A DNA stretch of 43,321 nt from an uncultured Bacilli bacterium (lineage in GTDB: Bacteria > Bacillota_I > Bacilli_A > RF39 > UBA660), in assembly GCA_944350415.1 (NCBI GenBank), contig CALVOY010000015.1:1-43321 (forward strand), written 5' to 3'. Each line of letters opens with the position of its first letter. Positions within the stretch are counted from its first letter, which is position 1. Under the pieces are notes generated by a model. That model saw only the letters and a list, made by a program, of their open reading frames with translations. It was not told where the DNA came from and searched no databases. Below, one piece after another: positions 1 to 43,321 of the stretch. Made by a program: the position numbers and the translations under genes.

Positions 1-285
1 AAAATCTAAAGCATTTTGTACCGTTTTACCAATAGTATTAGAAAGTTTTAAGGTTGTTTTCGAAATATTGTTATCATATTTTTCTTCTTTATCTTCAATA
101 TATTTTTTTAAATCTATTTCTACATTATTTTTAACATCTTCTTCAAACATTTTTATTTGCTCTTCGGTAAGAGCAGCTTTATTTTTAGCTTGATAATCAA
201 TTAATCCAGCATTGGCAGAATAATATAATGCTAAAAAAATCAAAAAAATAGTTAAAGACATAATTCTTACAAAGTTATTCTTCAT
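1..285 (-). CDS. Small membrane protein downstream of spoIIP, truncated at the window edge; positional equivalent of B. subtilis YqxA
   Basis: Not in the ORF track. Read by hand: MKNNFVRIMSLTIFLIFLALYYSANAGLIDYQAKNKAALTEEQIKMFEEDVKNN...; RBS AAGGGGG upstream; overlaps the spoIIP stop; one N-terminal TM segment; open to position 1. Confidence 0.75.
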   Translation of the reverse strand, partial: MKNNFVRIMSLTIFLIFLALYYSANAGLIDYQAKNKAALTEEQIKMFEEDVKNNVEIDLKKYIEDKEEKYDNNISKTTLKLSNTIGKTVQNALDF

Positions 286-1279
286 GCATATCCCCCTTAA
301 TATATTCAGTTAGCACTTCACTAATGGCTTCACAAGTATTAAACACCTCATCGATTGTATTATATTGACCACCAACTTCGATTAAAATAGTATTTGGATG
401 AAAATCCTGATTATAAACGCCATTTACTCCTGATCCTTGCTTTTTATAAATCCCTCTAGATAATCCAGGATATTTTTCATTAAATTGTTCATTTAGAGTT
501 TCAGTCATTTTTAAATTCTGGGCATAATTAGGATTTTCTAATCCAACAATAAACAAAATTTTGGCATACTTTTTATCTCCAATCGTAGTACTAGAGATAG
601 TTTTATTCACAGAATCACGATGTAGATCAACAAAATAATTTAAAGTACTATTTTTACTATAAGCATCTTCCATTAATAGTTTTGTAACTTTATAACTAGA
701 AGCATAATTCCAATTATTAGTTCTTAAAAATTCTGTGACATCATTTTCTTCTACAATGGTTGGAATACCATTATTATTTAGTTTTTCTCTTAATATGTAA
801 CTAGTCATCATAACCGTTGGTTTTACATTATAGCTTGCTAGATTGTCAGTAGAATATTCTTCTGATTGATGAGTATTATATAAATATACAACTGGCTCTG
901 TAGGAGCTTGGTTATCATAAGGATCCTCTACATAATTAGAAGAAGGAATACTATCAATATCTTTATCATCATCAGATGAAGTTGGCAAATCCTCTTCCTT
1001 CATATTCAATTGCAATAAAGTAGCCGGTTTAGAAATATCGATATCTGTAATCAAAGCAATGAAATCACTAAAAAAATTAGATTTTTGTTTTAATTCTAAA
1101 TGACTATTTCCATTCTGTAATAATAGTCTAAGAAATTGTTCATTATCCATATTCTTAGAAAAATACCGCAGCGTAAAACAAAACGAAAAAGAAAACAAGG
1201 AAACTATGAAAAACAACTTGCATTTCATATAACGATGTTTTCTAGAATTTTTCATTTTCATTTTTTGAATCTTTTTCAT
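275..1279 (-). CDS. spoIIP: Stage II sporulation protein P (engulfment peptidoglycan amidase/endopeptidase)
   Basis: YLYNTHQSEEY, DLHRDS, GVYNQD and ILIEVGG motifs; N-terminal TM; directly downstream of gpr. Start moved to ATG 1279 after GGTGGGTGA. Confidence 0.93.
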   Translation of the reverse strand: MKKIQKMKMKNSRKHRYMKCKLFFIVSLFSFSFCFTLRYFSKNMDNEQFLRLLLQNGNSHLELKQKSNFFSDFIALITDIDISKPATLLQLNMKEEDLPTSSDDDKDIDSIPSSNYVEDPYDNQAPTEPVVYLYNTHQSEEYSTDNLASYNVKPTVMMTSYILREKLNNNGIPTIVEENDVTEFLRTNNWNYASSYKVTKLLMEDAYSKNSTLNYFVDLHRDSVNKTISSTTIGDKKYAKILFIVGLENPNYAQNLKMTETLNEQFNEKYPGLSRGIYKKQGSGVNGVYNQDFHPNTILIEVGGQYNTIDEVFNTCEAISEVLTEYIKGDMHEE

Positions 1280-1320
1280 CCTATCACCCACCACTATCAA
1301 TATAAGCGAATAGGTAAGGT

Positions 1321-2352
1321 TTATATGTCGAAATTTTTGTGTAATGACTTATTTATTGCCAAAGCCAAAACTTCACTTGTCTTTTCAATCACAAAATCAA
1401 TTTCTTTTGGGGTAACCATCATATTATAACCAATTGGGGTTAATACTTCAAAAATCAATTCTTTGATCTCTTCTTCCTCCAAATTTCCTAATTCTCCTAA
1501 CAACCTTGTTTTTTCTTCTTTAGATAACTCATTAGTATGCTCCAAATAATCTCTCATAGTAACAGGAATCAATTTATTTTTATGATAAGTTTCCTTATTA
1601 TAACTAAAATGTTTTAATAAGTATTGAATGGTATCACTTACTAATACAAAAGCCTCAATTACTGTAGGTACTCCGATCGATATTACCGGAATATGCAAAG
1701 TTTCATAACTAAGTTCTTTTCGATTATTATAAACACCACTGCCTGGATGAATTCCAGAGTCAGTAATTTGGATCGTTTTATTTATCCTATCCATACTACT
1801 AGAAGCCAGCGCATCAATCACGATCACAAAATCTGGTTTAATTTGATCGATAATTCCTAGAATAATATCACTACTTTCTATTCCTGTATCACCGGTAACA
1901 CCAGGAATAAATGTTGCCACATTGCGATAATTAGGGTCTACTTGAATCTGTTCAATCTCATAAAGATATCTAGTAGCTAAAATTTGTTCCACTGTTTTAG
2001 GACCTAGAGCATCAGGGGTTGCTTTTCTATTTCCTAAACCTACTACCAAACATTTTTGCTTCTCTTGAATTTCTAAATAAGCAAATATTTTTTTTAACTC
2101 TGCAATTACTACTTTCTCTAAATTCTTGGCATTTACTTTATCCGTTACATCCTGATAACTAATAGTAACATATCTACCCTTTTTCTTATGTAATTTATTT
2201 TCCTCTTTGGTAATAGAAACTTCCAATACTTTGATATCATCATATTCTTCTACTTTAGAAACAATTCCCTCTTCTTGTTGATTGATATCAAAAACATCCA
2301 CTAACAAATCGGTACGTATCGAATACTGTTTCAAGTCCTTTTCACTTTTCAT
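1321..2352 (-). CDS. gpr: Spore germination protease GPR
   Basis: IRTDL, VVGLGN..TPDALGP, IDALA, GIHPGSGV.N.R, GVPTV and MMVTPKEID motifs; divergent from rpsT as in Bacillus. Start moved to ATG 2352 after AGGTGA. Confidence 0.96.
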   Translation of the reverse strand: MKSEKDLKQYSIRTDLLVDVFDINQQEEGIVSKVEEYDDIKVLEVSITKEENKLHKKKGRYVTISYQDVTDKVNAKNLEKVVIAELKKIFAYLEIQEKQKCLVVGLGNRKATPDALGPKTVEQILATRYLYEIEQIQVDPNYRNVATFIPGVTGDTGIESSDIILGIIDQIKPDFVIVIDALASSSMDRINKTIQITDSGIHPGSGVYNNRKELSYETLHIPVISIGVPTVIEAFVLVSDTIQYLLKHFSYNKETYHKNKLIPVTMRDYLEHTNELSKEEKTRLLGELGNLEEEEIKELIFEVLTPIGYNMMVTPKEIDFVIEKTSEVLALAINKSLHKNFDI

Positions 2353-2367
2353 ATGATCACCTACTCC

Positions 2368-2397
2368 TATTTTTTCCATTTTTTTGATATTTTATTT
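2368..2397 (-). promoter_or_regulatory. Possible sigma-F/G-type promoter of gpr
   Basis: AAATA-N15-GGAAAAAATA. The -10 fits the sigma-F consensus GGnnAnAnTA; the -35 matches only 3/5. gpr is sigma-F/G dependent in B. subtilis. Confidence 0.35.
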
Positions 2398-2453
2398 GCT
2401 TTTTTATAAAAAGTTTGATATCATTAGTTGTAGCTAAAAAGTGAGGTGAAACA

Positions 2454-2717
2454 ATGCCAAATATTAAAAGTGCAAAGAAAAGAGTGATTACAAGTCGTAA
2501 AAAAAATGCGAACAACACTTTAGGTAGATCAAGTATGAAAACTGCTATTAAAAAAAGTGAAAAAGCAATCAAAACACAAGACAAAGCTCTAGCAGAAGAA
2601 AATTTAAAAGTTGCAATCAAAAGAATTGATAAAGCTGTAGCCAGCGGATTAATTCATAAAAACAAAGCAGCAAGAGAAAAATCTAGATTAACAAAACAAA
2701 CCAATGCTTTAAATTAA
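2454..2717 (+). CDS. rpsT: 30S ribosomal protein S20
   Basis: MPNIKSAKKRV...IDKAVASGLIHKNKAAREKSRL; RBS GAGGTGA. Confidence 0.98.
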   Translation: MPNIKSAKKRVITSRKKNANNTLGRSSMKTAIKKSEKAIKTQDKALAEENLKVAIKRIDKAVASGLIHKNKAAREKSRLTKQTNALN

Positions 2718-2743
2718 AATATCTACTTAGTAGATATTTTTTT
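2716..2743 (+). terminator. Intrinsic terminator of rpsT
   Basis: AAAATATCTAC-TTA-GTAGATATTTT followed by further Ts. Confidence 0.8.
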
Positions 2744-2789
2744 CTTGATTCCATTCATCACCATGTTATAATGATAATAAGGTGATAAT

Positions 2790-3701
2790 ATGAAAAAATG
2801 GTCCATTATGATGATTATCTTATGCATTTTTATGCTTTGTTTAATGTATAGTGACAAAATCGTTTATTTTCTAGTAGCCAATGTTACTTCAGCTGAAAGA
2901 AAAAATACGACATTAGAAAACAATCAGTTTGCAGGAAAAGAAAACTATCAGTTTGTTCAGTTAACCAATGATTTTACGCCCTCTTCTTTACAAGATTTAA
3001 TGAATATTTATTATACGGTTTTAAATTCAGGAATGGAAAAATTTACTTTTTATTGTCCAAAAGACTACAAAAATTGTATCAATGATGTAGACTATCTATC
3101 AAACGATCAAGTACTTCTATCTCATATTAATAACTTTCTTCCCGTTTATAACAGTTTTCAAAATATAGAAACTGAATTCGATAGCTTTGGTAAAGTTACG
3201 ATATCTATCCATCATAGCTATCAGCAAGAAGAAATTGCCGAATTAGAAACTACGATTTCTAACATTATAAAATCAAACATTCAAGATAATATGACAGTGG
3301 AAAACAAAATCAAAACGCTTCACGACTACATTATCAATACAACAAAATATGATATTGATAGAAGCGACAATAAGGTAACTACTTATCATTCTGATACCGC
3401 CTATGGAGCACTGATGGAACACTATGCTATTTGTGGTGGATATGCAGATAGTATGAAATTATTTTTAGACTATCTACAAATTCCAAATTATAAAATAGCC
3501 AGCGAAAATCATATCTGGAATTTAGTATATCTAAATAATAATTGGTATCATTTAGATCTTACCTGGGATGATCCAGTTACTTCTACAGGAGAAGATGTAT
3601 TAGAATACGACTACTTTTTAATCAGCAGTGAAGAATTAAAAGCACTAGAAACAGATCAACATGTTTTCGATGATGAGATTTATATAGAAGCCACACTATA
3701 A
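2790..3701 (+). CDS. Membrane-anchored/secreted transglutaminase-like domain protein
   Basis: N-terminal hydrophobic segment; Cys-His-Asp triad motifs AICGGYA, NHIWN and YHLDLTWDD; extended -10 TGTTATAAT upstream. Confidence 0.85.
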   Translation: MKKWSIMMIILCIFMLCLMYSDKIVYFLVANVTSAERKNTTLENNQFAGKENYQFVQLTNDFTPSSLQDLMNIYYTVLNSGMEKFTFYCPKDYKNCINDVDYLSNDQVLLSHINNFLPVYNSFQNIETEFDSFGKVTISIHHSYQQEEIAELETTISNIIKSNIQDNMTVENKIKTLHDYIINTTKYDIDRSDNKVTTYHSDTAYGALMEHYAICGGYADSMKLFLDYLQIPNYKIASENHIWNLVYLNNNWYHLDLTWDDPVTSTGEDVLEYDYFLISSEELKALETDQHVFDDEIYIEATL

Positions 3702-3729
3702 AAAGTACTAACTGATTTAGTACTTTTTT
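3700..3729. terminator. Bidirectional intrinsic terminator
   Basis: AAAAAGTACTAA-CTGAT-TTAGTACTTTTT between convergent genes. Confidence 0.8.
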
Positions 3730-3747
3730 CATATCTTACGAACCTTA

Positions 3748-4620
3748 CTAGTGATTTTCTATATAGTTTATCGCTTCTTTTATAGTTCTATCAAAATTTT
3801 GATAATTCGTTTGAATCCATTGAATATCAGAAAACTGATTGCGAAAAAAAGTATATTGTCTCTTTGCATAATGTCTAGAATTTACTTTTATAGCATCAAT
3901 TGCCTCTTCTAAATCACATTTTCCATCCCAATATTCATAAAGCTCCTTATATCCAATTCCAGTTTGAATGGCTTTACTACGAATATTTTGGTCATATAAT
4001 GCTTTTACTTCTGTAATCAAACCATCTTCTATCATCTTATCTACTCTAATATCAATTCTATCATATAAATTTTTTCTATCTGTAGTAAGCCCAATCATTT
4101 TAAAAGAATAAAGGGGTTGATTACCAGTTTTTTCTGTTATTAAATTTTGTTCATATTTATTTAGTAATCGTACCAACCGTTTTCGATTATTCATATGAAC
4201 ATTATGATTAGGTTCATATTGTTTGATACGATTGGATATTTCTTCATTCGATAATTCTAAATACTCATTTAATTGTTCTTCTTTTTTAAAACGATAGTCA
4301 TAAAGTGCGGCCTTAATATATAAACCAGTTCCCCCTACTATAATGATATTTTTATGTTGTTCTTGCAATTGCCTAATTTTTTCTCTACAATCTTGTTGGT
4401 AATTATACACTGTATACAATTCCTCTATATCGCAAATATCTAATAGATGATGAGGAATGTTTTCTTTTTCTGATTCTGTCACTTTTGCTGTCCCAATATT
4501 TAATCCTTTATAGACTTGCATAGAATCAGCATTAATAATTTCAGCATGATATTTTTTAGCAAGTTCTATACTAAGTTTGGTTTTTCCTACTCCTGTAGGA
4601 CCTACTATAACTATCATCAT
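3748..4620 (-). CDS. miaA: tRNA dimethylallyltransferase
   Basis: GPTGVGKT, DSMQVY, IGTAK, VGGTGLY, IGYKE and YAKRQ.TF motifs. Confidence 0.97.
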   Translation of the reverse strand: MMIVIVGPTGVGKTKLSIELAKKYHAEIINADSMQVYKGLNIGTAKVTESEKENIPHHLLDICDIEELYTVYNYQQDCREKIRQLQEQHKNIIIVGGTGLYIKAALYDYRFKKEEQLNEYLELSNEEISNRIKQYEPNHNVHMNNRKRLVRLLNKYEQNLITEKTGNQPLYSFKMIGLTTDRKNLYDRIDIRVDKMIEDGLITEVKALYDQNIRSKAIQTGIGYKELYEYWDGKCDLEEAIDAIKVNSRHYAKRQYTFFRNQFSDIQWIQTNYQNFDRTIKEAINYIENH

Positions 4621-5192
4621 AAACCATCACTTCTATAATATAAAATTAAAGTTTTATCACGATGATTATGTTGCTTATATGTTCGATATGAGATATGCTT
4701 TTTGCGTAGTAATTGTTTCAAGTCTTCAATTCTTTTTATATTTTCTTGATAAAAGATGGAATTAGGGTTATCACATACACCAACAATAAAACTACCACCT
4801 CTATGTACTTTTAAAACCAAATCATTAGTATTACAAAAAATACCATTACTAATATAACAGCTATTATAATAATTTGCTTCATTAAAGAAAATGGATTCAT
4901 CCTGATACCGAATCGTACCATAGCTGGATTGTATCAAAGTTGCATCTTTTTCTAAATAAGTAGATACAGAATTTAAATCTTTACTAAAAACAGTTTCTAT
5001 AATTTGATCATTTGATTTAACCAAACGATATCGATTAATTGCTTTCGCAAAACTTAAATTGTTTTTTTCCTGTTTATGTAAAAATAAACGATATTTATCA
5101 AAATTAGGATACCAAGATCCGTCTAAAAATTTTCTAAACAAACTAGCATCCTGTTCAATTTCTAATATATATCTAGACATTAATATTTCCAT
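4617..5192 (-). CDS. Hypothetical protein (orphan between mutL and miaA)
   Basis: 191-aa ORF, RBS GGGAGAG, stop overlaps the miaA start; no recognisable motif. Confidence 0.7.
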   Translation of the reverse strand: MEILMSRYILEIEQDASLFRKFLDGSWYPNFDKYRLFLHKQEKNNLSFAKAINRYRLVKSNDQIIETVFSKDLNSVSTYLEKDATLIQSSYGTIRYQDESIFFNEANYYNSCYISNGIFCNTNDLVLKVHRGGSFIVGVCDNPNSIFYQENIKRIEDLKQLLRKKHISYRTYKQHNHRDKTLILYYRSDGL

Positions 5193-5202
5193 ATTCTCTC
5201 CC

Positions 5203-6993
5203 CTAACTCATAGCTCTTTTAAATAATTTTTCTAAATCATATTTGGAATATGTAATAATGGTTGGTCTCCCGTGTGGACAAGTAAATGGGTTTTCACAAG
5301 ATCTTAATCTTTCTAATAGTACCTCCATATCATCTAAAGTGATATGATCATTCGCTTTAATACTTGCTTTACAAGCAACAGTTGCAGCAATATGATCTAA
5401 GAAACGCTCTAACTGAAAATCTTCTTTTACTACAATAATATCTATAATATTTCTAAGTGCTTGCTCTACATTGGATTTGGTTAACCATACTGGAATACTA
5501 CGAATCACAACAGTTTGAAAACCAAATTCTTCATAACCAATACCCAAAGAATCTAATAAATGAAAATTTTCTTTCAAGATCACATATTCATTACTAGGAA
5601 ACTCCATAGTAATCGGAACTAATAAATCCATAGTAGCTGGTTGGGGATTCGATAGTTCTTTTAAATAATATTCATAATTTACTCTTTCATTGGCAGCATG
5701 TTGATCAATTAAAAACATTCCATCTTCATTTTCAGCTACAATATAAGTTCCATGCACCAAACCAACAGGATACATTTTCTTAATTCTTTCTTTTTTGGGT
5801 ATCTCCTTTTCTTCGATCTCAGTACCATTAGGTAAATATGACACTTCAGCTTCTTGTACCTCGAAATTAAGAGTCATTTTCTCAAATTCTTGAAATTCTT
5901 CATCTTTTTTGACCTCATCAAATTCCTCAAATCTATTTGGTGTATAAACCGTGGAAATTCTTGTTTTATTCTCATCTACAGTTGTTTCTAGTGCTGCATC
6001 TGGAATCAAAGTCAGACTTTCTAATTTTTCTGTAATGGTTTTGGTAATCAAATCTTTTAAAGTGTCCATTTTAGAGAATTTAATATCCATTTTAGTAGGA
6101 TGCACATTGACATCAATTAAAATGGGATCTACTTCAATTTTCAGTACAGCAATAGGATAACGATCTTGAGGAATATAAGTATGATAACTATCCGTAATAT
6201 AACGAATGATATCTAAATTACGAATCACTCTTCCATTAACCAGCAAAGTAATAGCATTTTTGTTACTTTTCTGTAATTCAGGGTACGAGATATATCCACT
6301 AATTTTATAATCTTCATTCTCTCCTTGAATCTCAATCATTTTTTTAGTAACAGATAACCCATAAATATCATGAATTACTTTTAACAGTCTCCCACTACCA
6401 TCTGTTTTTAATAGTTTTTTCTCATTATTGGTTAACAAAAAACGAATATTTGGATAACTAAGTGCCATTTTATTCACATATTCCGTAATATAAGAAAGTT
6501 CTGTATATAAATTTTTCAAATATTTTAAGCGTACCGGTGTATTATAAAATAAATTTTTGACTACAATAGAAGTTCCCTTCTGTAAATCACTAGCTTCTAC
6601 TGTTATGAGTTTGCCACCATGAATTTCTACCATAGTACCAGTTTCTCCATTACAAGTTTTTAAAGTAACATTAGACACACTAGCAATCGAAGGCAAAGCT
6701 TCACCACGAAAACCTAAACTTCCAATATGAAATAAATCTCTTTCTGTTTTTAATTTGCTAGTAGCATGTCTAGAGAAAGCTAAAACTGCATCCTCTTTAT
6801 CCATACCAATTCCATCATCTGTAACCCTAATTTCTTTTACTCCAGAATCTATTAACTCAATTTTGATTTCAGAAGCCTTTGCATCAATCGCATTCTCTAC
6901 CAGTTCCTTTACCACATTCATGCATTTTTCTACTACTTCTCCAGCCGCGATTTTATTGGCTAAAACTTCATCCATGATTTGAATTTTACTCAT
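5203..6993 (-). CDS. mutL: DNA mismatch repair endonuclease MutL
   Basis: IAAGEVVE, KELVENAIDA, GFRGEAL, DVNVHPTK; endonuclease motifs DQHAANERVNYE, ACK and CPHGRP. Confidence 0.98.
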   Translation of the reverse strand: MSKIQIMDEVLANKIAAGEVVEKCMNVVKELVENAIDAKASEIKIELIDSGVKEIRVTDDGIGMDKEDAVLAFSRHATSKLKTERDLFHIGSLGFRGEALPSIASVSNVTLKTCNGETGTMVEIHGGKLITVEASDLQKGTSIVVKNLFYNTPVRLKYLKNLYTELSYITEYVNKMALSYPNIRFLLTNNEKKLLKTDGSGRLLKVIHDIYGLSVTKKMIEIQGENEDYKISGYISYPELQKSNKNAITLLVNGRVIRNLDIIRYITDSYHTYIPQDRYPIAVLKIEVDPILIDVNVHPTKMDIKFSKMDTLKDLITKTITEKLESLTLIPDAALETTVDENKTRISTVYTPNRFEEFDEVKKDEEFQEFEKMTLNFEVQEAEVSYLPNGTEIEEKEIPKKERIKKMYPVGLVHGTYIVAENEDGMFLIDQHAANERVNYEYYLKELSNPQPATMDLLVPITMEFPSNEYVILKENFHLLDSLGIGYEEFGFQTVVIRSIPVWLTKSNVEQALRNIIDIIVVKEDFQLERFLDHIAATVACKASIKANDHITLDDMEVLLERLRSCENPFTCPHGRPTIITYSKYDLEKLFKRAMS

Positions 6994-7071
6994 ATGATCA
7001 CCTACTACTTAATTCGATTATACTCTATTTTCGATAGAAAAAAAAGAAAAAGCATGCTTATAACATACTTT

Positions 7072-8850
7072 CTATAAATTTTTTAAATAGTCCATAAATT
7101 TTATTGCAACTTCATGGGTTAACACTGTCTCTAGTTCCTCTAAAGTTGCTTCTTTTAATTTTTTTAAAGATCCAAATTTCTTCAAAAGCTCTTTTCTTCT
7201 AACTTCGCCAATACCTGGAGCCATATCTAAAAGGGAAGCTAAAGTTCCTTTTTGTTTAATATTACGATGATAACTAATCGCATAATTATGAACTTCATCT
7301 TGAATGCGATTTAAGAAAAGAAATAAATTACTATCTTTCTCCATTGGTATACTTTGAAGTTTTTCATTTACTAATACACTAGTTTGATGTTTCTCATTTT
7401 TCTTAAGACCACAGATAGGAATCTTTAAACCCAAACTATCGATAATCTCCTTTGCTACTGATATCTGCAATTCTCCACCATCCACTAATATCAAATCCGG
7501 AGCTTTTACCTCCTCCATTAGTACCTTATAGTATCTTCGATAAATTACTTCTTTCATTGCCGATAAATCATCTTTTACAGAAGTTTCTATTTTAAATTTA
7601 CGATATTCATTTTTATTCGGTAAAAAATTATCAAAAACTACCATTCCACCTACATAGAATGTTCCAAACAAATGAGAATTATCAAAAGCTTCAATTCGTT
7701 CTAATTTTTCTAACTGCAATAAATTTTTCAACTCTTCTTGGGCCTTCAATCTATTTTCTTCATCCGTTTTAATTGTTTCATATTTTTCCTCTAATAAAAT
7801 TTTCGCATTGTCATTAGCCAAATCGATTAGCTTTTTAATATCACCTCGGCTAGGAGAACTTACTTTTATTTTTAGATAATTACTTAATATTTCTCTGTCT
7901 ATAATATTAGAAGTGATAATCTCTTTAGGTAATAAATTATTTTTTTCGTAAAATTCGATAATATAGCGTAATAAATCCTCTTCAGGATCTTCAATCGTAG
8001 TAAAAATATCAGAGTGTTTTCCAAATAACAACCCTTCCCTAATATAAAAAGTCACAATAGATAAATAATTATGATCATGATAAAAGCCAAAGACATCAAA
8101 ATTATAGTTCCTATTTAAATCTATTTTTTGTTTAGCTAGCGTTACATCAATATCCTTTAACATCTCTTTTAGTTCTAATGCTTTTTCAAAATTTAAATTA
8201 TCGCTAGCTTTTTGCATCTCTTCTTTTAATTTAGATACTACATGTTCACTATTCCCCTTTAAAAAAGAAATAATTTCTTCTATCATCTGATTCTGTTTTT
8301 CCATATCGATTTCTTTTTGACAATATCCCAAACATTCTCCAATATGGTAATAAAGACAAACTTCTTTCTTTAAGTTTTCACATTTACGAAGGGGATAGAT
8401 TCTATTGATCATATTTACTGTTTTTCTAGCTGCTGTCACATTGGGATAAGGACCAAATAGTCTACTCTTATGCTTCTTTCGATTTACATTACGAACAATT
8501 CTTAAACGAGGAAATTTTTCATTAGTTAATTCAATATAAGGATAACTTTTATCATCTTTTAATAGGATATTATATTTAGGATTATATTTTTTAATTAATG
8601 TAATCTCTAAAATCAAAGATTCCAATTCACTAGAAGTGACAATATATTCAAAATCTACAATATCATTGACTAGCATTGCGGTTTTACCTGTTACCGTTCC
8701 TGTAAAGTAACTTTTTACACGGTTGAATAAATTTTTAGCCTTACCAACATAAATAATGACACCGTCTTTATTCTTCATTTGATAAGATCCTGGTAACTTA
8801 GGAACCAACTTTAGTTTTTCTTTGATATGCTTCTTAACTTCTTCTGTCAT
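7072..8850 (-). CDS. uvrC: Excinuclease ABC subunit C
   Basis: GIY-YIG domain (PGSY...IYVGKAKNL..RV.SYF), DDKSYPYI, IEAFDNSH, PDLILVDGG and C-terminal HhH. Probable start ATG 8850 (alternative 8862). Confidence 0.97.
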   Translation of the reverse strand: MTEEVKKHIKEKLKLVPKLPGSYQMKNKDGVIIYVGKAKNLFNRVKSYFTGTVTGKTAMLVNDIVDFEYIVTSSELESLILEITLIKKYNPKYNILLKDDKSYPYIELTNEKFPRLRIVRNVNRKKHKSRLFGPYPNVTAARKTVNMINRIYPLRKCENLKKEVCLYYHIGECLGYCQKEIDMEKQNQMIEEIISFLKGNSEHVVSKLKEEMQKASDNLNFEKALELKEMLKDIDVTLAKQKIDLNRNYNFDVFGFYHDHNYLSIVTFYIREGLLFGKHSDIFTTIEDPEEDLLRYIIEFYEKNNLLPKEIITSNIIDREILSNYLKIKVSSPSRGDIKKLIDLANDNAKILLEEKYETIKTDEENRLKAQEELKNLLQLEKLERIEAFDNSHLFGTFYVGGMVVFDNFLPNKNEYRKFKIETSVKDDLSAMKEVIYRRYYKVLMEEVKAPDLILVDGGELQISVAKEIIDSLGLKIPICGLKKNEKHQTSVLVNEKLQSIPMEKDSNLFLFLNRIQDEVHNYAISYHRNIKQKGTLASLLDMAPGIGEVRRKELLKKFGSLKKLKEATLEELETVLTHEVAIKFMDYLKNL

Positions 8851-8960
8851 AATATCCCTCATTTCTATCTTATTTTAACATGTTTTAAAATCCTAGAAAA
8901 CCACCTTTTTATCTTTTAAAGTGAGCATGATAAAGTATGATGGACATAAACTAGTATTAG

Positions 8961-10232
8961 GTGATATCCTTGAGAAAAAAGAAAATAAAAACTATACTGA
9001 TAGGAATTCTAGGAATAATAATCCCTATTAGTATGATAATCTTATATCATTTTGATCAGAAAGAAATAGTCATTTATCAACCTCAAACAATCGTGAAAGA
9101 TCAAAAAGCTTACCTAATTAGTATCACCTATCCTAAAACAAACCTATCCAAAGTGGATCATAAAATTATGAATTATATTAATCAACAGACAAAGATTTTA
9201 AAATCCAATATTACGGAATTTCCCTATTTGATCAATCGTAGTGAATTAAATATTGATTTTGAATATTCTACTTTTAACCAGCGCTATATGAATATTCTTT
9301 TAAAAACAGATTACTACGATGGCGAAGAACAACAAAACTACTATGACCTTTATTCTATTTTGTACGACTTAAAGCAAAAACAGTTTTTGAATATTTTAGA
9401 TTTCTTTTCTGAACAAGAAAAATTATTCAAAAAGATTCAAGATAGTTTCCAAAAAGAAAAAGGTATCACTATTTCCAATCTAGACTCTCTTTCTATGATA
9501 ATCTCTAATGATCAATTAATCGTATATTATCCATCTGATCAATTATATTCTATTTCTATTCCACTAATTGAGTTAAATCTAAATTTAAAAATTACAACTG
9601 AAAAAAAAGAACTAGACTCAAAGGAATTACAAAGAGTTGTTAGTACAATTGATCCCACAAAACCAGTAGTAGCCATCACATTTGATGATGGTCCTAGTGA
9701 ATATACCAAAGAAATTATTAAAACATTAAAAGAAAATGACTGTAATGCCACTTTCTTTGTCCTAGGAAACAAAGTAGAAGCCTATCAAGATGTGATTCGC
9801 GAAAGCATTAAAAACGGAAATGAAATAGGAAATCATTCCTATAATCATAAATGGTTAAGTAGATTATCGGAAAAAGAAATCATGGAACAAATTAATAAAA
9901 CTCAAGATATTTTGCAACAAACAGTTGAATATACACCAACTCATTTAAGACCCACTTATGGATCTGTAAACCAAAGAATCAAGAATAGTACTAACCTGAG
10001 TATTACCCTATGGACAATCGATACCAAAGACTGGAAAATTAAAAATATAGATCGCATTGTAGAAAAGGCAATGAAAGACATAGAAGATGGCGATATTATT
10101 TTAATGCATGATATTTTTGAAAGAAGCAGTGAAGCATTAAAAAAATTGATTCCTTTATTAAAAGAACAAGGCTATCAGTTGGTAACAATTAGCGAGTTAG
10201 AAGAAGTAAAATTATTGCGTACTAAATATTAG
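8961..10232 (+). CDS. Membrane-anchored polysaccharide (peptidoglycan) deacetylase, PgdA/PdaC-like
   Basis: CE4 motifs TFDDGP, HSYNH, RPTYG, DTKDW and LMHD; N-terminal TM plus a PdaC-like N-terminal region. Start may be TTG 8970. Confidence 0.9.
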   Translation: MISLRKKKIKTILIGILGIIIPISMIILYHFDQKEIVIYQPQTIVKDQKAYLISITYPKTNLSKVDHKIMNYINQQTKILKSNITEFPYLINRSELNIDFEYSTFNQRYMNILLKTDYYDGEEQQNYYDLYSILYDLKQKQFLNILDFFSEQEKLFKKIQDSFQKEKGITISNLDSLSMIISNDQLIVYYPSDQLYSISIPLIELNLNLKITTEKKELDSKELQRVVSTIDPTKPVVAITFDDGPSEYTKEIIKTLKENDCNATFFVLGNKVEAYQDVIRESIKNGNEIGNHSYNHKWLSRLSEKEIMEQINKTQDILQQTVEYTPTHLRPTYGSVNQRIKNSTNLSITLWTIDTKDWKIKNIDRIVEKAMKDIEDGDIILMHDIFERSSEALKKLIPLLKEQGYQLVTISELEEVKLLRTKY

Positions 10233-11211
10233 GATATTTGCGTTGATAGGAGTAATCAGCCTTTTCACCCTGATCTAATATTTGATTCATCTCAATTATT
10301 TTTTTAACTACTTCGTCTTCTAATCCTATCAAAAATGATTTCTCAGTCTTTAAACATTCTAATAAATCTTTATCAGTCAACAAACTAGAAAATACCTGTA
10401 AATATATCTTGGAAACCAAATTTAAACTTCTTTTAGTTTGCATGATTTTATAAGCATATTTTTCTACCATATTTTCTAAAGAAGAAGAAATGATAAGGTC
10501 AAATTCATTTAGATATTCTTGAATGGTAATTCCAGCAGTTTCTACGGTAATAGCATCTATCAAATGAGGATAATTAGAAAGAGAAAAATTAGTGATGAGC
10601 ATTCGATACTCAAGTGCTTCTAATAGAAAGATACAATGATACTTTAACCCAAGTAATTGTTTTTTCTCTTCCAAATCTTTTGTTTTAGAAATTCTTTCTT
10701 CTATTACCTGCAATAGCATATTGCTATAATCAGATACCATATACTCATTCACTAAATCAGTATTTATTAGTTCTGATTCTGAATTATCTTTTTTCACAAC
10801 AACTCCTAATTGTTCAAAAAATTTTTGCAGATAGGAAAGTCGGTTGTTATTATGATTTGGATATAGGTGAAAGAAAGAAGAACCTAAGTCAGAAATCGTT
10901 CTTACTAATACTAATTTTTGTTCAGGTAAATTGGTTACCTGAAGAATGTGATCAGTAACGAATTTATTTCTGTTAAAATCTTCCATAATAGAAAGTAGTT
11001 TCTGTCTTTTTTCTGGACTTAAACCAATTAATTTTTTATGTAACACATCACAAATAAGGGTATAAATATCAATCAACTGTATATAATTGGAAGAATCCAC
11101 TCCATTGATTTCTTCCTCTTTTTGCATTTGTAGCAAAATATTTAATTTTTGTTTGTTCAGCTCTACTATGGATAATAAGATATCGGCATCATTACATGGA
11201 TTATCTAACAT
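10222..11211 (-). CDS. Hypothetical protein (orphan, probably helical)
   Basis: 329-aa ORF with RBS GGAGGG; no recognisable motif. Confidence 0.7.
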   Translation of the reverse strand: MLDNPCNDADILLSIVELNKQKLNILLQMQKEEEINGVDSSNYIQLIDIYTLICDVLHKKLIGLSPEKRQKLLSIMEDFNRNKFVTDHILQVTNLPEQKLVLVRTISDLGSSFFHLYPNHNNNRLSYLQKFFEQLGVVVKKDNSESELINTDLVNEYMVSDYSNMLLQVIEERISKTKDLEEKKQLLGLKYHCIFLLEALEYRMLITNFSLSNYPHLIDAITVETAGITIQEYLNEFDLIISSSLENMVEKYAYKIMQTKRSLNLVSKIYLQVFSSLLTDKDLLECLKTEKSFLIGLEDEVVKKIIEMNQILDQGEKADYSYQRKYPNI

Positions 11212-11301
11212 GCTATCCCTCCATTTGTTTATATATTATATTATGTTATATGAAATTTTACAAACTTTATTTTCTATTATATAATAATATCGGTGGAACA
11301 T

Positions 11302-11874
11302 ATGCTAACAATGAAACAAAATTCTGTGCATCAATATGAAATAAAAAAATCAAAATTCATTACTTGCTTGTATAAAATAGATAGTTTAGATGACATTGAG
11401 CATCTTTTACAAACAGTAAAAAATACTTATAAGGATGCTACTCATTACTGCTATGCTTATCAATTAGAATCTCAACAAAAGTGTTATGATGATAAAGAAC
11501 CAGCTGGAACAGCCGGAATTCCTATTTTAGAAGTATTAAATAAAAAGAAATTAGATCATATTCTTTGCATTGTGGTAAGATATTTTGGTGGCATCAAATT
11601 AGGAGCAAGCGGATTAATTAGGGCTTACAGTAAAGCAGTTAGAGAAGCGATTGATCAAAGTCAAACAATAGAGTTAATAGAAGGTTATCTCTTAGAGATT
11701 AGAAGTGATTATTCAGAACAAAAACAATATGATTATCTCTTTCGTGATCATATCATCGACAAGAAATACCAAGATAAAGTCATTTATCATATAGAAATTT
11801 CTAAAGATAAACTCAAACAGTTTCCACATATCAATTATCAAATCATAGAAAAAAGATGGGTAAAAAAAACTTAG
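11302..11874 (+). CDS. YigZ/IMPACT family protein
   Basis: IKKSKFI, DATHYCYAY, DDKEPAGTAG and VVRYFGGIKLG motifs. Confidence 0.93.
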   Translation: MLTMKQNSVHQYEIKKSKFITCLYKIDSLDDIEHLLQTVKNTYKDATHYCYAYQLESQQKCYDDKEPAGTAGIPILEVLNKKKLDHILCIVVRYFGGIKLGASGLIRAYSKAVREAIDQSQTIELIEGYLLEIRSDYSEQKQYDYLFRDHIIDKKYQDKVIYHIEISKDKLKQFPHINYQIIEKRWVKKT

Positions 11875-11897
11875 TAGATTCAATCTACTAAGTTTTT
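11865..11897. terminator. Bidirectional terminator (near-perfect palindrome)
   Basis: AAAAACTTAGTAGATT-C-AATCTACTAAGTTTTT between convergent yigZ-like gene and glyQS. Confidence 0.8.
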
Positions 11898-11954
11898 CAT
11901 TAAGTGTCTTTACGAAAGCTAAGCGAAATAGGCTTTCTCTTTGAGTGTAGCATC

Positions 11955-13331
11955 TTAAAATTGTATTTGTTGATGAAGATAATCCACTACTTGTGAAACA
12001 GGAAGTGTGATTTGTTGCATCGTATCACGATTACGAATAGTAACCGTATCATGATTTAAAGTTTCTTCATCTACGGTAATACAAAATGGTGTTCCAATCA
12101 CATCTTGTCGACGATATCTTTTTCCAATATTGGCTGTTTCATCATAAGTAGTAGAAAATTCTTTGCATAGCATTTGATAAATCTCATTTGCTTTCTCACT
12201 ATGATATTTTTTCATAAGTGGCAATACTGCAACTTTATAAGGAGCTAAATAAGGATGAAAATGCATGACTTCACGAGTAGTTCCATCTTCTAAAGTCTCC
12301 TCCTCATAAGCATTATCTAAAATGGCTAATACTAGTCGATCACACCCGACTGTTGATTCTATGATATAAGGAATAAACTTTTCATTTGTTTCGGGATCTA
12401 AATATTCTTGAGAAATAGTAGAATACTCTTGATGACGACTTAAATCATAATCAGTACGATTATGAGTTCCGTTGATTTCTCCCCAACCAAAATTGAAATG
12501 ATATTCAACATCGCAAGCTTCTTTGGCATAATGTGCTAATTTTTCATGATCATGGAAACGAAGTTTCTCTGCTGAAATTCCTAAATCCATAAAATAATTT
12601 TTAGCATATTCCTTAAAGTAACGATATAGTTCGCTATCAGTTCCTTCTTTACAAAAAGTTTTATATTCCATTTGTTCAAATTCAATTGTTCTAAATGTAA
12701 AATTCCCTGGGGTAATTTCATTACGAAAAGCTTTTCCAATCTGACCGATACTAAATGGCAATTTTGCGCGCATAGAACGCTGAACATTTAAGAAATTAAC
12801 ATATTCTCCTTGGGCATTTTCAGGTCGAAGATAAATTTTACTTTTATTACCCTCAGTTACTCCTCGATGAGTTTCAAACATTAAATTAAACTCACGAATA
12901 TCAGTATAATCGCTACTACCACATTTAGGACAAGGAACCTTGTGTTTTTTTATATATTCCAACATCTCTTCTTGGGTCATACCATCCGCATGCGCATTTT
13001 CATCAAAATTATCGATCAAATTATCTGCACGATGTCTCATTTTGCAATGCTTACAATCGATCAATGGATCAGAAAAACTTGCTACATGACCACTTACTTC
13101 CCAAACTCTAGGATGCATTAATATCGCTGCATCTACCTCATACGCATTAGGTCTTTCTTGTATAAATCTTTTTCGCCATGAATCTTTTATATTATTTTTT
13201 AATTTCGCACCCAAAGGACCATAATCCCAAGTATTGGCAAGTCCCCCATATATTTCACTCCCCTGAAATATAAATCCATATTGCTTACATAAATTTACTA
13301 ATTTTTCCATTGTTAATTTTTGGTTTTCCAT
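11955..13331 (-). CDS. glyQS: Glycine--tRNA ligase, single-subunit alpha2 type
   Basis: SEIYGG..WDYGPLG, FNLMF, YLRPE.AQG, GKAFRNEITP, EFEQME and IGKRYRRQD.IGTP motifs. Start moved to ATG 13331 after AAAGGAGAG. Confidence 0.97.
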   Translation of the reverse strand: MENQKLTMEKLVNLCKQYGFIFQGSEIYGGLANTWDYGPLGAKLKNNIKDSWRKRFIQERPNAYEVDAAILMHPRVWEVSGHVASFSDPLIDCKHCKMRHRADNLIDNFDENAHADGMTQEEMLEYIKKHKVPCPKCGSSDYTDIREFNLMFETHRGVTEGNKSKIYLRPENAQGEYVNFLNVQRSMRAKLPFSIGQIGKAFRNEITPGNFTFRTIEFEQMEYKTFCKEGTDSELYRYFKEYAKNYFMDLGISAEKLRFHDHEKLAHYAKEACDVEYHFNFGWGEINGTHNRTDYDLSRHQEYSTISQEYLDPETNEKFIPYIIESTVGCDRLVLAILDNAYEEETLEDGTTREVMHFHPYLAPYKVAVLPLMKKYHSEKANEIYQMLCKEFSTTYDETANIGKRYRRQDVIGTPFCITVDEETLNHDTVTIRNRDTMQQITLPVSQVVDYLHQQIQF

Positions 13332-13333
13332 TT

Positions 13334-14185
13334 TTATCTCTCCTTTATTCCTTTTTGTTTTGGCATTTTTTCTATTTTTTGATGCATTACTTTCCATAAA
13401 TCATCAATAATAGCTGCTTTTTCCAAAGAGTGAATCAAACTATCTCCTATAATTTCAATAATTTCGCCTGAATCACATTGAATATGTAATGATAGTGTAT
13501 TCCCCCTAGAATCCATCTTATATTCATAGTGAGGATTTCGATTTAAATTACAATTAATAAAACTACGAATCAATTCTAATATTAATAGCAAATCTTCCGA
13601 ATCAACTTTTTGTTCTTTTTCCTGATAATAATAACCAAATTGTTGCTCTTTCCATAAAGAAGAAGCATATTGGTAATTATCACGGATATAGATTACATTG
13701 CTTTTAGAAGCCATAGATGGCCGAACAGTCATCCGTTTTACCATATGTTTTTCGATAGGATTTAATGCATAGGATAAGAAATCCTGTTGCTTTCTTTGTT
13801 GGTAAAATCGTAAAGTCTCTTCATACTCCAACAAAACATGTTCTGAAAAATAAAGATTTAATCTTTCCTCCTGATCATTCTGTAATCGAATTCCTTGATA
13901 CTGTTGGGATAACTTTTTAGATTGAACTCCCAAAGAAATTAATTGTTTGGCTTCTAAAAATTCTCTCTGTATTCTCTGATTTAAAATAAAAGTATTCGGA
14001 AAATCTTTTTTAAACGCTTTCAGTCTACGCAGAGAACCCTCATTGGAAAATTGAAAGCGACAACAAATAGAATCTTCCGAAAATAGAGTGTTGCCTCGAC
14101 AGACCCCTATATAAATATTAATATCGCAAGGATACATATGTATAAACTGCTCTACTGCTACCGATAAATTTTGAAACTGATTCAT
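13334..14185 (-). CDS. Hypothetical protein (orphan between the T-box leader and glyQS)
   Basis: 283-aa ORF with RBS AGAAAGGAG; ends 2 nt before the glyQS start. Confidence 0.75.
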   Translation of the reverse strand: MNQFQNLSVAVEQFIHMYPCDINIYIGVCRGNTLFSEDSICCRFQFSNEGSLRRLKAFKKDFPNTFILNQRIQREFLEAKQLISLGVQSKKLSQQYQGIRLQNDQEERLNLYFSEHVLLEYEETLRFYQQRKQQDFLSYALNPIEKHMVKRMTVRPSMASKSNVIYIRDNYQYASSLWKEQQFGYYYQEKEQKVDSEDLLLILELIRSFINCNLNRNPHYEYKMDSRGNTLSLHIQCDSGEIIEIIGDSLIHSLEKAAIIDDLWKVMHQKIEKMPKQKGIKER

Positions 14186-14199
14186 ACAATCTCCTTTCT

Positions 14200-14322
14200 A
14201 AAAAGAAAAAGATCTCCAAAATATGTAGGGACGAAATATTTCCGCGGTTCCACCCTACTTATTCTAGAAGAATCTCTTTTTTTATATTGCTCCGGTTTTT
14301 CCAGAACCATCATCACATTGAT
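14200..14322 (-). ncRNA. T-box riboswitch leader (glycyl), apparently with an ultrashort Stem I
   Basis: Minus strand: GAGCAAUAUAAAAAAAGAG-AUUCUUCUAGAAU-AAGUAGGGUGGAACCGCG-GAAAUAUU-UCGUCCCUAC. This has the antiterminator with UGGAACC bulge (14246-14252), Stem III and an A-rich linker closely resembling the B. subtilis glyQS leader; upstream of glyQS. Confidence 0.88.
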
Positions 14323-14328
14323 ATATAT

Positions 14329-14357
14329 ATTTTAATATGTTTTCTTAGATCAGTCAA
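14329..14357 (-). promoter_or_regulatory. Sigma-A promoter of the T-box/orphan/glyQS unit
   Basis: TTGACT-17 bp-TAAAAT. Confidence 0.75.
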
Positions 14358-14362
14358 TTACT

Positions 14363-17056
14363 TTAAATCGACAATGGAATAAAATAAGAAATAATAAAAC
14401 AAATGATCAAACCAATATAAACCAATAGAATAATAGATAAATAGAAAAACAAGTAAATAATATAAGCAATATTAGAAAGAATTTTTATATTTAATATTTT
14501 TTGATATAAGTTACTACGAATCAAAAAAATGGTAAACAGTAGAGTTATAATACTAATAATAGAACAAACTACTAATCCACTCGGCATATACGAAATAACA
14601 ATCTTATTATTTCCTTCATTCAATGGAATACCAATATAATTATCATAAAGTTTTAAGACTTGAACTTCTTTCCCATTATTAGTTGCGGTATATCCTTCAT
14701 TATAACTAATTGGTAAAAATAATATTTTTTCACTCTCTGTATCTACATTGATATAAATTTTATTTTTTTGATACTGAATATCGGTATCTATTTTTTCTGT
14801 TTGTATAAACTTTTCATATTTAAAATTATCCATGACGCCAATTGTTAAGCTACTTAGTGATACATCTTTTCTTAATTCTATCTTAATATTTACTTTTTCA
14901 TTTTCATAGGTACCTAAATTTAGTACACCATTATCATTTTCACTAAATGCCCTTTGACGATATAACTTATCATTGATGTATATATTAAACTTTTCATACA
15001 TAGAATAATTTTCATTATTCACTAAAGATCTCAAGACTTCTAAATAGATTGTTTGTTTACCTACAACAGTAATTTCTTTTTCAAAATAACTATAACCATC
15101 TGGATCTATCATTTCATATTGAGTATATTCCCCATCTTTAGAAATTCGGATATTATGCAAATCGAAATTTTTAATAATATCAAAAAGTCTTTCATTCGTT
15201 CCTGTGATATTCTGATATAAGCTATTAGAAATCAAGAAAGAATTGTCTTTATCAAAAATCGTATCATTATTATTCAATAAATAACCATATGAAGGATCTT
15301 CTTTTAAAGCATAAAATTTAATCGTATCATATGTATCAATTAAACTATAATATTCACTATCCAGCTCGTTTCTAGTCATAATATATTTATTGGCTAAAAT
15401 GCTGTCTAGAAAAAGATTACCACCTTTAGAGAAAGTTTTCACCCACATAGAAGAATAACCTAATTTTTTTAAACTTTCTAAATTATTTCGATCAGTAAGC
15501 GAAGTAAAGTGATCCAAAGTATGATATTTCATCACCATACCACTATTCATAATCATATTGGTTAGCTCATTCTTAACACGATAATAATCACCATCGGAAT
15601 AATCTTCACTTATTTGCCCCAATTCTTGGTACTGTTGCATAAGCAATTCCTGTTGTTGATCCAACCCCAAATAAACTAAGCTATTTGCTGCAATATGTGT
15701 AAGGGTAATCATAAAAATGAATAGGAAAGAAAAACGATTCCATTGCTTGATCAATAAAAGCACGGCAATACATCCACCAATAGCAATGACAGTAGATAGC
15801 AACAACATAAATAATAAACTATGATTAATAGAAATCGTAAGAGTTTCAATAGCTTGCTGAAAACTATTATAATTTTTATACATAATAAAGGATATCAAAA
15901 CCACTGTAATTCCTGTTGCAATAGTCGCTAATATTTTATTTTTACCTGAAATCGATACTTTCTGGTTGCCAAAATCCGAAAATCCTTGACAAGCACCTAA
16001 AATCAGCAAAAACATGGTAATAAAACCAAAGCGATACGGAAAAAAAGCATAAGAGCCAAAATGCCAAACCTTATTAATAGGTTCAATAAAAACAGGAATC
16101 ATAACAATCAAAATAGTTGGAATATAAAATAGTAAAAACTTTTTATTTTGTTTCCACTTTTTCAATAATAAAAGCAATCCAACATACATGATTCCACCAA
16201 ACATAAACATACTAACTTTATCAGTAATCGGTCCCATTTTAGAATTAAAAAGTGTTTCTAAATCCAAATCAAGCCGAGAAGAAATAGATATCTGTAGATA
16301 AGATGGAATCAGTACAAAAGAAGATAATAATAAACTAAGAACAGTAGCTATCCCTAAAGCTAAGATTGCTTTTTTTCTTAACACTTTTTCTTCTTTATAT
16401 ACAAGTAAATAAATAAAGGATGCCAGAAAAATAAAAATAATCACCATGATAGCTACATAGAAACTAAATATCAAAGCAAGAGATAATGTTACAATATATA
16501 AGGTTGGCTTTTCTAAATCCAATACTTTTTTTAATCCAATCACAATCAGTGGAAATAAATACATTACATCGATCCAAGAAGTAATTTGATACATAATGAG
16601 TGCATAGCCAGAAAAAGCATAAATAATAGCAAGTAAAACACTCAATAAATTAGGAAGTTTTTTATAAAAAGTTCTAATAAAAAATAAGCAAGTAAGACTA
16701 CAGCAAAGAATTTTAAGAGTAATAATGACAGAAACCATCAAATAAATGTCTGCTCTATCTACTAATAAAACCAAAAGACTAAATGGACTTAATATATAAT
16801 ACGCTAAAATTCCCCAGAAATTAATACCACCACTTGTAGAAAAATCGATCAATAAAGAACTGTTTCCTTTAAAACTATCATATAAATGATAATAGAAAGC
16901 AGTAATTTGATCATGCATATCTCCCCAAATAAGAGAATTATTACCAAATGGATAAATTCCTTTTATGAAAAATATGATTGTTAAAATGGTAGCTACAATC
17001 ATTGTTGTTAATAAATATGGCTTTAGCCGACTCCACAAATTTCTATTCTTTTTCAT
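14363..17056 (-). CDS. YfhO family membrane glycosyltransferase (GT-C fold)
   Basis: IYPFG...GDMHDQ, YYILSPF, IYAFSGY, FPYRF and C-terminal ISYNEGY; many TM segments; 897 aa. Confidence 0.9.
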   Translation of the reverse strand: MKKNRNLWSRLKPYLLTTMIVATILTIIFFIKGIYPFGNNSLIWGDMHDQITAFYYHLYDSFKGNSSLLIDFSTSGGINFWGILAYYILSPFSLLVLLVDRADIYLMVSVIITLKILCCSLTCLFFIRTFYKKLPNLLSVLLAIIYAFSGYALIMYQITSWIDVMYLFPLIVIGLKKVLDLEKPTLYIVTLSLALIFSFYVAIMVIIFIFLASFIYLLVYKEEKVLRKKAILALGIATVLSLLLSSFVLIPSYLQISISSRLDLDLETLFNSKMGPITDKVSMFMFGGIMYVGLLLLLKKWKQNKKFLLFYIPTILIVMIPVFIEPINKVWHFGSYAFFPYRFGFITMFLLILGACQGFSDFGNQKVSISGKNKILATIATGITVVLISFIMYKNYNSFQQAIETLTISINHSLLFMLLLSTVIAIGGCIAVLLLIKQWNRFSFLFIFMITLTHIAANSLVYLGLDQQQELLMQQYQELGQISEDYSDGDYYRVKNELTNMIMNSGMVMKYHTLDHFTSLTDRNNLESLKKLGYSSMWVKTFSKGGNLFLDSILANKYIMTRNELDSEYYSLIDTYDTIKFYALKEDPSYGYLLNNNDTIFDKDNSFLISNSLYQNITGTNERLFDIIKNFDLHNIRISKDGEYTQYEMIDPDGYSYFEKEITVVGKQTIYLEVLRSLVNNENYSMYEKFNIYINDKLYRQRAFSENDNGVLNLGTYENEKVNIKIELRKDVSLSSLTIGVMDNFKYEKFIQTEKIDTDIQYQKNKIYINVDTESEKILFLPISYNEGYTATNNGKEVQVLKLYDNYIGIPLNEGNNKIVISYMPSGLVVCSIISIITLLFTIFLIRSNLYQKILNIKILSNIAYIIYLFFYLSIILLVYIGLIICFIISYFIPLSI

Positions 17057-17070
17057 AATACATCCTCACT

Positions 17071-17823
17071 TTACTTCTCTATTGGGGTATTAATTTTGGT
17101 TAAGCTCTTTAAAAACACCCTGCTTTTTAAATATAAACCAGAATACTCTTCATAATAACTTGTAATAAATTCATTAATTTCTTTTTTGGTTTCCCCTTTA
17201 AGATCCAACTTAGAAATTTGATCAATGTTAACATATACAAACATTCTAATTAGCTGGATTGTTTTTTTCGTGTATATTTTACCACCATGATAGCAGTTTT
17301 GGCAAATATAACCGCCATCATTTGTTGAAATTGTAATAATATGATGAGGATTGCCACAAATACTACACTCATCCACATTAGGTCTAATACCTAAATAATC
17401 TAATAATTTTAATTCATAAATATAAGTAAGGACTTCATAATCAAAGCCTTCGTTCATCTTTAAAAGGTCAGAAATTAAAATGGGATAAATTTCTATGGCA
17501 CCCGAATGTTTATATACTTGTTCCGTTAATTCTAATAAATAAGAAGCATAGGAAATTCGATCGATATTTCCTATGATATTACGCAAAGTATCGATAACAT
17601 CAGCGCTAATTAAAGTAGAAATGCCACTTTCTTTATAATAAAATTGAAAATTAGCATAAATCAACTTACTGCTTACGCCTCGCAACTTACTTTTTAAACT
17701 TCGACATCCTTTTGACATCACACTAATCAAACCATAATCTTTGGTTAATATTCTTAATATTTTACTGGATTCGCTATAATTGGTCTCTCCTATTACGATT
17801 CCCTCTGTTTTTACGATTTCCAT
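17071..17823 (-). CDS. recO: DNA repair protein RecO
   Basis: EGIVI..NYSESSKI..ILT..YG; Zn finger CSIC...CQNC; LKSR C-terminus; synteny with era. Confidence 0.95.
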   Translation of the reverse strand: MEIVKTEGIVIGETNYSESSKILRILTKDYGLISVMSKGCRSLKSKLRGVSSKLIYANFQFYYKESGISTLISADVIDTLRNIIGNIDRISYASYLLELTEQVYKHSGAIEIYPILISDLLKMNEGFDYEVLTYIYELKLLDYLGIRPNVDECSICGNPHHIITISTNDGGYICQNCYHGGKIYTKKTIQLIRMFVYVNIDQISKLDLKGETKKEINEFITSYYEEYSGLYLKSRVFLKSLTKINTPIEK

Positions 17824-17911
17824 ATCTTTTACTTCTTTCTATTCTTCCTAATAAATTAAAATATTTAATATCCCCTGTTTCTTTAAATAAATTCCATAAT
17901 AATTTTTCCAT
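17774..17911 (-). CDS. yqzL: YqzL family small protein (45 aa)
   Basis: Not in the ORF track. MEKLLWNLFKETGDIKYFNLLGRIERSKRYGNRKNRGNRNRRDQL; W..F..TG.I..Y/F.L pattern of YqzL; RBS AGGTGA; lies just upstream of recO as in B. subtilis; overlaps recO by 50 nt. Confidence 0.8.
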   Translation of the reverse strand: MEKLLWNLFKETGDIKYFNLLGRIERSKRYGNRKNRGNRNRRDQL

Positions 17912-17950
17912 ATTATCACCTATTAACATAGTGAGAAGAAATTAAAAAAA

Positions 17951-18652
17951 TTATACAGATTTTTGTTTTTTCATTCTATTATGGTAATATTCTTTCATAA
18001 GTTCAAAGTAATGATATTCCATCTTTAATTGTGGAATGGTTTCTATTTGATGACTATTGATAATTTGATGATTTCTTAATTCATCATTGATTTCATCTAA
18101 AATCTTTTGCATGAAATCATTTAGTTCTTCCATGCTTAGTTTATCATAAGTAGTTAGTAAATCTCCTACAATATCTTCTGGTGTTTCCTCTCTTTTTAAA
18201 AGATGATAGCGGTAATCATAAGGTAGTTTTCCTAATTCACCCCATGAATTTTGTAGTTGAAGTTCTAAATTTTCATATATTCTTCTAATAATCTCCTCTG
18301 GAAAAGTTTTGTTTGACATTAGAATTAAGATCAATGGCGAAAGAAAAGTTTCTGGTAAATCTTCTTTTAATAGCAAAATTCTAACTAATTCCATAAACTG
18401 ATTATCTTCTAGTTTTTCTTCTAAATAATGAACGACATATAACTGAACATAATATATCTTTGAATTTTTTTGATATAAATTATCATTATTTAAATGGCTA
18501 GAAATAAGGTCAGTAAGTTCATTCTCTAAATTTTTTATTCTATTAGATTCACGATCATATAAATCCTGAGCATAAAAATCAAACCAATGATCATTATAGC
18601 GAAATTTAAATATAGCATAGCATTTTGCATTTATCTGTTCTAAATTATTCAT
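17951..18652 (-). CDS. Hypothetical protein (orphan between era and yqzL)
   Basis: 233-aa ORF whose start overlaps the era stop; no recognisable motif. Confidence 0.7.
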   Translation of the reverse strand: MNNLEQINAKCYAIFKFRYNDHWFDFYAQDLYDRESNRIKNLENELTDLISSHLNNDNLYQKNSKIYYVQLYVVHYLEEKLEDNQFMELVRILLLKEDLPETFLSPLILILMSNKTFPEEIIRRIYENLELQLQNSWGELGKLPYDYRYHLLKREETPEDIVGDLLTTYDKLSMEELNDFMQKILDEINDELRNHQIINSHQIETIPQLKMEYHYFELMKEYYHNRMKKQKSV

Positions 18653-19532
18653 TTATATCATCTAGTCCTAACTCTTTTAGATATTTTTCTTTTTCACGCC
18701 AGTTTTCAATTACTTTTACAAATAAATCCAGATATACCTTTTTAGAAAAATATTCTTCTAAATCATGTCTAGCATCGATTCCAATGCTTTTTAGCATATT
18801 GGCATGCTTCCCCACAATAATCTTTTTAATCGACTCACGATCCACAATAATTACCGCTTGAATAATCACTTTGTCTTTTTCCTCTATTTTCTTTTCTACT
18901 AGACAAGTAACGCTATGCGGAATCTCTTGTCTAGTTTTACGAAGTACTTTTTCACGAATTACTTCGCTAATATAAAAATTAGTAGAAATATTCGTAAATG
19001 TTTCATCTTCAAATATTTTACCTTCATTTGGCAAATAGTTTTTAATGGTTTGAATTAGGGCAGTTACATTATCATTCTTTAGAGCTGAAATAGGGAAAAT
19101 CTCACTAAAATCATATAAATCCTTATACTTCATAATAATTTCCAAAAGCTTATCCTTGGGAATACGGTCTACTTTATTTAAAACCAAAATAATAGGAAGC
19201 TTTTCTTCTTTGATTTTTTCTAAAACAAACAAATCTCCTTTACCAATACCGGCTTCTACATCAACCACAAAAAGAATCAAATCGACATTTTCACTCGTAC
19301 TATAAGCTTTTTTGTTTAGTATATTACCAAGCTTATTAATTGGTTTATGAATTCCTGGTGTATCTACAAAAACAATCTGACTGGTCTCATCTTCATAAAC
19401 ACCTTGAATGATATTTCTAGTAGTTCCTGCTTTATTGGAAGTAATGGCCAGTTTCGTTTCTAAAATAGAGTTCAGTAGCGTACTTTTTCCAACATTTGGT
19501 CTACCTACTATACTAACATAACCACTTTTCAT
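18645..19532 (-). CDS. era: GTPase Era
   Basis: GRPNVGKST, TTR, DTPGIH, NKVD, ISA and the KH domain IIVGK. Confidence 0.97.
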   Translation of the reverse strand: MKSGYVSIVGRPNVGKSTLLNSILETKLAITSNKAGTTRNIIQGVYEDETSQIVFVDTPGIHKPINKLGNILNKKAYSTSENVDLILFVVDVEAGIGKGDLFVLEKIKEEKLPIILVLNKVDRIPKDKLLEIIMKYKDLYDFSEIFPISALKNDNVTALIQTIKNYLPNEGKIFEDETFTNISTNFYISEVIREKVLRKTRQEIPHSVTCLVEKKIEEKDKVIIQAVIIVDRESIKKIIVGKHANMLKSIGIDARHDLEEYFSKKVYLDLFVKVIENWREKEKYLKELGLDDINE

Positions 19533-19936
19533 TTCAAACTTCCTTCCTCAAATGATTCTATAAGCAAATCTCCTAAACGATACATTTTACTTTCACCTAC
19601 TATATTAAAACTAACAATCTCTAAATCAGGATTGCAGTAATCATTTAGAGCTTGCCTACAAACATAGCATGGTGTAATTATATTTTCTGTTTTATTAAAT
19701 AAGTAAATTCTTTTAAAATGTTCCTTTCTAAAACCATTTGCCATCGCATAAAAAATAGCACATCTCTCAGCGCAAATTCCTGCTCCAGGGGAACTAGTTT
19801 CGATATTAACTCCAGAATATAAAGTACCATCTGTACATTCTAAAATGGCAGCAACTGGATAATGATAATATTTGCTACTAGAATTTTCTATTACTTTCTT
19901 TAGTTTCTTAAAGATTATCTCAAATGAATCGCTCAC
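19529..19936 (-). CDS. cdd: Cytidine deaminase
   Basis: GVNIE, CAERCA and PCYVCRQ Zn ligands; between dgkA and era. Confidence 0.92.
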   Translation of the reverse strand: MSDSFEIIFKKLKKVIENSSSKYYHYPVAAILECTDGTLYSGVNIETSSPGAGICAERCAIFYAMANGFRKEHFKRIYLFNKTENIITPCYVCRQALNDYCNPDLEIVSFNIVGESKMYRLGDLLIESFEEGSLK

Positions 19937-19951
19937 ACTATCACCTAATTT

Positions 19952-20347
19952 CTAAAATAGTTCTAAAATTTTAGGAATAAAAATAATTCCTGCAACAAAA
20001 AACGACATTACAGATAATACCAAAGATGCTCCACTAGCACAATCTTTCGCTATTTTAGCAAGTTTATTTTCTTCAGTAGTTTCTAAATCCACGCAAGCTT
20101 CAATTGCACTATTCAACATCTCACAAGCAATTACAGTACCAATACAAATTACTACAAGCATTAACTCTAATTTAGAAATGTCTAATAAAAAACTAGCTAT
20201 TAATACGAAAATAGTTGCAAGCATCATAATCAAAATATTATGCTCATTCTCAATCGCATATACAATTCCATCAATCGCATGTCTAAAACTTTTCACATAT
20301 CTGGTTACAAAATTTCCCGTATCTTTTTTTCTTGTCGTATTCTTCAT
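19952..20347 (-). CDS. dgkA: Diacylglycerol kinase family / undecaprenol kinase
   Basis: SFRHAIDGI, EMLNSAIE..VD and AKDCASGA motifs. Start moved to ATG 20347. Confidence 0.93.
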   Translation of the reverse strand: MKNTTRKKDTGNFVTRYVKSFRHAIDGIVYAIENEHNILIMMLATIFVLIASFLLDISKLELMLVVICIGTVIACEMLNSAIEACVDLETTEENKLAKIAKDCASGASLVLSVMSFFVAGIIFIPKILELF

Positions 20348-20348
20348 A

Positions 20349-20804
20349 TTAATTTTCCCTCCTAATTCCAAATGCATTCAAAATATCTTCTTGTTTTTGA
20401 AACATAACCTTCTCTTCCTCTTCTTTCATATGATCATAACCGAGTAAATGTAATAAGCCATGAATCATTAAAAAAGACAACTCTCGTAAAAAAGAATGAC
20501 CATATTCTTTGGCTTGTTCTTCTGCTTTTTCTACGCAAATATAAATATCCCCTAATAAACGATGATCTAATTCTATAGTTTGATTGTCTTCTAAAGCAAA
20601 ACTAATTACATCGGTTACACGATCCACATGACGATAAGTTTTGTTCAGTTCATGAATAGTATTACGATCCACAAAAATTACATTAAATTCCACATTTTTC
20701 AAAGCTTCTTTTTCTAATGCGAATGCTAACAATTCATATAGCTTGTCCATCTCTTTAGATAAATCGTGATCCGTTTCATTAAAAATTTCATACACATTAT
20801 TCAT
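20349..20804 (-). CDS. ybeY: rRNA maturation RNase YbeY
   Basis: LN..YR..D..TDVISF, LGDIYI and HGLLHLLGYDH. Start moved to ATG 20804. Confidence 0.97.
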   Translation of the reverse strand: MNNVYEIFNETDHDLSKEMDKLYELLAFALEKEALKNVEFNVIFVDRNTIHELNKTYRHVDRVTDVISFALEDNQTIELDHRLLGDIYICVEKAEEQAKEYGHSFLRELSFLMIHGLLHLLGYDHMKEEEEKVMFQKQEDILNAFGIRREN

Positions 20805-21421
20805 CTTACCATCACCATCCATATATAACCTACAAAAATTCCCAATAAAGCAACCGAAATACAATTTAAAAACCAATTGCTTTTAAATACTTTAGGCATA
20901 GAATCCCCAATTGTATCAATTAACATATAAATCCCGTAACCAAGAAAACCACCAATTACATTTAAAATAATATCATCAATATCAAAAACTCTACCGATTA
21001 AAAGTTGAGTAGTCTCTACTGTTACAGAAGCGAAGAAAACCAAACAAATCGCATGAAATGGTTTTTCAATTTTGGTGAATAAACAAGCAAACAATCCATA
21101 AGGAATAAACATCACAACATTCCCAACTACATTTTTAATAAACAATCTACTTCCCAATTGATAACGCATAATTTCCTTAAATGGTACTAGGTTGTTGCTA
21201 CTGATATGTAGTGACTGATCTTCAAAAGTAACAATTTGAAACAAACACAAAATATAAATTAAAAAGAACAATAGAAAAATTTCCTTATATAAAATAAAAG
21301 GCTTCCTATTTTTTACGATATCAGTAATACGAATAGAAGAGAGTGTTAAAATGCAGATAATAATCATTGGCCAGCTGAACTCCATTACTCCTTTTATCGT
21401 ACTATCTAATGGTGTAATCAT
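20801..21421 (-). CDS. VanZ family membrane protein
   Basis: NLVPF, NVVGNVVMFIPYG and E..Q...GRVFDIDDIILN..G motifs. Confidence 0.9.
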   Translation of the reverse strand: MITPLDSTIKGVMEFSWPMIIICILTLSSIRITDIVKNRKPFILYKEIFLLFFLIYILCLFQIVTFEDQSLHISSNNLVPFKEIMRYQLGSRLFIKNVVGNVVMFIPYGLFACLFTKIEKPFHAICLVFFASVTVETTQLLIGRVFDIDDIILNVIGGFLGYGIYMLIDTIGDSMPKVFKSNWFLNCISVALLGIFVGYIWMVMVR

Positions 21422-21436
21422 AATATCACCTAATTT

Positions 21437-22621
21437 CTATTCCGATTCTGCTTCATTATTTTCTATAATATTGGATATTTCTTGATAATCTGTAATATCT
21501 TCATAAATTTTATAAAACATTACTACTACTATTTTACTATCTTCTTCTGTGATTTTCAAATTTTTTTCATATAATATTTCAATCTCTTCTCCTAAGTCTT
21601 GTTTTAAGTGCTTTTGAGCAATTTCTGATGCTTCAGTAACAGCATTTTCTTTTGTATAAACTTTATCTATCACTTCCACTTCTTGCTGGTTTACAAGAGA
21701 TATAGAAATAGGAAGCAAGTTATTTTGAAGTTTAAAAATTACTTCTTCTTGGCTATTATCATATTTTTTAAAATCAAACCAATTATAAGAATTGTGAAAC
21801 CATTCAATTTGAATAATTTTTTGGGAATGATCTGTTTTCTTTTCTTCACGATAATGGTAAGGAAGTTCCACATTTACAGTATACCAAGTTTCAGCATAAA
21901 CATTGCCCTCAGCTTTTACTTTAGCTACTTCCTCTTCCTTATTATGGATAGTACCTCCAATTAAAACATCTCCCTTTTTTACATATTGATCTTTTTTAAC
22001 CATAATTTCTCCACTAGAAGAAACTATTTTTTTAATCAAACCGTTCTTCTTAGCAACAATATTACGAGGCGTATCATCCGCTACATTTTCATTTTTCTTT
22101 CGTTCTTCTACTTTTATTACATATTTAGTACCTTGTCTTTCGATTTCTAACCATTCAATTTGATCTTTATATTTTTTTAATATATTTTCTTTAATTTGTT
22201 CTTTTTTATCATAAGATACTACCAAACTGTATTTATCGATTCCCTCATTTTTTAATTCTTCTAAAATTAATTCTCTTAACTCTTTATCATTATGAACCAC
22301 CTCTACATCAAAAACAATATTGGTAAGTCCTAAAAACATAAGAAAACCCAATACTAAAGCCATCAAAAATAACCAATATTTTTTAATAAAGCCTTTAATA
22401 GAAGCAAATCCATAAACTTTAACAACTTCTATTTCATAAATAGTTTTAATCGTTAAAATTTTTTTATAGTCTTCTTCAGAAACCTTAATAATGACACTAT
22501 TTTTTTCAAAAACTATGTTTAAAAACTCAATATGCATTTTATGTAAATTATGTAAAAATCGTTTTATATCCTTTCCGGATATTTTAACATCATAGAAACT
22601 AACATTATTTCCTAAAATCAA
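21437..22621 (-). CDS. yqfD: Sporulation protein YqfD (stage IV)
   Basis: TM followed by a POTRA-like region, W..I...GT...I.VEE, P.NIVAKK.G.I, V.KGDVLI.G and A.G.V.A.TWY motifs. Start uncertain. Confidence 0.92.
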   Translation of the reverse strand: MILGNNVSFYDVKISGKDIKRFLHNLHKMHIEFLNIVFEKNSVIIKVSEEDYKKILTIKTIYEIEVVKVYGFASIKGFIKKYWLFLMALVLGFLMFLGLTNIVFDVEVVHNDKELRELILEELKNEGIDKYSLVVSYDKKEQIKENILKKYKDQIEWLEIERQGTKYVIKVEERKKNENVADDTPRNIVAKKNGLIKKIVSSSGEIMVKKDQYVKKGDVLIGGTIHNKEEEVAKVKAEGNVYAETWYTVNVELPYHYREEKKTDHSQKIIQIEWFHNSYNWFDFKKYDNSQEEVIFKLQNNLLPISISLVNQQEVEVIDKVYTKENAVTEASEIAQKHLKQDLGEEIEILYEKNLKITEEDSKIVVVMFYKIYEDITDYQEISNIIENNEAESE

Positions 22622-22838
22622 GAGTATTGATATCTCCTACTATTACAATTTCATTATCTAAAAGTTTTCTAACACGCAAATTTTCTCCTATAATCACAAT
22701 TGTTCCTAATGAGTAAGATAATGATATTTTTTCATTTTCCATATAGTTGATTCTATCATAATTTACAATATTTAATTCCCCATTAATATACACGATTTGA
22801 AAATCGGTAGTATTAATATAGCGCATGATATTAAACAT
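22605..22838 (-). CDS. yqfC: YabP/YqfC family sporulation protein
   Basis: L.IVNY..I, I.GENL.V..L...EI.I.G.I motif; directly upstream of yqfD. Confidence 0.85.
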   Translation of the reverse strand: MFNIMRYINTTDFQIVYINGELNIVNYDRINYMENEKISLSYSLGTIVIIGENLRVRKLLDNEIVIVGDINTLDFRK

Positions 22839-22853
22839 AGTATCACCTAATTA

Positions 22854-22882
22854 AATGTATGAAAAAAAAGACTAATTAGTCC
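22854..22882 (-). promoter_or_regulatory. Probable sigma-E promoter of yqfC-yqfD, overlapping an upstream terminator hairpin
   Basis: -10 CATACATT fits the sigma-E consensus; weak -35 GGACTAA 14 bp upstream; yqfCD is sigma-E dependent in B. subtilis. Confidence 0.5.
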
Positions 22883-22890
22883 TTTTTTAT

Positions 22891-23298
22891 TTATAATGAC
22901 TTTATCTTTTCTGATTCTTGAAGAGAAAGTTCGATATCTTTCAATTCTAACTTAGCTATCAATTCTTCTAATTCCTCACCATCTAAAGATTCTATATATG
23001 CTTGTGTGGTTTCTAACTGCTGTATAGTTTCTTGATATACACGATTACCATGAATAGAAACACTAGTTCCTGCCGAAGTAGTCACACTACCTAAAGTCGT
23101 TTCTAAAAAATTGTTATCTCTATCTCCTGAATTTATTACCCTAGTTCCTAAACCGCTGGTTTCTGTAGCTGATAAAGTAGTAGATGTAGGAAGGAAACTA
23201 CCAGATGATTCTAAAGTACCCAATCCATTCAATGAAAAAAGTGAATTAGTAGATTCTGCAATTAAATTTTCACAAAATAAGCTAGTAAATTTAAACAT
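22891..23298 (-). CDS. Hypothetical Ser/Thr/Gly-rich protein with an acidic helical C-terminus
   Basis: 135 aa; strong RBS AGGAGGT; start overlaps the stop of the upstream gene. Confidence 0.75.
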   Translation of the reverse strand: MFKFTSLFCENLIAESTNSLFSLNGLGTLESSGSFLPTSTTLSATETSGLGTRVINSGDRDNNFLETTLGSVTTSAGTSVSIHGNRVYQETIQQLETTQAYIESLDGEELEELIAKLELKDIELSLQESEKIKSL

Positions 23299-24067
23299 TT
23301 TTACGACCTCCTATTCGTTTTTCCTGTTCCTGTTTAGTGTGCAATTCTTGCAAATAAGAATACTGTTCTTTCACATATTCTAATAATTGTACTGCTTGCT
23401 CACGAGTTGTAATATTATTGACTATCTCATCAATACTTGGTATCTGAATTTGTGAATTTATAGCTTGCGAAACAGGAACTATTCCTTCCTGCAAATTCTT
23501 TAAATTAGATTCTAATTTTTTATCCTCTAATCTTTTCAGACAACTATACATTCTTTTATTTTGAAAACGGCATAAATTATAATTTTGAAGATTAACACAT
23601 TCAAAATTAATCACCAAACTTAAGACTTGTGCCAAAGCGCAAATACCACTAAATACCGGAAATGGATTTCCTAACATAAATGTAGTTATTCCAATTATTA
23701 CTATAATTATAATATTCTTTTTCATACCTCTTTGATGAATCTTTTTATTCATCTCTAAATATTTTATAAATCTAGTTGGATAATTAGGATCATAATGGTA
23801 ATTTCTATTTTGCTTATAAACCAATTCCTTACGAAAAACTAATTTTTGTTTCTGATATTCACGCAATAATGTTTTTTCATCCACTATATGCTGTTTTCTA
23901 ATTCTTCTTAAAAACTGCTTATCACACTGTTTTTCATAATATACTTTAATATTAGGAAAAAATTTTTGAATTATTTGATATTTTAATTTTTCTAAGATAA
24001 AAACGACTTTTTGAAATTGTTCTGCACCTAACAAAGTGTATATTTTTAATTTTGTTTTTCCATCCAT
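23291..24067 (-). CDS. Membrane protein distantly resembling the CrtO acyltransferase family
   Basis: IY..LG...F.K near the N-terminus, a His before two TM segments, then N.....LQ.YN..R, similar to the CrtO-family QRYNR.R motif. Start ATG 24067 after GAGGGG. Confidence 0.5.
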   Translation of the reverse strand: MDGKTKLKIYTLLGAEQFQKVVFILEKLKYQIIQKFFPNIKVYYEKQCDKQFLRRIRKQHIVDEKTLLREYQKQKLVFRKELVYKQNRNYHYDPNYPTRFIKYLEMNKKIHQRGMKKNIIIIVIIGITTFMLGNPFPVFSGICALAQVLSLVINFECVNLQNYNLCRFQNKRMYSCLKRLEDKKLESNLKNLQEGIVPVSQAINSQIQIPSIDEIVNNITTREQAVQLLEYVKEQYSYLQELHTKQEQEKRIGGRKNV

Positions 24068-24165
24068 AAAACCCCTCTTTTTCTTGAACAAGGCATATTA
24101 TATCACCCCCCACTTCGTCAAGCATCTTAAGAGAAAATCAAGTTATTATATATATTTACAAAAAA

Positions 24166-24196
24166 AGAAGAAATAGCATTATTCACTATTTCTTCT
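24166..24196 (-). terminator. Intrinsic terminator after rpsU-yqeY
   Basis: AGAAGAAATAG-9 nt-CTATTTCTTCT with a T-run on the minus strand. Confidence 0.75.
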
Positions 24197-24221
24197 CTGT
24201 CTTCATCTATTTTTATCCGTT

Positions 24222-24668
24222 TTATGAATTCAACTTTTCTCTAATGAGACTAGATATCATTCCCATGTCAGCTCTTCCTTTAACTCTAGGGGTTACTATT
24301 CCCATTATTTTGCCCATATCTTTCATTCCAGATGGATTTACTTCTGTGAATGCTTGCTCAATAATTTCTAGAATTTCTTCTTGTGTTAGTTGCTCTGGTA
24401 AATATTTGTTTAAAATTTCTATCTCTACTCTTGTTTTATCTATTAAGTCTTGACGATTTCCCTTTTCGAATTCTTTAATAGATTCATTTCTAGTTTTAAT
24501 TTCTTTAGATACTACCTCAATTAGTAATTCATCATTAATTTCTTTTTTATGGTCAATACTCTGCAATTTCATTGCTCCTTTTATACCACGAAGAGTAGCC
24601 AAACGAACGCTATCTTTTGCCTTCATAGCTTCAATGATATCTTGATCTAATTCTTTTACGAAATCCAT
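24222..24668 (-). CDS. yqeY: GatB/YqeY domain protein
   Basis: AMKAKD..RL..LR, R.ESI..F....R.DL, YLP.QL, KDMGKIMG and KGRAD motifs. Start moved to ATG 24668. Confidence 0.95.
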   Translation of the reverse strand: MDFVKELDQDIIEAMKAKDSVRLATLRGIKGAMKLQSIDHKKEINDELLIEVVSKEIKTRNESIKEFEKGNRQDLIDKTRVEIEILNKYLPEQLTQEEILEIIEQAFTEVNPSGMKDMGKIMGIVTPRVKGRADMGMISSLIREKLNS

Positions 24669-24709
24669 TTTTTTCTCTCCTTTTTTATAGAAAAAGACTA
24701 ATACCACGA

Positions 24710-24910
24710 TTAGTCTCTATTCCTATTTGCTTTATTACGCTTACGAGTATTTTTGATACCCTCTTTTTTAGCATTTCTTCTTCTTACTCCTGGTTTATCA
24801 TAACCTTCTCTTTTCTTGCATTCAGAAGGGACTCCATCTCTAGCTACTTTTTGCTTAAATTTCTTTAATGCAAACTCAAGATTTCCATTTTTAACCGCTA
24901 CCTGTGTCAT
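24710..24910 (-). CDS. rpsU: 30S ribosomal protein S21
   Basis: LE.ALKKFK.K....G...E.KKRE.Y.KP; precedes yqeY. Confidence 0.93.
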   Translation of the reverse strand: MTQVAVKNGNLEFALKKFKQKVARDGVPSECKKREGYDKPGVRRRNAKKEGIKNTRKRNKANRNRD

Positions 24911-24942
24911 ATTTTCCCCTCCTTCCGCTCTTACTAAATTAG

Positions 24943-24971
24943 ATTATAGCGCACCTTTCGAGTTTTTTCAA
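24943..24971 (-). promoter_or_regulatory. Sigma-A promoter of rpsU-yqeY
   Basis: TTGAAA-17 bp-TATAAT. Confidence 0.8.
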
Positions 24972-25041
24972 CACATTTTTTATCGGTTTTTCTTTTTTTA
25001 TTTATGTTTTAATCAAAAAAAGAAATTGGCAAACCAATTTC

Positions 25042-25227
25042 TTAATATACAACAATATGATATAGGAATCTTATAAAAGTTCCCAAATAAATGCCTAATT
25101 GAAATAAAGTGCTTAATAGTAAGTTTAAAACAGTTAAACCAAAAGGCAAACATAAAAACAATGTGATTGTTTTAACTATTTTCTTATGTTCTAAAAAAAC
25201 ATTTTTCCATTTTGTTATAGTTGACAT
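25042..25227 (-). CDS. Small hydrophobic protein, candidate immunity/partner protein of the peptide locus
   Basis: 61 aa, basic N-terminus then a long hydrophobic stretch; no GG leader; start overlaps the end of peptide B. Confidence 0.6.
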   Translation of the reverse strand: MSTITKWKNVFLEHKKIVKTITLFLCLPFGLTVLNLLLSTLFQLGIYLGTFIRFLYHIVVY

Positions 25228-25385
25228 ATATTATTGTTTCCAATTCTTCTAATAGAACTACCCAAACTTTGCCCTAAAGAATAAATAAATTTTGCTGTAC
25301 TTAAAAAAGCATTAACAATTGTTCCTGTAAGATTAAATCCACCAACTATCCATAATAAGTCTTGTTGATTATAAATTCTTTCCAT
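25215..25385 (-). CDS. Double-glycine-leader peptide B (bacteriocin-like precursor, 56 aa)
   Basis: Not in the ORF track. MERIYNQQDLLWIVGG|FNLTGTIVNAFLSTAKFIYSLGQSLGSSIRRIGNNNICQL; RBS AGAAAGGAG; L..I.GG leader; GxxxG (GQSLG). Confidence 0.85.
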   Translation of the reverse strand: MERIYNQQDLLWIVGGFNLTGTIVNAFLSTAKFIYSLGQSLGSSIRRIGNNNICQL

Positions 25386-25397
25386 ATGTTCTCCTTT

Positions 25398-25535
25398 CTA
25401 ATTACATTTTAAAGGTCTAGCAATTCCATCTAAAACACCTACAATGAATACAACCGCTGAAACTATCCCAGCAATTCCCCAAAAACCAATCCCACCATTG
25501 ATGGTTTCTAATTCTTTTTCTCCTAATTTCTTCAT
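25398..25535 (-). CDS. Double-glycine-leader peptide A (class IIb bacteriocin-like precursor, 45 aa)
   Basis: Not in the ORF track. MKKLGEKELETINGG|IGFWGIAGIVSAVVFIVGVLDGIARPLKCN; RBS AAAGGAGGT; canonical L...EL..I.GG leader; GxxxG (GVLDG); ATGA overlap with the upstream gene. Confidence 0.9.
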   Translation of the reverse strand: MKKLGEKELETINGGIGFWGIAGIVSAVVFIVGVLDGIARPLKCN

Positions 25536-25963
25536 CCAATACCTCCTTTTATAAATTCAATTAACATTTGAAATATAGTTTTATTACTTTTTAAAAAGTA
25601 ACAATCGGTTGCAATAGCATCTGTTTTGTAGTTATAGGGGTTAATATAAATTACTTGGTAAATATTACCATCGATATTTGAATAATCAGAGCTAATACTT
25701 TCGATTTGGTATTCATATCTTTCATTTTGAATATAAAGATAGGAATTTGCTTCTATATCTGGTATTTTTTTACTATCTACCATGAATAAAAAGCGATCAT
25801 CTTCTTTTATTAAAATATATTTCTCATATGTTTGAAAATTGAACTTACACAATACTATAAATATCACTATTATGAATACAATAAGAAATATCATTCGTCC
25901 CCAACCTATTCGAATTTCTTTCTCTATCAATTGATAGTCCTGAATTGTCCAATTATTCTTCAT
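25532..25963 (-). CDS. Very small transporter accessory protein (probably a minimal HlyD/LcnD-like adaptor)
   Basis: 143 aa; one N-terminal TM, a beta-rich body and C-terminal KTIFQMLIE reminiscent of HlyD-family ends; overlaps the transporter stop. Confidence 0.55.
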   Translation of the reverse strand: MKNNWTIQDYQLIEKEIRIGWGRMIFLIVFIIVIFIVLCKFNFQTYEKYILIKEDDRFLFMVDSKKIPDIEANSYLYIQNERYEYQIESISSDYSNIDGNIYQVIYINPYNYKTDAIATDCYFLKSNKTIFQMLIEFIKGGIG

Positions 25964-28037
25964 AACTTACTCCCCTATCAATACGATACTTTTTTTGAAA
26001 TAAATCTTGGTTATGGAATCGATGTGAAATCACAATAAATGTCTTATCTTTGTAAAAATAAAGTAAATTTTTCAAAATTTGTCTCTCTGTTTTAATATCT
26101 ACTTCATTTAAAGATTCATCTAATATATAAATCTGTGCATCTTTTAACAGTGCCCTTGCTAATATAATTCTCTGTCTTTGGCCACCACTAAGGTTAAAGC
26201 CATCTTCTTCTAACAACTGATCATAAGCCAAAATATCATTATTTGCGAATTCATCAATCATACAACATCGAGCAATGTTCAAAAAATCATTATAATCTAC
26301 TTGCTTGTCCAGTACGATGTTTTGATATATAGAATCTGTAAACAAAGTTTCCTGTTGAGAAATGTAACAAATTTCTTTTCTAATACAATTTAATGAATAA
26401 TGAGAAATATCATTTCCATCGTAAAAAAGCATTCTATTTTTAATTTCTAACTGCTTTGCCAAAATCTTTGCTAAAGTGCTTTTTCCACTACCACTTTTTC
26501 CATATATTAAAACCTTATCGCCAGGATTAATCTTTAAATTAATATCCCTAAGAAAAAGATCTTTTCCATTATAGGAGTATTTTAAATGACAACTTTCTAT
26601 TTTACCTAACAGTTTTCTATTTATTTTCATATGATCCAACTTTAAATTTTCTGTTTCCACTTCATAAAGTTCTCGAATTCTAGCAAAAGAAATTTTAGCT
26701 TCTTTCCAAGATAAATCTAAATCTATGATATTTTTAATTGGATCTAGTAAATAACTCATCAAAGTAATAAAAGTAATTAAAACAGAGATATCGATTTCTT
26801 TATGTAATACTAAAAAACTTCCAAAAATCATAATAAAGAAGATTCCGAATTGATCAATCAAATTTTTAAAAAACTGTTCTAAAATAAATAGATAGTTATA
26901 AGAAAGACTATTTTGATTATACTTACAATATTTTAATAAAAAGTTTCTTTCCGTAAATTCTTGAATGTTTTGATTTTTAATGGTTTCTATACCGCCAATT
27001 GTTTCTACTAAAAAAGAATTTAGTTGTGCAGCTTTTTCTTTGCTTTTAAAAATTCTTTTTTCTAACAATGGTCTAAATAAAAACATTATCAATACGAGCA
27101 AAACAATACTAATAACCAGTAGCAAAGTTAATTTCATATTCAAGTAGAATAAAGTCCAAAATGTAAAAAGTGCTAATACAACATCCATGAATACAGTAAC
27201 TAATAATTTGCTGATGACATTTCTAATGCTAGATAAATCTTCCATCCTAGCTATGATTTCTCCAGTAGTCCTATTCTTATAATAGAGATATGGGAGAGAT
27301 AAAATATGATGATATACATTGACAAACAAAGACTTATCCAATTGATGATTGATATGATTGATTAGAACATTACGATAATAATTACTACTTTCTTTTATAA
27401 AAATAATATTTGCAAAAATCAAAGCAATTGGTAATAAGTTGCTAATCGTTTGATAGGAAATCACATACTCCATTAATATCTTAAATTGAAAAGAAAATAA
27501 TATATTAAAAATAGTAAAGATGAAAGACAGAAAGAATAAAAAAAGTAACTTTTTTCGTTTAGAAACGATAAACTCTAATAAAAAACTTTTCAATATCTTG
27601 TTTTGCTTTACATACATAATTTTCTTCTGTGGTTTTAAAAAGATAAATTGTTCAGTTGATATATTTTGAAACTCTTGAAAAGATACCTTTTGTAATCCTT
27701 TTTTGGCAGGATCTGCAATCACTAATATCTTCTTGCGAAAGTTAATTTCATAAATCACCACAAAATGTTGGTAACTCTTTTTTATGGTTACATGCGCAAT
27801 ACAAGGTAAAAACTCCTTTTCAATGGATTGAAAATTTCCTCTTACTCCATAACCTGAAAAGCCTAAAATTTTAGCTCCCTCAATTAAAGAATAAGCACTT
27901 ACACCTTCTTTGGTTGTATTCGTAATATTTCTTAAATACTCCTTTGACACTCCTCCACCATAATATCTCACAAGCATTAATAAACAACATACACCACAAT
28001 CTTTTAAGTCTAATTGTTTTTCAAATGGATACTTCAT
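25953..28037 (-). CDS. Peptidase-containing ABC transporter (C39 peptidase + TMD + ATPase; ComA/SunT/LagD-like)
   Basis: Q....DCG catalytic Cys, HFVV and IADPA; R.TGEI..R; Walker A GKSGSGKST, LSGGQRQR, ILDE and SHR. Start ATG 28037 after GGGAGGTGA. Confidence 0.95.
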   Translation of the reverse strand: MKYPFEKQLDLKDCGVCCLLMLVRYYGGGVSKEYLRNITNTTKEGVSAYSLIEGAKILGFSGYGVRGNFQSIEKEFLPCIAHVTIKKSYQHFVVIYEINFRKKILVIADPAKKGLQKVSFQEFQNISTEQFIFLKPQKKIMYVKQNKILKSFLLEFIVSKRKKLLFLFFLSFIFTIFNILFSFQFKILMEYVISYQTISNLLPIALIFANIIFIKESSNYYRNVLINHINHQLDKSLFVNVYHHILSLPYLYYKNRTTGEIIARMEDLSSIRNVISKLLVTVFMDVVLALFTFWTLFYLNMKLTLLLVISIVLLVLIMFLFRPLLEKRIFKSKEKAAQLNSFLVETIGGIETIKNQNIQEFTERNFLLKYCKYNQNSLSYNYLFILEQFFKNLIDQFGIFFIMIFGSFLVLHKEIDISVLITFITLMSYLLDPIKNIIDLDLSWKEAKISFARIRELYEVETENLKLDHMKINRKLLGKIESCHLKYSYNGKDLFLRDINLKINPGDKVLIYGKSGSGKSTLAKILAKQLEIKNRMLFYDGNDISHYSLNCIRKEICYISQQETLFTDSIYQNIVLDKQVDYNDFLNIARCCMIDEFANNDILAYDQLLEEDGFNLSGGQRQRIILARALLKDAQIYILDESLNEVDIKTERQILKNLLYFYKDKTFIVISHRFHNQDLFQKKYRIDRGVSYEE

Positions 28038-28084
28038 AAATTCACCTCCCAATAGTATTATTTAAAAAACTTAGAAAAAGACTT

Positions 28085-28110
28085 AAAAAAAGTAGCTCAA
28101 ACTACTTTTT
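28085..28110 (-). terminator. Intrinsic terminator upstream of the transporter gene
   Basis: Minus strand AAAAAGTAG-TTTGAG-CTACTTTTTTT. Confidence 0.7.
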
Positions 28111-28135
28111 CTTTATAATTAAAACTATTAAAATT

Positions 28136-28257
28136 AATTTAACGAGTTCATCAAGAATATAATTTAATAACAAAATGTAGAACAATATCATCTTAAATCA
28201 GAATAGTATTACCTAGATTTTGTTATTAAACTACACTAATGTTTTCACCCTCAAATT
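28136..28257 (-). ncRNA. Candidate structured RNA (long hairpin) of unknown class
   Basis: 25-nt arms 28156-28180 and 28213-28237 pair with one mismatch and three G-U pairs on the minus strand; shorter inner and outer extensions. Confidence 0.4.
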
Positions 28258-28263
28258 CGCACG

Positions 28264-28305
28264 AAAAAATGACATTCTCAGGCTGTACTTCAAATGTCAT
28301 TTTTT
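28264..28305. terminator. Terminator-like hairpin after addA
   Basis: AAAAAATGACATT-16 nt-AATGTCATTTTTT. Confidence 0.65.
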
Positions 28306-28352
28306 ATGCCCTTATACTTATATCTCTTTTTTATTTGAGAACTTTATTATAA

Positions 28353-31300
28353 CTATCTAGTTTTACCAGAACGCATATCAACAATTTCATCTATTTGCTT
28401 CCATTTCTGATCCATAATAGAATACAAATAAATATATGATTTCTTTTTTGTCTTCTGTTCGATATACTTTTGATACCCTTTTAACTGTTCTAAATATTCT
28501 AAATCTTCAATATATTTTAGCTTATAATCAATAATATCTATATGTGTCTCATATTCTAGCATTAAATCAATAATCCCATGTTTTTCTTGATGGCTATCAT
28601 CTATCATATAAAATTCATATTCTTTTAGAACATTGGCCTCTTGAATATTAGATAAAAAAGGTTGTTCCAAAAAAGAAAGAATCAATTTCTTTTCAAATGA
28701 AGAAATATCTAGGGACTCTACCTGAGGGTTTTTAAAGTCAATCATTTCCAATAATTCATGAATCCGTATTCCAAAACTCATATTATCTTTTTGTTCTTTA
28801 GTTAATAAGCTATGAGTAGATTTAGAAAAATGAGTTTTTTCTACCAAAATTTCTTTATCATGTGAATACTCGGAAACATTAAAAAAAACAGGATCTATTT
28901 TCTCAAAAACTTTATCAGTATTCAAAATTTTATAATCTTGAGATAGTGGCACCTGATCTAAAGAAACAGGAAGGATGTAAGGTTCCAGAATTTCATAAAT
29001 ACTCTTTAAAATATCTAGAAAAGAACGATATTGTTCTCTTTCTGAACTACTAACAAAACCATCATTCAAATAACTTTCTTGTTCTTCTAAATTAGCAACC
29101 ACAATCATCTGTTCCTTACACCTAGTTAGTGCTACATAAAACAAACGTATCTTTTCACTAATTTCTTCTTTCATATATTTCTTTTTTAATAATAATTTAT
29201 AAAATGTATCTTGATACCCATTTTGAAAACTAGGAATCACAATCCCATACTCTGAATCAAATAAGACTTTTTCTTTTAAATCACTAATATTAAAAGAAAG
29301 AGATAATCCACTATAATAACAAATAGGATACTCTAACCCCTTCGACTTATGAATCGTCATAATTTGACAACTATTCTTATCCATAATAGAAACTGGTATT
29401 TTAATTGCTTTCCCACTATCTATAATATAATCTAAATAGACAATAAATCGATGATAATCATAACCTAGTTCTTGTAAATTACTAGCTAAATCTAAAAAAT
29501 ACTCTAAAACAGATATTCCCATTTGAACATTACCAAAAGTAATCAACTTTTTAGAAAATTCAAATTCTTCTATAATAATCGAAATAAGATTAGAAAGATT
29601 CATAGTAGATATCATATTCACTATTTTTTGAATTTTTTGAATAATCTCTGTTTCAAAATACAATTGCTTTTGAACAATATGAAATATTTCTTGATCGGGA
29701 TAGGAATATAAATAACTTCTGGCAATGCTCACAAAACAATACTGAAAACGATTTCCAAAATCTTTGGCTTCTAAACACTCTATTAATTTTAAAATATTAC
29801 GAATTAAATAAACTTCATTCTGATCCATAATATTTTCATCTCGTAAAATAGTTAACGGAATATTCATATACTCAAATATCTTTTTATATAGTGTGAATTT
29901 GCTACTTCGATCCATTAGAATAACAAAATCACTATATTGAATATCTCGTAAAACACCTGTATCTTTATCAAACACCTGATATTTTTCTTTTATTTTTTTC
30001 TGAATATCAGAAGCAATCGTAAAAGCTTCTATTTCATCTTTGGTATATTTTTTATAAATAGAATCTTTTTCGATTGAATAGTTTAGAATACGAATATTAT
30101 AGTCTTGCGTCGTAAGGCCTTCTTGAAGATAAGCATGATTGCCAAAAACCATTCGATGACTAGCTTGATAATCTGCTCCACCAAAGTCATCATCCATAAT
30201 AGCATCAAAAAAAATATTAATATTATCTAACACTTCTTTTCGACTACGGAAATTTTTATTTAAATCTATTTTAATTCCGCCCACTTTTTTAGAATAAAGA
30301 TCATATTTTTGCTTAAAAATCAAAGGATTTGCATTTCGAAAGCGATAAATAGACTGCTTAATATCCCCAACCATATAAGTATTATGATTCTCAATAAGAT
30401 GAATAAATTGTTCCTGTAAATCAGAAGTATCTTGATACTCATCAATCATAATTTCCTTAAAATAATTTTTTAATTCCGCACGAATATCGGGATATTGAAC
30501 TACCAAATCAATGGCTAATTTGGAAATATCTACAAATTCAAAAGCATTCATTTCATTTTTATAATGCCAAATTTGATCCTCTAGCTTTTGTATCAGTTCT
30601 ATAATAATTTGAATATCATTCTTAGTAGAACAGTAATCCTTGATCATCTCATCTCTATTTTCAAATAAACACATACTAGATAATTCTTCTAAATATTGTT
30701 TGATTCTTTCTTTATTTTTCTTTAACTGATTATCACTATTTTTAGGAAGTCTTGGTAATTTAATATCCAAACTACACTTTATATCTTCATAGCATTCTGC
30801 ATGGAATAAAGGGGCTAGCACTTCTAGAAACTGATAATAGCTATCTCCATCTAAAGCAAGTTCTAAATCTTTTAAAACAGAAGCTATTTCTTGAATTACA
30901 TTCTTTAAAAGCCTCTCATATTCTATAATTCCTTGATCGATTCTCTTAGGATCAAAATATACTTCTAAATAAGAAGTAAGGTAATCTTTTTTATCATATT
31001 TTAAATCCAACTTATCATTAATTGCTAAAATATATTGTTTGATTTCTTTATCATCACGTAGAGAAAAATTAGTAATTAGATTTAAAAAAGCCGGATCTTG
31101 TTGTTGATAATACTCATCAAAAAGCTTATCTAGCATTTCTTCTTTAACCAAGGAAATGGCATGTTCATCGATAATAGAAACATTTTCTTTTAAGTTCATT
31201 CGATCATGATATTTTTTCACAATCGATAATGCAAACGAATCAAAGGTAGTAATATAGGTTTTATCAATTCGATTGACTTGTTCCGTGAATCCATTCTTAG

Positions 31301-31514
31301 CTATTTTATCCCGAATACGGATCATCATTTCATAAGCCGCAGCTTTGGTGAAAGTAAGAATTAGAATTTCATCGATATTAACGCCTTCCTGCACTTTTCT
31401 TAAGGCTCGTTCTGATAAAACGGCTGTTTTTCCACTACCTGCTCCTGCACTTACTAAAATATTAGTTCCCTCTTGTTCAATCGCCTGCGTTTGTTCAGCT
31501 GTCCATTTTGGCAT
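28353..31514 (-). CDS. addA: ATP-dependent helicase/nuclease subunit A
   Basis: SAGAGSGKT, LTFT.AAA.EM, IDEYQD, VGD.KQSIYRFR, NFRS, TIHKSKGLE, YVALTR and nuclease GIID...IIDYK. Start ATG 31514. Confidence 0.95.
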   Translation of the reverse strand: MPKWTAEQTQAIEQEGTNILVSAGAGSGKTAVLSERALRKVQEGVNIDEILILTFTKAAAYEMMIRIRDKIAKNGFTEQVNRIDKTYITTFDSFALSIVKKYHDRMNLKENVSIIDEHAISLVKEEMLDKLFDEYYQQQDPAFLNLITNFSLRDDKEIKQYILAINDKLDLKYDKKDYLTSYLEVYFDPKRIDQGIIEYERLLKNVIQEIASVLKDLELALDGDSYYQFLEVLAPLFHAECYEDIKCSLDIKLPRLPKNSDNQLKKNKERIKQYLEELSSMCLFENRDEMIKDYCSTKNDIQIIIELIQKLEDQIWHYKNEMNAFEFVDISKLAIDLVVQYPDIRAELKNYFKEIMIDEYQDTSDLQEQFIHLIENHNTYMVGDIKQSIYRFRNANPLIFKQKYDLYSKKVGGIKIDLNKNFRSRKEVLDNINIFFDAIMDDDFGGADYQASHRMVFGNHAYLQEGLTTQDYNIRILNYSIEKDSIYKKYTKDEIEAFTIASDIQKKIKEKYQVFDKDTGVLRDIQYSDFVILMDRSSKFTLYKKIFEYMNIPLTILRDENIMDQNEVYLIRNILKLIECLEAKDFGNRFQYCFVSIARSYLYSYPDQEIFHIVQKQLYFETEIIQKIQKIVNMISTMNLSNLISIIIEEFEFSKKLITFGNVQMGISVLEYFLDLASNLQELGYDYHRFIVYLDYIIDSGKAIKIPVSIMDKNSCQIMTIHKSKGLEYPICYYSGLSLSFNISDLKEKVLFDSEYGIVIPSFQNGYQDTFYKLLLKKKYMKEEISEKIRLFYVALTRCKEQMIVVANLEEQESYLNDGFVSSSEREQYRSFLDILKSIYEILEPYILPVSLDQVPLSQDYKILNTDKVFEKIDPVFFNVSEYSHDKEILVEKTHFSKSTHSLLTKEQKDNMSFGIRIHELLEMIDFKNPQVESLDISSFEKKLILSFLEQPFLSNIQEANVLKEYEFYMIDDSHQEKHGIIDLMLEYETHIDIIDYKLKYIEDLEYLEQLKGYQKYIEQKTKKKSYIYLYSIMDQKWKQIDEIVDMRSGKTR

Positions 31515-33888
31515 TCTCCTCACCTCCTAGAAAATCTAAATTACGATGTTTTTCTAATTCGATATAATCTTTCTCTGTTTTGTAACAAAGATCACGATAA
31601 CTACAAAATTCACAACCTACTATATCCTTATCTATTCTTTTAGGATTGATGGAAAATTCTCCATTCAAAATACTTTCTACTGCTTCCTGTATCTTTTTGG
31701 ATACTAAATAATCCATACTTTCTATCTGTTTTGGATTTAATACCTTGGAATATGCATAAAATCCCTCTTTCTTCTTTTTAAGACCGCTAATTAGTTTACT
31801 ATCTTCATAAGTAATATCTAATTTTTCTAATAGTTCTTCTTGATCTATAGAATAACCAACCAATTTCAATGCATTTTCCTTCAATTCCTCGATACTTTTA
31901 CCTGGTACTTTCTTCATTTCTTTATTAATAATCTTTTGTAAATAAAATCCTACTACTTCTACATTAGGAAATAAATTACTCCTTTTAATAAAATATAAAT
32001 AAATAGGAAGTTGCATTCCAATTCCATAAATAATATTATTTAAATTAGAAGGTAAGTTTCCTGTTTTATAATCAATGATACTCACCAAAGTTTGATCCGG
32101 TTCTTTTAAATAGCTAATTTTATCTACAATCCCAACAAAATGAACCGGAAATTTTTGTGTATTTTCTATTGGAACTGTAAATTTTTTCTCATATAGAAAT
32201 TGATTGAATTGACTATAAGTTTTCTGCTTACGAATAATATCAATATCATACTGTAATTCCTGCTTTAACTTTTCTAATAAGACCATCTGTTTAAGAGAAA
32301 ATTCATATTTACGGATCTCCTGATCCCACTCTTTATCCAATTCAAAATCATCATCAAAAGATTTAGAAAGAATATAATGAAAAATAGTTCCAATATTTCT
32401 ATAAAATTCATCGCCAGTTTCTTCCTTTATCTTTAAAATATTACTGATATAATAACGAAAAGCACAACGATAATATTCATCAATAGTCGAATAAGATAAG
32501 GTAAAAGGATTCTTGAAACTAGCTATTAACTCTGGATGATCTAATTTCGTAAATTGATTTTTATAAGTTCTATATTCTAAATCCGGATAATTAGAACCTA
32601 GCATGTTCATTGTTTTATCTATTATTCCGTATTTATAAAATTGATCATATTGATTCGCAAGAACCATTTGATTATAAAAATGAGAAATTTGAAAAGAAAT
32701 AGATGGATTTTGAACAACAGAATATCCTTCTTCTGAAATTAAAATACTTGGATTATAAATATCAAAAGCAGTTTTTAATTTGTAAGTAATCATAAAAGAA
32801 AATGGTTGGTTCAAATAATTTTTTAAAGTTTTCATGCTATGAATATTCTTTTGATTACTATCCCATAAATCTAGTTCTTGCTTCATGGCATCCGATAAGA
32901 ATTCTATATCTTTATAAAGATGCGGATAATTTTCTTTATTAAAACCCATTACATAAACATAATCTTGTGAAGAAATTTGATTCCAATCGCATATACTAAC
33001 ACAATTTATTTTAGATGGAGTTGGTAAATTGGTATTCTTTAAGTCATATTCGATCATAGGATAAAGATTTTTTGATTCTTCTTCTAAGTCCACATAATGA
33101 TTTAAAATAGTTATAATTTGATTCAGTAAATCAGAATCCAATTCATCATGAAGATAGCTTTCTATAATATCAGAAAAACTAAGATTAGCCTTTATCTTAT
33201 TTAATAAATCTTTTCCTACTTCAATGCTATATAATGAAGTTTTACTTTCTAAATCCAAAGGAATATGACACCAAGAAAAAATCCTTTTCATAGGAAAGAA
33301 ATACTCATCGCTAGGAGTAATGATTTTAATATTTTGAATAGGAATACCTTGATCCAGCTTTTCCTTTATATGATGACAGACATAAGCAATTTCTTCATCT
33401 ATATAAGGAAATTCATAAACGGTATGCTTCTGAGGAGTAGTATGAATGCTAACTTTAACATAATTAGGAAAAGAAGAAAATATTTTTTCATAGAAAGGAT
33501 CTAAAAAATCATATCCATAAAGAATAATATTTGTATGTTTTAAATAGTTATGAAAAGCCGGATGGTGAATAAGTAGTTTTTGTTCCAACAACTCTGTTTT
33601 CAACGCTTTTAACTCGTTTAATTTAGGATTTTGATATTCCTTGTCTTCTATAAAATACATAGAATTTAAATATTCTATAATGATTTCGTATTTTAAATGT
33701 AATTTTTTCATAAGATAAAGAATGGTTTTCTTATCATAAGAAAACAAATAATTTTCTAGAAAGGTATGCACATCCATTATTTTATAAGAAATAAGTTCTG
33801 AAATACTATTTATTTCTGTAATCACATTTTTCTGTAAAGAATGAGGACAAATAATTAAATTATTATCTTTTAAGTATGCTGCTATCAT
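31495..33888 (-). CDS. addB: AddB-like nuclease subunit (shortened)
   Basis: LSYS.I..Y..C.F.YY, G.VDKI, IIDYKTG, QL.IY and C-terminal CEFC.Y..LC (Fe-S staple); overlaps addA. Confidence 0.85.
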   Translation of the reverse strand: MIAAYLKDNNLIICPHSLQKNVITEINSISELISYKIMDVHTFLENYLFSYDKKTILYLMKKLHLKYEIIIEYLNSMYFIEDKEYQNPKLNELKALKTELLEQKLLIHHPAFHNYLKHTNIILYGYDFLDPFYEKIFSSFPNYVKVSIHTTPQKHTVYEFPYIDEEIAYVCHHIKEKLDQGIPIQNIKIITPSDEYFFPMKRIFSWCHIPLDLESKTSLYSIEVGKDLLNKIKANLSFSDIIESYLHDELDSDLLNQIITILNHYVDLEEESKNLYPMIEYDLKNTNLPTPSKINCVSICDWNQISSQDYVYVMGFNKENYPHLYKDIEFLSDAMKQELDLWDSNQKNIHSMKTLKNYLNQPFSFMITYKLKTAFDIYNPSILISEEGYSVVQNPSISFQISHFYNQMVLANQYDQFYKYGIIDKTMNMLGSNYPDLEYRTYKNQFTKLDHPELIASFKNPFTLSYSTIDEYYRCAFRYYISNILKIKEETGDEFYRNIGTIFHYILSKSFDDDFELDKEWDQEIRKYEFSLKQMVLLEKLKQELQYDIDIIRKQKTYSQFNQFLYEKKFTVPIENTQKFPVHFVGIVDKISYLKEPDQTLVSIIDYKTGNLPSNLNNIIYGIGMQLPIYLYFIKRSNLFPNVEVVGFYLQKIINKEMKKVPGKSIEELKENALKLVGYSIDQEELLEKLDITYEDSKLISGLKKKKEGFYAYSKVLNPKQIESMDYLVSKKIQEAVESILNGEFSINPKRIDKDIVGCEFCSYRDLCYKTEKDYIELEKHRNLDFLGGEENAKMDS

Positions 33889-33960
33889 ATTATCACCAAC
33901 TATATAATTTCTGTTTTTATTATATCAAAAGAATAAAAAAAAAACCACAAAGTAGTAAAA

Positions 33961-33991
33961 CAAAAGAACATACCTTAAGTATGTTCTTTTG
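33961..33991 (-). terminator. Intrinsic terminator after the TasA-like gene
   Basis: CAAAAGAACATAC-CTTAA-GTATGTTCTTTTG, perfect 13-bp stem. Confidence 0.8.
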
Positions 33992-34008
33992 ATTCAGTAA
34001 TCCATTAA

Positions 34009-34911
34009 CTAACCTTGAACTACAGTAGCATTTGCATATACATTAACTGTTATAGTAAAAGTTTGACCACCTAATGGATAGAATTGTTCACTAGCTACAA
34101 ATCCTTTAGGAGCACTTTCTAAACTTGCTGTAGCAGCTTGAGTTACTGTATATAAGGTTCTAGCTGTATTATTTACATATGCAATTCTTTCATAATTAGC
34201 TTGTTCCCCTGCTTCTAATGCATAATAAGCAGTTGAAGTAATTAATTGATTAGCAGAAATTAAAGTATCAGCATTTAAAGGATCTGTACCTGTAGCAGCT
34301 GTTTTTAATACGAACTCATAAGGAGAATAATCTGCTGCACCTGTACCTGATTCATCACCTTTTACCCACATTTTTAATGTGAAATTTTCTGCATAATCTG
34401 GTGTATTAGCTGGTACTGTTCCTGCGAAGATAGTTCTTTCTTCTGTACCATCTGGTACTTGTACACTAGTTGGATTTAACTCACTAAACAATTTAACAGT
34501 ACCATCTTGAACAGTATAGTTAGTTCCACTTTCAGAACCATTAGCTTCCAAATATACTTTTACTTGATCACTAGATAAAGTAGAATCACTTTTCTTTCTA
34601 GCTGTTACGGTATAAGGAATGCTCGTATTTCCAGAAACAGTAGATGTAACTTTAAAATTAAATACATTATTATTTCCAGTCAATGCCTTTCCATCGTCAT
34701 CACTCATTGGTAGAGCATCTGTAATTTGAATTCCATTTCCAGCTCCTTCTAACTCATCATAGTAAAAGGTAATGGTTCCTGTTGAAATAGTATTTTCTGT
34801 TGTACCTTCTTTGGCATAACTAAAGAATGCATAGGTTACTCCAGCCGTAATTAATACCAAACTAATTACACCAAGTATTGAAAGTAATAACCCTGTTGAC
34901 TTTTTGTTCAT
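34009..34911 (-). CDS. SipW-type signal peptide protein (TasA/camelysin-like fibre subunit)
   Basis: Hydrophobic signal ending G.TYAFF followed by N.I.TG.I; Thr/Ala/Gly-rich beta-strand body. Start ATG 34911 after GGGAGGA. Confidence 0.75.
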   Translation of the reverse strand: MNKKSTGLLLSILGVISLVLITAGVTYAFFSYAKEGTTENTISTGTITFYYDELEGAGNGIQITDALPMSDDDGKALTGNNNVFNFKVTSTVSGNTSIPYTVTARKKSDSTLSSDQVKVYLEANGSESGTNYTVQDGTVKLFSELNPTSVQVPDGTEERTIFAGTVPANTPDYAENFTLKMWVKGDESGTGAADYSPYEFVLKTAATGTDPLNADTLISANQLITSTAYYALEAGEQANYERIAYVNNTARTLYTVTQAATASLESAPKGFVASEQFYPLGGQTFTITVNVYANATVVQG

Positions 34912-34960
34912 TTTATATTCCTCCCACATCATATTTAGATATCCTCATATCTTATAACTT

Positions 34961-34989
34961 ATTATAATAGAACCATCCTTTTTTTTCAA
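34961..34989 (-). promoter_or_regulatory. Sigma-A promoter of the TasA-like gene
   Basis: TTGAAA-17 bp-TATAAT. Confidence 0.75.
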
Positions 34990-35011
34990 GTACCAAAAAT
35001 CAAAAATTAAA

Positions 35012-36193
35012 TTAGTTAAATAGTTTCAAATAATTTTGTATTTCGTTTTGAAGATAAATATTGTTTTCTGCATCTAGAAAAAAGGCATATCTAAAGATAG
35101 AAAAACCAGTATAAGAAGGTAAATTTCTGATCACTTTAATTTGTTTCGCAATAATATCATCATCATGAATCCACTCATCCATACCGCTCCCTGCATAACG
35201 ATCTGTAGTACCGGACTTATAAATAGAAAGAGCAATCACTAATTTAGTATGATTCTGAATCAACTCTTTCCATTCATTAACCGTTTGAATAAAAGGCATT
35301 GTCTCATGTAAAAATCCATAATAAATTTGAGGCATGATATAGTCTACATATCCCTCTTCTTTTAACCATTTTTTGACATCTGCATAATGCATACTATAAT
35401 TATTTTCAACCTTACCATCCGGAGATACCCCAAATAATACATTGGGGTTTATACTCTTAATTGCTTCGTAAAGACCAGAAATCAATTCATTGATTTTACT
35501 TAATCGAAAATCAGTAAGAGAAATGGTATTTTCTACCTCTTGATAATTCTCTAAATCAATTGTCGAATCCGGATAAAAATAATCATCTAATAAAATTCCA
35601 TCAACATCATAATTAGAAACGATCTCTTTTACACCTTCTATCACCAACTTTTTTACTTCCTCACTAGCTGGATTATAAAAAATCCCTTTATTTTCAATAA
35701 CTTGAACATGATTGGTAGAAAGCCACTGATAAGCCGGATTATCTTTAGATAAAAAAGCAATATCCGTATCATTAGAAATACGATAAGGATTAACCCAAGC
35801 ATGTACATCCATTTGATTTTGATGAGCTACTTTAATAACATATTCCAAAATATCAAAATTCAATTTCTTTCCCTGAATACCAGTGATGGTATGAGAAAAA
35901 GGAAATATGTCAGACTCATAGACACTATCCGAAAAAGCTCGCACTTGAAAATAAATGCAATTAAAATGAAGATCCTTAGCTGTATGAATCATTCTATCAA
36001 TTTCTTGTTGAATCGTAGCAGCATCTTTATTTTGGAAATATTTCATGTATTCAATATAAGAAATAAAGACACCTCGTACTTCCGATGAAAATCGATTTGA
36101 ATTATTGGTTTTTTCTCTAGTTTGTATTATCATAAAGAAAACAAAAAAAGCAGTAATGATCATTACTGCCAAACAGCTAATTTTTTTGATCAT
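35012..36193 (-). CDS. Glycosyl hydrolase-like family 10 protein (GHL10/DUF187, YngK-like)
   Basis: EVRGVFI, FQVR...D..Y.S, HAWVNPYR, YDVDGI..DDYFYP, FGVSP.G and DYIMPQIY motifs; N-terminal TM. Confidence 0.9.
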   Translation of the reverse strand: MIKKISCLAVMIITAFFVFFMIIQTREKTNNSNRFSSEVRGVFISYIEYMKYFQNKDAATIQQEIDRMIHTAKDLHFNCIYFQVRAFSDSVYESDIFPFSHTITGIQGKKLNFDILEYVIKVAHQNQMDVHAWVNPYRISNDTDIAFLSKDNPAYQWLSTNHVQVIENKGIFYNPASEEVKKLVIEGVKEIVSNYDVDGILLDDYFYPDSTIDLENYQEVENTISLTDFRLSKINELISGLYEAIKSINPNVLFGVSPDGKVENNYSMHYADVKKWLKEEGYVDYIMPQIYYGFLHETMPFIQTVNEWKELIQNHTKLVIALSIYKSGTTDRYAGSGMDEWIHDDDIIAKQIKVIRNLPSYTGFSIFRYAFFLDAENNIYLQNEIQNYLKLFN

Positions 36194-36208
36194 AAAATCA
36201 CCTGCTTT

Positions 36209-36237
36209 ATTATATGTACAAGCTTTATTCTTTATTC
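36209..36237 (-). promoter_or_regulatory. Probable sigma-E promoter of the GHL10 gene
   Basis: GAATAAA-14 bp-CATATAAT, close to the sigma-E consensus and spacing. Confidence 0.6.
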
Positions 36238-37511
36238 AAATCCTTTGGCCTCATAATTACTATAGAGGCATTTGTAAAATCAATATTTTCTAACATCTTA
36301 TCATATTCTTTTTTATTTAATGAACGAAAAATGTCGACTTTATTAGGAATTATTTTTCCATACTCCATAATGTCTCCCACTACATTTTCTAAAGACATGT
36401 TAATATTGTCAATCATAACTACCTCCGAAGAAATCCAAACTTTTTTTAAACGATCTATTTCTTCTTCTGTAACATGAATATCTTCTAATTCTTGTTGAAT
36501 CTTAGCAATCAATTTCTCTGGAAATTGACTATCGGCTTTGAAAAGAATTAATAAATAATCCCCTACCAATTCCCTTTCCGTATAAAAAGAAGTCATCAAT
36601 TGTTCTCTTTTTAGTTCTTCACGAAAATAAGAAGATAATCCAAATTTAATAGTTAAGAATAACCCAATATATAAACTAAATAAATACCTATCTTTTACAT
36701 TTTTTAATGGGATTTTAATACCATATCCCACTTTGGTATTCATAACATGAAATTCTACTTCTACTTTCTTTTCGTTGACTTCTAAAGGTTCTTTTTCTTG
36801 GAATACATCAATTTTAAAATTTGTCTTAGCCTGATTTAAAGTTTCATTGTTTTTAATAATATCCATAGCCTCTTCTGTATCAAAATCACCACTGATTACT
36901 AAAAACATATTACTTGGCTGATAAAAAGTATAATAAGTATGGTATAAATCCTCTTTCGTAATTTGATAAATAGAGTCAACAGTCCCTGCAATATCTACAC
37001 GATGATTATCTTTTTGTAAAAGAGCCTTTTTCAACTGTTCTTCAAATTCCCACTCCACTTCATCATCATACTGCTTGATTTCTTCAGCAATAATTCCCTT
37101 TTCTTTTTCTACATTTTCATCCGTAAAATAAGGATTGCCAACGAAATCTAACAAGTAGTTTAAGTTTTCTTTAAAAGCTTGATTTCCTTCAAAATAATAA
37201 CGTGTACATTCAAAATTGGTTGAAGCATTCGAGTAAGTACCGGTCTTGGCAGCAAAAGTAAAAGGATCCATGCCATCTTCCTGTTCAAACATTTTATGCT
37301 CTAAAAAATGAGCAATACCATCTGGAACTGTAATTTTATTTTTTTGGTCAATCGGTGTAAAAGTAGTATGAATAGAACCATATTTTGTTAGATAGTGCAT
37401 AGCATAATTACTTTTGTTTTGATAAGGAATCAAAAATACTTCCAAACCATTTTCTAGTTTCTCATAGTAAACATTTTGATCTAACCCTTTTAATTCAATT
37501 GTTTTCACCAT
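36225..37511 (-). CDS. ymfH: M16 family zinc peptidase, active subunit (YmfH-like)
   Basis: PDGIAHFLEHKMF (HxxEH), NAST, VEKEKGII.EEI and FYQPSNM motifs. Confidence 0.9.
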   Translation of the reverse strand: MVKTIELKGLDQNVYYEKLENGLEVFLIPYQNKSNYAMHYLTKYGSIHTTFTPIDQKNKITVPDGIAHFLEHKMFEQEDGMDPFTFAAKTGTYSNASTNFECTRYYFEGNQAFKENLNYLLDFVGNPYFTDENVEKEKGIIAEEIKQYDDEVEWEFEEQLKKALLQKDNHRVDIAGTVDSIYQITKEDLYHTYYTFYQPSNMFLVISGDFDTEEAMDIIKNNETLNQAKTNFKIDVFQEKEPLEVNEKKVEVEFHVMNTKVGYGIKIPLKNVKDRYLFSLYIGLFLTIKFGLSSYFREELKREQLMTSFYTERELVGDYLLILFKADSQFPEKLIAKIQQELEDIHVTEEEIDRLKKVWISSEVVMIDNINMSLENVVGDIMEYGKIIPNKVDIFRSLNKKEYDKMLENIDFTNASIVIMRPKDLNKE

Positions 37512-38769
37512 TTGGTACCCCCTCTAATAAAAAGACTGTATCTATTTTTACTTTTTTGGCAACTTGAACAATATCTTCTTTTGTTACTTTCATAACCTCT
37601 TTCTTTCTTTCTTCAATATCACCTAAATTTAATAAATCTTTAGCCAAATAAGTTTCCATAATAGCATTCTCATTGTCTTCGATTTCTTTTAACAATGATA
37701 AATAATTTTCTTTCACAATCTCGATATGTTCTTCTGTAAAGTTTCCTTTTGTCATATCTTTCATTAGTTTTTTCACTAAGCGTAATGTTTTATCAAAATT
37801 TTCTCGAGAAATCCCTGCTTTAATAATCATGAGACTATCTAGTTTATTTAAAGAAGAGTAAACATAGTAAGCAAGCGAATGCTTTTCACGAATGATTTGA
37901 AAAAATTTGGATTCGCTATTACCGCCTAGAATCATATTATAAATGGTTAATACATAATTTCTTTCAAAATCCGTTAAAGAACCTATTTTACATCCAATAG
38001 ATAGCTTGGATTGATTGCTGTTTTCTTGTTCTTTGATAATCTTACTTCTAAGTGGTAACTTAGAATGTTCAATCAATTGCATGGATTTCGGTCTTTTAAA
38101 TGTCGAAAAAGGAAAATATTTACGAATCAAAGATTCCATTTCATCAAAATCAATATTGCCAATTGCGTAAATATCTATCAAACTATTCTTCGTAATCTTA
38201 TCGTAGTAAGCCACTAAATTTTCTTTGGTTAAGTGATCAAGATCTTCCGGGTAACCAAACTCTCGATAACTATAAGGCATATCTTTATCCATCTCTTCTA
38301 GCATACGCACTACACTATAGGTAGTTGGATTTTCTTTAATTGCTTTCATACTAGTTTCGATACTATCATATAGGAACTGAAAAGCTTCCTCAAAAGCAGC
38401 CTGTTTTTGAAAATTTGGATGAAAAATAACATCTGCTAAAAAACGAACACTCTCTTCTAACATTCCTTTTTCTGTATACTTTTCATTTAACAAAGACAAG
38501 TAAAAATTAATCATATTAAAACGGCCTGAACGATAGGCCTTTGTATATATATTGGTTGCATACAAATCTTGAGCCTTTAATACTAAATCACGTTTTGTTG
38601 GATAAGTATCTGTAGAATAAGTTAAAAAAGATGTTAGCATATTACGTAATGTAATTTCATCTTTTTGAATGTCATCTCTTAAACAAATTCTGATGTTTAC
38701 GGTTTTAAAACGATCTGTTTTAATTAAATGCAAATTGAAGGATGTCATATCTATTTTCTTATATTCCAT
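37495..38769 (-). CDS. ymfF: M16 family peptidase, non-catalytic subunit (YmfF-like)
   Basis: LHLIKT.RFKT, QSKL.IG, ILGG...SKFF..IREK.SLAY; no HxxEH; paired with ymfH. Confidence 0.88.
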   Translation of the reverse strand: MEYKKIDMTSFNLHLIKTDRFKTVNIRICLRDDIQKDEITLRNMLTSFLTYSTDTYPTKRDLVLKAQDLYATNIYTKAYRSGRFNMINFYLSLLNEKYTEKGMLEESVRFLADVIFHPNFQKQAAFEEAFQFLYDSIETSMKAIKENPTTYSVVRMLEEMDKDMPYSYREFGYPEDLDHLTKENLVAYYDKITKNSLIDIYAIGNIDFDEMESLIRKYFPFSTFKRPKSMQLIEHSKLPLRSKIIKEQENSNQSKLSIGCKIGSLTDFERNYVLTIYNMILGGNSESKFFQIIREKHSLAYYVYSSLNKLDSLMIIKAGISRENFDKTLRLVKKLMKDMTKGNFTEEHIEIVKENYLSLLKEIEDNENAIMETYLAKDLLNLGDIEERKKEVMKVTKEDIVQVAKKVKIDTVFLLEGVPNGENN

Positions 38770-38813
38770 TTTCTCACCTCTTTTTTAATATAACCAAAAT
38801 TTTTAAAACTATT

Positions 38814-39524
38814 TTAAATAGAATCTAATGCGATTTTTATCATAGTATCCAAAGAATTTTGCCTATCCTGACTAGAAACCTCTCTCTCATCGTAAGGACT
38901 GTCTACAACGGTTAACAAGCAACTTGCTTTCTTATTCAACTTCTGAGCCATAAAAAATAAACCAAAAGCTTCCATTTCACTAGCAAGTGTGTCTAAATCA
39001 GTAGGATATCTTTTCATATATTCAACCATGTCAACATATACATTAAAAACATCACTGGTAATAATCATACCTTTTTTTAAGGGGATATGATTCATAAGAG
39101 CTGATTGTTCAATTTGTTGATTTAATGCTTCCGAAGCAGACATTACTTTATCTTCTGTACCATCAAAAACTTGCGCAAATGTACTTAAGCTGTAAGCACT
39201 TTCTGCTAAAATAACATCCAATAACTTAATATCTTCTCCATTAGCACCACAAGTACCTATTCTAATAATATTTTCTACATCATAAAAATGAAATAATTCA
39301 TAAGAATAGATTCCAACACTTGGAATTCCCATTCCTGAAGAAAATACCGTTACTTCTTTCCCTTTATAAGTCCCAGTATAAGCTAATATATTTCTAACAG
39401 AATTAACTAATCTATAATTTTCTAAATATTTTTCCGCAATCATTTTAGCTCTTAGCGGATCGCCAGGCATTAAAACAGTTTTAGCAATATCTCCTTTTTT
39501 TGCTTCAATATGAGCTGTTGCCAT
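38814..39524 (-). CDS. deoD: Purine nucleoside phosphorylase, DeoD type
   Basis: VLMPGDPLRAK, GMGIPS.GIY, IRIGTCG and EMEA motifs. Confidence 0.97.
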   Translation of the reverse strand: MATAHIEAKKGDIAKTVLMPGDPLRAKMIAEKYLENYRLVNSVRNILAYTGTYKGKEVTVFSSGMGIPSVGIYSYELFHFYDVENIIRIGTCGANGEDIKLLDVILAESAYSLSTFAQVFDGTEDKVMSASEALNQQIEQSALMNHIPLKKGMIITSDVFNVYVDMVEYMKRYPTDLDTLASEMEAFGLFFMAQKLNKKASCLLTVVDSPYDEREVSSQDRQNSLDTMIKIALDSI

Positions 39525-39693
39525 AATATTACCCTCTTTCTAATTTACTATTATATTTTTATTATACCAAAATTTTAGAAATTTTTACCATAAATATTTA
39601 CTATTTGTTGACAATATTGCTCTTGCTTTCATTTTATACACCACTTTGACAAAAATTATGATAGAATAATAGCTTAACAAGGAGTGATGTTGT

Positions 39694-40799
39694 ATGAAAA
39701 TCAATTGGGATATCAGTGAAATAAGGAATAATATAGCTGAACTAAAGCACCTACAATCTATAGAAACTTCTTTAGAAAAACAAGAAGCAATCGCTTCGCA
39801 AATCCAAGACTATCAAGAGATGTTATGTACAATTTCTTATAAACAATCTAGTGATTCTATTTTGGATACTAAAAAAATGAATTTAGATGAAGTAGCTGAC
39901 ATTTTTTTGAAGATACTTCTTTAAAAAAAGATTGCGTTTTAATAAATTTATTAGTATATAGCTGGCCAATCATTCAATCATTTCATGAAAACGAAAGTGA
40001 GCTAACTACCATAATTTGTAATAATCAACAATTAATCCAAAAAACAGAATTCTTTCTAAAAAAATATACTACACCTAATATCTACCAACAATATCTAACT
40101 TTCAAGCAACAAAATCCTCATTATCTACAGATCAAGAAAGATAATTAGGATTTAGAATATAGTGGTTTGACATATATAGATTATATTTTAAAGAAAAAAT
40201 ATGTTTTATTGCTTCGTAGCAATACCGTTTATGATTTGATTACTCTTCCACATGAATTATTCCATGTTCTTTTTAATGATTTCGATCATTATTTAACTTT
40301 CCATAATCAAATTTATTATAGTCAAGAAGTAGAAGGTAGTTTTGCTGATTTTTTAGCGATCGATTTTTATAAACAGAAACTACCAGAAATCAGTTTAGAA
40401 GCAGCAAAGATATATTTATCCAATTATAAAGACAATATTTATTCTTTAATGATTGGTTCTAGTTATCTGCAGTCTATTAATTTAAAAAAACAGTTTCGAC
40501 TAAATAAAATACTAAATCTTTGGAATGCACCAATTCCAACATCTATTGCTGAAATAAAAAATTATATGTCAGATAGTTGTGGAGAAATTATCAACTATGC
40601 TTTATCTTATTTAGCTTCTCTTGATTTGTTTGAAATTTATAAAAAAGATCCTGAATTTGCGTTTTATTTATTAGGAAATATTCGCTATAGCTTAAAAGAA
40701 GATAATATTTTAAAAATTTTTAGAAGAAATCATATTACTTTTATGGACGATGATTTCACCAATTTAAAAGCATATGTGAAAAAGATAGAAAGACAATAA
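39694..40799 (+). pseudogene. Disrupted HExxH metallopeptidase-like gene (M3/oligoendopeptidase F-like core)
   Basis: ORF 39694-39924 continues after a frameshift at the T7 run 39902-39908 (EDTSLKKDCVLINLLVYSWPIIQSF...), meets an in-frame TAG at 40146-40148, then runs in frame into ORF 40167-40799 with TLPHELFH...QEVEG and NYALSYL. Confidence 0.75.
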
Positions 40800-40816
40800 G
40801 TGCTTCCTATCTTTTT
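40780..40816. terminator. Bidirectional terminator-like hairpin
   Basis: AAAAGATAGAAAG...CTTCCTATCTTTT between convergent genes. Confidence 0.55.
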
Positions 40817-43106
40817 ATTCTTCTTCACTATTTTCTAATTTTACCAAAACTTCTCGAGGCTTAGATCCATTCTGAGGACCTATGATTCCTCTTTCTTCTA
40901 ATAAATCGACAATTCTAGCTGCACGGTTATACCCAAGACGATACTTTCTTTGCAATAAAGAAGCACTTACCTTACCAGTTGTAATCACAAACTCTACTAC
41001 TTCATTATATAAAGGATCATCATACTCTTCTGGAGCATCTTTTACATCGCTAACACTCATTCCTTCAGACTCATTACTTCCTAAGTTCATAAATCTTTCA
41101 TCATACTGAGCTTTTTGTTGAGATACCGTATAATCTACAATTTTCTGCAAATCTTCATCAGATACATAAGCACCTTGCACTCTAACCGGAGTAATATCTC
41201 CCATAGGAGAAAATAGCATATCTCCTTTTCCAAGTAGTTTTTCAGCTCCGCTTTGATCTAAAATCGTACGAGAGTCAATATTAGAAGAAACAGCAAATGC
41301 AATTCGTGAAGGAATATTGGCTTTAATAACTCCTGTAATAACATCAGTAGAAGGTCTTTGTGTTGCGATAATCAAATGAATTCCAGCAGCACGGGCCATT
41401 TGCGTAATACGCATAATAGAATCTTCTACTTCTTTGCTTGCTACTAACATTAAATCCGCAAGTTCATCGACAATGACCACAATATAAGGCATATGACTGA
41501 TTTTGTCTTCCTCTGCTAAAGTTTCATTCTGCTTATCGACCCATTCATTATAAGTAGATATGTTTTTTACTCCTTTATCACTAAATTTATCATAACGATC
41601 TTCCATTTCTCGAACAATTCTCTTTAAAGCATCATTGGCTTTTCTAGGATCTGTTACTACCGGAATTAATAAATGTGGAACACCATTATACATACTAAGT
41701 TCTACCTTTTTAGGGTCTACTAATACTAATTTTACTTCCGAAGGTTTGGTCCTCATCAATAAGGAAGCAATAATACAGTTAATACAAACGGATTTACCAG
41801 ATCCTGTTGCACCAGCAACCAATAAATGTGGGGTTTTATCAATCTCACAAAAAATACTATTTCCCATAATATTTTTTCCCAAAGCAACCATTAACTTACT
41901 TTTTTCCTTATTAGCAGGAAAACTTTCTAATATTTCTCTTAATCCTACTGGTGTCACCGTATCATTAGCAAGCTCAATTCCTACCGTGCTTTTACCAGGA
42001 ATAGGTGCCTGAATTCGAACATCTTTCTTAGCAAGAGCTAACGAAATTTCTTTACTTAATCCAGTAATTTTACTCATTTTAGTTCCGGATGATATTTCTA
42101 ATTCATATTGAGTTACACTAGGTCCGACATTGACTTCTACTACTTTAGCAGTAATACCAAAATCTTTTAAAACCTTCTCTAGTTTTATGATATTAGATTC
42201 AATTACATCATTATTACTACCAGCCGCTTTTTTCTTAGTTGGAGTTAGTAAAGATAATGATGGCAATTTATAATGATAATTCGTATTATCATTAATTTTT
42301 ACCTCTGTATTAGAGCTTGTAGGAATAGGACCAACACTAGTCACATTGTTACTATTCAAACTAACATTATCATTTTTACCAGTATCATCTCTCAAACGGG
42401 TAATTTCGTCAATACTATGAATTTTAATCTTATTTTCTTCTTTATCTTCTACCTGCGTCAAAGCATCCTTGATCACGGAAGAATCATTTACAATAACTCC
42501 AGTATCTTCCAAAGAACGCTTTTTCTTTTTCTTGCGTTTGAACGGTTTTAAAATCATTGCGAAAATATCCATTCCAGTCATAAAAACAATACCTAAAACA
42601 ATCAAAACAACCGATACAATATAAGTTCCCTCTACTGCAAACAACTTATAAAACAAAGTGCTAAAAAAAGCGCCAATAATTCCAGCTCCTTTTAGTGTTA
42701 AAAGATTCCCATTTAAAATATTAGAAAAATTAGCTAATAAATTATCAATGGTATCTTGAAAAACTACTAGTACATCACTGGTATTTGCTTTCACATATCC
42801 AATATGAGCCAGCACAATAAAACCAATTGCCAAAATATAACATCCAATTAATCGCGTTGTAAAAAAATCTGGCCACTCTCTTTTATAAATTAAATAAAAG
42901 CCTAATAATAAAGTAATTAACAACAAAATCTGATAACCAGTACCGATTAAAAACATCGCAAAACTAGCACCAATTTGTCCAATAAATCCCAAAGGTTCTG
43001 GAACAATACTCAATATACTAGCAATGATGAACACCAAACCTATAATCTCATTCCAATGTTCAAACTTTTTCTTTCCGGTATCTTTTTTCTTTTTCTTTTT
43101 TGCCAT
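40815..43106 (-). CDS. ftsK: DNA translocase FtsK/SpoIIIE
   Basis: N-terminal TMs; GPSVT.YE, APIPGKS.VGIE, PHLLVAGATGSGKS, VDELADLM, ATQRPS, LLGKGDML and gamma domain LQRKYRLGYNRAAR. Confidence 0.97.
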   Translation of the reverse strand: MAKKKKKKDTGKKKFEHWNEIIGLVFIIASILSIVPEPLGFIGQIGASFAMFLIGTGYQILLLITLLLGFYLIYKREWPDFFTTRLIGCYILAIGFIVLAHIGYVKANTSDVLVVFQDTIDNLLANFSNILNGNLLTLKGAGIIGAFFSTLFYKLFAVEGTYIVSVVLIVLGIVFMTGMDIFAMILKPFKRKKKKKRSLEDTGVIVNDSSVIKDALTQVEDKEENKIKIHSIDEITRLRDDTGKNDNVSLNSNNVTSVGPIPTSSNTEVKINDNTNYHYKLPSLSLLTPTKKKAAGSNNDVIESNIIKLEKVLKDFGITAKVVEVNVGPSVTQYELEISSGTKMSKITGLSKEISLALAKKDVRIQAPIPGKSTVGIELANDTVTPVGLREILESFPANKEKSKLMVALGKNIMGNSIFCEIDKTPHLLVAGATGSGKSVCINCIIASLLMRTKPSEVKLVLVDPKKVELSMYNGVPHLLIPVVTDPRKANDALKRIVREMEDRYDKFSDKGVKNISTYNEWVDKQNETLAEEDKISHMPYIVVIVDELADLMLVASKEVEDSIMRITQMARAAGIHLIIATQRPSTDVITGVIKANIPSRIAFAVSSNIDSRTILDQSGAEKLLGKGDMLFSPMGDITPVRVQGAYVSDEDLQKIVDYTVSQQKAQYDERFMNLGSNESEGMSVSDVKDAPEEYDDPLYNEVVEFVITTGKVSASLLQRKYRLGYNRAARIVDLLEERGIIGPQNGSKPREVLVKLENSEEE

Positions 43107-43207
43107 AGTTAAAACTCCTCTTATGATTCTAAAAACATTATATCACAAAACTAAAATAATGGAAAAAAAATAAAAAAAAGAAGAAATCCTTCTTCTGGTT
43201 GTATAAT

Positions 43208-43321
43208 AAATAGTGTTGGTGGTGTAAAAATCACTACACTATTTTTATTTAATAAAAAGACATGTAATCTGATACAATGTAATTGCTTAATAAAACATTG
43301 AAAGGTTGTGATTACATGTCT
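43208..43321 (+). other. Two stem-loops at the window edge; the second covers a probable RBS and ATG (43316) of an off-window gene
   Basis: AAATAGTGT...ACACTATTT hairpin; perfect 12-bp inverted repeat AGACATGTAATC (43258-43269) / GATTACATGTCT (43310-43321) with inner CAATGT/ACATTG. Confidence 0.5.

Follow-up and report, generated by a model that had tools for sequence, protein, structure and literature searches.

A candidate minimal glycyl T-box leader upstream of glyS, conserved in a family of uncultured Bacilli

The window analyzed here (the whole stretch of 43,321 nt from an uncultured Bacilli bacterium; GCA_944350415.1, contig CALVOY010000015.1, forward strand) carries on its minus strand a leader of about 123 nt, with a regulatory core of about 93 nt, located 5′ of an orphan ORF and a dimeric-type glyS gene. 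According to PMC7583486, transcriptional T-boxes generally require a platform that binds the tRNA elbow, and a truncated Stem I has hardly any affinity for tRNA unless Stem II is present. The original prediction proposed a glycyl T-box possessing neither of these, and left it as either a new minimal class or a decayed one. Can such a leader sense tRNA-Gly, and how would it be coupled to a terminator?

Layout of the leader and its T-box features

The following elements were located, all on the minus strand.

14352..14357, −35 hexamer TTGACT (14357-14352), from the sequence and a promoter scan
14329..14334, −10 hexamer TAAAAT (14334-14329), separated from the −35 hexamer by a 17-nt spacer
14310..14317, 5′ strand of the K-turn-like motif: C stem UGU, 3-nt bulge GAU, then GA; from the sequence, the fold being suggested by the motif
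14305..14309, 5′ strand of the specifier stem, UGGUU; from the RNAalifold consensus and covariation
14298..14304, 7-nt terminal loop CUGGAAA, with the GGA specifier at 14302-14300, a U before it and an A after it
14293..14297, 3′ strand of the specifier stem, AACCG; from the RNAalifold consensus and covariation
14288..14292, 3′ strand of the K-turn-like motif: GA, then C stem GCA; from the sequence, RNAalifold and covariation
14274..14287, A-rich linker with no predicted helix; its 3′ end is formed by the purine string AAGAG (14278-14274)
14261..14273, Stem III (AUUCU / UCU / AGAAU), from the MFE fold and RNAalifold; doubles as the predicted terminator 5′ arm
14259..14260, AA linker 3′ of Stem III, part of the purine string; invariant in two leader alignments
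14225..14258, the whole antiterminator, from the Rfam alignment and RNAalifold
14258-14253 with 14230-14225, helix A1 of the antiterminator
14252-14246, T-box bulge UGGAACC, between helices A1 and A2
14245-14231, helix A2 hairpin of the antiterminator, with a closing G-U pair
14211..14224, terminator 3′ arm, its partner being 14273-14259 (Stem III together with the AA linker), so that helix A1 is extended; from the duplex energy and the MFE fold
14200..14210, U-run (UUUUUCUUUUU), from the sequence
14183..14196, Shine-Dalgarno sequence AAGGAG (14196-14191) and ATG (14185-14183) of the first gene
13334..14185, orphan 283-aa ORF between the leader and glyS
11955..13313, glyS, dimeric-type glycine--tRNA ligase (NF003211, 631.7 bits, cut-off 312)

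The TTGACT-17-TAAAAT pair is the top promoter-like site in the region, with 10 out of 12 matches over both hexamers, and lies where the original prediction had placed it; transcription would start at about 14322. In 87 of 99 unique related leaders such a pair occupies the same place, directly before the K-turn motif, and the 14 nt separating the end of the −10 hexamer from GAUGA in the window equal the median of these 87. Only about 35 nt lie between the putative start and the 3′ side of the K-turn, and the position of the promoter in so many leaders thus leaves no room for a long Stem I.

The alignment of the glyS product with NF003211 begins at residue 30 of the 480-aa ORF, and 20 nt separate the end of the 283-aa ORF from the glyS start. 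Searches of the 283-aa ORF against Pfam and NCBIfam profiles gave no match. A homologue (36% identity, E 1e-53) occupies the same slot in one member of the genus, and no match was found with this ORF as a query in 60 other genera. A 266-aa ORF from the same slot of other species was considered as a counterpart and rejected as unrelated. In relatives the leader is located directly 5′ of glyS or is separated from it by one inserted gene, and in several species different genes, each with its own Shine-Dalgarno sequence, follow the leader. A search of sequencing runs with the leader sequence returned six rows, which were contigs of unknown or guessed kind, and no RNA runs.

The Rfam search that the original prediction had suggested as a check matched the leader to the T-box model (RF00230) with 41.3 bits and an E-value of 1.2e-7, against a gathering score of 93; the 3′ half of the leader aligned well and the 5′ half poorly. 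At the gathering threshold nothing was found in the window, and the T-box half was detected only in E-value mode. The ten other T-boxes of the same genome score 63.8-128.8 bits against RF00230. Folding of positions 14180-14325 gave an MFE z-score of −3.66, and none of 200 shuffles was as good. The leader thus exceeds what chance would give, and conservation with covariation in many genomes (see below) points the same way.

The A-rich linker, Stem III and UGGAACC antiterminator of the original prediction were all found at the coordinates given there. The antiterminator consists of helices A1 and A2 with the 7-nt bulge between them, and 69 of 76 distinct leaders close A2 with GU, the other 7 with GC. 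Stem III is flanked by AAGAG on one side and AA on the other; a purine string RRRxG ... AA around Stem III, together with the A2-closing G-U, is described as a T-box motif in PMC7583486. It had also been proposed that the bulge suits the discriminator base U of tRNA-Gly. Both tRNA-Gly genes of the genome, with anticodons UCC and GCC, end in U73-CCA, which is complementary to UGGA in the bulge.

The 5′ half is different. GGA followed by A is present upstream of glyS as expected of a specifier, but in a terminal rather than an internal loop. The short hairpin with GGA in a 7-nt loop is present as the original prediction had described it. Its base has a K-turn-like sequence (3-nt bulge, GA opposite GA), and many relatives have a nucleotide other than G at the second position of the 3′ strand. 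The distal Stem I platform is absent: the AGAGA / GGUUGGUG motifs of the other T-boxes of this genome are missing from the leader. Neither Stem II nor a IIA/B pseudoknot was detected by MFE or RNAalifold folding, which predicted no helix in the 14-nt linker, and the stretch from the K-turn to Stem III is too short to accommodate a Stem II S-turn. The claim that both the elbow clamp and Stem II are lacking was therefore borne out by the length available for Stem I and by the unstructured linker.

Conservation and the specifier loop

The short leader was found in 25 of 29 genomes of the genus, one copy in each. A covariance model (R1) matched with at least 65 bits in 112 of 151 genomes, each representing a genus of the family, with 58-61 bits in seven further genomes and weakly or not at all in the remaining 32; occurrence in the family is thus a lower bound, at least 112 of 151 genera. 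For the order sample the figure was 114 of 151 at E<=1e-7, and the class sample gave two matches outside the family (G347 and G335). Full-length Stem I glycyl T-boxes were found, among the genomes sampled, only outside the family: sister families have them, with GGA as the specifier. The other ten T-boxes of the window's own genome likewise have a full-length Stem I. A full-length Stem I in close relatives, which the original prediction named as a result that would speak against it, was not seen in them.

The helices vary in sequence and are kept as helices. In a MAFFT alignment of 53 sequences 92.2% of cells were paired, against 41-53% in slid controls. Changes on both sides of a pair were seen in 119 cells, compared with 47.9 in shuffles, and none of 500 shuffles reached 119, although this statistic overstates significance because related sequences share descent. 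Covariation of the short stem, another proposed check, was evident, with double changes in four of the five pairs of the specifier stem in the MAFFT alignment and in all five in a model-fitted alignment. In 76 distinct leaders the C-stem pairs were formed in every case (100%), UA/AU and UG/CG exchanges included, and Stem III was paired in 98.9% of cells. The distance from GAUGA to GGUGGAACC was 58-71 nt in 99 leaders.

These data bear on the idea that the leader is a decayed, non-functional remnant of a full-length glyQS-type T-box which lost its upper Stem I. The Rfam score far below the gathering threshold is what such decay would give, and the full-length versions in sister families, with the same GGA and A, imply that a deletion did occur in an ancestor. 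However, at least 112 of 151 genera of the family have retained the leader. Each of its helices shows compensatory changes, its promoter position is fixed and its terminator arm co-evolves with its partner. Conservation of this kind is not expected of a remnant; we consider decay extremely improbable. The architecture shared across genus and family, the covariation of the stems and the conservation of the loop triplet indicate, at the level of sequence, a conserved and selected class that is neither decayed nor strain-specific. Thus, of the two possibilities left by the original prediction, the conserved class was upheld and the decayed one was not.

Conservation of a glycine codon in the loop had been predicted as well, and 74 of 76 distinct leaders have GGA or GGC there with an A after it: GGA with A in 69 (68 and one tallied as GGG) and GGC with A in five, leaving two exceptions. 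The GGC loops occur on at least three different stem backgrounds. According to a manual count from the list of loops, a U immediately precedes the triplet in 72 of 76. The 7-nt loop therefore has the layout of an anticodon loop: U occupies position 2, the triplet fills positions 3-5 and position 6 is a purine. UGGAA complements tRNA-Gly(UCC) at positions 33-37, and UGGCA, found in the variants, does the same for tRNA-Gly(GCC).

A sensor working through the discriminator alone would explain part of these observations. In such a leader the 3′ domain would sense the uncharged tRNA end, specificity would come solely from UGGA:UCCA, and the 5′ hairpin would be a structural or protein-binding remnant, its K-turn bound, for example, by an L7Ae-type protein. 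The barely detectable tRNA affinity of a truncated Stem I lacking Stem II (PMC7583486, see above) is in line with this, and so is the K-turn-like motif being the best-conserved part of the 5′ hairpin; furthermore, when 66 distinct 5′ segments are folded singly, the MFE has some of the triplet paired in 21, by weak alternatives that differ among segments. Yet the triplet behaves like a codon, since only its third position varies (GGA to GGC) and the next A is kept, while the stem changes freely. Full-length glycyl T-boxes of the sister families carry the same GGA and A in a homologous place beside the K-turn, and a 7-nt loop with U before the triplet would be unneeded for a mere protein site. 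We therefore regard a discriminator-only sensor as unlikely, though it is the strongest of the competing explanations, and prefer a loop that reads tRNA-Gly.

The original prediction had warned that an alternative hairpin might bury GGA. Indeed the MFE of the window prefers a 7-bp hairpin of this kind (−9.1 kcal/mol), and the energy model favours it in one other leader (−9.0 kcal/mol); as a native structure it was rejected, because the structure that covaries keeps the triplet in the loop. Pairing of loop GGAA with UUCU of Stem III, noticed by eye, was also considered and received no support, since GGC variants keep Stem III unchanged.

Pairing of the terminator arm

A simple terminator scan found no canonical site in the region. 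The predicted hairpin carries a large structured top, and the original prediction had called its 3′ arm weak. This was correct: in the window the duplex of the arm with the Stem III region has −8.1 kcal/mol (23 of 500 shuffles were equal or better), which is among the weaker arms of the leaders compared, with no unpaired bases before the U-run. What had been missed is the partner of the arm, which is the Stem III region and not the 3′ strand of the antiterminator. Both caveats, on the hairpin and on the terminator, were resolved by the comparative data.

According to PMC7583486, it is the 3′ strands of A1 and A2 that go into a T-box terminator. A canonical arrangement, in which the arm pairs with the 3′ strand of the antiterminator or with the whole antiterminator, was tried and rejected, as its pairing was at chance level: the mean over 88 leaders was −4.30 kcal/mol, against −4.39 in shuffles. 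The mean for the arm with the Stem III region was −10.84 kcal/mol, against about −3.64 to −3.69 in shuffles, and this pairing was the better one in 86 of 88 leaders. In 85 of 88 leaders the helix is separated from the U-run by one base at most, and the U-run lies within 32 nt after A1 in all 88. The terminator thus makes no second use of the strands of the antiterminator, its arm pairing instead with Stem III plus the AA linker, and this is a new point. A terminator mutually exclusive with the antiterminator through the 3′ strands of A1 and A2 was not found in this leader.

The two folds were compared in 99 leaders. Before the arm is transcribed, Stem III and the antiterminator are formed in the MFE structure of 92; with the arm included, it pairs with the Stem III region in all 99, and A1 together with a free UGGA is retained in 90. 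The mean MFE changes from −9.0 to −20.8 kcal/mol upon addition of the arm. Compensatory changes were seen between the loop or strand of Stem III and the arm. When arms were swapped, the own pairing was better than both swaps in 16 of 30 variant leaders, for example −16.3 against −7.7 and −7.3.

In five other T-boxes of the genome (L002, L003, L004, L005 and L008) the arm pairs with the A2/A1 strands with −10.9 to −23.9 kcal/mol, and in two more (L001 and L007) the same was seen by eye. The simple arm analysis scored nine of the ten other T-boxes of this genome and did not capture the terminators of L006, L007, L009 and L010; those of L031, L039 and L040 were not captured either, and L031 was read by eye. 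In all these uncaptured terminators both arms lie partly downstream of A1.

Control might instead be translational or mixed, the U-rich tract and downstream sequence sequestering the Shine-Dalgarno sequence and the U-run being no terminator. The window MFE weakly pairs UUCUUUU with AAAGGAG, and known T-boxes with a short Stem I are mostly translational (PMC7583486). Against this, no sequestrator was recognized, as the helix ends at the U-run in nearly all leaders and the U-run closely follows A1 in every one. The pairing with the Shine-Dalgarno sequence comes from the fold of the window only. The spacer that separates the U-run from the Shine-Dalgarno sequence varies in length and in sequence, and different genes with their own Shine-Dalgarno sequences follow the leader in several species. 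Translational control is consequently very unlikely, though more likely than decay, and the arrangement of helix and U-run suggests that the leader is coupled to a terminator though it lacks both the elbow platform and Stem II.

Proposed mechanism and comparison with known systems

Overall, the leader is likely to be a functional minimal tRNA-Gly T-box that controls the operon of the orphan ORF and glyS by transcription attenuation. What was seen directly are the elements in the sequence, conserved and covarying, two alternative folds and an agreement with the tRNA-Gly genes; the course proposed from these for tRNA binding, the part played by the loop, termination and readthrough is as follows. 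The transcript would begin a few bases 5′ of the K-turn-like motif, which bears a stem of 4-5 bp and the 7-nt loop. The loop would offer GGA to the UCC anticodon of tRNA-Gly in a loop-loop contact, in which tRNA positions 33-37 might pair with UGGAA around the specifier. About 14 nt of unstructured linker would connect this hairpin to the canonical discriminator (purine string, Stem III, AA, A1/A2 and the UGGA bulge), which would capture the uncharged 3′ UCCA end. Without uncharged tRNA, the arm preceding the U-run would displace the weak Stem III and thereby lengthen helix A1 into a long hairpin abutting the U-run, leading to termination. With uncharged tRNA bound, Stem III and the purine string would be held on the tRNA-bulge duplex, the arm would be excluded and transcription would read through.

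The UGGA bulge stays exposed in the terminator fold, and exclusion of tRNA from that fold is argued from the literature: an antiterminator without Stem III shows no appreciable tRNA binding according to PMC7583486, so that Stem III would be a workable switch point. The platform and Stem II requirements given in the same source imply that three base pairs of loop contact alone may lack the strength or the speed for a decision made during transcription.

We lean, with less assurance than for T-box function itself, towards an undescribed T-box class. Its co-transcriptional decision would rely on two tRNA contacts only, an anticodon-loop mimic kissing the anticodon loop of tRNA-Gly and the standard discriminator for the 3′ end, with the terminator arms flanking an intact antiterminator and termination competing with Stem III rather than with A1/A2. 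A literature search, with most subscription journals outside its coverage, returned no paper on a glycyl T-box that does without the Stem I platform as well as Stem II, and none on a terminator pairing with Stem III.

Work on T-boxes rests on a few model leaders. The present leader departs from three generalizations found in PMC7583486, namely the long Stem I platform, the need for Stem II and the terminator made of A1/A2 strands, and yet a large family of uncultured gut Bacilli with small genomes has conserved it, with covariation. If the proposal is true, a transcriptional T-box can function without the elbow platform and without Stem II, and Stem III would be a sufficient control point. The leaders provide a natural test of the minimum RNA needed to read both tRNA ends and of Stem III as a switch point, and a compact scaffold for engineered tRNA-responsive switches. 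There is also a practical gap: as these leaders are invisible at the Rfam gathering threshold, T-box regulation of glyS goes unannotated in this lineage.

Transfer RNAs with complementary anticodons form loop-loop "kissing" complexes of two 7-nt anticodon loops. The specifier loop resembles a partner of such a complex in its size and in the placing of U, triplet and purine, facing the anticodon loop of tRNA-Gly. It differs in that one partner would be an mRNA hairpin on a putative K-turn, a U-turn and more than three base pairs being hypothetical here.

With the ultrashort Stem I of actinobacterial ileS T-boxes (TBDB class II; Mycobacterium / Nocardia) the leader shares a Stem I reduced to a short specifier element on a K-turn, here a putative one, and the lack of an elbow-binding platform (PMC7583486; Nat Commun 2023). 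In those T-boxes, as the same two sources describe them, tRNA binding depends on the Stem II S-turn and the IIA/B pseudoknot, and output is translational via a Shine-Dalgarno sequestrator. The present leader, unlike them, has neither Stem II nor the pseudoknot, its specifier is for glycine and its output element is a helix with a U-run.

The closest relation is to the glyQS type (Bacillus subtilis / Geobacillus glyQS; RF00230), which has the same amino-acid class with GlyRS as the target, no Stem II or IIA/B pseudoknot and a single-stranded linker from Stem I to Stem III. The glyQS type has a K-turn at the base of Stem I before the flexible linker, and the leader has a K-turn-like sequence in that place; the discriminator is the same (purine string, Stem III, AA, A1, UGGA bulge and A2 with its G-U closing pair), and an intrinsic terminator provides the control, in our case a predicted one. 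The differences lie at the two ends. The glyQS-type Stem I is long, about 100 nt, while here its upper part is gone, and with it the S-turn internal loop of the specifier as well as the AG bulge and distal loop of the elbow platform; as a result the specifier sits in a 7-nt terminal loop. At the other end, the partner of the terminator 3′ arm is Stem III together with the AA linker and not the 3′ strands of A1 and A2.

Leader, operon and the genome's other T-boxes

On the minus strand, a 177-nt intergenic spacer separates a YfhO-family membrane protein gene from the next ORF and contains the leader. Each element of the original prediction was recovered at its place in the minus-strand sequence:

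14363-17056, YfhO-family membrane protein gene (PF09586, E 4e-114)
14357-14352 (-), -35 TTGACT; 17-nt spacer; 14334-14329 (-), -10 TAAAAT (10/12 matches; top site of the region)
14317-14310 opposite 14292-14288 (-), K-turn-like motif, UGU / GAU / GA opposite GA / GCA
14309-14305 with 14297-14293 (-), specifier stem, 5 bp
14304-14298 (-), 7-nt loop CUGGAAA, GGA at 14302-14300
A-rich linker (-), 14 nt, 3' end AAGAG
14273-14261 (-), Stem III, followed by AA
Antiterminator (-): helix A1, bulge UGGAACC 14252-14246, helix A2, A1 3' strand down to 14225
14224-14211 (-), arm, 14 nt
14210-14200 (-), U-run, followed by an SD sequence and ATG 14185
13334-14185 (-), 283-aa ORF downstream of the leader, without Pfam or NCBIfam family
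Downstream of that ORF (-), glyS, dimeric-type glycine--tRNA ligase (NF003211, 631.7 bits)

The longest glyS ORF (480 aa, 11955-13397 (-)) shares 64 nt with the upstream ORF. Since residue 30 is the first in its NCBIfam alignment and ATG 13313 is where alignments with relatives begin, the true start is probably 13313, 20 nt past the stop of the upstream gene. Many species of the genus have no gene between T-box and glyS, the T-box motif lying 84-123 nt upstream of glyS. Other species have there one of three unrelated genes, which encode a member of a 283/294-aa family of unknown function (window 13334-14185 (-); two species 36% identical), a LOG-like protein of 183-186 aa (PF03641) or a protein of unknown family of 257-266 aa; slot genes outside the window are at L021:2056-2937, L016:2874-3428 and L027:1864-2661. 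The T-box-controlled operon appears to gain cargo genes repeatedly. In another genome of the genus (G066) a 6S RNA (58.7 bits, above gathering score) was detected about 1 kb downstream of glyS, at L025:376-556 (-).

With the Rfam T-box model no match was obtained in the window at the gathering threshold. In E-value mode the leader reached 41.3 bits at E 1.2e-7, against a gathering score of 93; posterior probabilities were high across Stem III and the antiterminator, and the Stem I half aligned poorly. The genome (1.18 Mb, 76 contigs, 29.4% G+C, 92% complete) contains ten other T-boxes of 63.8-128.8 bits (L001-L010, on contigs C43, C57, C39 (two), C17, C44, C21, C73, C9 and C33). A full-length Stem I is present in all nine of the ten for which an alignment was shown, and most carry distal AGAGA and GGUUGGUG motifs. 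Three of the ten score under the gathering score (85.5, 71.1 and 63.8 bits); in L006, L009 and L010 Stem III is apparently missing or the terminator arms are very short. The genome encodes both tRNA-Gly(UCC) and tRNA-Gly(GCC), each with U73-CCA matching UGGA and with anticodon loops c-U-UCC-A-a and u-U-GCC-A-a, respectively.

Conservation of the short leader and its specifier loop

RNAalifold analysis of 24 genus sequences recovered the C stem of the K-turn, a 4-bp specifier stem, Stem III and helices A1 and A2 with a 7-nt bulge. In a MAFFT alignment of 53 short leaders 92.2% of cells were paired, as against 41-53% in slid controls, and both sides had changed in 119 cells versus 47.9 in shuffles, a value reached by none of 500 shuffles. 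A model-fitted alignment of 76 distinct leaders, which is biased towards the model, gave 93.3% and 209 double-change cells. Covariation of the short stem, a check proposed with the original prediction, was seen as double changes in four of five pairs in the first alignment and in all five in the second. These figures are not probabilities, because the sequences are related and statistics across relatives overstate independence. The whole 146-nt fold of this leader had a z-score of -3.66. For the window sequence the energy model preferred an alternative hairpin burying GGA, and the caveat originally attached to the prediction is borne out there. The UAUA directly after the K-turn 3' strand (14283-14286 (-) and the homologous columns of both alignments) is nearly invariant across the family (columns invariant or at least 90% in the MAFFT alignment) and unpaired in all predicted folds; no partner or role was found for it.

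A -35/-10 pair was located at most 50 nt upstream in 87 of 99 unique leaders, with a median of 14 nt from the -10 to GAUGA, as in the window; GAUGA and the T-box motif are 58-71 nt apart (n=99). Judged from sequence, the leader would begin at the K-turn, and a long Stem I or Stem II would not fit.

The loop contains GGA followed by A in 68 of the 76 distinct leaders, AGGGAAA, which includes GGA+A, in one more, and GGC followed by A in five, among which three or more stem backgrounds are represented. The glycine codon anticipated for the loop, with A after it, is conserved in 74 of 76; the exceptions are L092 (GGA then G) and L102 (no GG in the loop). The triplet varies only at its third position, and solely towards the codon of the other tRNA-Gly (n=76), and in this it behaves like a codon. 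The loop is mostly 7 nt long, with U immediately 5' of the triplet in 72/76 (hand count), the arrangement found in anticodon loops. Positions 33-37 of tRNA-Gly(UCC) are exactly complementary to UGGAA, and those of tRNA-Gly(GCC) to UGGCA; the leader loop may contact the tRNA-Gly anticodon loop through 3 to 5 base pairs.

Distribution among relatives

Analysis of glyS surroundings in 30 related genomes revealed the same short leader in most genus members, contrary to a strain-specific deletion, which the original prediction had named as its refutation. The 12-nt T-box motif is present in exactly one copy in 25 of 29 genus genomes, always preceded by the short leader (25/25). Together with the spread across the family, the covarying short stem and the conserved loop triplet, this speaks for a conserved class and against a decayed element, the two readings originally left open. 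The motif had no match in the other four genomes, which are 53-93% complete. In G064, of the window's own genus, the 1.5 kb preceding glyS contain no T-box.

Searching named contigs by way of glyS gave 80 loci in gut MAGs, whose labels are uncultured Bacilli, Tenericutes or Erysipelotrichaceae and, for two, Candidatus Scybalousia. Covariance model R1, built from the 53 aligned leaders, matched 66 of these loci over its whole length at 59 bits or more. Full-length glycyl T-boxes of other families score 50-58.5 bits with R1, and because of this only matches of at least 65 bits were counted as the short form. In a family survey with one genome per genus (n=151), 112 genomes scored at least 65 bits, 7 scored 58-61, 28 had weaker matches only and four had no match at all. 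Genera of the family without a short-leader match were g173 (0/9), g90 (0/3), g149 (0/2) and g31 (0/2). In a sample of the order, which is almost wholly made of this family, 114 of 151 genomes matched at E<=1e-7.

A class-wide sample (151 genomes, the window's included) gave matches to the model in 12 of 14 family genomes and ten outside the family. Rfam analysis of seven of the ten identified six full-length glycyl T-boxes (85-108.6 bits) and one full-length T-box, L203, which is probably not glycyl since its bulge is UGGU; an eighth match, in G090, is also a full-length T-box. As these extra-family matches have a full-length Stem I, the short form would be limited to this family among the sampled genomes, eight of the ten matches being classified. 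L203:1355-1719 (-), from another family of the class (G378), contains two head-to-tail T-box matches (148.3 and 50.7 bits), possibly a tandem T-box. In leaders of other families (L031, L039, L040) Stem I is full-length, and GGA+A, possibly GGG in L039, occupies the homologous position beside the K-turn. The short form appears to descend from an ancestor of the glyQS type whose specifier was GGA.

Terminator pairing and comparison with known T-boxes

The terminator 5' strand of standard T-boxes is formed from the 3' strands of helices A1 and A2 (PMC7583486). In other T-boxes of this genome the terminator 5' arm is the A2/A1 strand, five being at -10.9 to -23.9 kcal/mol; the simple arm analysis missed the terminators of four of the nine scored. 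For the short leaders such canonical pairing was rejected, the energies being at shuffle level: mean duplexes of the arm were -2.85 versus -2.64 kcal/mol in shuffles with the A1/A2 3' strand (24 genus leaders) and -4.30 versus -4.39 with the whole antiterminator (88 family leaders). Pairing with the Stem III region gave -11.3 versus -3.5 kcal/mol in the genus, and with Stem III -10.84 versus -3.64 in the family, where Stem III was the stronger partner in 86/88 leaders. The helix ends at most one base from the U-run in 85/88, and a U-run lies within 32 nt in all 88. The window's own arm is weakish (-8.1 kcal/mol; equalled or beaten by 23 of 500 shuffles).

Before the arm exists, minimum-energy folds contained Stem III and the antiterminator in 92 of 99 leaders. 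With the arm, all 99 paired it with the Stem III region and 90 retained A1 and a free UGGA, mean energies being -9.0 kcal/mol without and -20.8 kcal/mol with the arm; arm, AA linker and A1 form a single continuous helix in many leaders. Variant Stem III loops or strands are matched by arm changes in L087, L083/L181, L126, L166/L167, L046, L146 and L170, and when arms were swapped among 30 variant leaders, own pairing was better than both swaps in 16. In these models the terminator is re-wired, its arm pairing with the Stem III region and not with the antiterminator.

According to PMC7583486, an antiterminator without Stem III shows no appreciable tRNA binding, and a Stem III purine string docks onto the tRNA-bulge duplex. 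From sequence, folds and literature we infer a switching scheme in which the discriminator is that of standard T-boxes and the competing helix would target Stem III together with the AA linker. Uncharged tRNA-Gly would secure Stem III against the invading arm. When the tRNA is absent or charged, Stem III, a weak helix of 5 bp, would give way, A1 would be lengthened to the U-run and the polymerase would terminate.

As described in the same source, transcriptional T-boxes generally require the elbow platform, tRNA binding by truncated Stem I elements is barely detectable without Stem II, and glycyl T-boxes can dispense with Stem II through a strong G/C-rich codon-anticodon duplex (PMC7583486). 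Work on the ileS T-box from 2023 emphasizes the part played by Stem II and the pseudoknot. No description of a leader of this kind was found in the literature searched, coverage of which is incomplete. The leader has the discriminator and specifier of a T-box, and lacks the elbow platform and the canonical terminator and falls short of the Rfam score; we file it with the T-boxes, as a variant. It shares the absence of Stem II with glyQS T-boxes and the absence of an elbow platform with actinobacterial short-stem T-boxes, and differs from both types in its terminator topology.

Follow-up and report, generated by a model that had tools for sequence, protein, structure and literature searches.

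A putative class IIb-type two-peptide export system retained across an order of uncultured Bacilli

The locus at 25042-28037 is probably a self-contained two-peptide export system of the class IIb bacteriocin type, vertically inherited, near-universal and single-copy across the order of its host. It lies in the window, the whole 43,321-nucleotide stretch of DNA that was analysed, and consists of five genes on the minus strand, which encode an ABC exporter with a C39 peptidase, a membrane-anchored helper of 143 aa, the peptides A and B, and a membrane protein of 61 aa. The order-wide conservation of a two-peptide system is what is new here, and such near-universality is unusual for weapons that are normally dispensable. 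Typical bacteriocin loci are strain-variable, patchy, mobile and soon lost. The features of the unit are as follows.

25953-28037 (from ATG) or 25953-28052 (from TTG), minus strand: ABC exporter, 694 aa from the ATG and 699 aa from the TTG
25532-25963, minus strand: helper, 143 aa, with an N-terminal membrane helix and a small beta-barrel domain
25398-25535, minus strand: peptide A precursor, 45 aa; leader 25491-25535 (15 aa), core 25401-25490 (30 aa)
25215-25385, minus strand: peptide B precursor, 56 aa; leader 25338-25385 (16 aa), core 25218-25337 (40 aa)
25042-25227, minus strand: third ORF, a 61-aa leaderless membrane protein and candidate immunity protein
25020-25043, minus strand: intrinsic-terminator-like hairpin closing the unit, with a 10-pair stem, a 4-nt loop and a TTTTT tail

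The genes overlap by 11 nt (exporter and helper), 4 nt (helper and A) and 13 nt (B and third ORF), while a same-strand gap of 12 nt separates A from B, each of which is preceded by an AGGAG-type site. The exporter ATG at 28037 has GGGAGGTG upstream of it. The stem-loop and its T-run are located past the last stop of the unit, and rpsU has a separate promoter-like site, TTGAAA-17-TATAAT, at 24971-24943 (11/12 match). The flanks are addA/addB and rpsU/yqeY, the GC content resembles that of the surroundings, and among 40 window ORFs scanned with Pfam there was no gene for a modification enzyme, for two-component signalling or for mobility. Hints of transcription are thin, namely two short contigs with exact matches from RNA libraries in which DNA may be present. 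An earlier sequence-only reading had described a tightly coupled five-gene unit between addBA and rpsU that lacked these three kinds of gene, and this description holds, with all five ORFs in place. Its statement that the precursors had been missed by gene calling does not hold in general, because public protein predictions, those of NCBI among them, already include all four small proteins.

The double-glycine sites of the two precursors are at residues 14-15 in A and 15-16 in B. Core A is hydrophobic (GRAVY 1.46, net charge +1) and has one GxxxG and a penultimate cysteine. Core B is cationic and amphipathic (net charge +3, hydrophobic moment 0.65), likewise with one GxxxG, and carries RR and a cysteine near its C-terminus. 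The alignment of peptide A (29 sequences) has the GG, G33 and G37 invariant and C44 nearly so; in that of peptide B the GG, G38 and G42 are invariant, and R46, R47 and C54 nearly so. The leaders, core lengths and GxxxG motifs proposed from the letters alone are thus all present, and both GxxxG glycines are invariant in the relatives. The GG occurs in 29/29 sequences of each alignment, and three distant loci have AG. Both peptides have the cysteine near the C-terminus in 74 of 78 alignment rows. Locus L037 lacks it in A and B alike, and this single locus is the support for the two cysteines going together. A leader HMM run over the 19,743 six-frame ORFs of the genome matches A and B only.

Peptide A matches TIGR03949, the class IIb lactobin A/cerein 7B family, at 28.9 bits (cut-off 21.5) over positions 2-42 of 45, and 26 of its 29 relatives match at E<=0.01. 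No close relative among the characterised members of TIGR03949 was identified for it. The match of peptide A to NF038034 (lactococcin G-beta/enterocin 1071B) is 23.2 bits (E 6.1e-5) against a cut-off of 37 and is, by sequence, a resemblance and not membership; 18/29 relatives match at E<=0.01. Peptide B belongs to no Pfam or NCBIfam family. Its window copy has no match to TIGR03949, so membership is limited to peptide A, and 7/29 relatives of B match weakly (best E 3.9e-4). The earlier reading, a family not recognised as characterised, accordingly needs correcting for peptide A, which passes the TIGR03949 cut-off, and only peptide B and the third protein lack a family. Among solved structures, the peptide B profile comes closest to the 33-aa 'Bacteriocin' chain 5ujr, presumably a carnobacteriocin peptide, at a non-significant E of 1. 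Among 1.84 billion representatives, peptide B finds 444 clusters at E<=0.001, and the 150 matches listed are 44-104 aa long.

The exporter consists of a C39 peptidase, a six-helix membrane domain and an ATPase, and all three Pfam domains score above cut-off (Peptidase_C39 1e-28, ABC_membrane 7e-39, ABC_tran 1.4e-26). It has the features that define a PCAT, namely the catalytic Cys/His/Asp of the C39 domain, the six-helix membrane domain, and the Walker A, Walker B and signature motifs of the ATPase. Residues 7-682 align with PCAT1 (4ry2) at E 4.7e-108, including the catalytic Cys motif (DCG), HFVVIY, ADP, Walker A, LSGGQ and Walker B, and the ComA structure 8hf4 is matched at E 1.2e-82. The score against NCBIfam TIGR01193 (bacteriocin_ABC) is 394 bits, below the cut-off of 523.85, and the exporter is therefore a divergent member of the PCAT architecture outside the curated subfamily threshold. 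It is the sole C39 protein in the 92%-complete genome.

The helper has no Pfam family. Its AlphaFold2 model (pLDDT 85.6) comprises one membrane helix (7-40) and one barrel (strands 42-129), with neither hairpin nor lipoyl domain. The top structural matches are the beta-barrel domains of membrane-fusion and periplasmic adaptor proteins, namely BesA (Z 7.0), MacA (6.4), ZneB (6.2), CusB (6.1), MexA (5.7) and Spr0693 (5.6). None of them reaches Z 8, and under that value matches may, by the tool's own warning, reflect common folds. Foldseek gives no match at E<=0.001, and a TM-score of 0.53 with HlyD 7sgr_C. Accessory proteins of the HlyD/membrane-fusion type (LcnD/ComB) contain a membrane anchor together with lipoyl, coiled-coil hairpin and beta-barrel parts, and have about 400-480 aa. 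At 143 aa, lacking hairpin and lipoyl and with only the barrel similar (Z 5.6-7.0), the helper is rejected as a member of this family, though its modelled fold suggests that it may work like a membrane-fusion adaptor. It is absent in 16/77 loci, and in these peptide A directly adjoins the exporter gene.

A remote relation by sequence links the helper to the MAG1140 family, NCBIfam NF045999, at 25.2 bits (E 1.5e-5, 113/126 profile positions), below the cut-off of 35; 19/29 helper relatives match at E<=0.01. The exporter in turn reaches 312 bits against NF045998, the Mbov_0121-family peptidase-ABC transporter, also below its cut-off (500). Both members of this mycoplasma pair are thus matched under the curated thresholds, which suggests from sequence an exporter and small-helper module common to the window lineage and the mycoplasmas of the same class. 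The literature searched gives no published function for either family, and Mbov_0121 appears in one paper's table of ABC transporters. Peptide B has nothing beyond leader-only matches in the mycoplasma families.

The third protein has a basic N-terminus, one membrane helix, and then a GxxxG-T-x-x-R segment like that of peptide B. In its alignment (24 sequences) G45 and G49 are invariant, and T50 and R53 nearly so. Profile-profile comparison with peptide B gives 71% probability and E 3.6e-5. An HMM of the peptide B core scores at least 10 bits in 10/45 third ORFs, in 0/900 shuffled and in 0/45 reversed sequences, and one of the peptide A core scores in 0/45. By this likeness it resembles a copy of peptide B that is anchored in the membrane. 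It is recognisable in 45/77 loci. A genome-wide search did not find it in four genomes of the same genus (90-95% complete), in which the positive control was found, and in 13 loci peptide B is 89-134 nt from rpsU, which leaves no room for it. The gene is absent from whole clades, and therefore the producers there would be intrinsically insensitive or the peptides not self-toxic.

Peptide B is present in 193/201 sampled genomes of the order and in 97/98 genera, mostly as a single match per genome. The order comprises uncultured gut Bacilli ('Tenericutes') with small genomes. In the rest of the class, peptide B turned up in 1 of about 350 genomes. By group, the class survey gave 49/49 in f1 and 1/1 in f7, and elsewhere 4 weak leader-only matches among about 350 genomes. 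Within the genus, 26/28 genomes have a full-length C39 exporter, and A and B adjoin the exporter in all 28 readable loci. A and B are adjacent in all 77 related loci that carry both, with the exporter upstream on the same strand in 74/77 and rpsU downstream in 55 of 68 testable loci, so that the recurring order is ABC-(helper)-A-B-(third gene)-rpsU. The conservation that had been suspected from the core-chromosome position is strongly borne out by these counts and by the recurrent synteny. Genomes in the order are 0.6-1.8 Mb, and near-universal retention at this size suggests that the system is central to the way of life of the lineage and is no optional weapon.

All five genes are under purifying selection, with dN/dS of 0.01-0.48 across 13 pairs (A 0.05-0.34, B 0.01-0.25, third ORF 0.14-0.48). 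The peptides diverge together with the exporter (Mantel r 0.69 for A and 0.70 for B, p 0.001, 55 loci). Compared with the closest species, the flanks are 95-99% identical in nucleotides and the stretch 25470-25070 is 69-77% identical, a cassette-like divergence that takes in the 3' portion of A together with B and the third gene. Within the species, peptide B is one sequence on 21 contigs.

In the probable class IIb-type system, the C39 domain would cleave A and B after the GG, and the pump would export a hydrophobic helix of 30 aa (A) and a cationic amphipathic helix of 40 aa (B), with the helper serving as a minimal adaptor like a membrane-fusion protein. A and B would pair through their invariant GxxxG motifs in the target membrane and make it leaky, and they may be tied through their single conserved C-terminal cysteines. 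We infer from their sequences that A and B together would kill. The third protein would shield the producer by replacing B beside A or at a receptor, and a possible use is the killing or lysis of neighbours for competition or nutrients. A more far-reaching form of this reading, a lineage-defining core system with a cysteine-joined A-B heterodimer and a B-paralogue decoy, kept because auxotrophic producers depend on it, can be put forward only tentatively. Such a system might, for instance, open neighbouring cells for nutrients or control the own population during development. The literature searched contains no precedent for a covalent heterodimer among two-peptide bacteriocins.

It is unlikely, though well worth weighing, that the peptides act on the own population, in development, fratricide or cannibalism, in kin recognition, or as membrane-active factors for the cell's own physiology; during sporulation or starvation they may, for example, lyse siblings whose third protein is missing or does not match. 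Near-universal, single-copy and syntenic retention in strongly reduced genomes is more readily understood of a core function than of a dispensable weapon, and where a clade lacks the third gene, A and B are still under strong purifying selection (dN/dS 0.01-0.14). Sporulation genes occur in the window and genome (SpoIIP, germination protease, YqfD, YabP, SpoIIIE), but nothing was found to tie the regulation of the unit to sporulation or competence, and the adjacency of rpsU/yqeY/yqfCD is that of an ordinary conserved housekeeping block. The two closest species diverge mainly in the leader of peptide B and in the third gene, as expected of a recognition cassette; however, the invariance of peptide B within the species (21 contigs) gives no sign of strain-level recognition types, and cores that are conserved across genera are poor kin labels.

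Pheromones are also exported by peptidase-ABC machinery of this kind, and in systems of the ComCDE/BlpCHR type a sensor kinase and a LytTR response regulator are encoded beside the peptide and exporter genes. That A, B or both are pheromones of the ComC/BlpC/plantaricin A type, sensed by a kinase/LytTR pair elsewhere while the third protein is otherwise employed, is quite improbable. The exporter matches the ComA structure, as noted above, and the genome has at least two receiver-LytTR regulators that have no kinase next to them. BlpC/ComC clusters are among the language-model neighbours of peptide B, but with all scores <0.9 these serve as leads only. Against this, the three-component arrangement is not present, as neither the window nor any of the 77 related loci read has a kinase or regulator within the unit or next to it, and peptide A exceeds the cut-off of a bacteriocin family. 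The two long cores (30 and 40 aa), the invariant GxxxG and the membrane-helix character are also typical of two-peptide bacteriocins, as characterised in the available part of PMC2850506, and unlike short pheromones. The small ORFs could also be read as chance frames, or as decaying remnants next to an ABC transporter that is functional or orphaned. They are short (45-61 codons), and AT-rich DNA such as this commonly contains spurious ORFs, yet this explanation has virtually no probability. Their recurrence in 77 loci and about 100 genera at dN/dS well below 1 (0.01-0.48) makes them more than chance, the GG and GxxxG are invariant and ribosome-binding sites are present, and the conservation and selection data refute it.

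The order-wide, single-copy and mostly syntenic retention of the class IIb-type system implies a peptide function that these bacteria with shrunken genomes hardly manage without. The mature products of 30 and 40 residues are short enough to synthesise, which gives experiments a rare way into bacteria that nobody has yet cultured. Three ideas would be of wider interest: an immunity protein that, if the likeness is true, arose as a membrane-anchored copy of one peptide; a possible disulfide-linked A-B heterodimer; and a minimal adaptor of one domain, akin to an uncharacterised mycoplasma family, that would serve a Gram-positive peptide exporter.

Among known systems, the exporter is like PCAT1 of Acetivibrio thermocellum (4ry2) and ComA (8hf4) in its full-length alignment and in its retained catalytic and ATPase motifs, and differs in falling under the NCBIfam bacteriocin_ABC cut-off. 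CibAB is a pneumococcal two-peptide bacteriocin with the immunity protein CibC that is used in competence fratricide; it is chromosomal and species-wide, kills siblings rather than competitors, and has its exporter encoded elsewhere. The window unit shares the chromosomal two-peptide system and a small, here candidate, immunity protein. In contrast, no competence or regulatory link was found for it, and it is conserved at the level of the order, CibAB at that of the species.

Class IIb systems, as set out in the available part of PMC2850506, have adjacent peptide genes, double-glycine leaders of 15-30 residues, a dedicated ABC transporter with an accessory protein, and GxxxG motifs, and an immunity gene always accompanies the two peptides. 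The window has adjacent peptide genes (12 nt apart, one terminator), double-glycine leaders of 15 and 16 aa, GxxxG in both mature peptides and, judged by sequence, a dedicated leader-cleaving transporter with an accessory protein, the latter missing in 16/77 loci. An immunity candidate is present in the window and in 45/77 loci; in four same-genus genomes a genome-wide search found none, and in 13 loci the space for one is lacking. The two-peptide anatomy of class IIb that was first read from the DNA is supported by the adjacent genes, leaders, C39 exporter, helper, small membrane protein and GxxxG motifs.

Carnobacteriocin XY is also a two-peptide bacteriocin, and its immunity protein CbnZ is a very small membrane protein, of a kind with as few as one membrane helix (abstract of PMC6957408). 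The third protein is alike in this respect, and the sequence relation of peptide B to the carnobacteriocin is not significant. An immunity protein derived from a peptide, as the window candidate may be, is not described in that abstract (PMC6957408). In the lactococcin G type, one operon holds the peptides, immunity, ABC transporter and accessory genes, according to the same part of PMC2850506. So far as that source goes, the window unit has the same peptide pair (one mature peptide hydrophobic, the other cationic and amphipathic), leaders, exporter, accessory and small membrane protein, and GxxxG. It differs in that its accessory protein is only 143 aa, its third gene is missing in clades, and each peptide has a single conserved C-terminal cysteine. 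Unlike these strain- or species-specific operons, the window system is near-universal and syntenic throughout its order.

The unit comprises five tightly packed minus-strand genes. All five ORFs of the sequence-only reading are present as it described them, and its end coordinate corresponds to the ATG at 28037 of the exporter.

25953-28052, minus strand: exporter ORF, 699 aa (likely true start the ATG at 28037, behind GGGAGGTG)
25532-25963, minus strand: helper, 143-aa ORF
25398-25535, minus strand: peptide A, 45-aa ORF
25215-25385, minus strand: peptide B, 56-aa ORF
25042-25227, minus strand: third gene, 61-aa ORF, a candidate immunity protein

The junctions within the unit are overlaps of 11, 4 and 13 nt and one gap of 12 nt. 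AGGAG-type ribosome-binding sites precede peptides A and B. Beyond the final stop codon comes a terminator-like hairpin, and rpsU has a near-consensus promoter of its own. The GC content of the unit is that of its surroundings. Pfam scans of 40 window ORFs show only housekeeping and sporulation genes as neighbours, with addA/addB upstream and rpsU, yqeY, a yabP-family gene, yqfD, ybeY, and era downstream. The same scans turned up no mobility, modification, or two-component gene, in agreement with the earlier claim that the unit has no such companions. RNA contigs of four runs contain two short exact pieces (26744-26988 and 25470-25687) from true metatranscriptome libraries, which are no measure of transcription or its level, and the uncovered parts carry no meaning.

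Other features of the window lie outside the unit. Between yqeY and the yabP-family gene (22891-24091) there are two ORFs without a Pfam family, one of 266 aa and one of 135 aa with a Ser/Thr/Gly-rich first half. The 1.18-Mb genome still encodes the sporulation and germination proteins SpoIIP, germination protease, YqfD, YabP family, and FtsK/SpoIIIE, with genes at 275-2379, 21437-22838, and 40815-43106. The addA-exporter spacer (28100-28370) includes about 240-270 nt without counterpart in the closest species. This insert contains two hairpin-plus-T-run elements and a 29-codon ORF (28102-28191, minus strand), which is very hydrophobic, ends in KKK, and recalls small type I toxin genes. No repeat copies of the insert were found in its own genome.

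The exporter has Peptidase_C39, ABC_membrane, and ABC_tran domains above the Pfam cut-offs. It aligns end to end with the peptidase-containing ABC transporter (PCAT) PCAT1 (4ry2; E 4.7e-108), and the alignment retains the catalytic motifs (Cys, His, Asp) as well as every ATPase motif. Its score of 394 bits against NCBIfam bacteriocin_ABC, below the cut-off of 523.85, marks it as a divergent PCAT member, and by sequence it is also similar to the mycoplasma Mbov_0121 family. The window's genome (1.18 Mb, 92% complete) has no other C39 protein. In two related loci the exporter reading frame is broken in two, 429+270 aa in L126 (G037:C25) and about 278+399 aa in L085 (G378:C5); a frameshift, decay to a pseudogene, misassembly, or a genuine division of the gene could each account for this. 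The helper of genome G037 is likewise in two pieces.

Peptide A consists of a 15-residue leader with a GG end and a very hydrophobic 30-residue core with one GxxxG. It passes TIGR03949 (class IIb, lactobin A/cerein 7B family) at 28.9 bits against a cut-off of 21.5. Peptide B has a 16-residue leader and a cationic, amphipathic 40-residue core, also with one GxxxG, and matches no curated family in Pfam or NCBIfam. Leader positions -4, -7, and -12, which are presumably the canonical double-glycine leader positions, are hydrophobic in both. Of the genome's 19,743 six-frame ORFs, the leader HMM matches only A and B, which makes them the only detectable substrates of the exporter. The GG at the leader end is replaced by AG in three related loci: in peptide A of L074, in peptide B of L079, and in both peptides of L091.

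Across the entire public protein collection, peptide B matches 444 clusters at E<=0.001; all are short among the 150 listed, and none of the 19 clusters from a name-bearing search carries a name. Searches of solved structures gave nothing significant for the profile of peptide A (best E 0.69, Na/K-ATPase gamma subunit) or of peptide B (best E 1, 5ujr), and atlas look-ups returned no score reaching 0.9. Complex prediction for the two cores scored 0.03 against a mark of 0.32, which speaks neither for nor against binding. A 425-member 90% cluster that includes peptide A is represented by an unrelated 316-aa protein. This looks like a clustering artefact rather than a fusion, and could hide the peptide from cluster-based surveys.

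Both peptides keep a single Cys near the C-terminus in 74 of 78 rows. The other four comprise a locus without the Cys in both A and B, a locus with duplicated A-B pairs and no Cys in B, a locus with the Cys slightly beyond the 8-residue span scored, and a contig end. This conservation, together with the single double loss, suggests a paired use of the two residues, possibly as an A-B disulfide. Locus L102 (G302:C2) has a tandem A-B-A-B arrangement upstream of rpsU, and its best-scoring B copy is without the C-terminal Cys.

The helper model (pLDDT 85.6) comprises one membrane helix and a beta-barrel. Structurally it comes closest to barrel domains in the membrane-fusion or periplasmic adaptors BesA, MacA, ZneB, CusB, MexA, and Spr0693 (Z 5.6-7.0), with no match strong enough alone, and the TM-score with HlyD of the HlyB/D complex is 0.53. 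In sequence the helper shows a distant relationship to the mycoplasma MAG1140 family, which 19 of 29 relatives match.

The third protein and peptide B have in common an invariant GxxxG-[ST]-x-x-R segment, and their profile-profile comparison gives a probability of 71%. Ten of 45 third ORFs score 10 bits or more with the B-core HMM, against none of 900 shuffled or 45 reversed sequences; the 45 were chosen partly by GxxxG, which favours likeness to B, and the reversed control keeps the spacing and still gives none. The A-core HMM has no matches on the same 45 ORFs. Read by eye from the sequences, about 21 of the 45 end with a Cys. The third protein looks like a membrane-anchored copy of the B core. 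A recognisable copy of its gene is present in 45 of 77 loci, 13 loci leave no room for it, and four species of the same genus have none genome-wide; the helper is missing from 16 of the 77 loci. Both genes are dispensable in evolution. In many genomes of the genus, a conserved ORF for an acidic protein of about 100-166 aa, absent from the window, lies before rpsU, after peptide B or the third gene (L010, L012, L014, L017, L019-L021, L023-L026, and L036). In several of these loci it has a common N-terminal motif like '...DLR.L.LKYDLE...'.

Of 28 genomes of the same genus, 26 have the full-length C39 exporter, and every readable related locus among them has the exporter followed by the helper, A, and B. 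In the order-level sample (201 genomes, 98 genera), the peptide B profile matches 193 genomes and 97 genera, mostly with one copy each. This conservation, for which the sequence-only reading had proposed a synteny check across related genomes, is the chief new finding. The reading of the small ORFs as chance ORFs is excluded. In the class sample, the profile matches 49/49 genomes of the window's own family and the single genome of a family from another order (1/1), and about 350 genomes of 29 other families give four weak leader-only matches and nothing else. The phylum-level sample covers the same families as the class sample. Weak leader matches in one family (f12) were dropped, as they do not adjoin C39 genes there.

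Genomes missed by the peptide B profile are 91-95% complete assemblies. One apparent absence (G004) lacks rpsU from the assembly too, and another (G013) is 53% complete and has rpsU in another context. Five further negative genomes comprise one with C39 at a contig end, three with no C39 match, and one whose sole C39 match is a weak one in a 1073-aa protein. Given this state of the genomes, the absences may represent loss or assembly gaps alike.

Of 77 loci, 74 have the exporter upstream on the same strand, and rpsU follows immediately downstream in 55 of the 68 testable loci. In G159:C2 (80600-92660) the exporter and the A-B pair are on the same strand about 9.6 kb apart, which implies an insertion between them. 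The sister family has the unit in another place, and its exporter reads as two overlapping frames. A search with a 7-row peptide B alignment gave 15 loci, titled as uncultured Bacilli, Tenericutes, or Bacillota MAGs except two, an uncultured Muribaculaceae and a Candidatus Scybalousia sp., the latter name being ambiguous in the NCBI taxonomy (a Bacteroidales genus, or a synonym of Candidatus Alloscybalousia in Bacilli). By record titles and run labels, the lineage consists of uncultured Bacilli or 'Tenericutes' of animal guts, here chicken; with PMC10868615 as context, the order may be RF39, RFN20, or ML615J-28.

Across 13 pairs, dN/dS lies at 0.05-0.34 in A and 0.01-0.25 in B; the exporter has values of 0.08-0.28, the helper of 0.17-0.45, and the third gene of 0.14-0.48. 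Core identities of A and B track exporter identity (Mantel r 0.69 and 0.70, p 0.001, 55 loci), which fits vertical co-inheritance of peptides and exporter. Against the closest species, nucleotide identity is 95-99% on both sides and 69-77% at 25070-25470, exactly the 3' end of A, B, and the third gene, where synonymous divergence is 3- to 6-fold that in the exporter. With one close pair available, this stretch looks like a swapped or fast-evolving peptide-protection cassette.

The PCAT would remove the leaders and export the peptides, with the helper as its minimal adaptor-like partner. The hydrophobic and amphipathic helices would then pair via GxxxG in a membrane, and the third protein would protect the producer as a B-like decoy. 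Two features do not fit the usual bacteriocin picture: the vertical retention of the unit throughout an order with very small genomes, and the disappearance of the protection gene from whole clades. They leave room for a self-directed or developmental role of the peptides, which is considered unlikely, or for signalling, which is less likely again. At least two orphan receiver-LytTR regulators elsewhere in the genome are in line with signalling, whereas no sensor is present near the unit.

Searches of paper listings found no description of this locus or of bacteriocins in its lineage, nor of disulfide-linked two-peptide bacteriocins or interpeptide disulfides. The sequence-only reading had taken the peptides for a family that it did not recognise as characterised. 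This holds for peptide B, which, like the third protein and the helper, is without a curated family, but not for peptide A, which by its profile score is a new member of the named family TIGR03949. As to the proposed class IIb assignment, of the characters listed in the review PMC2850506 the unit has every one at the sequence level except an immunity gene in every locus. It is concluded that the unit most likely works like a class IIb two-peptide bacteriocin with putative killing activity.
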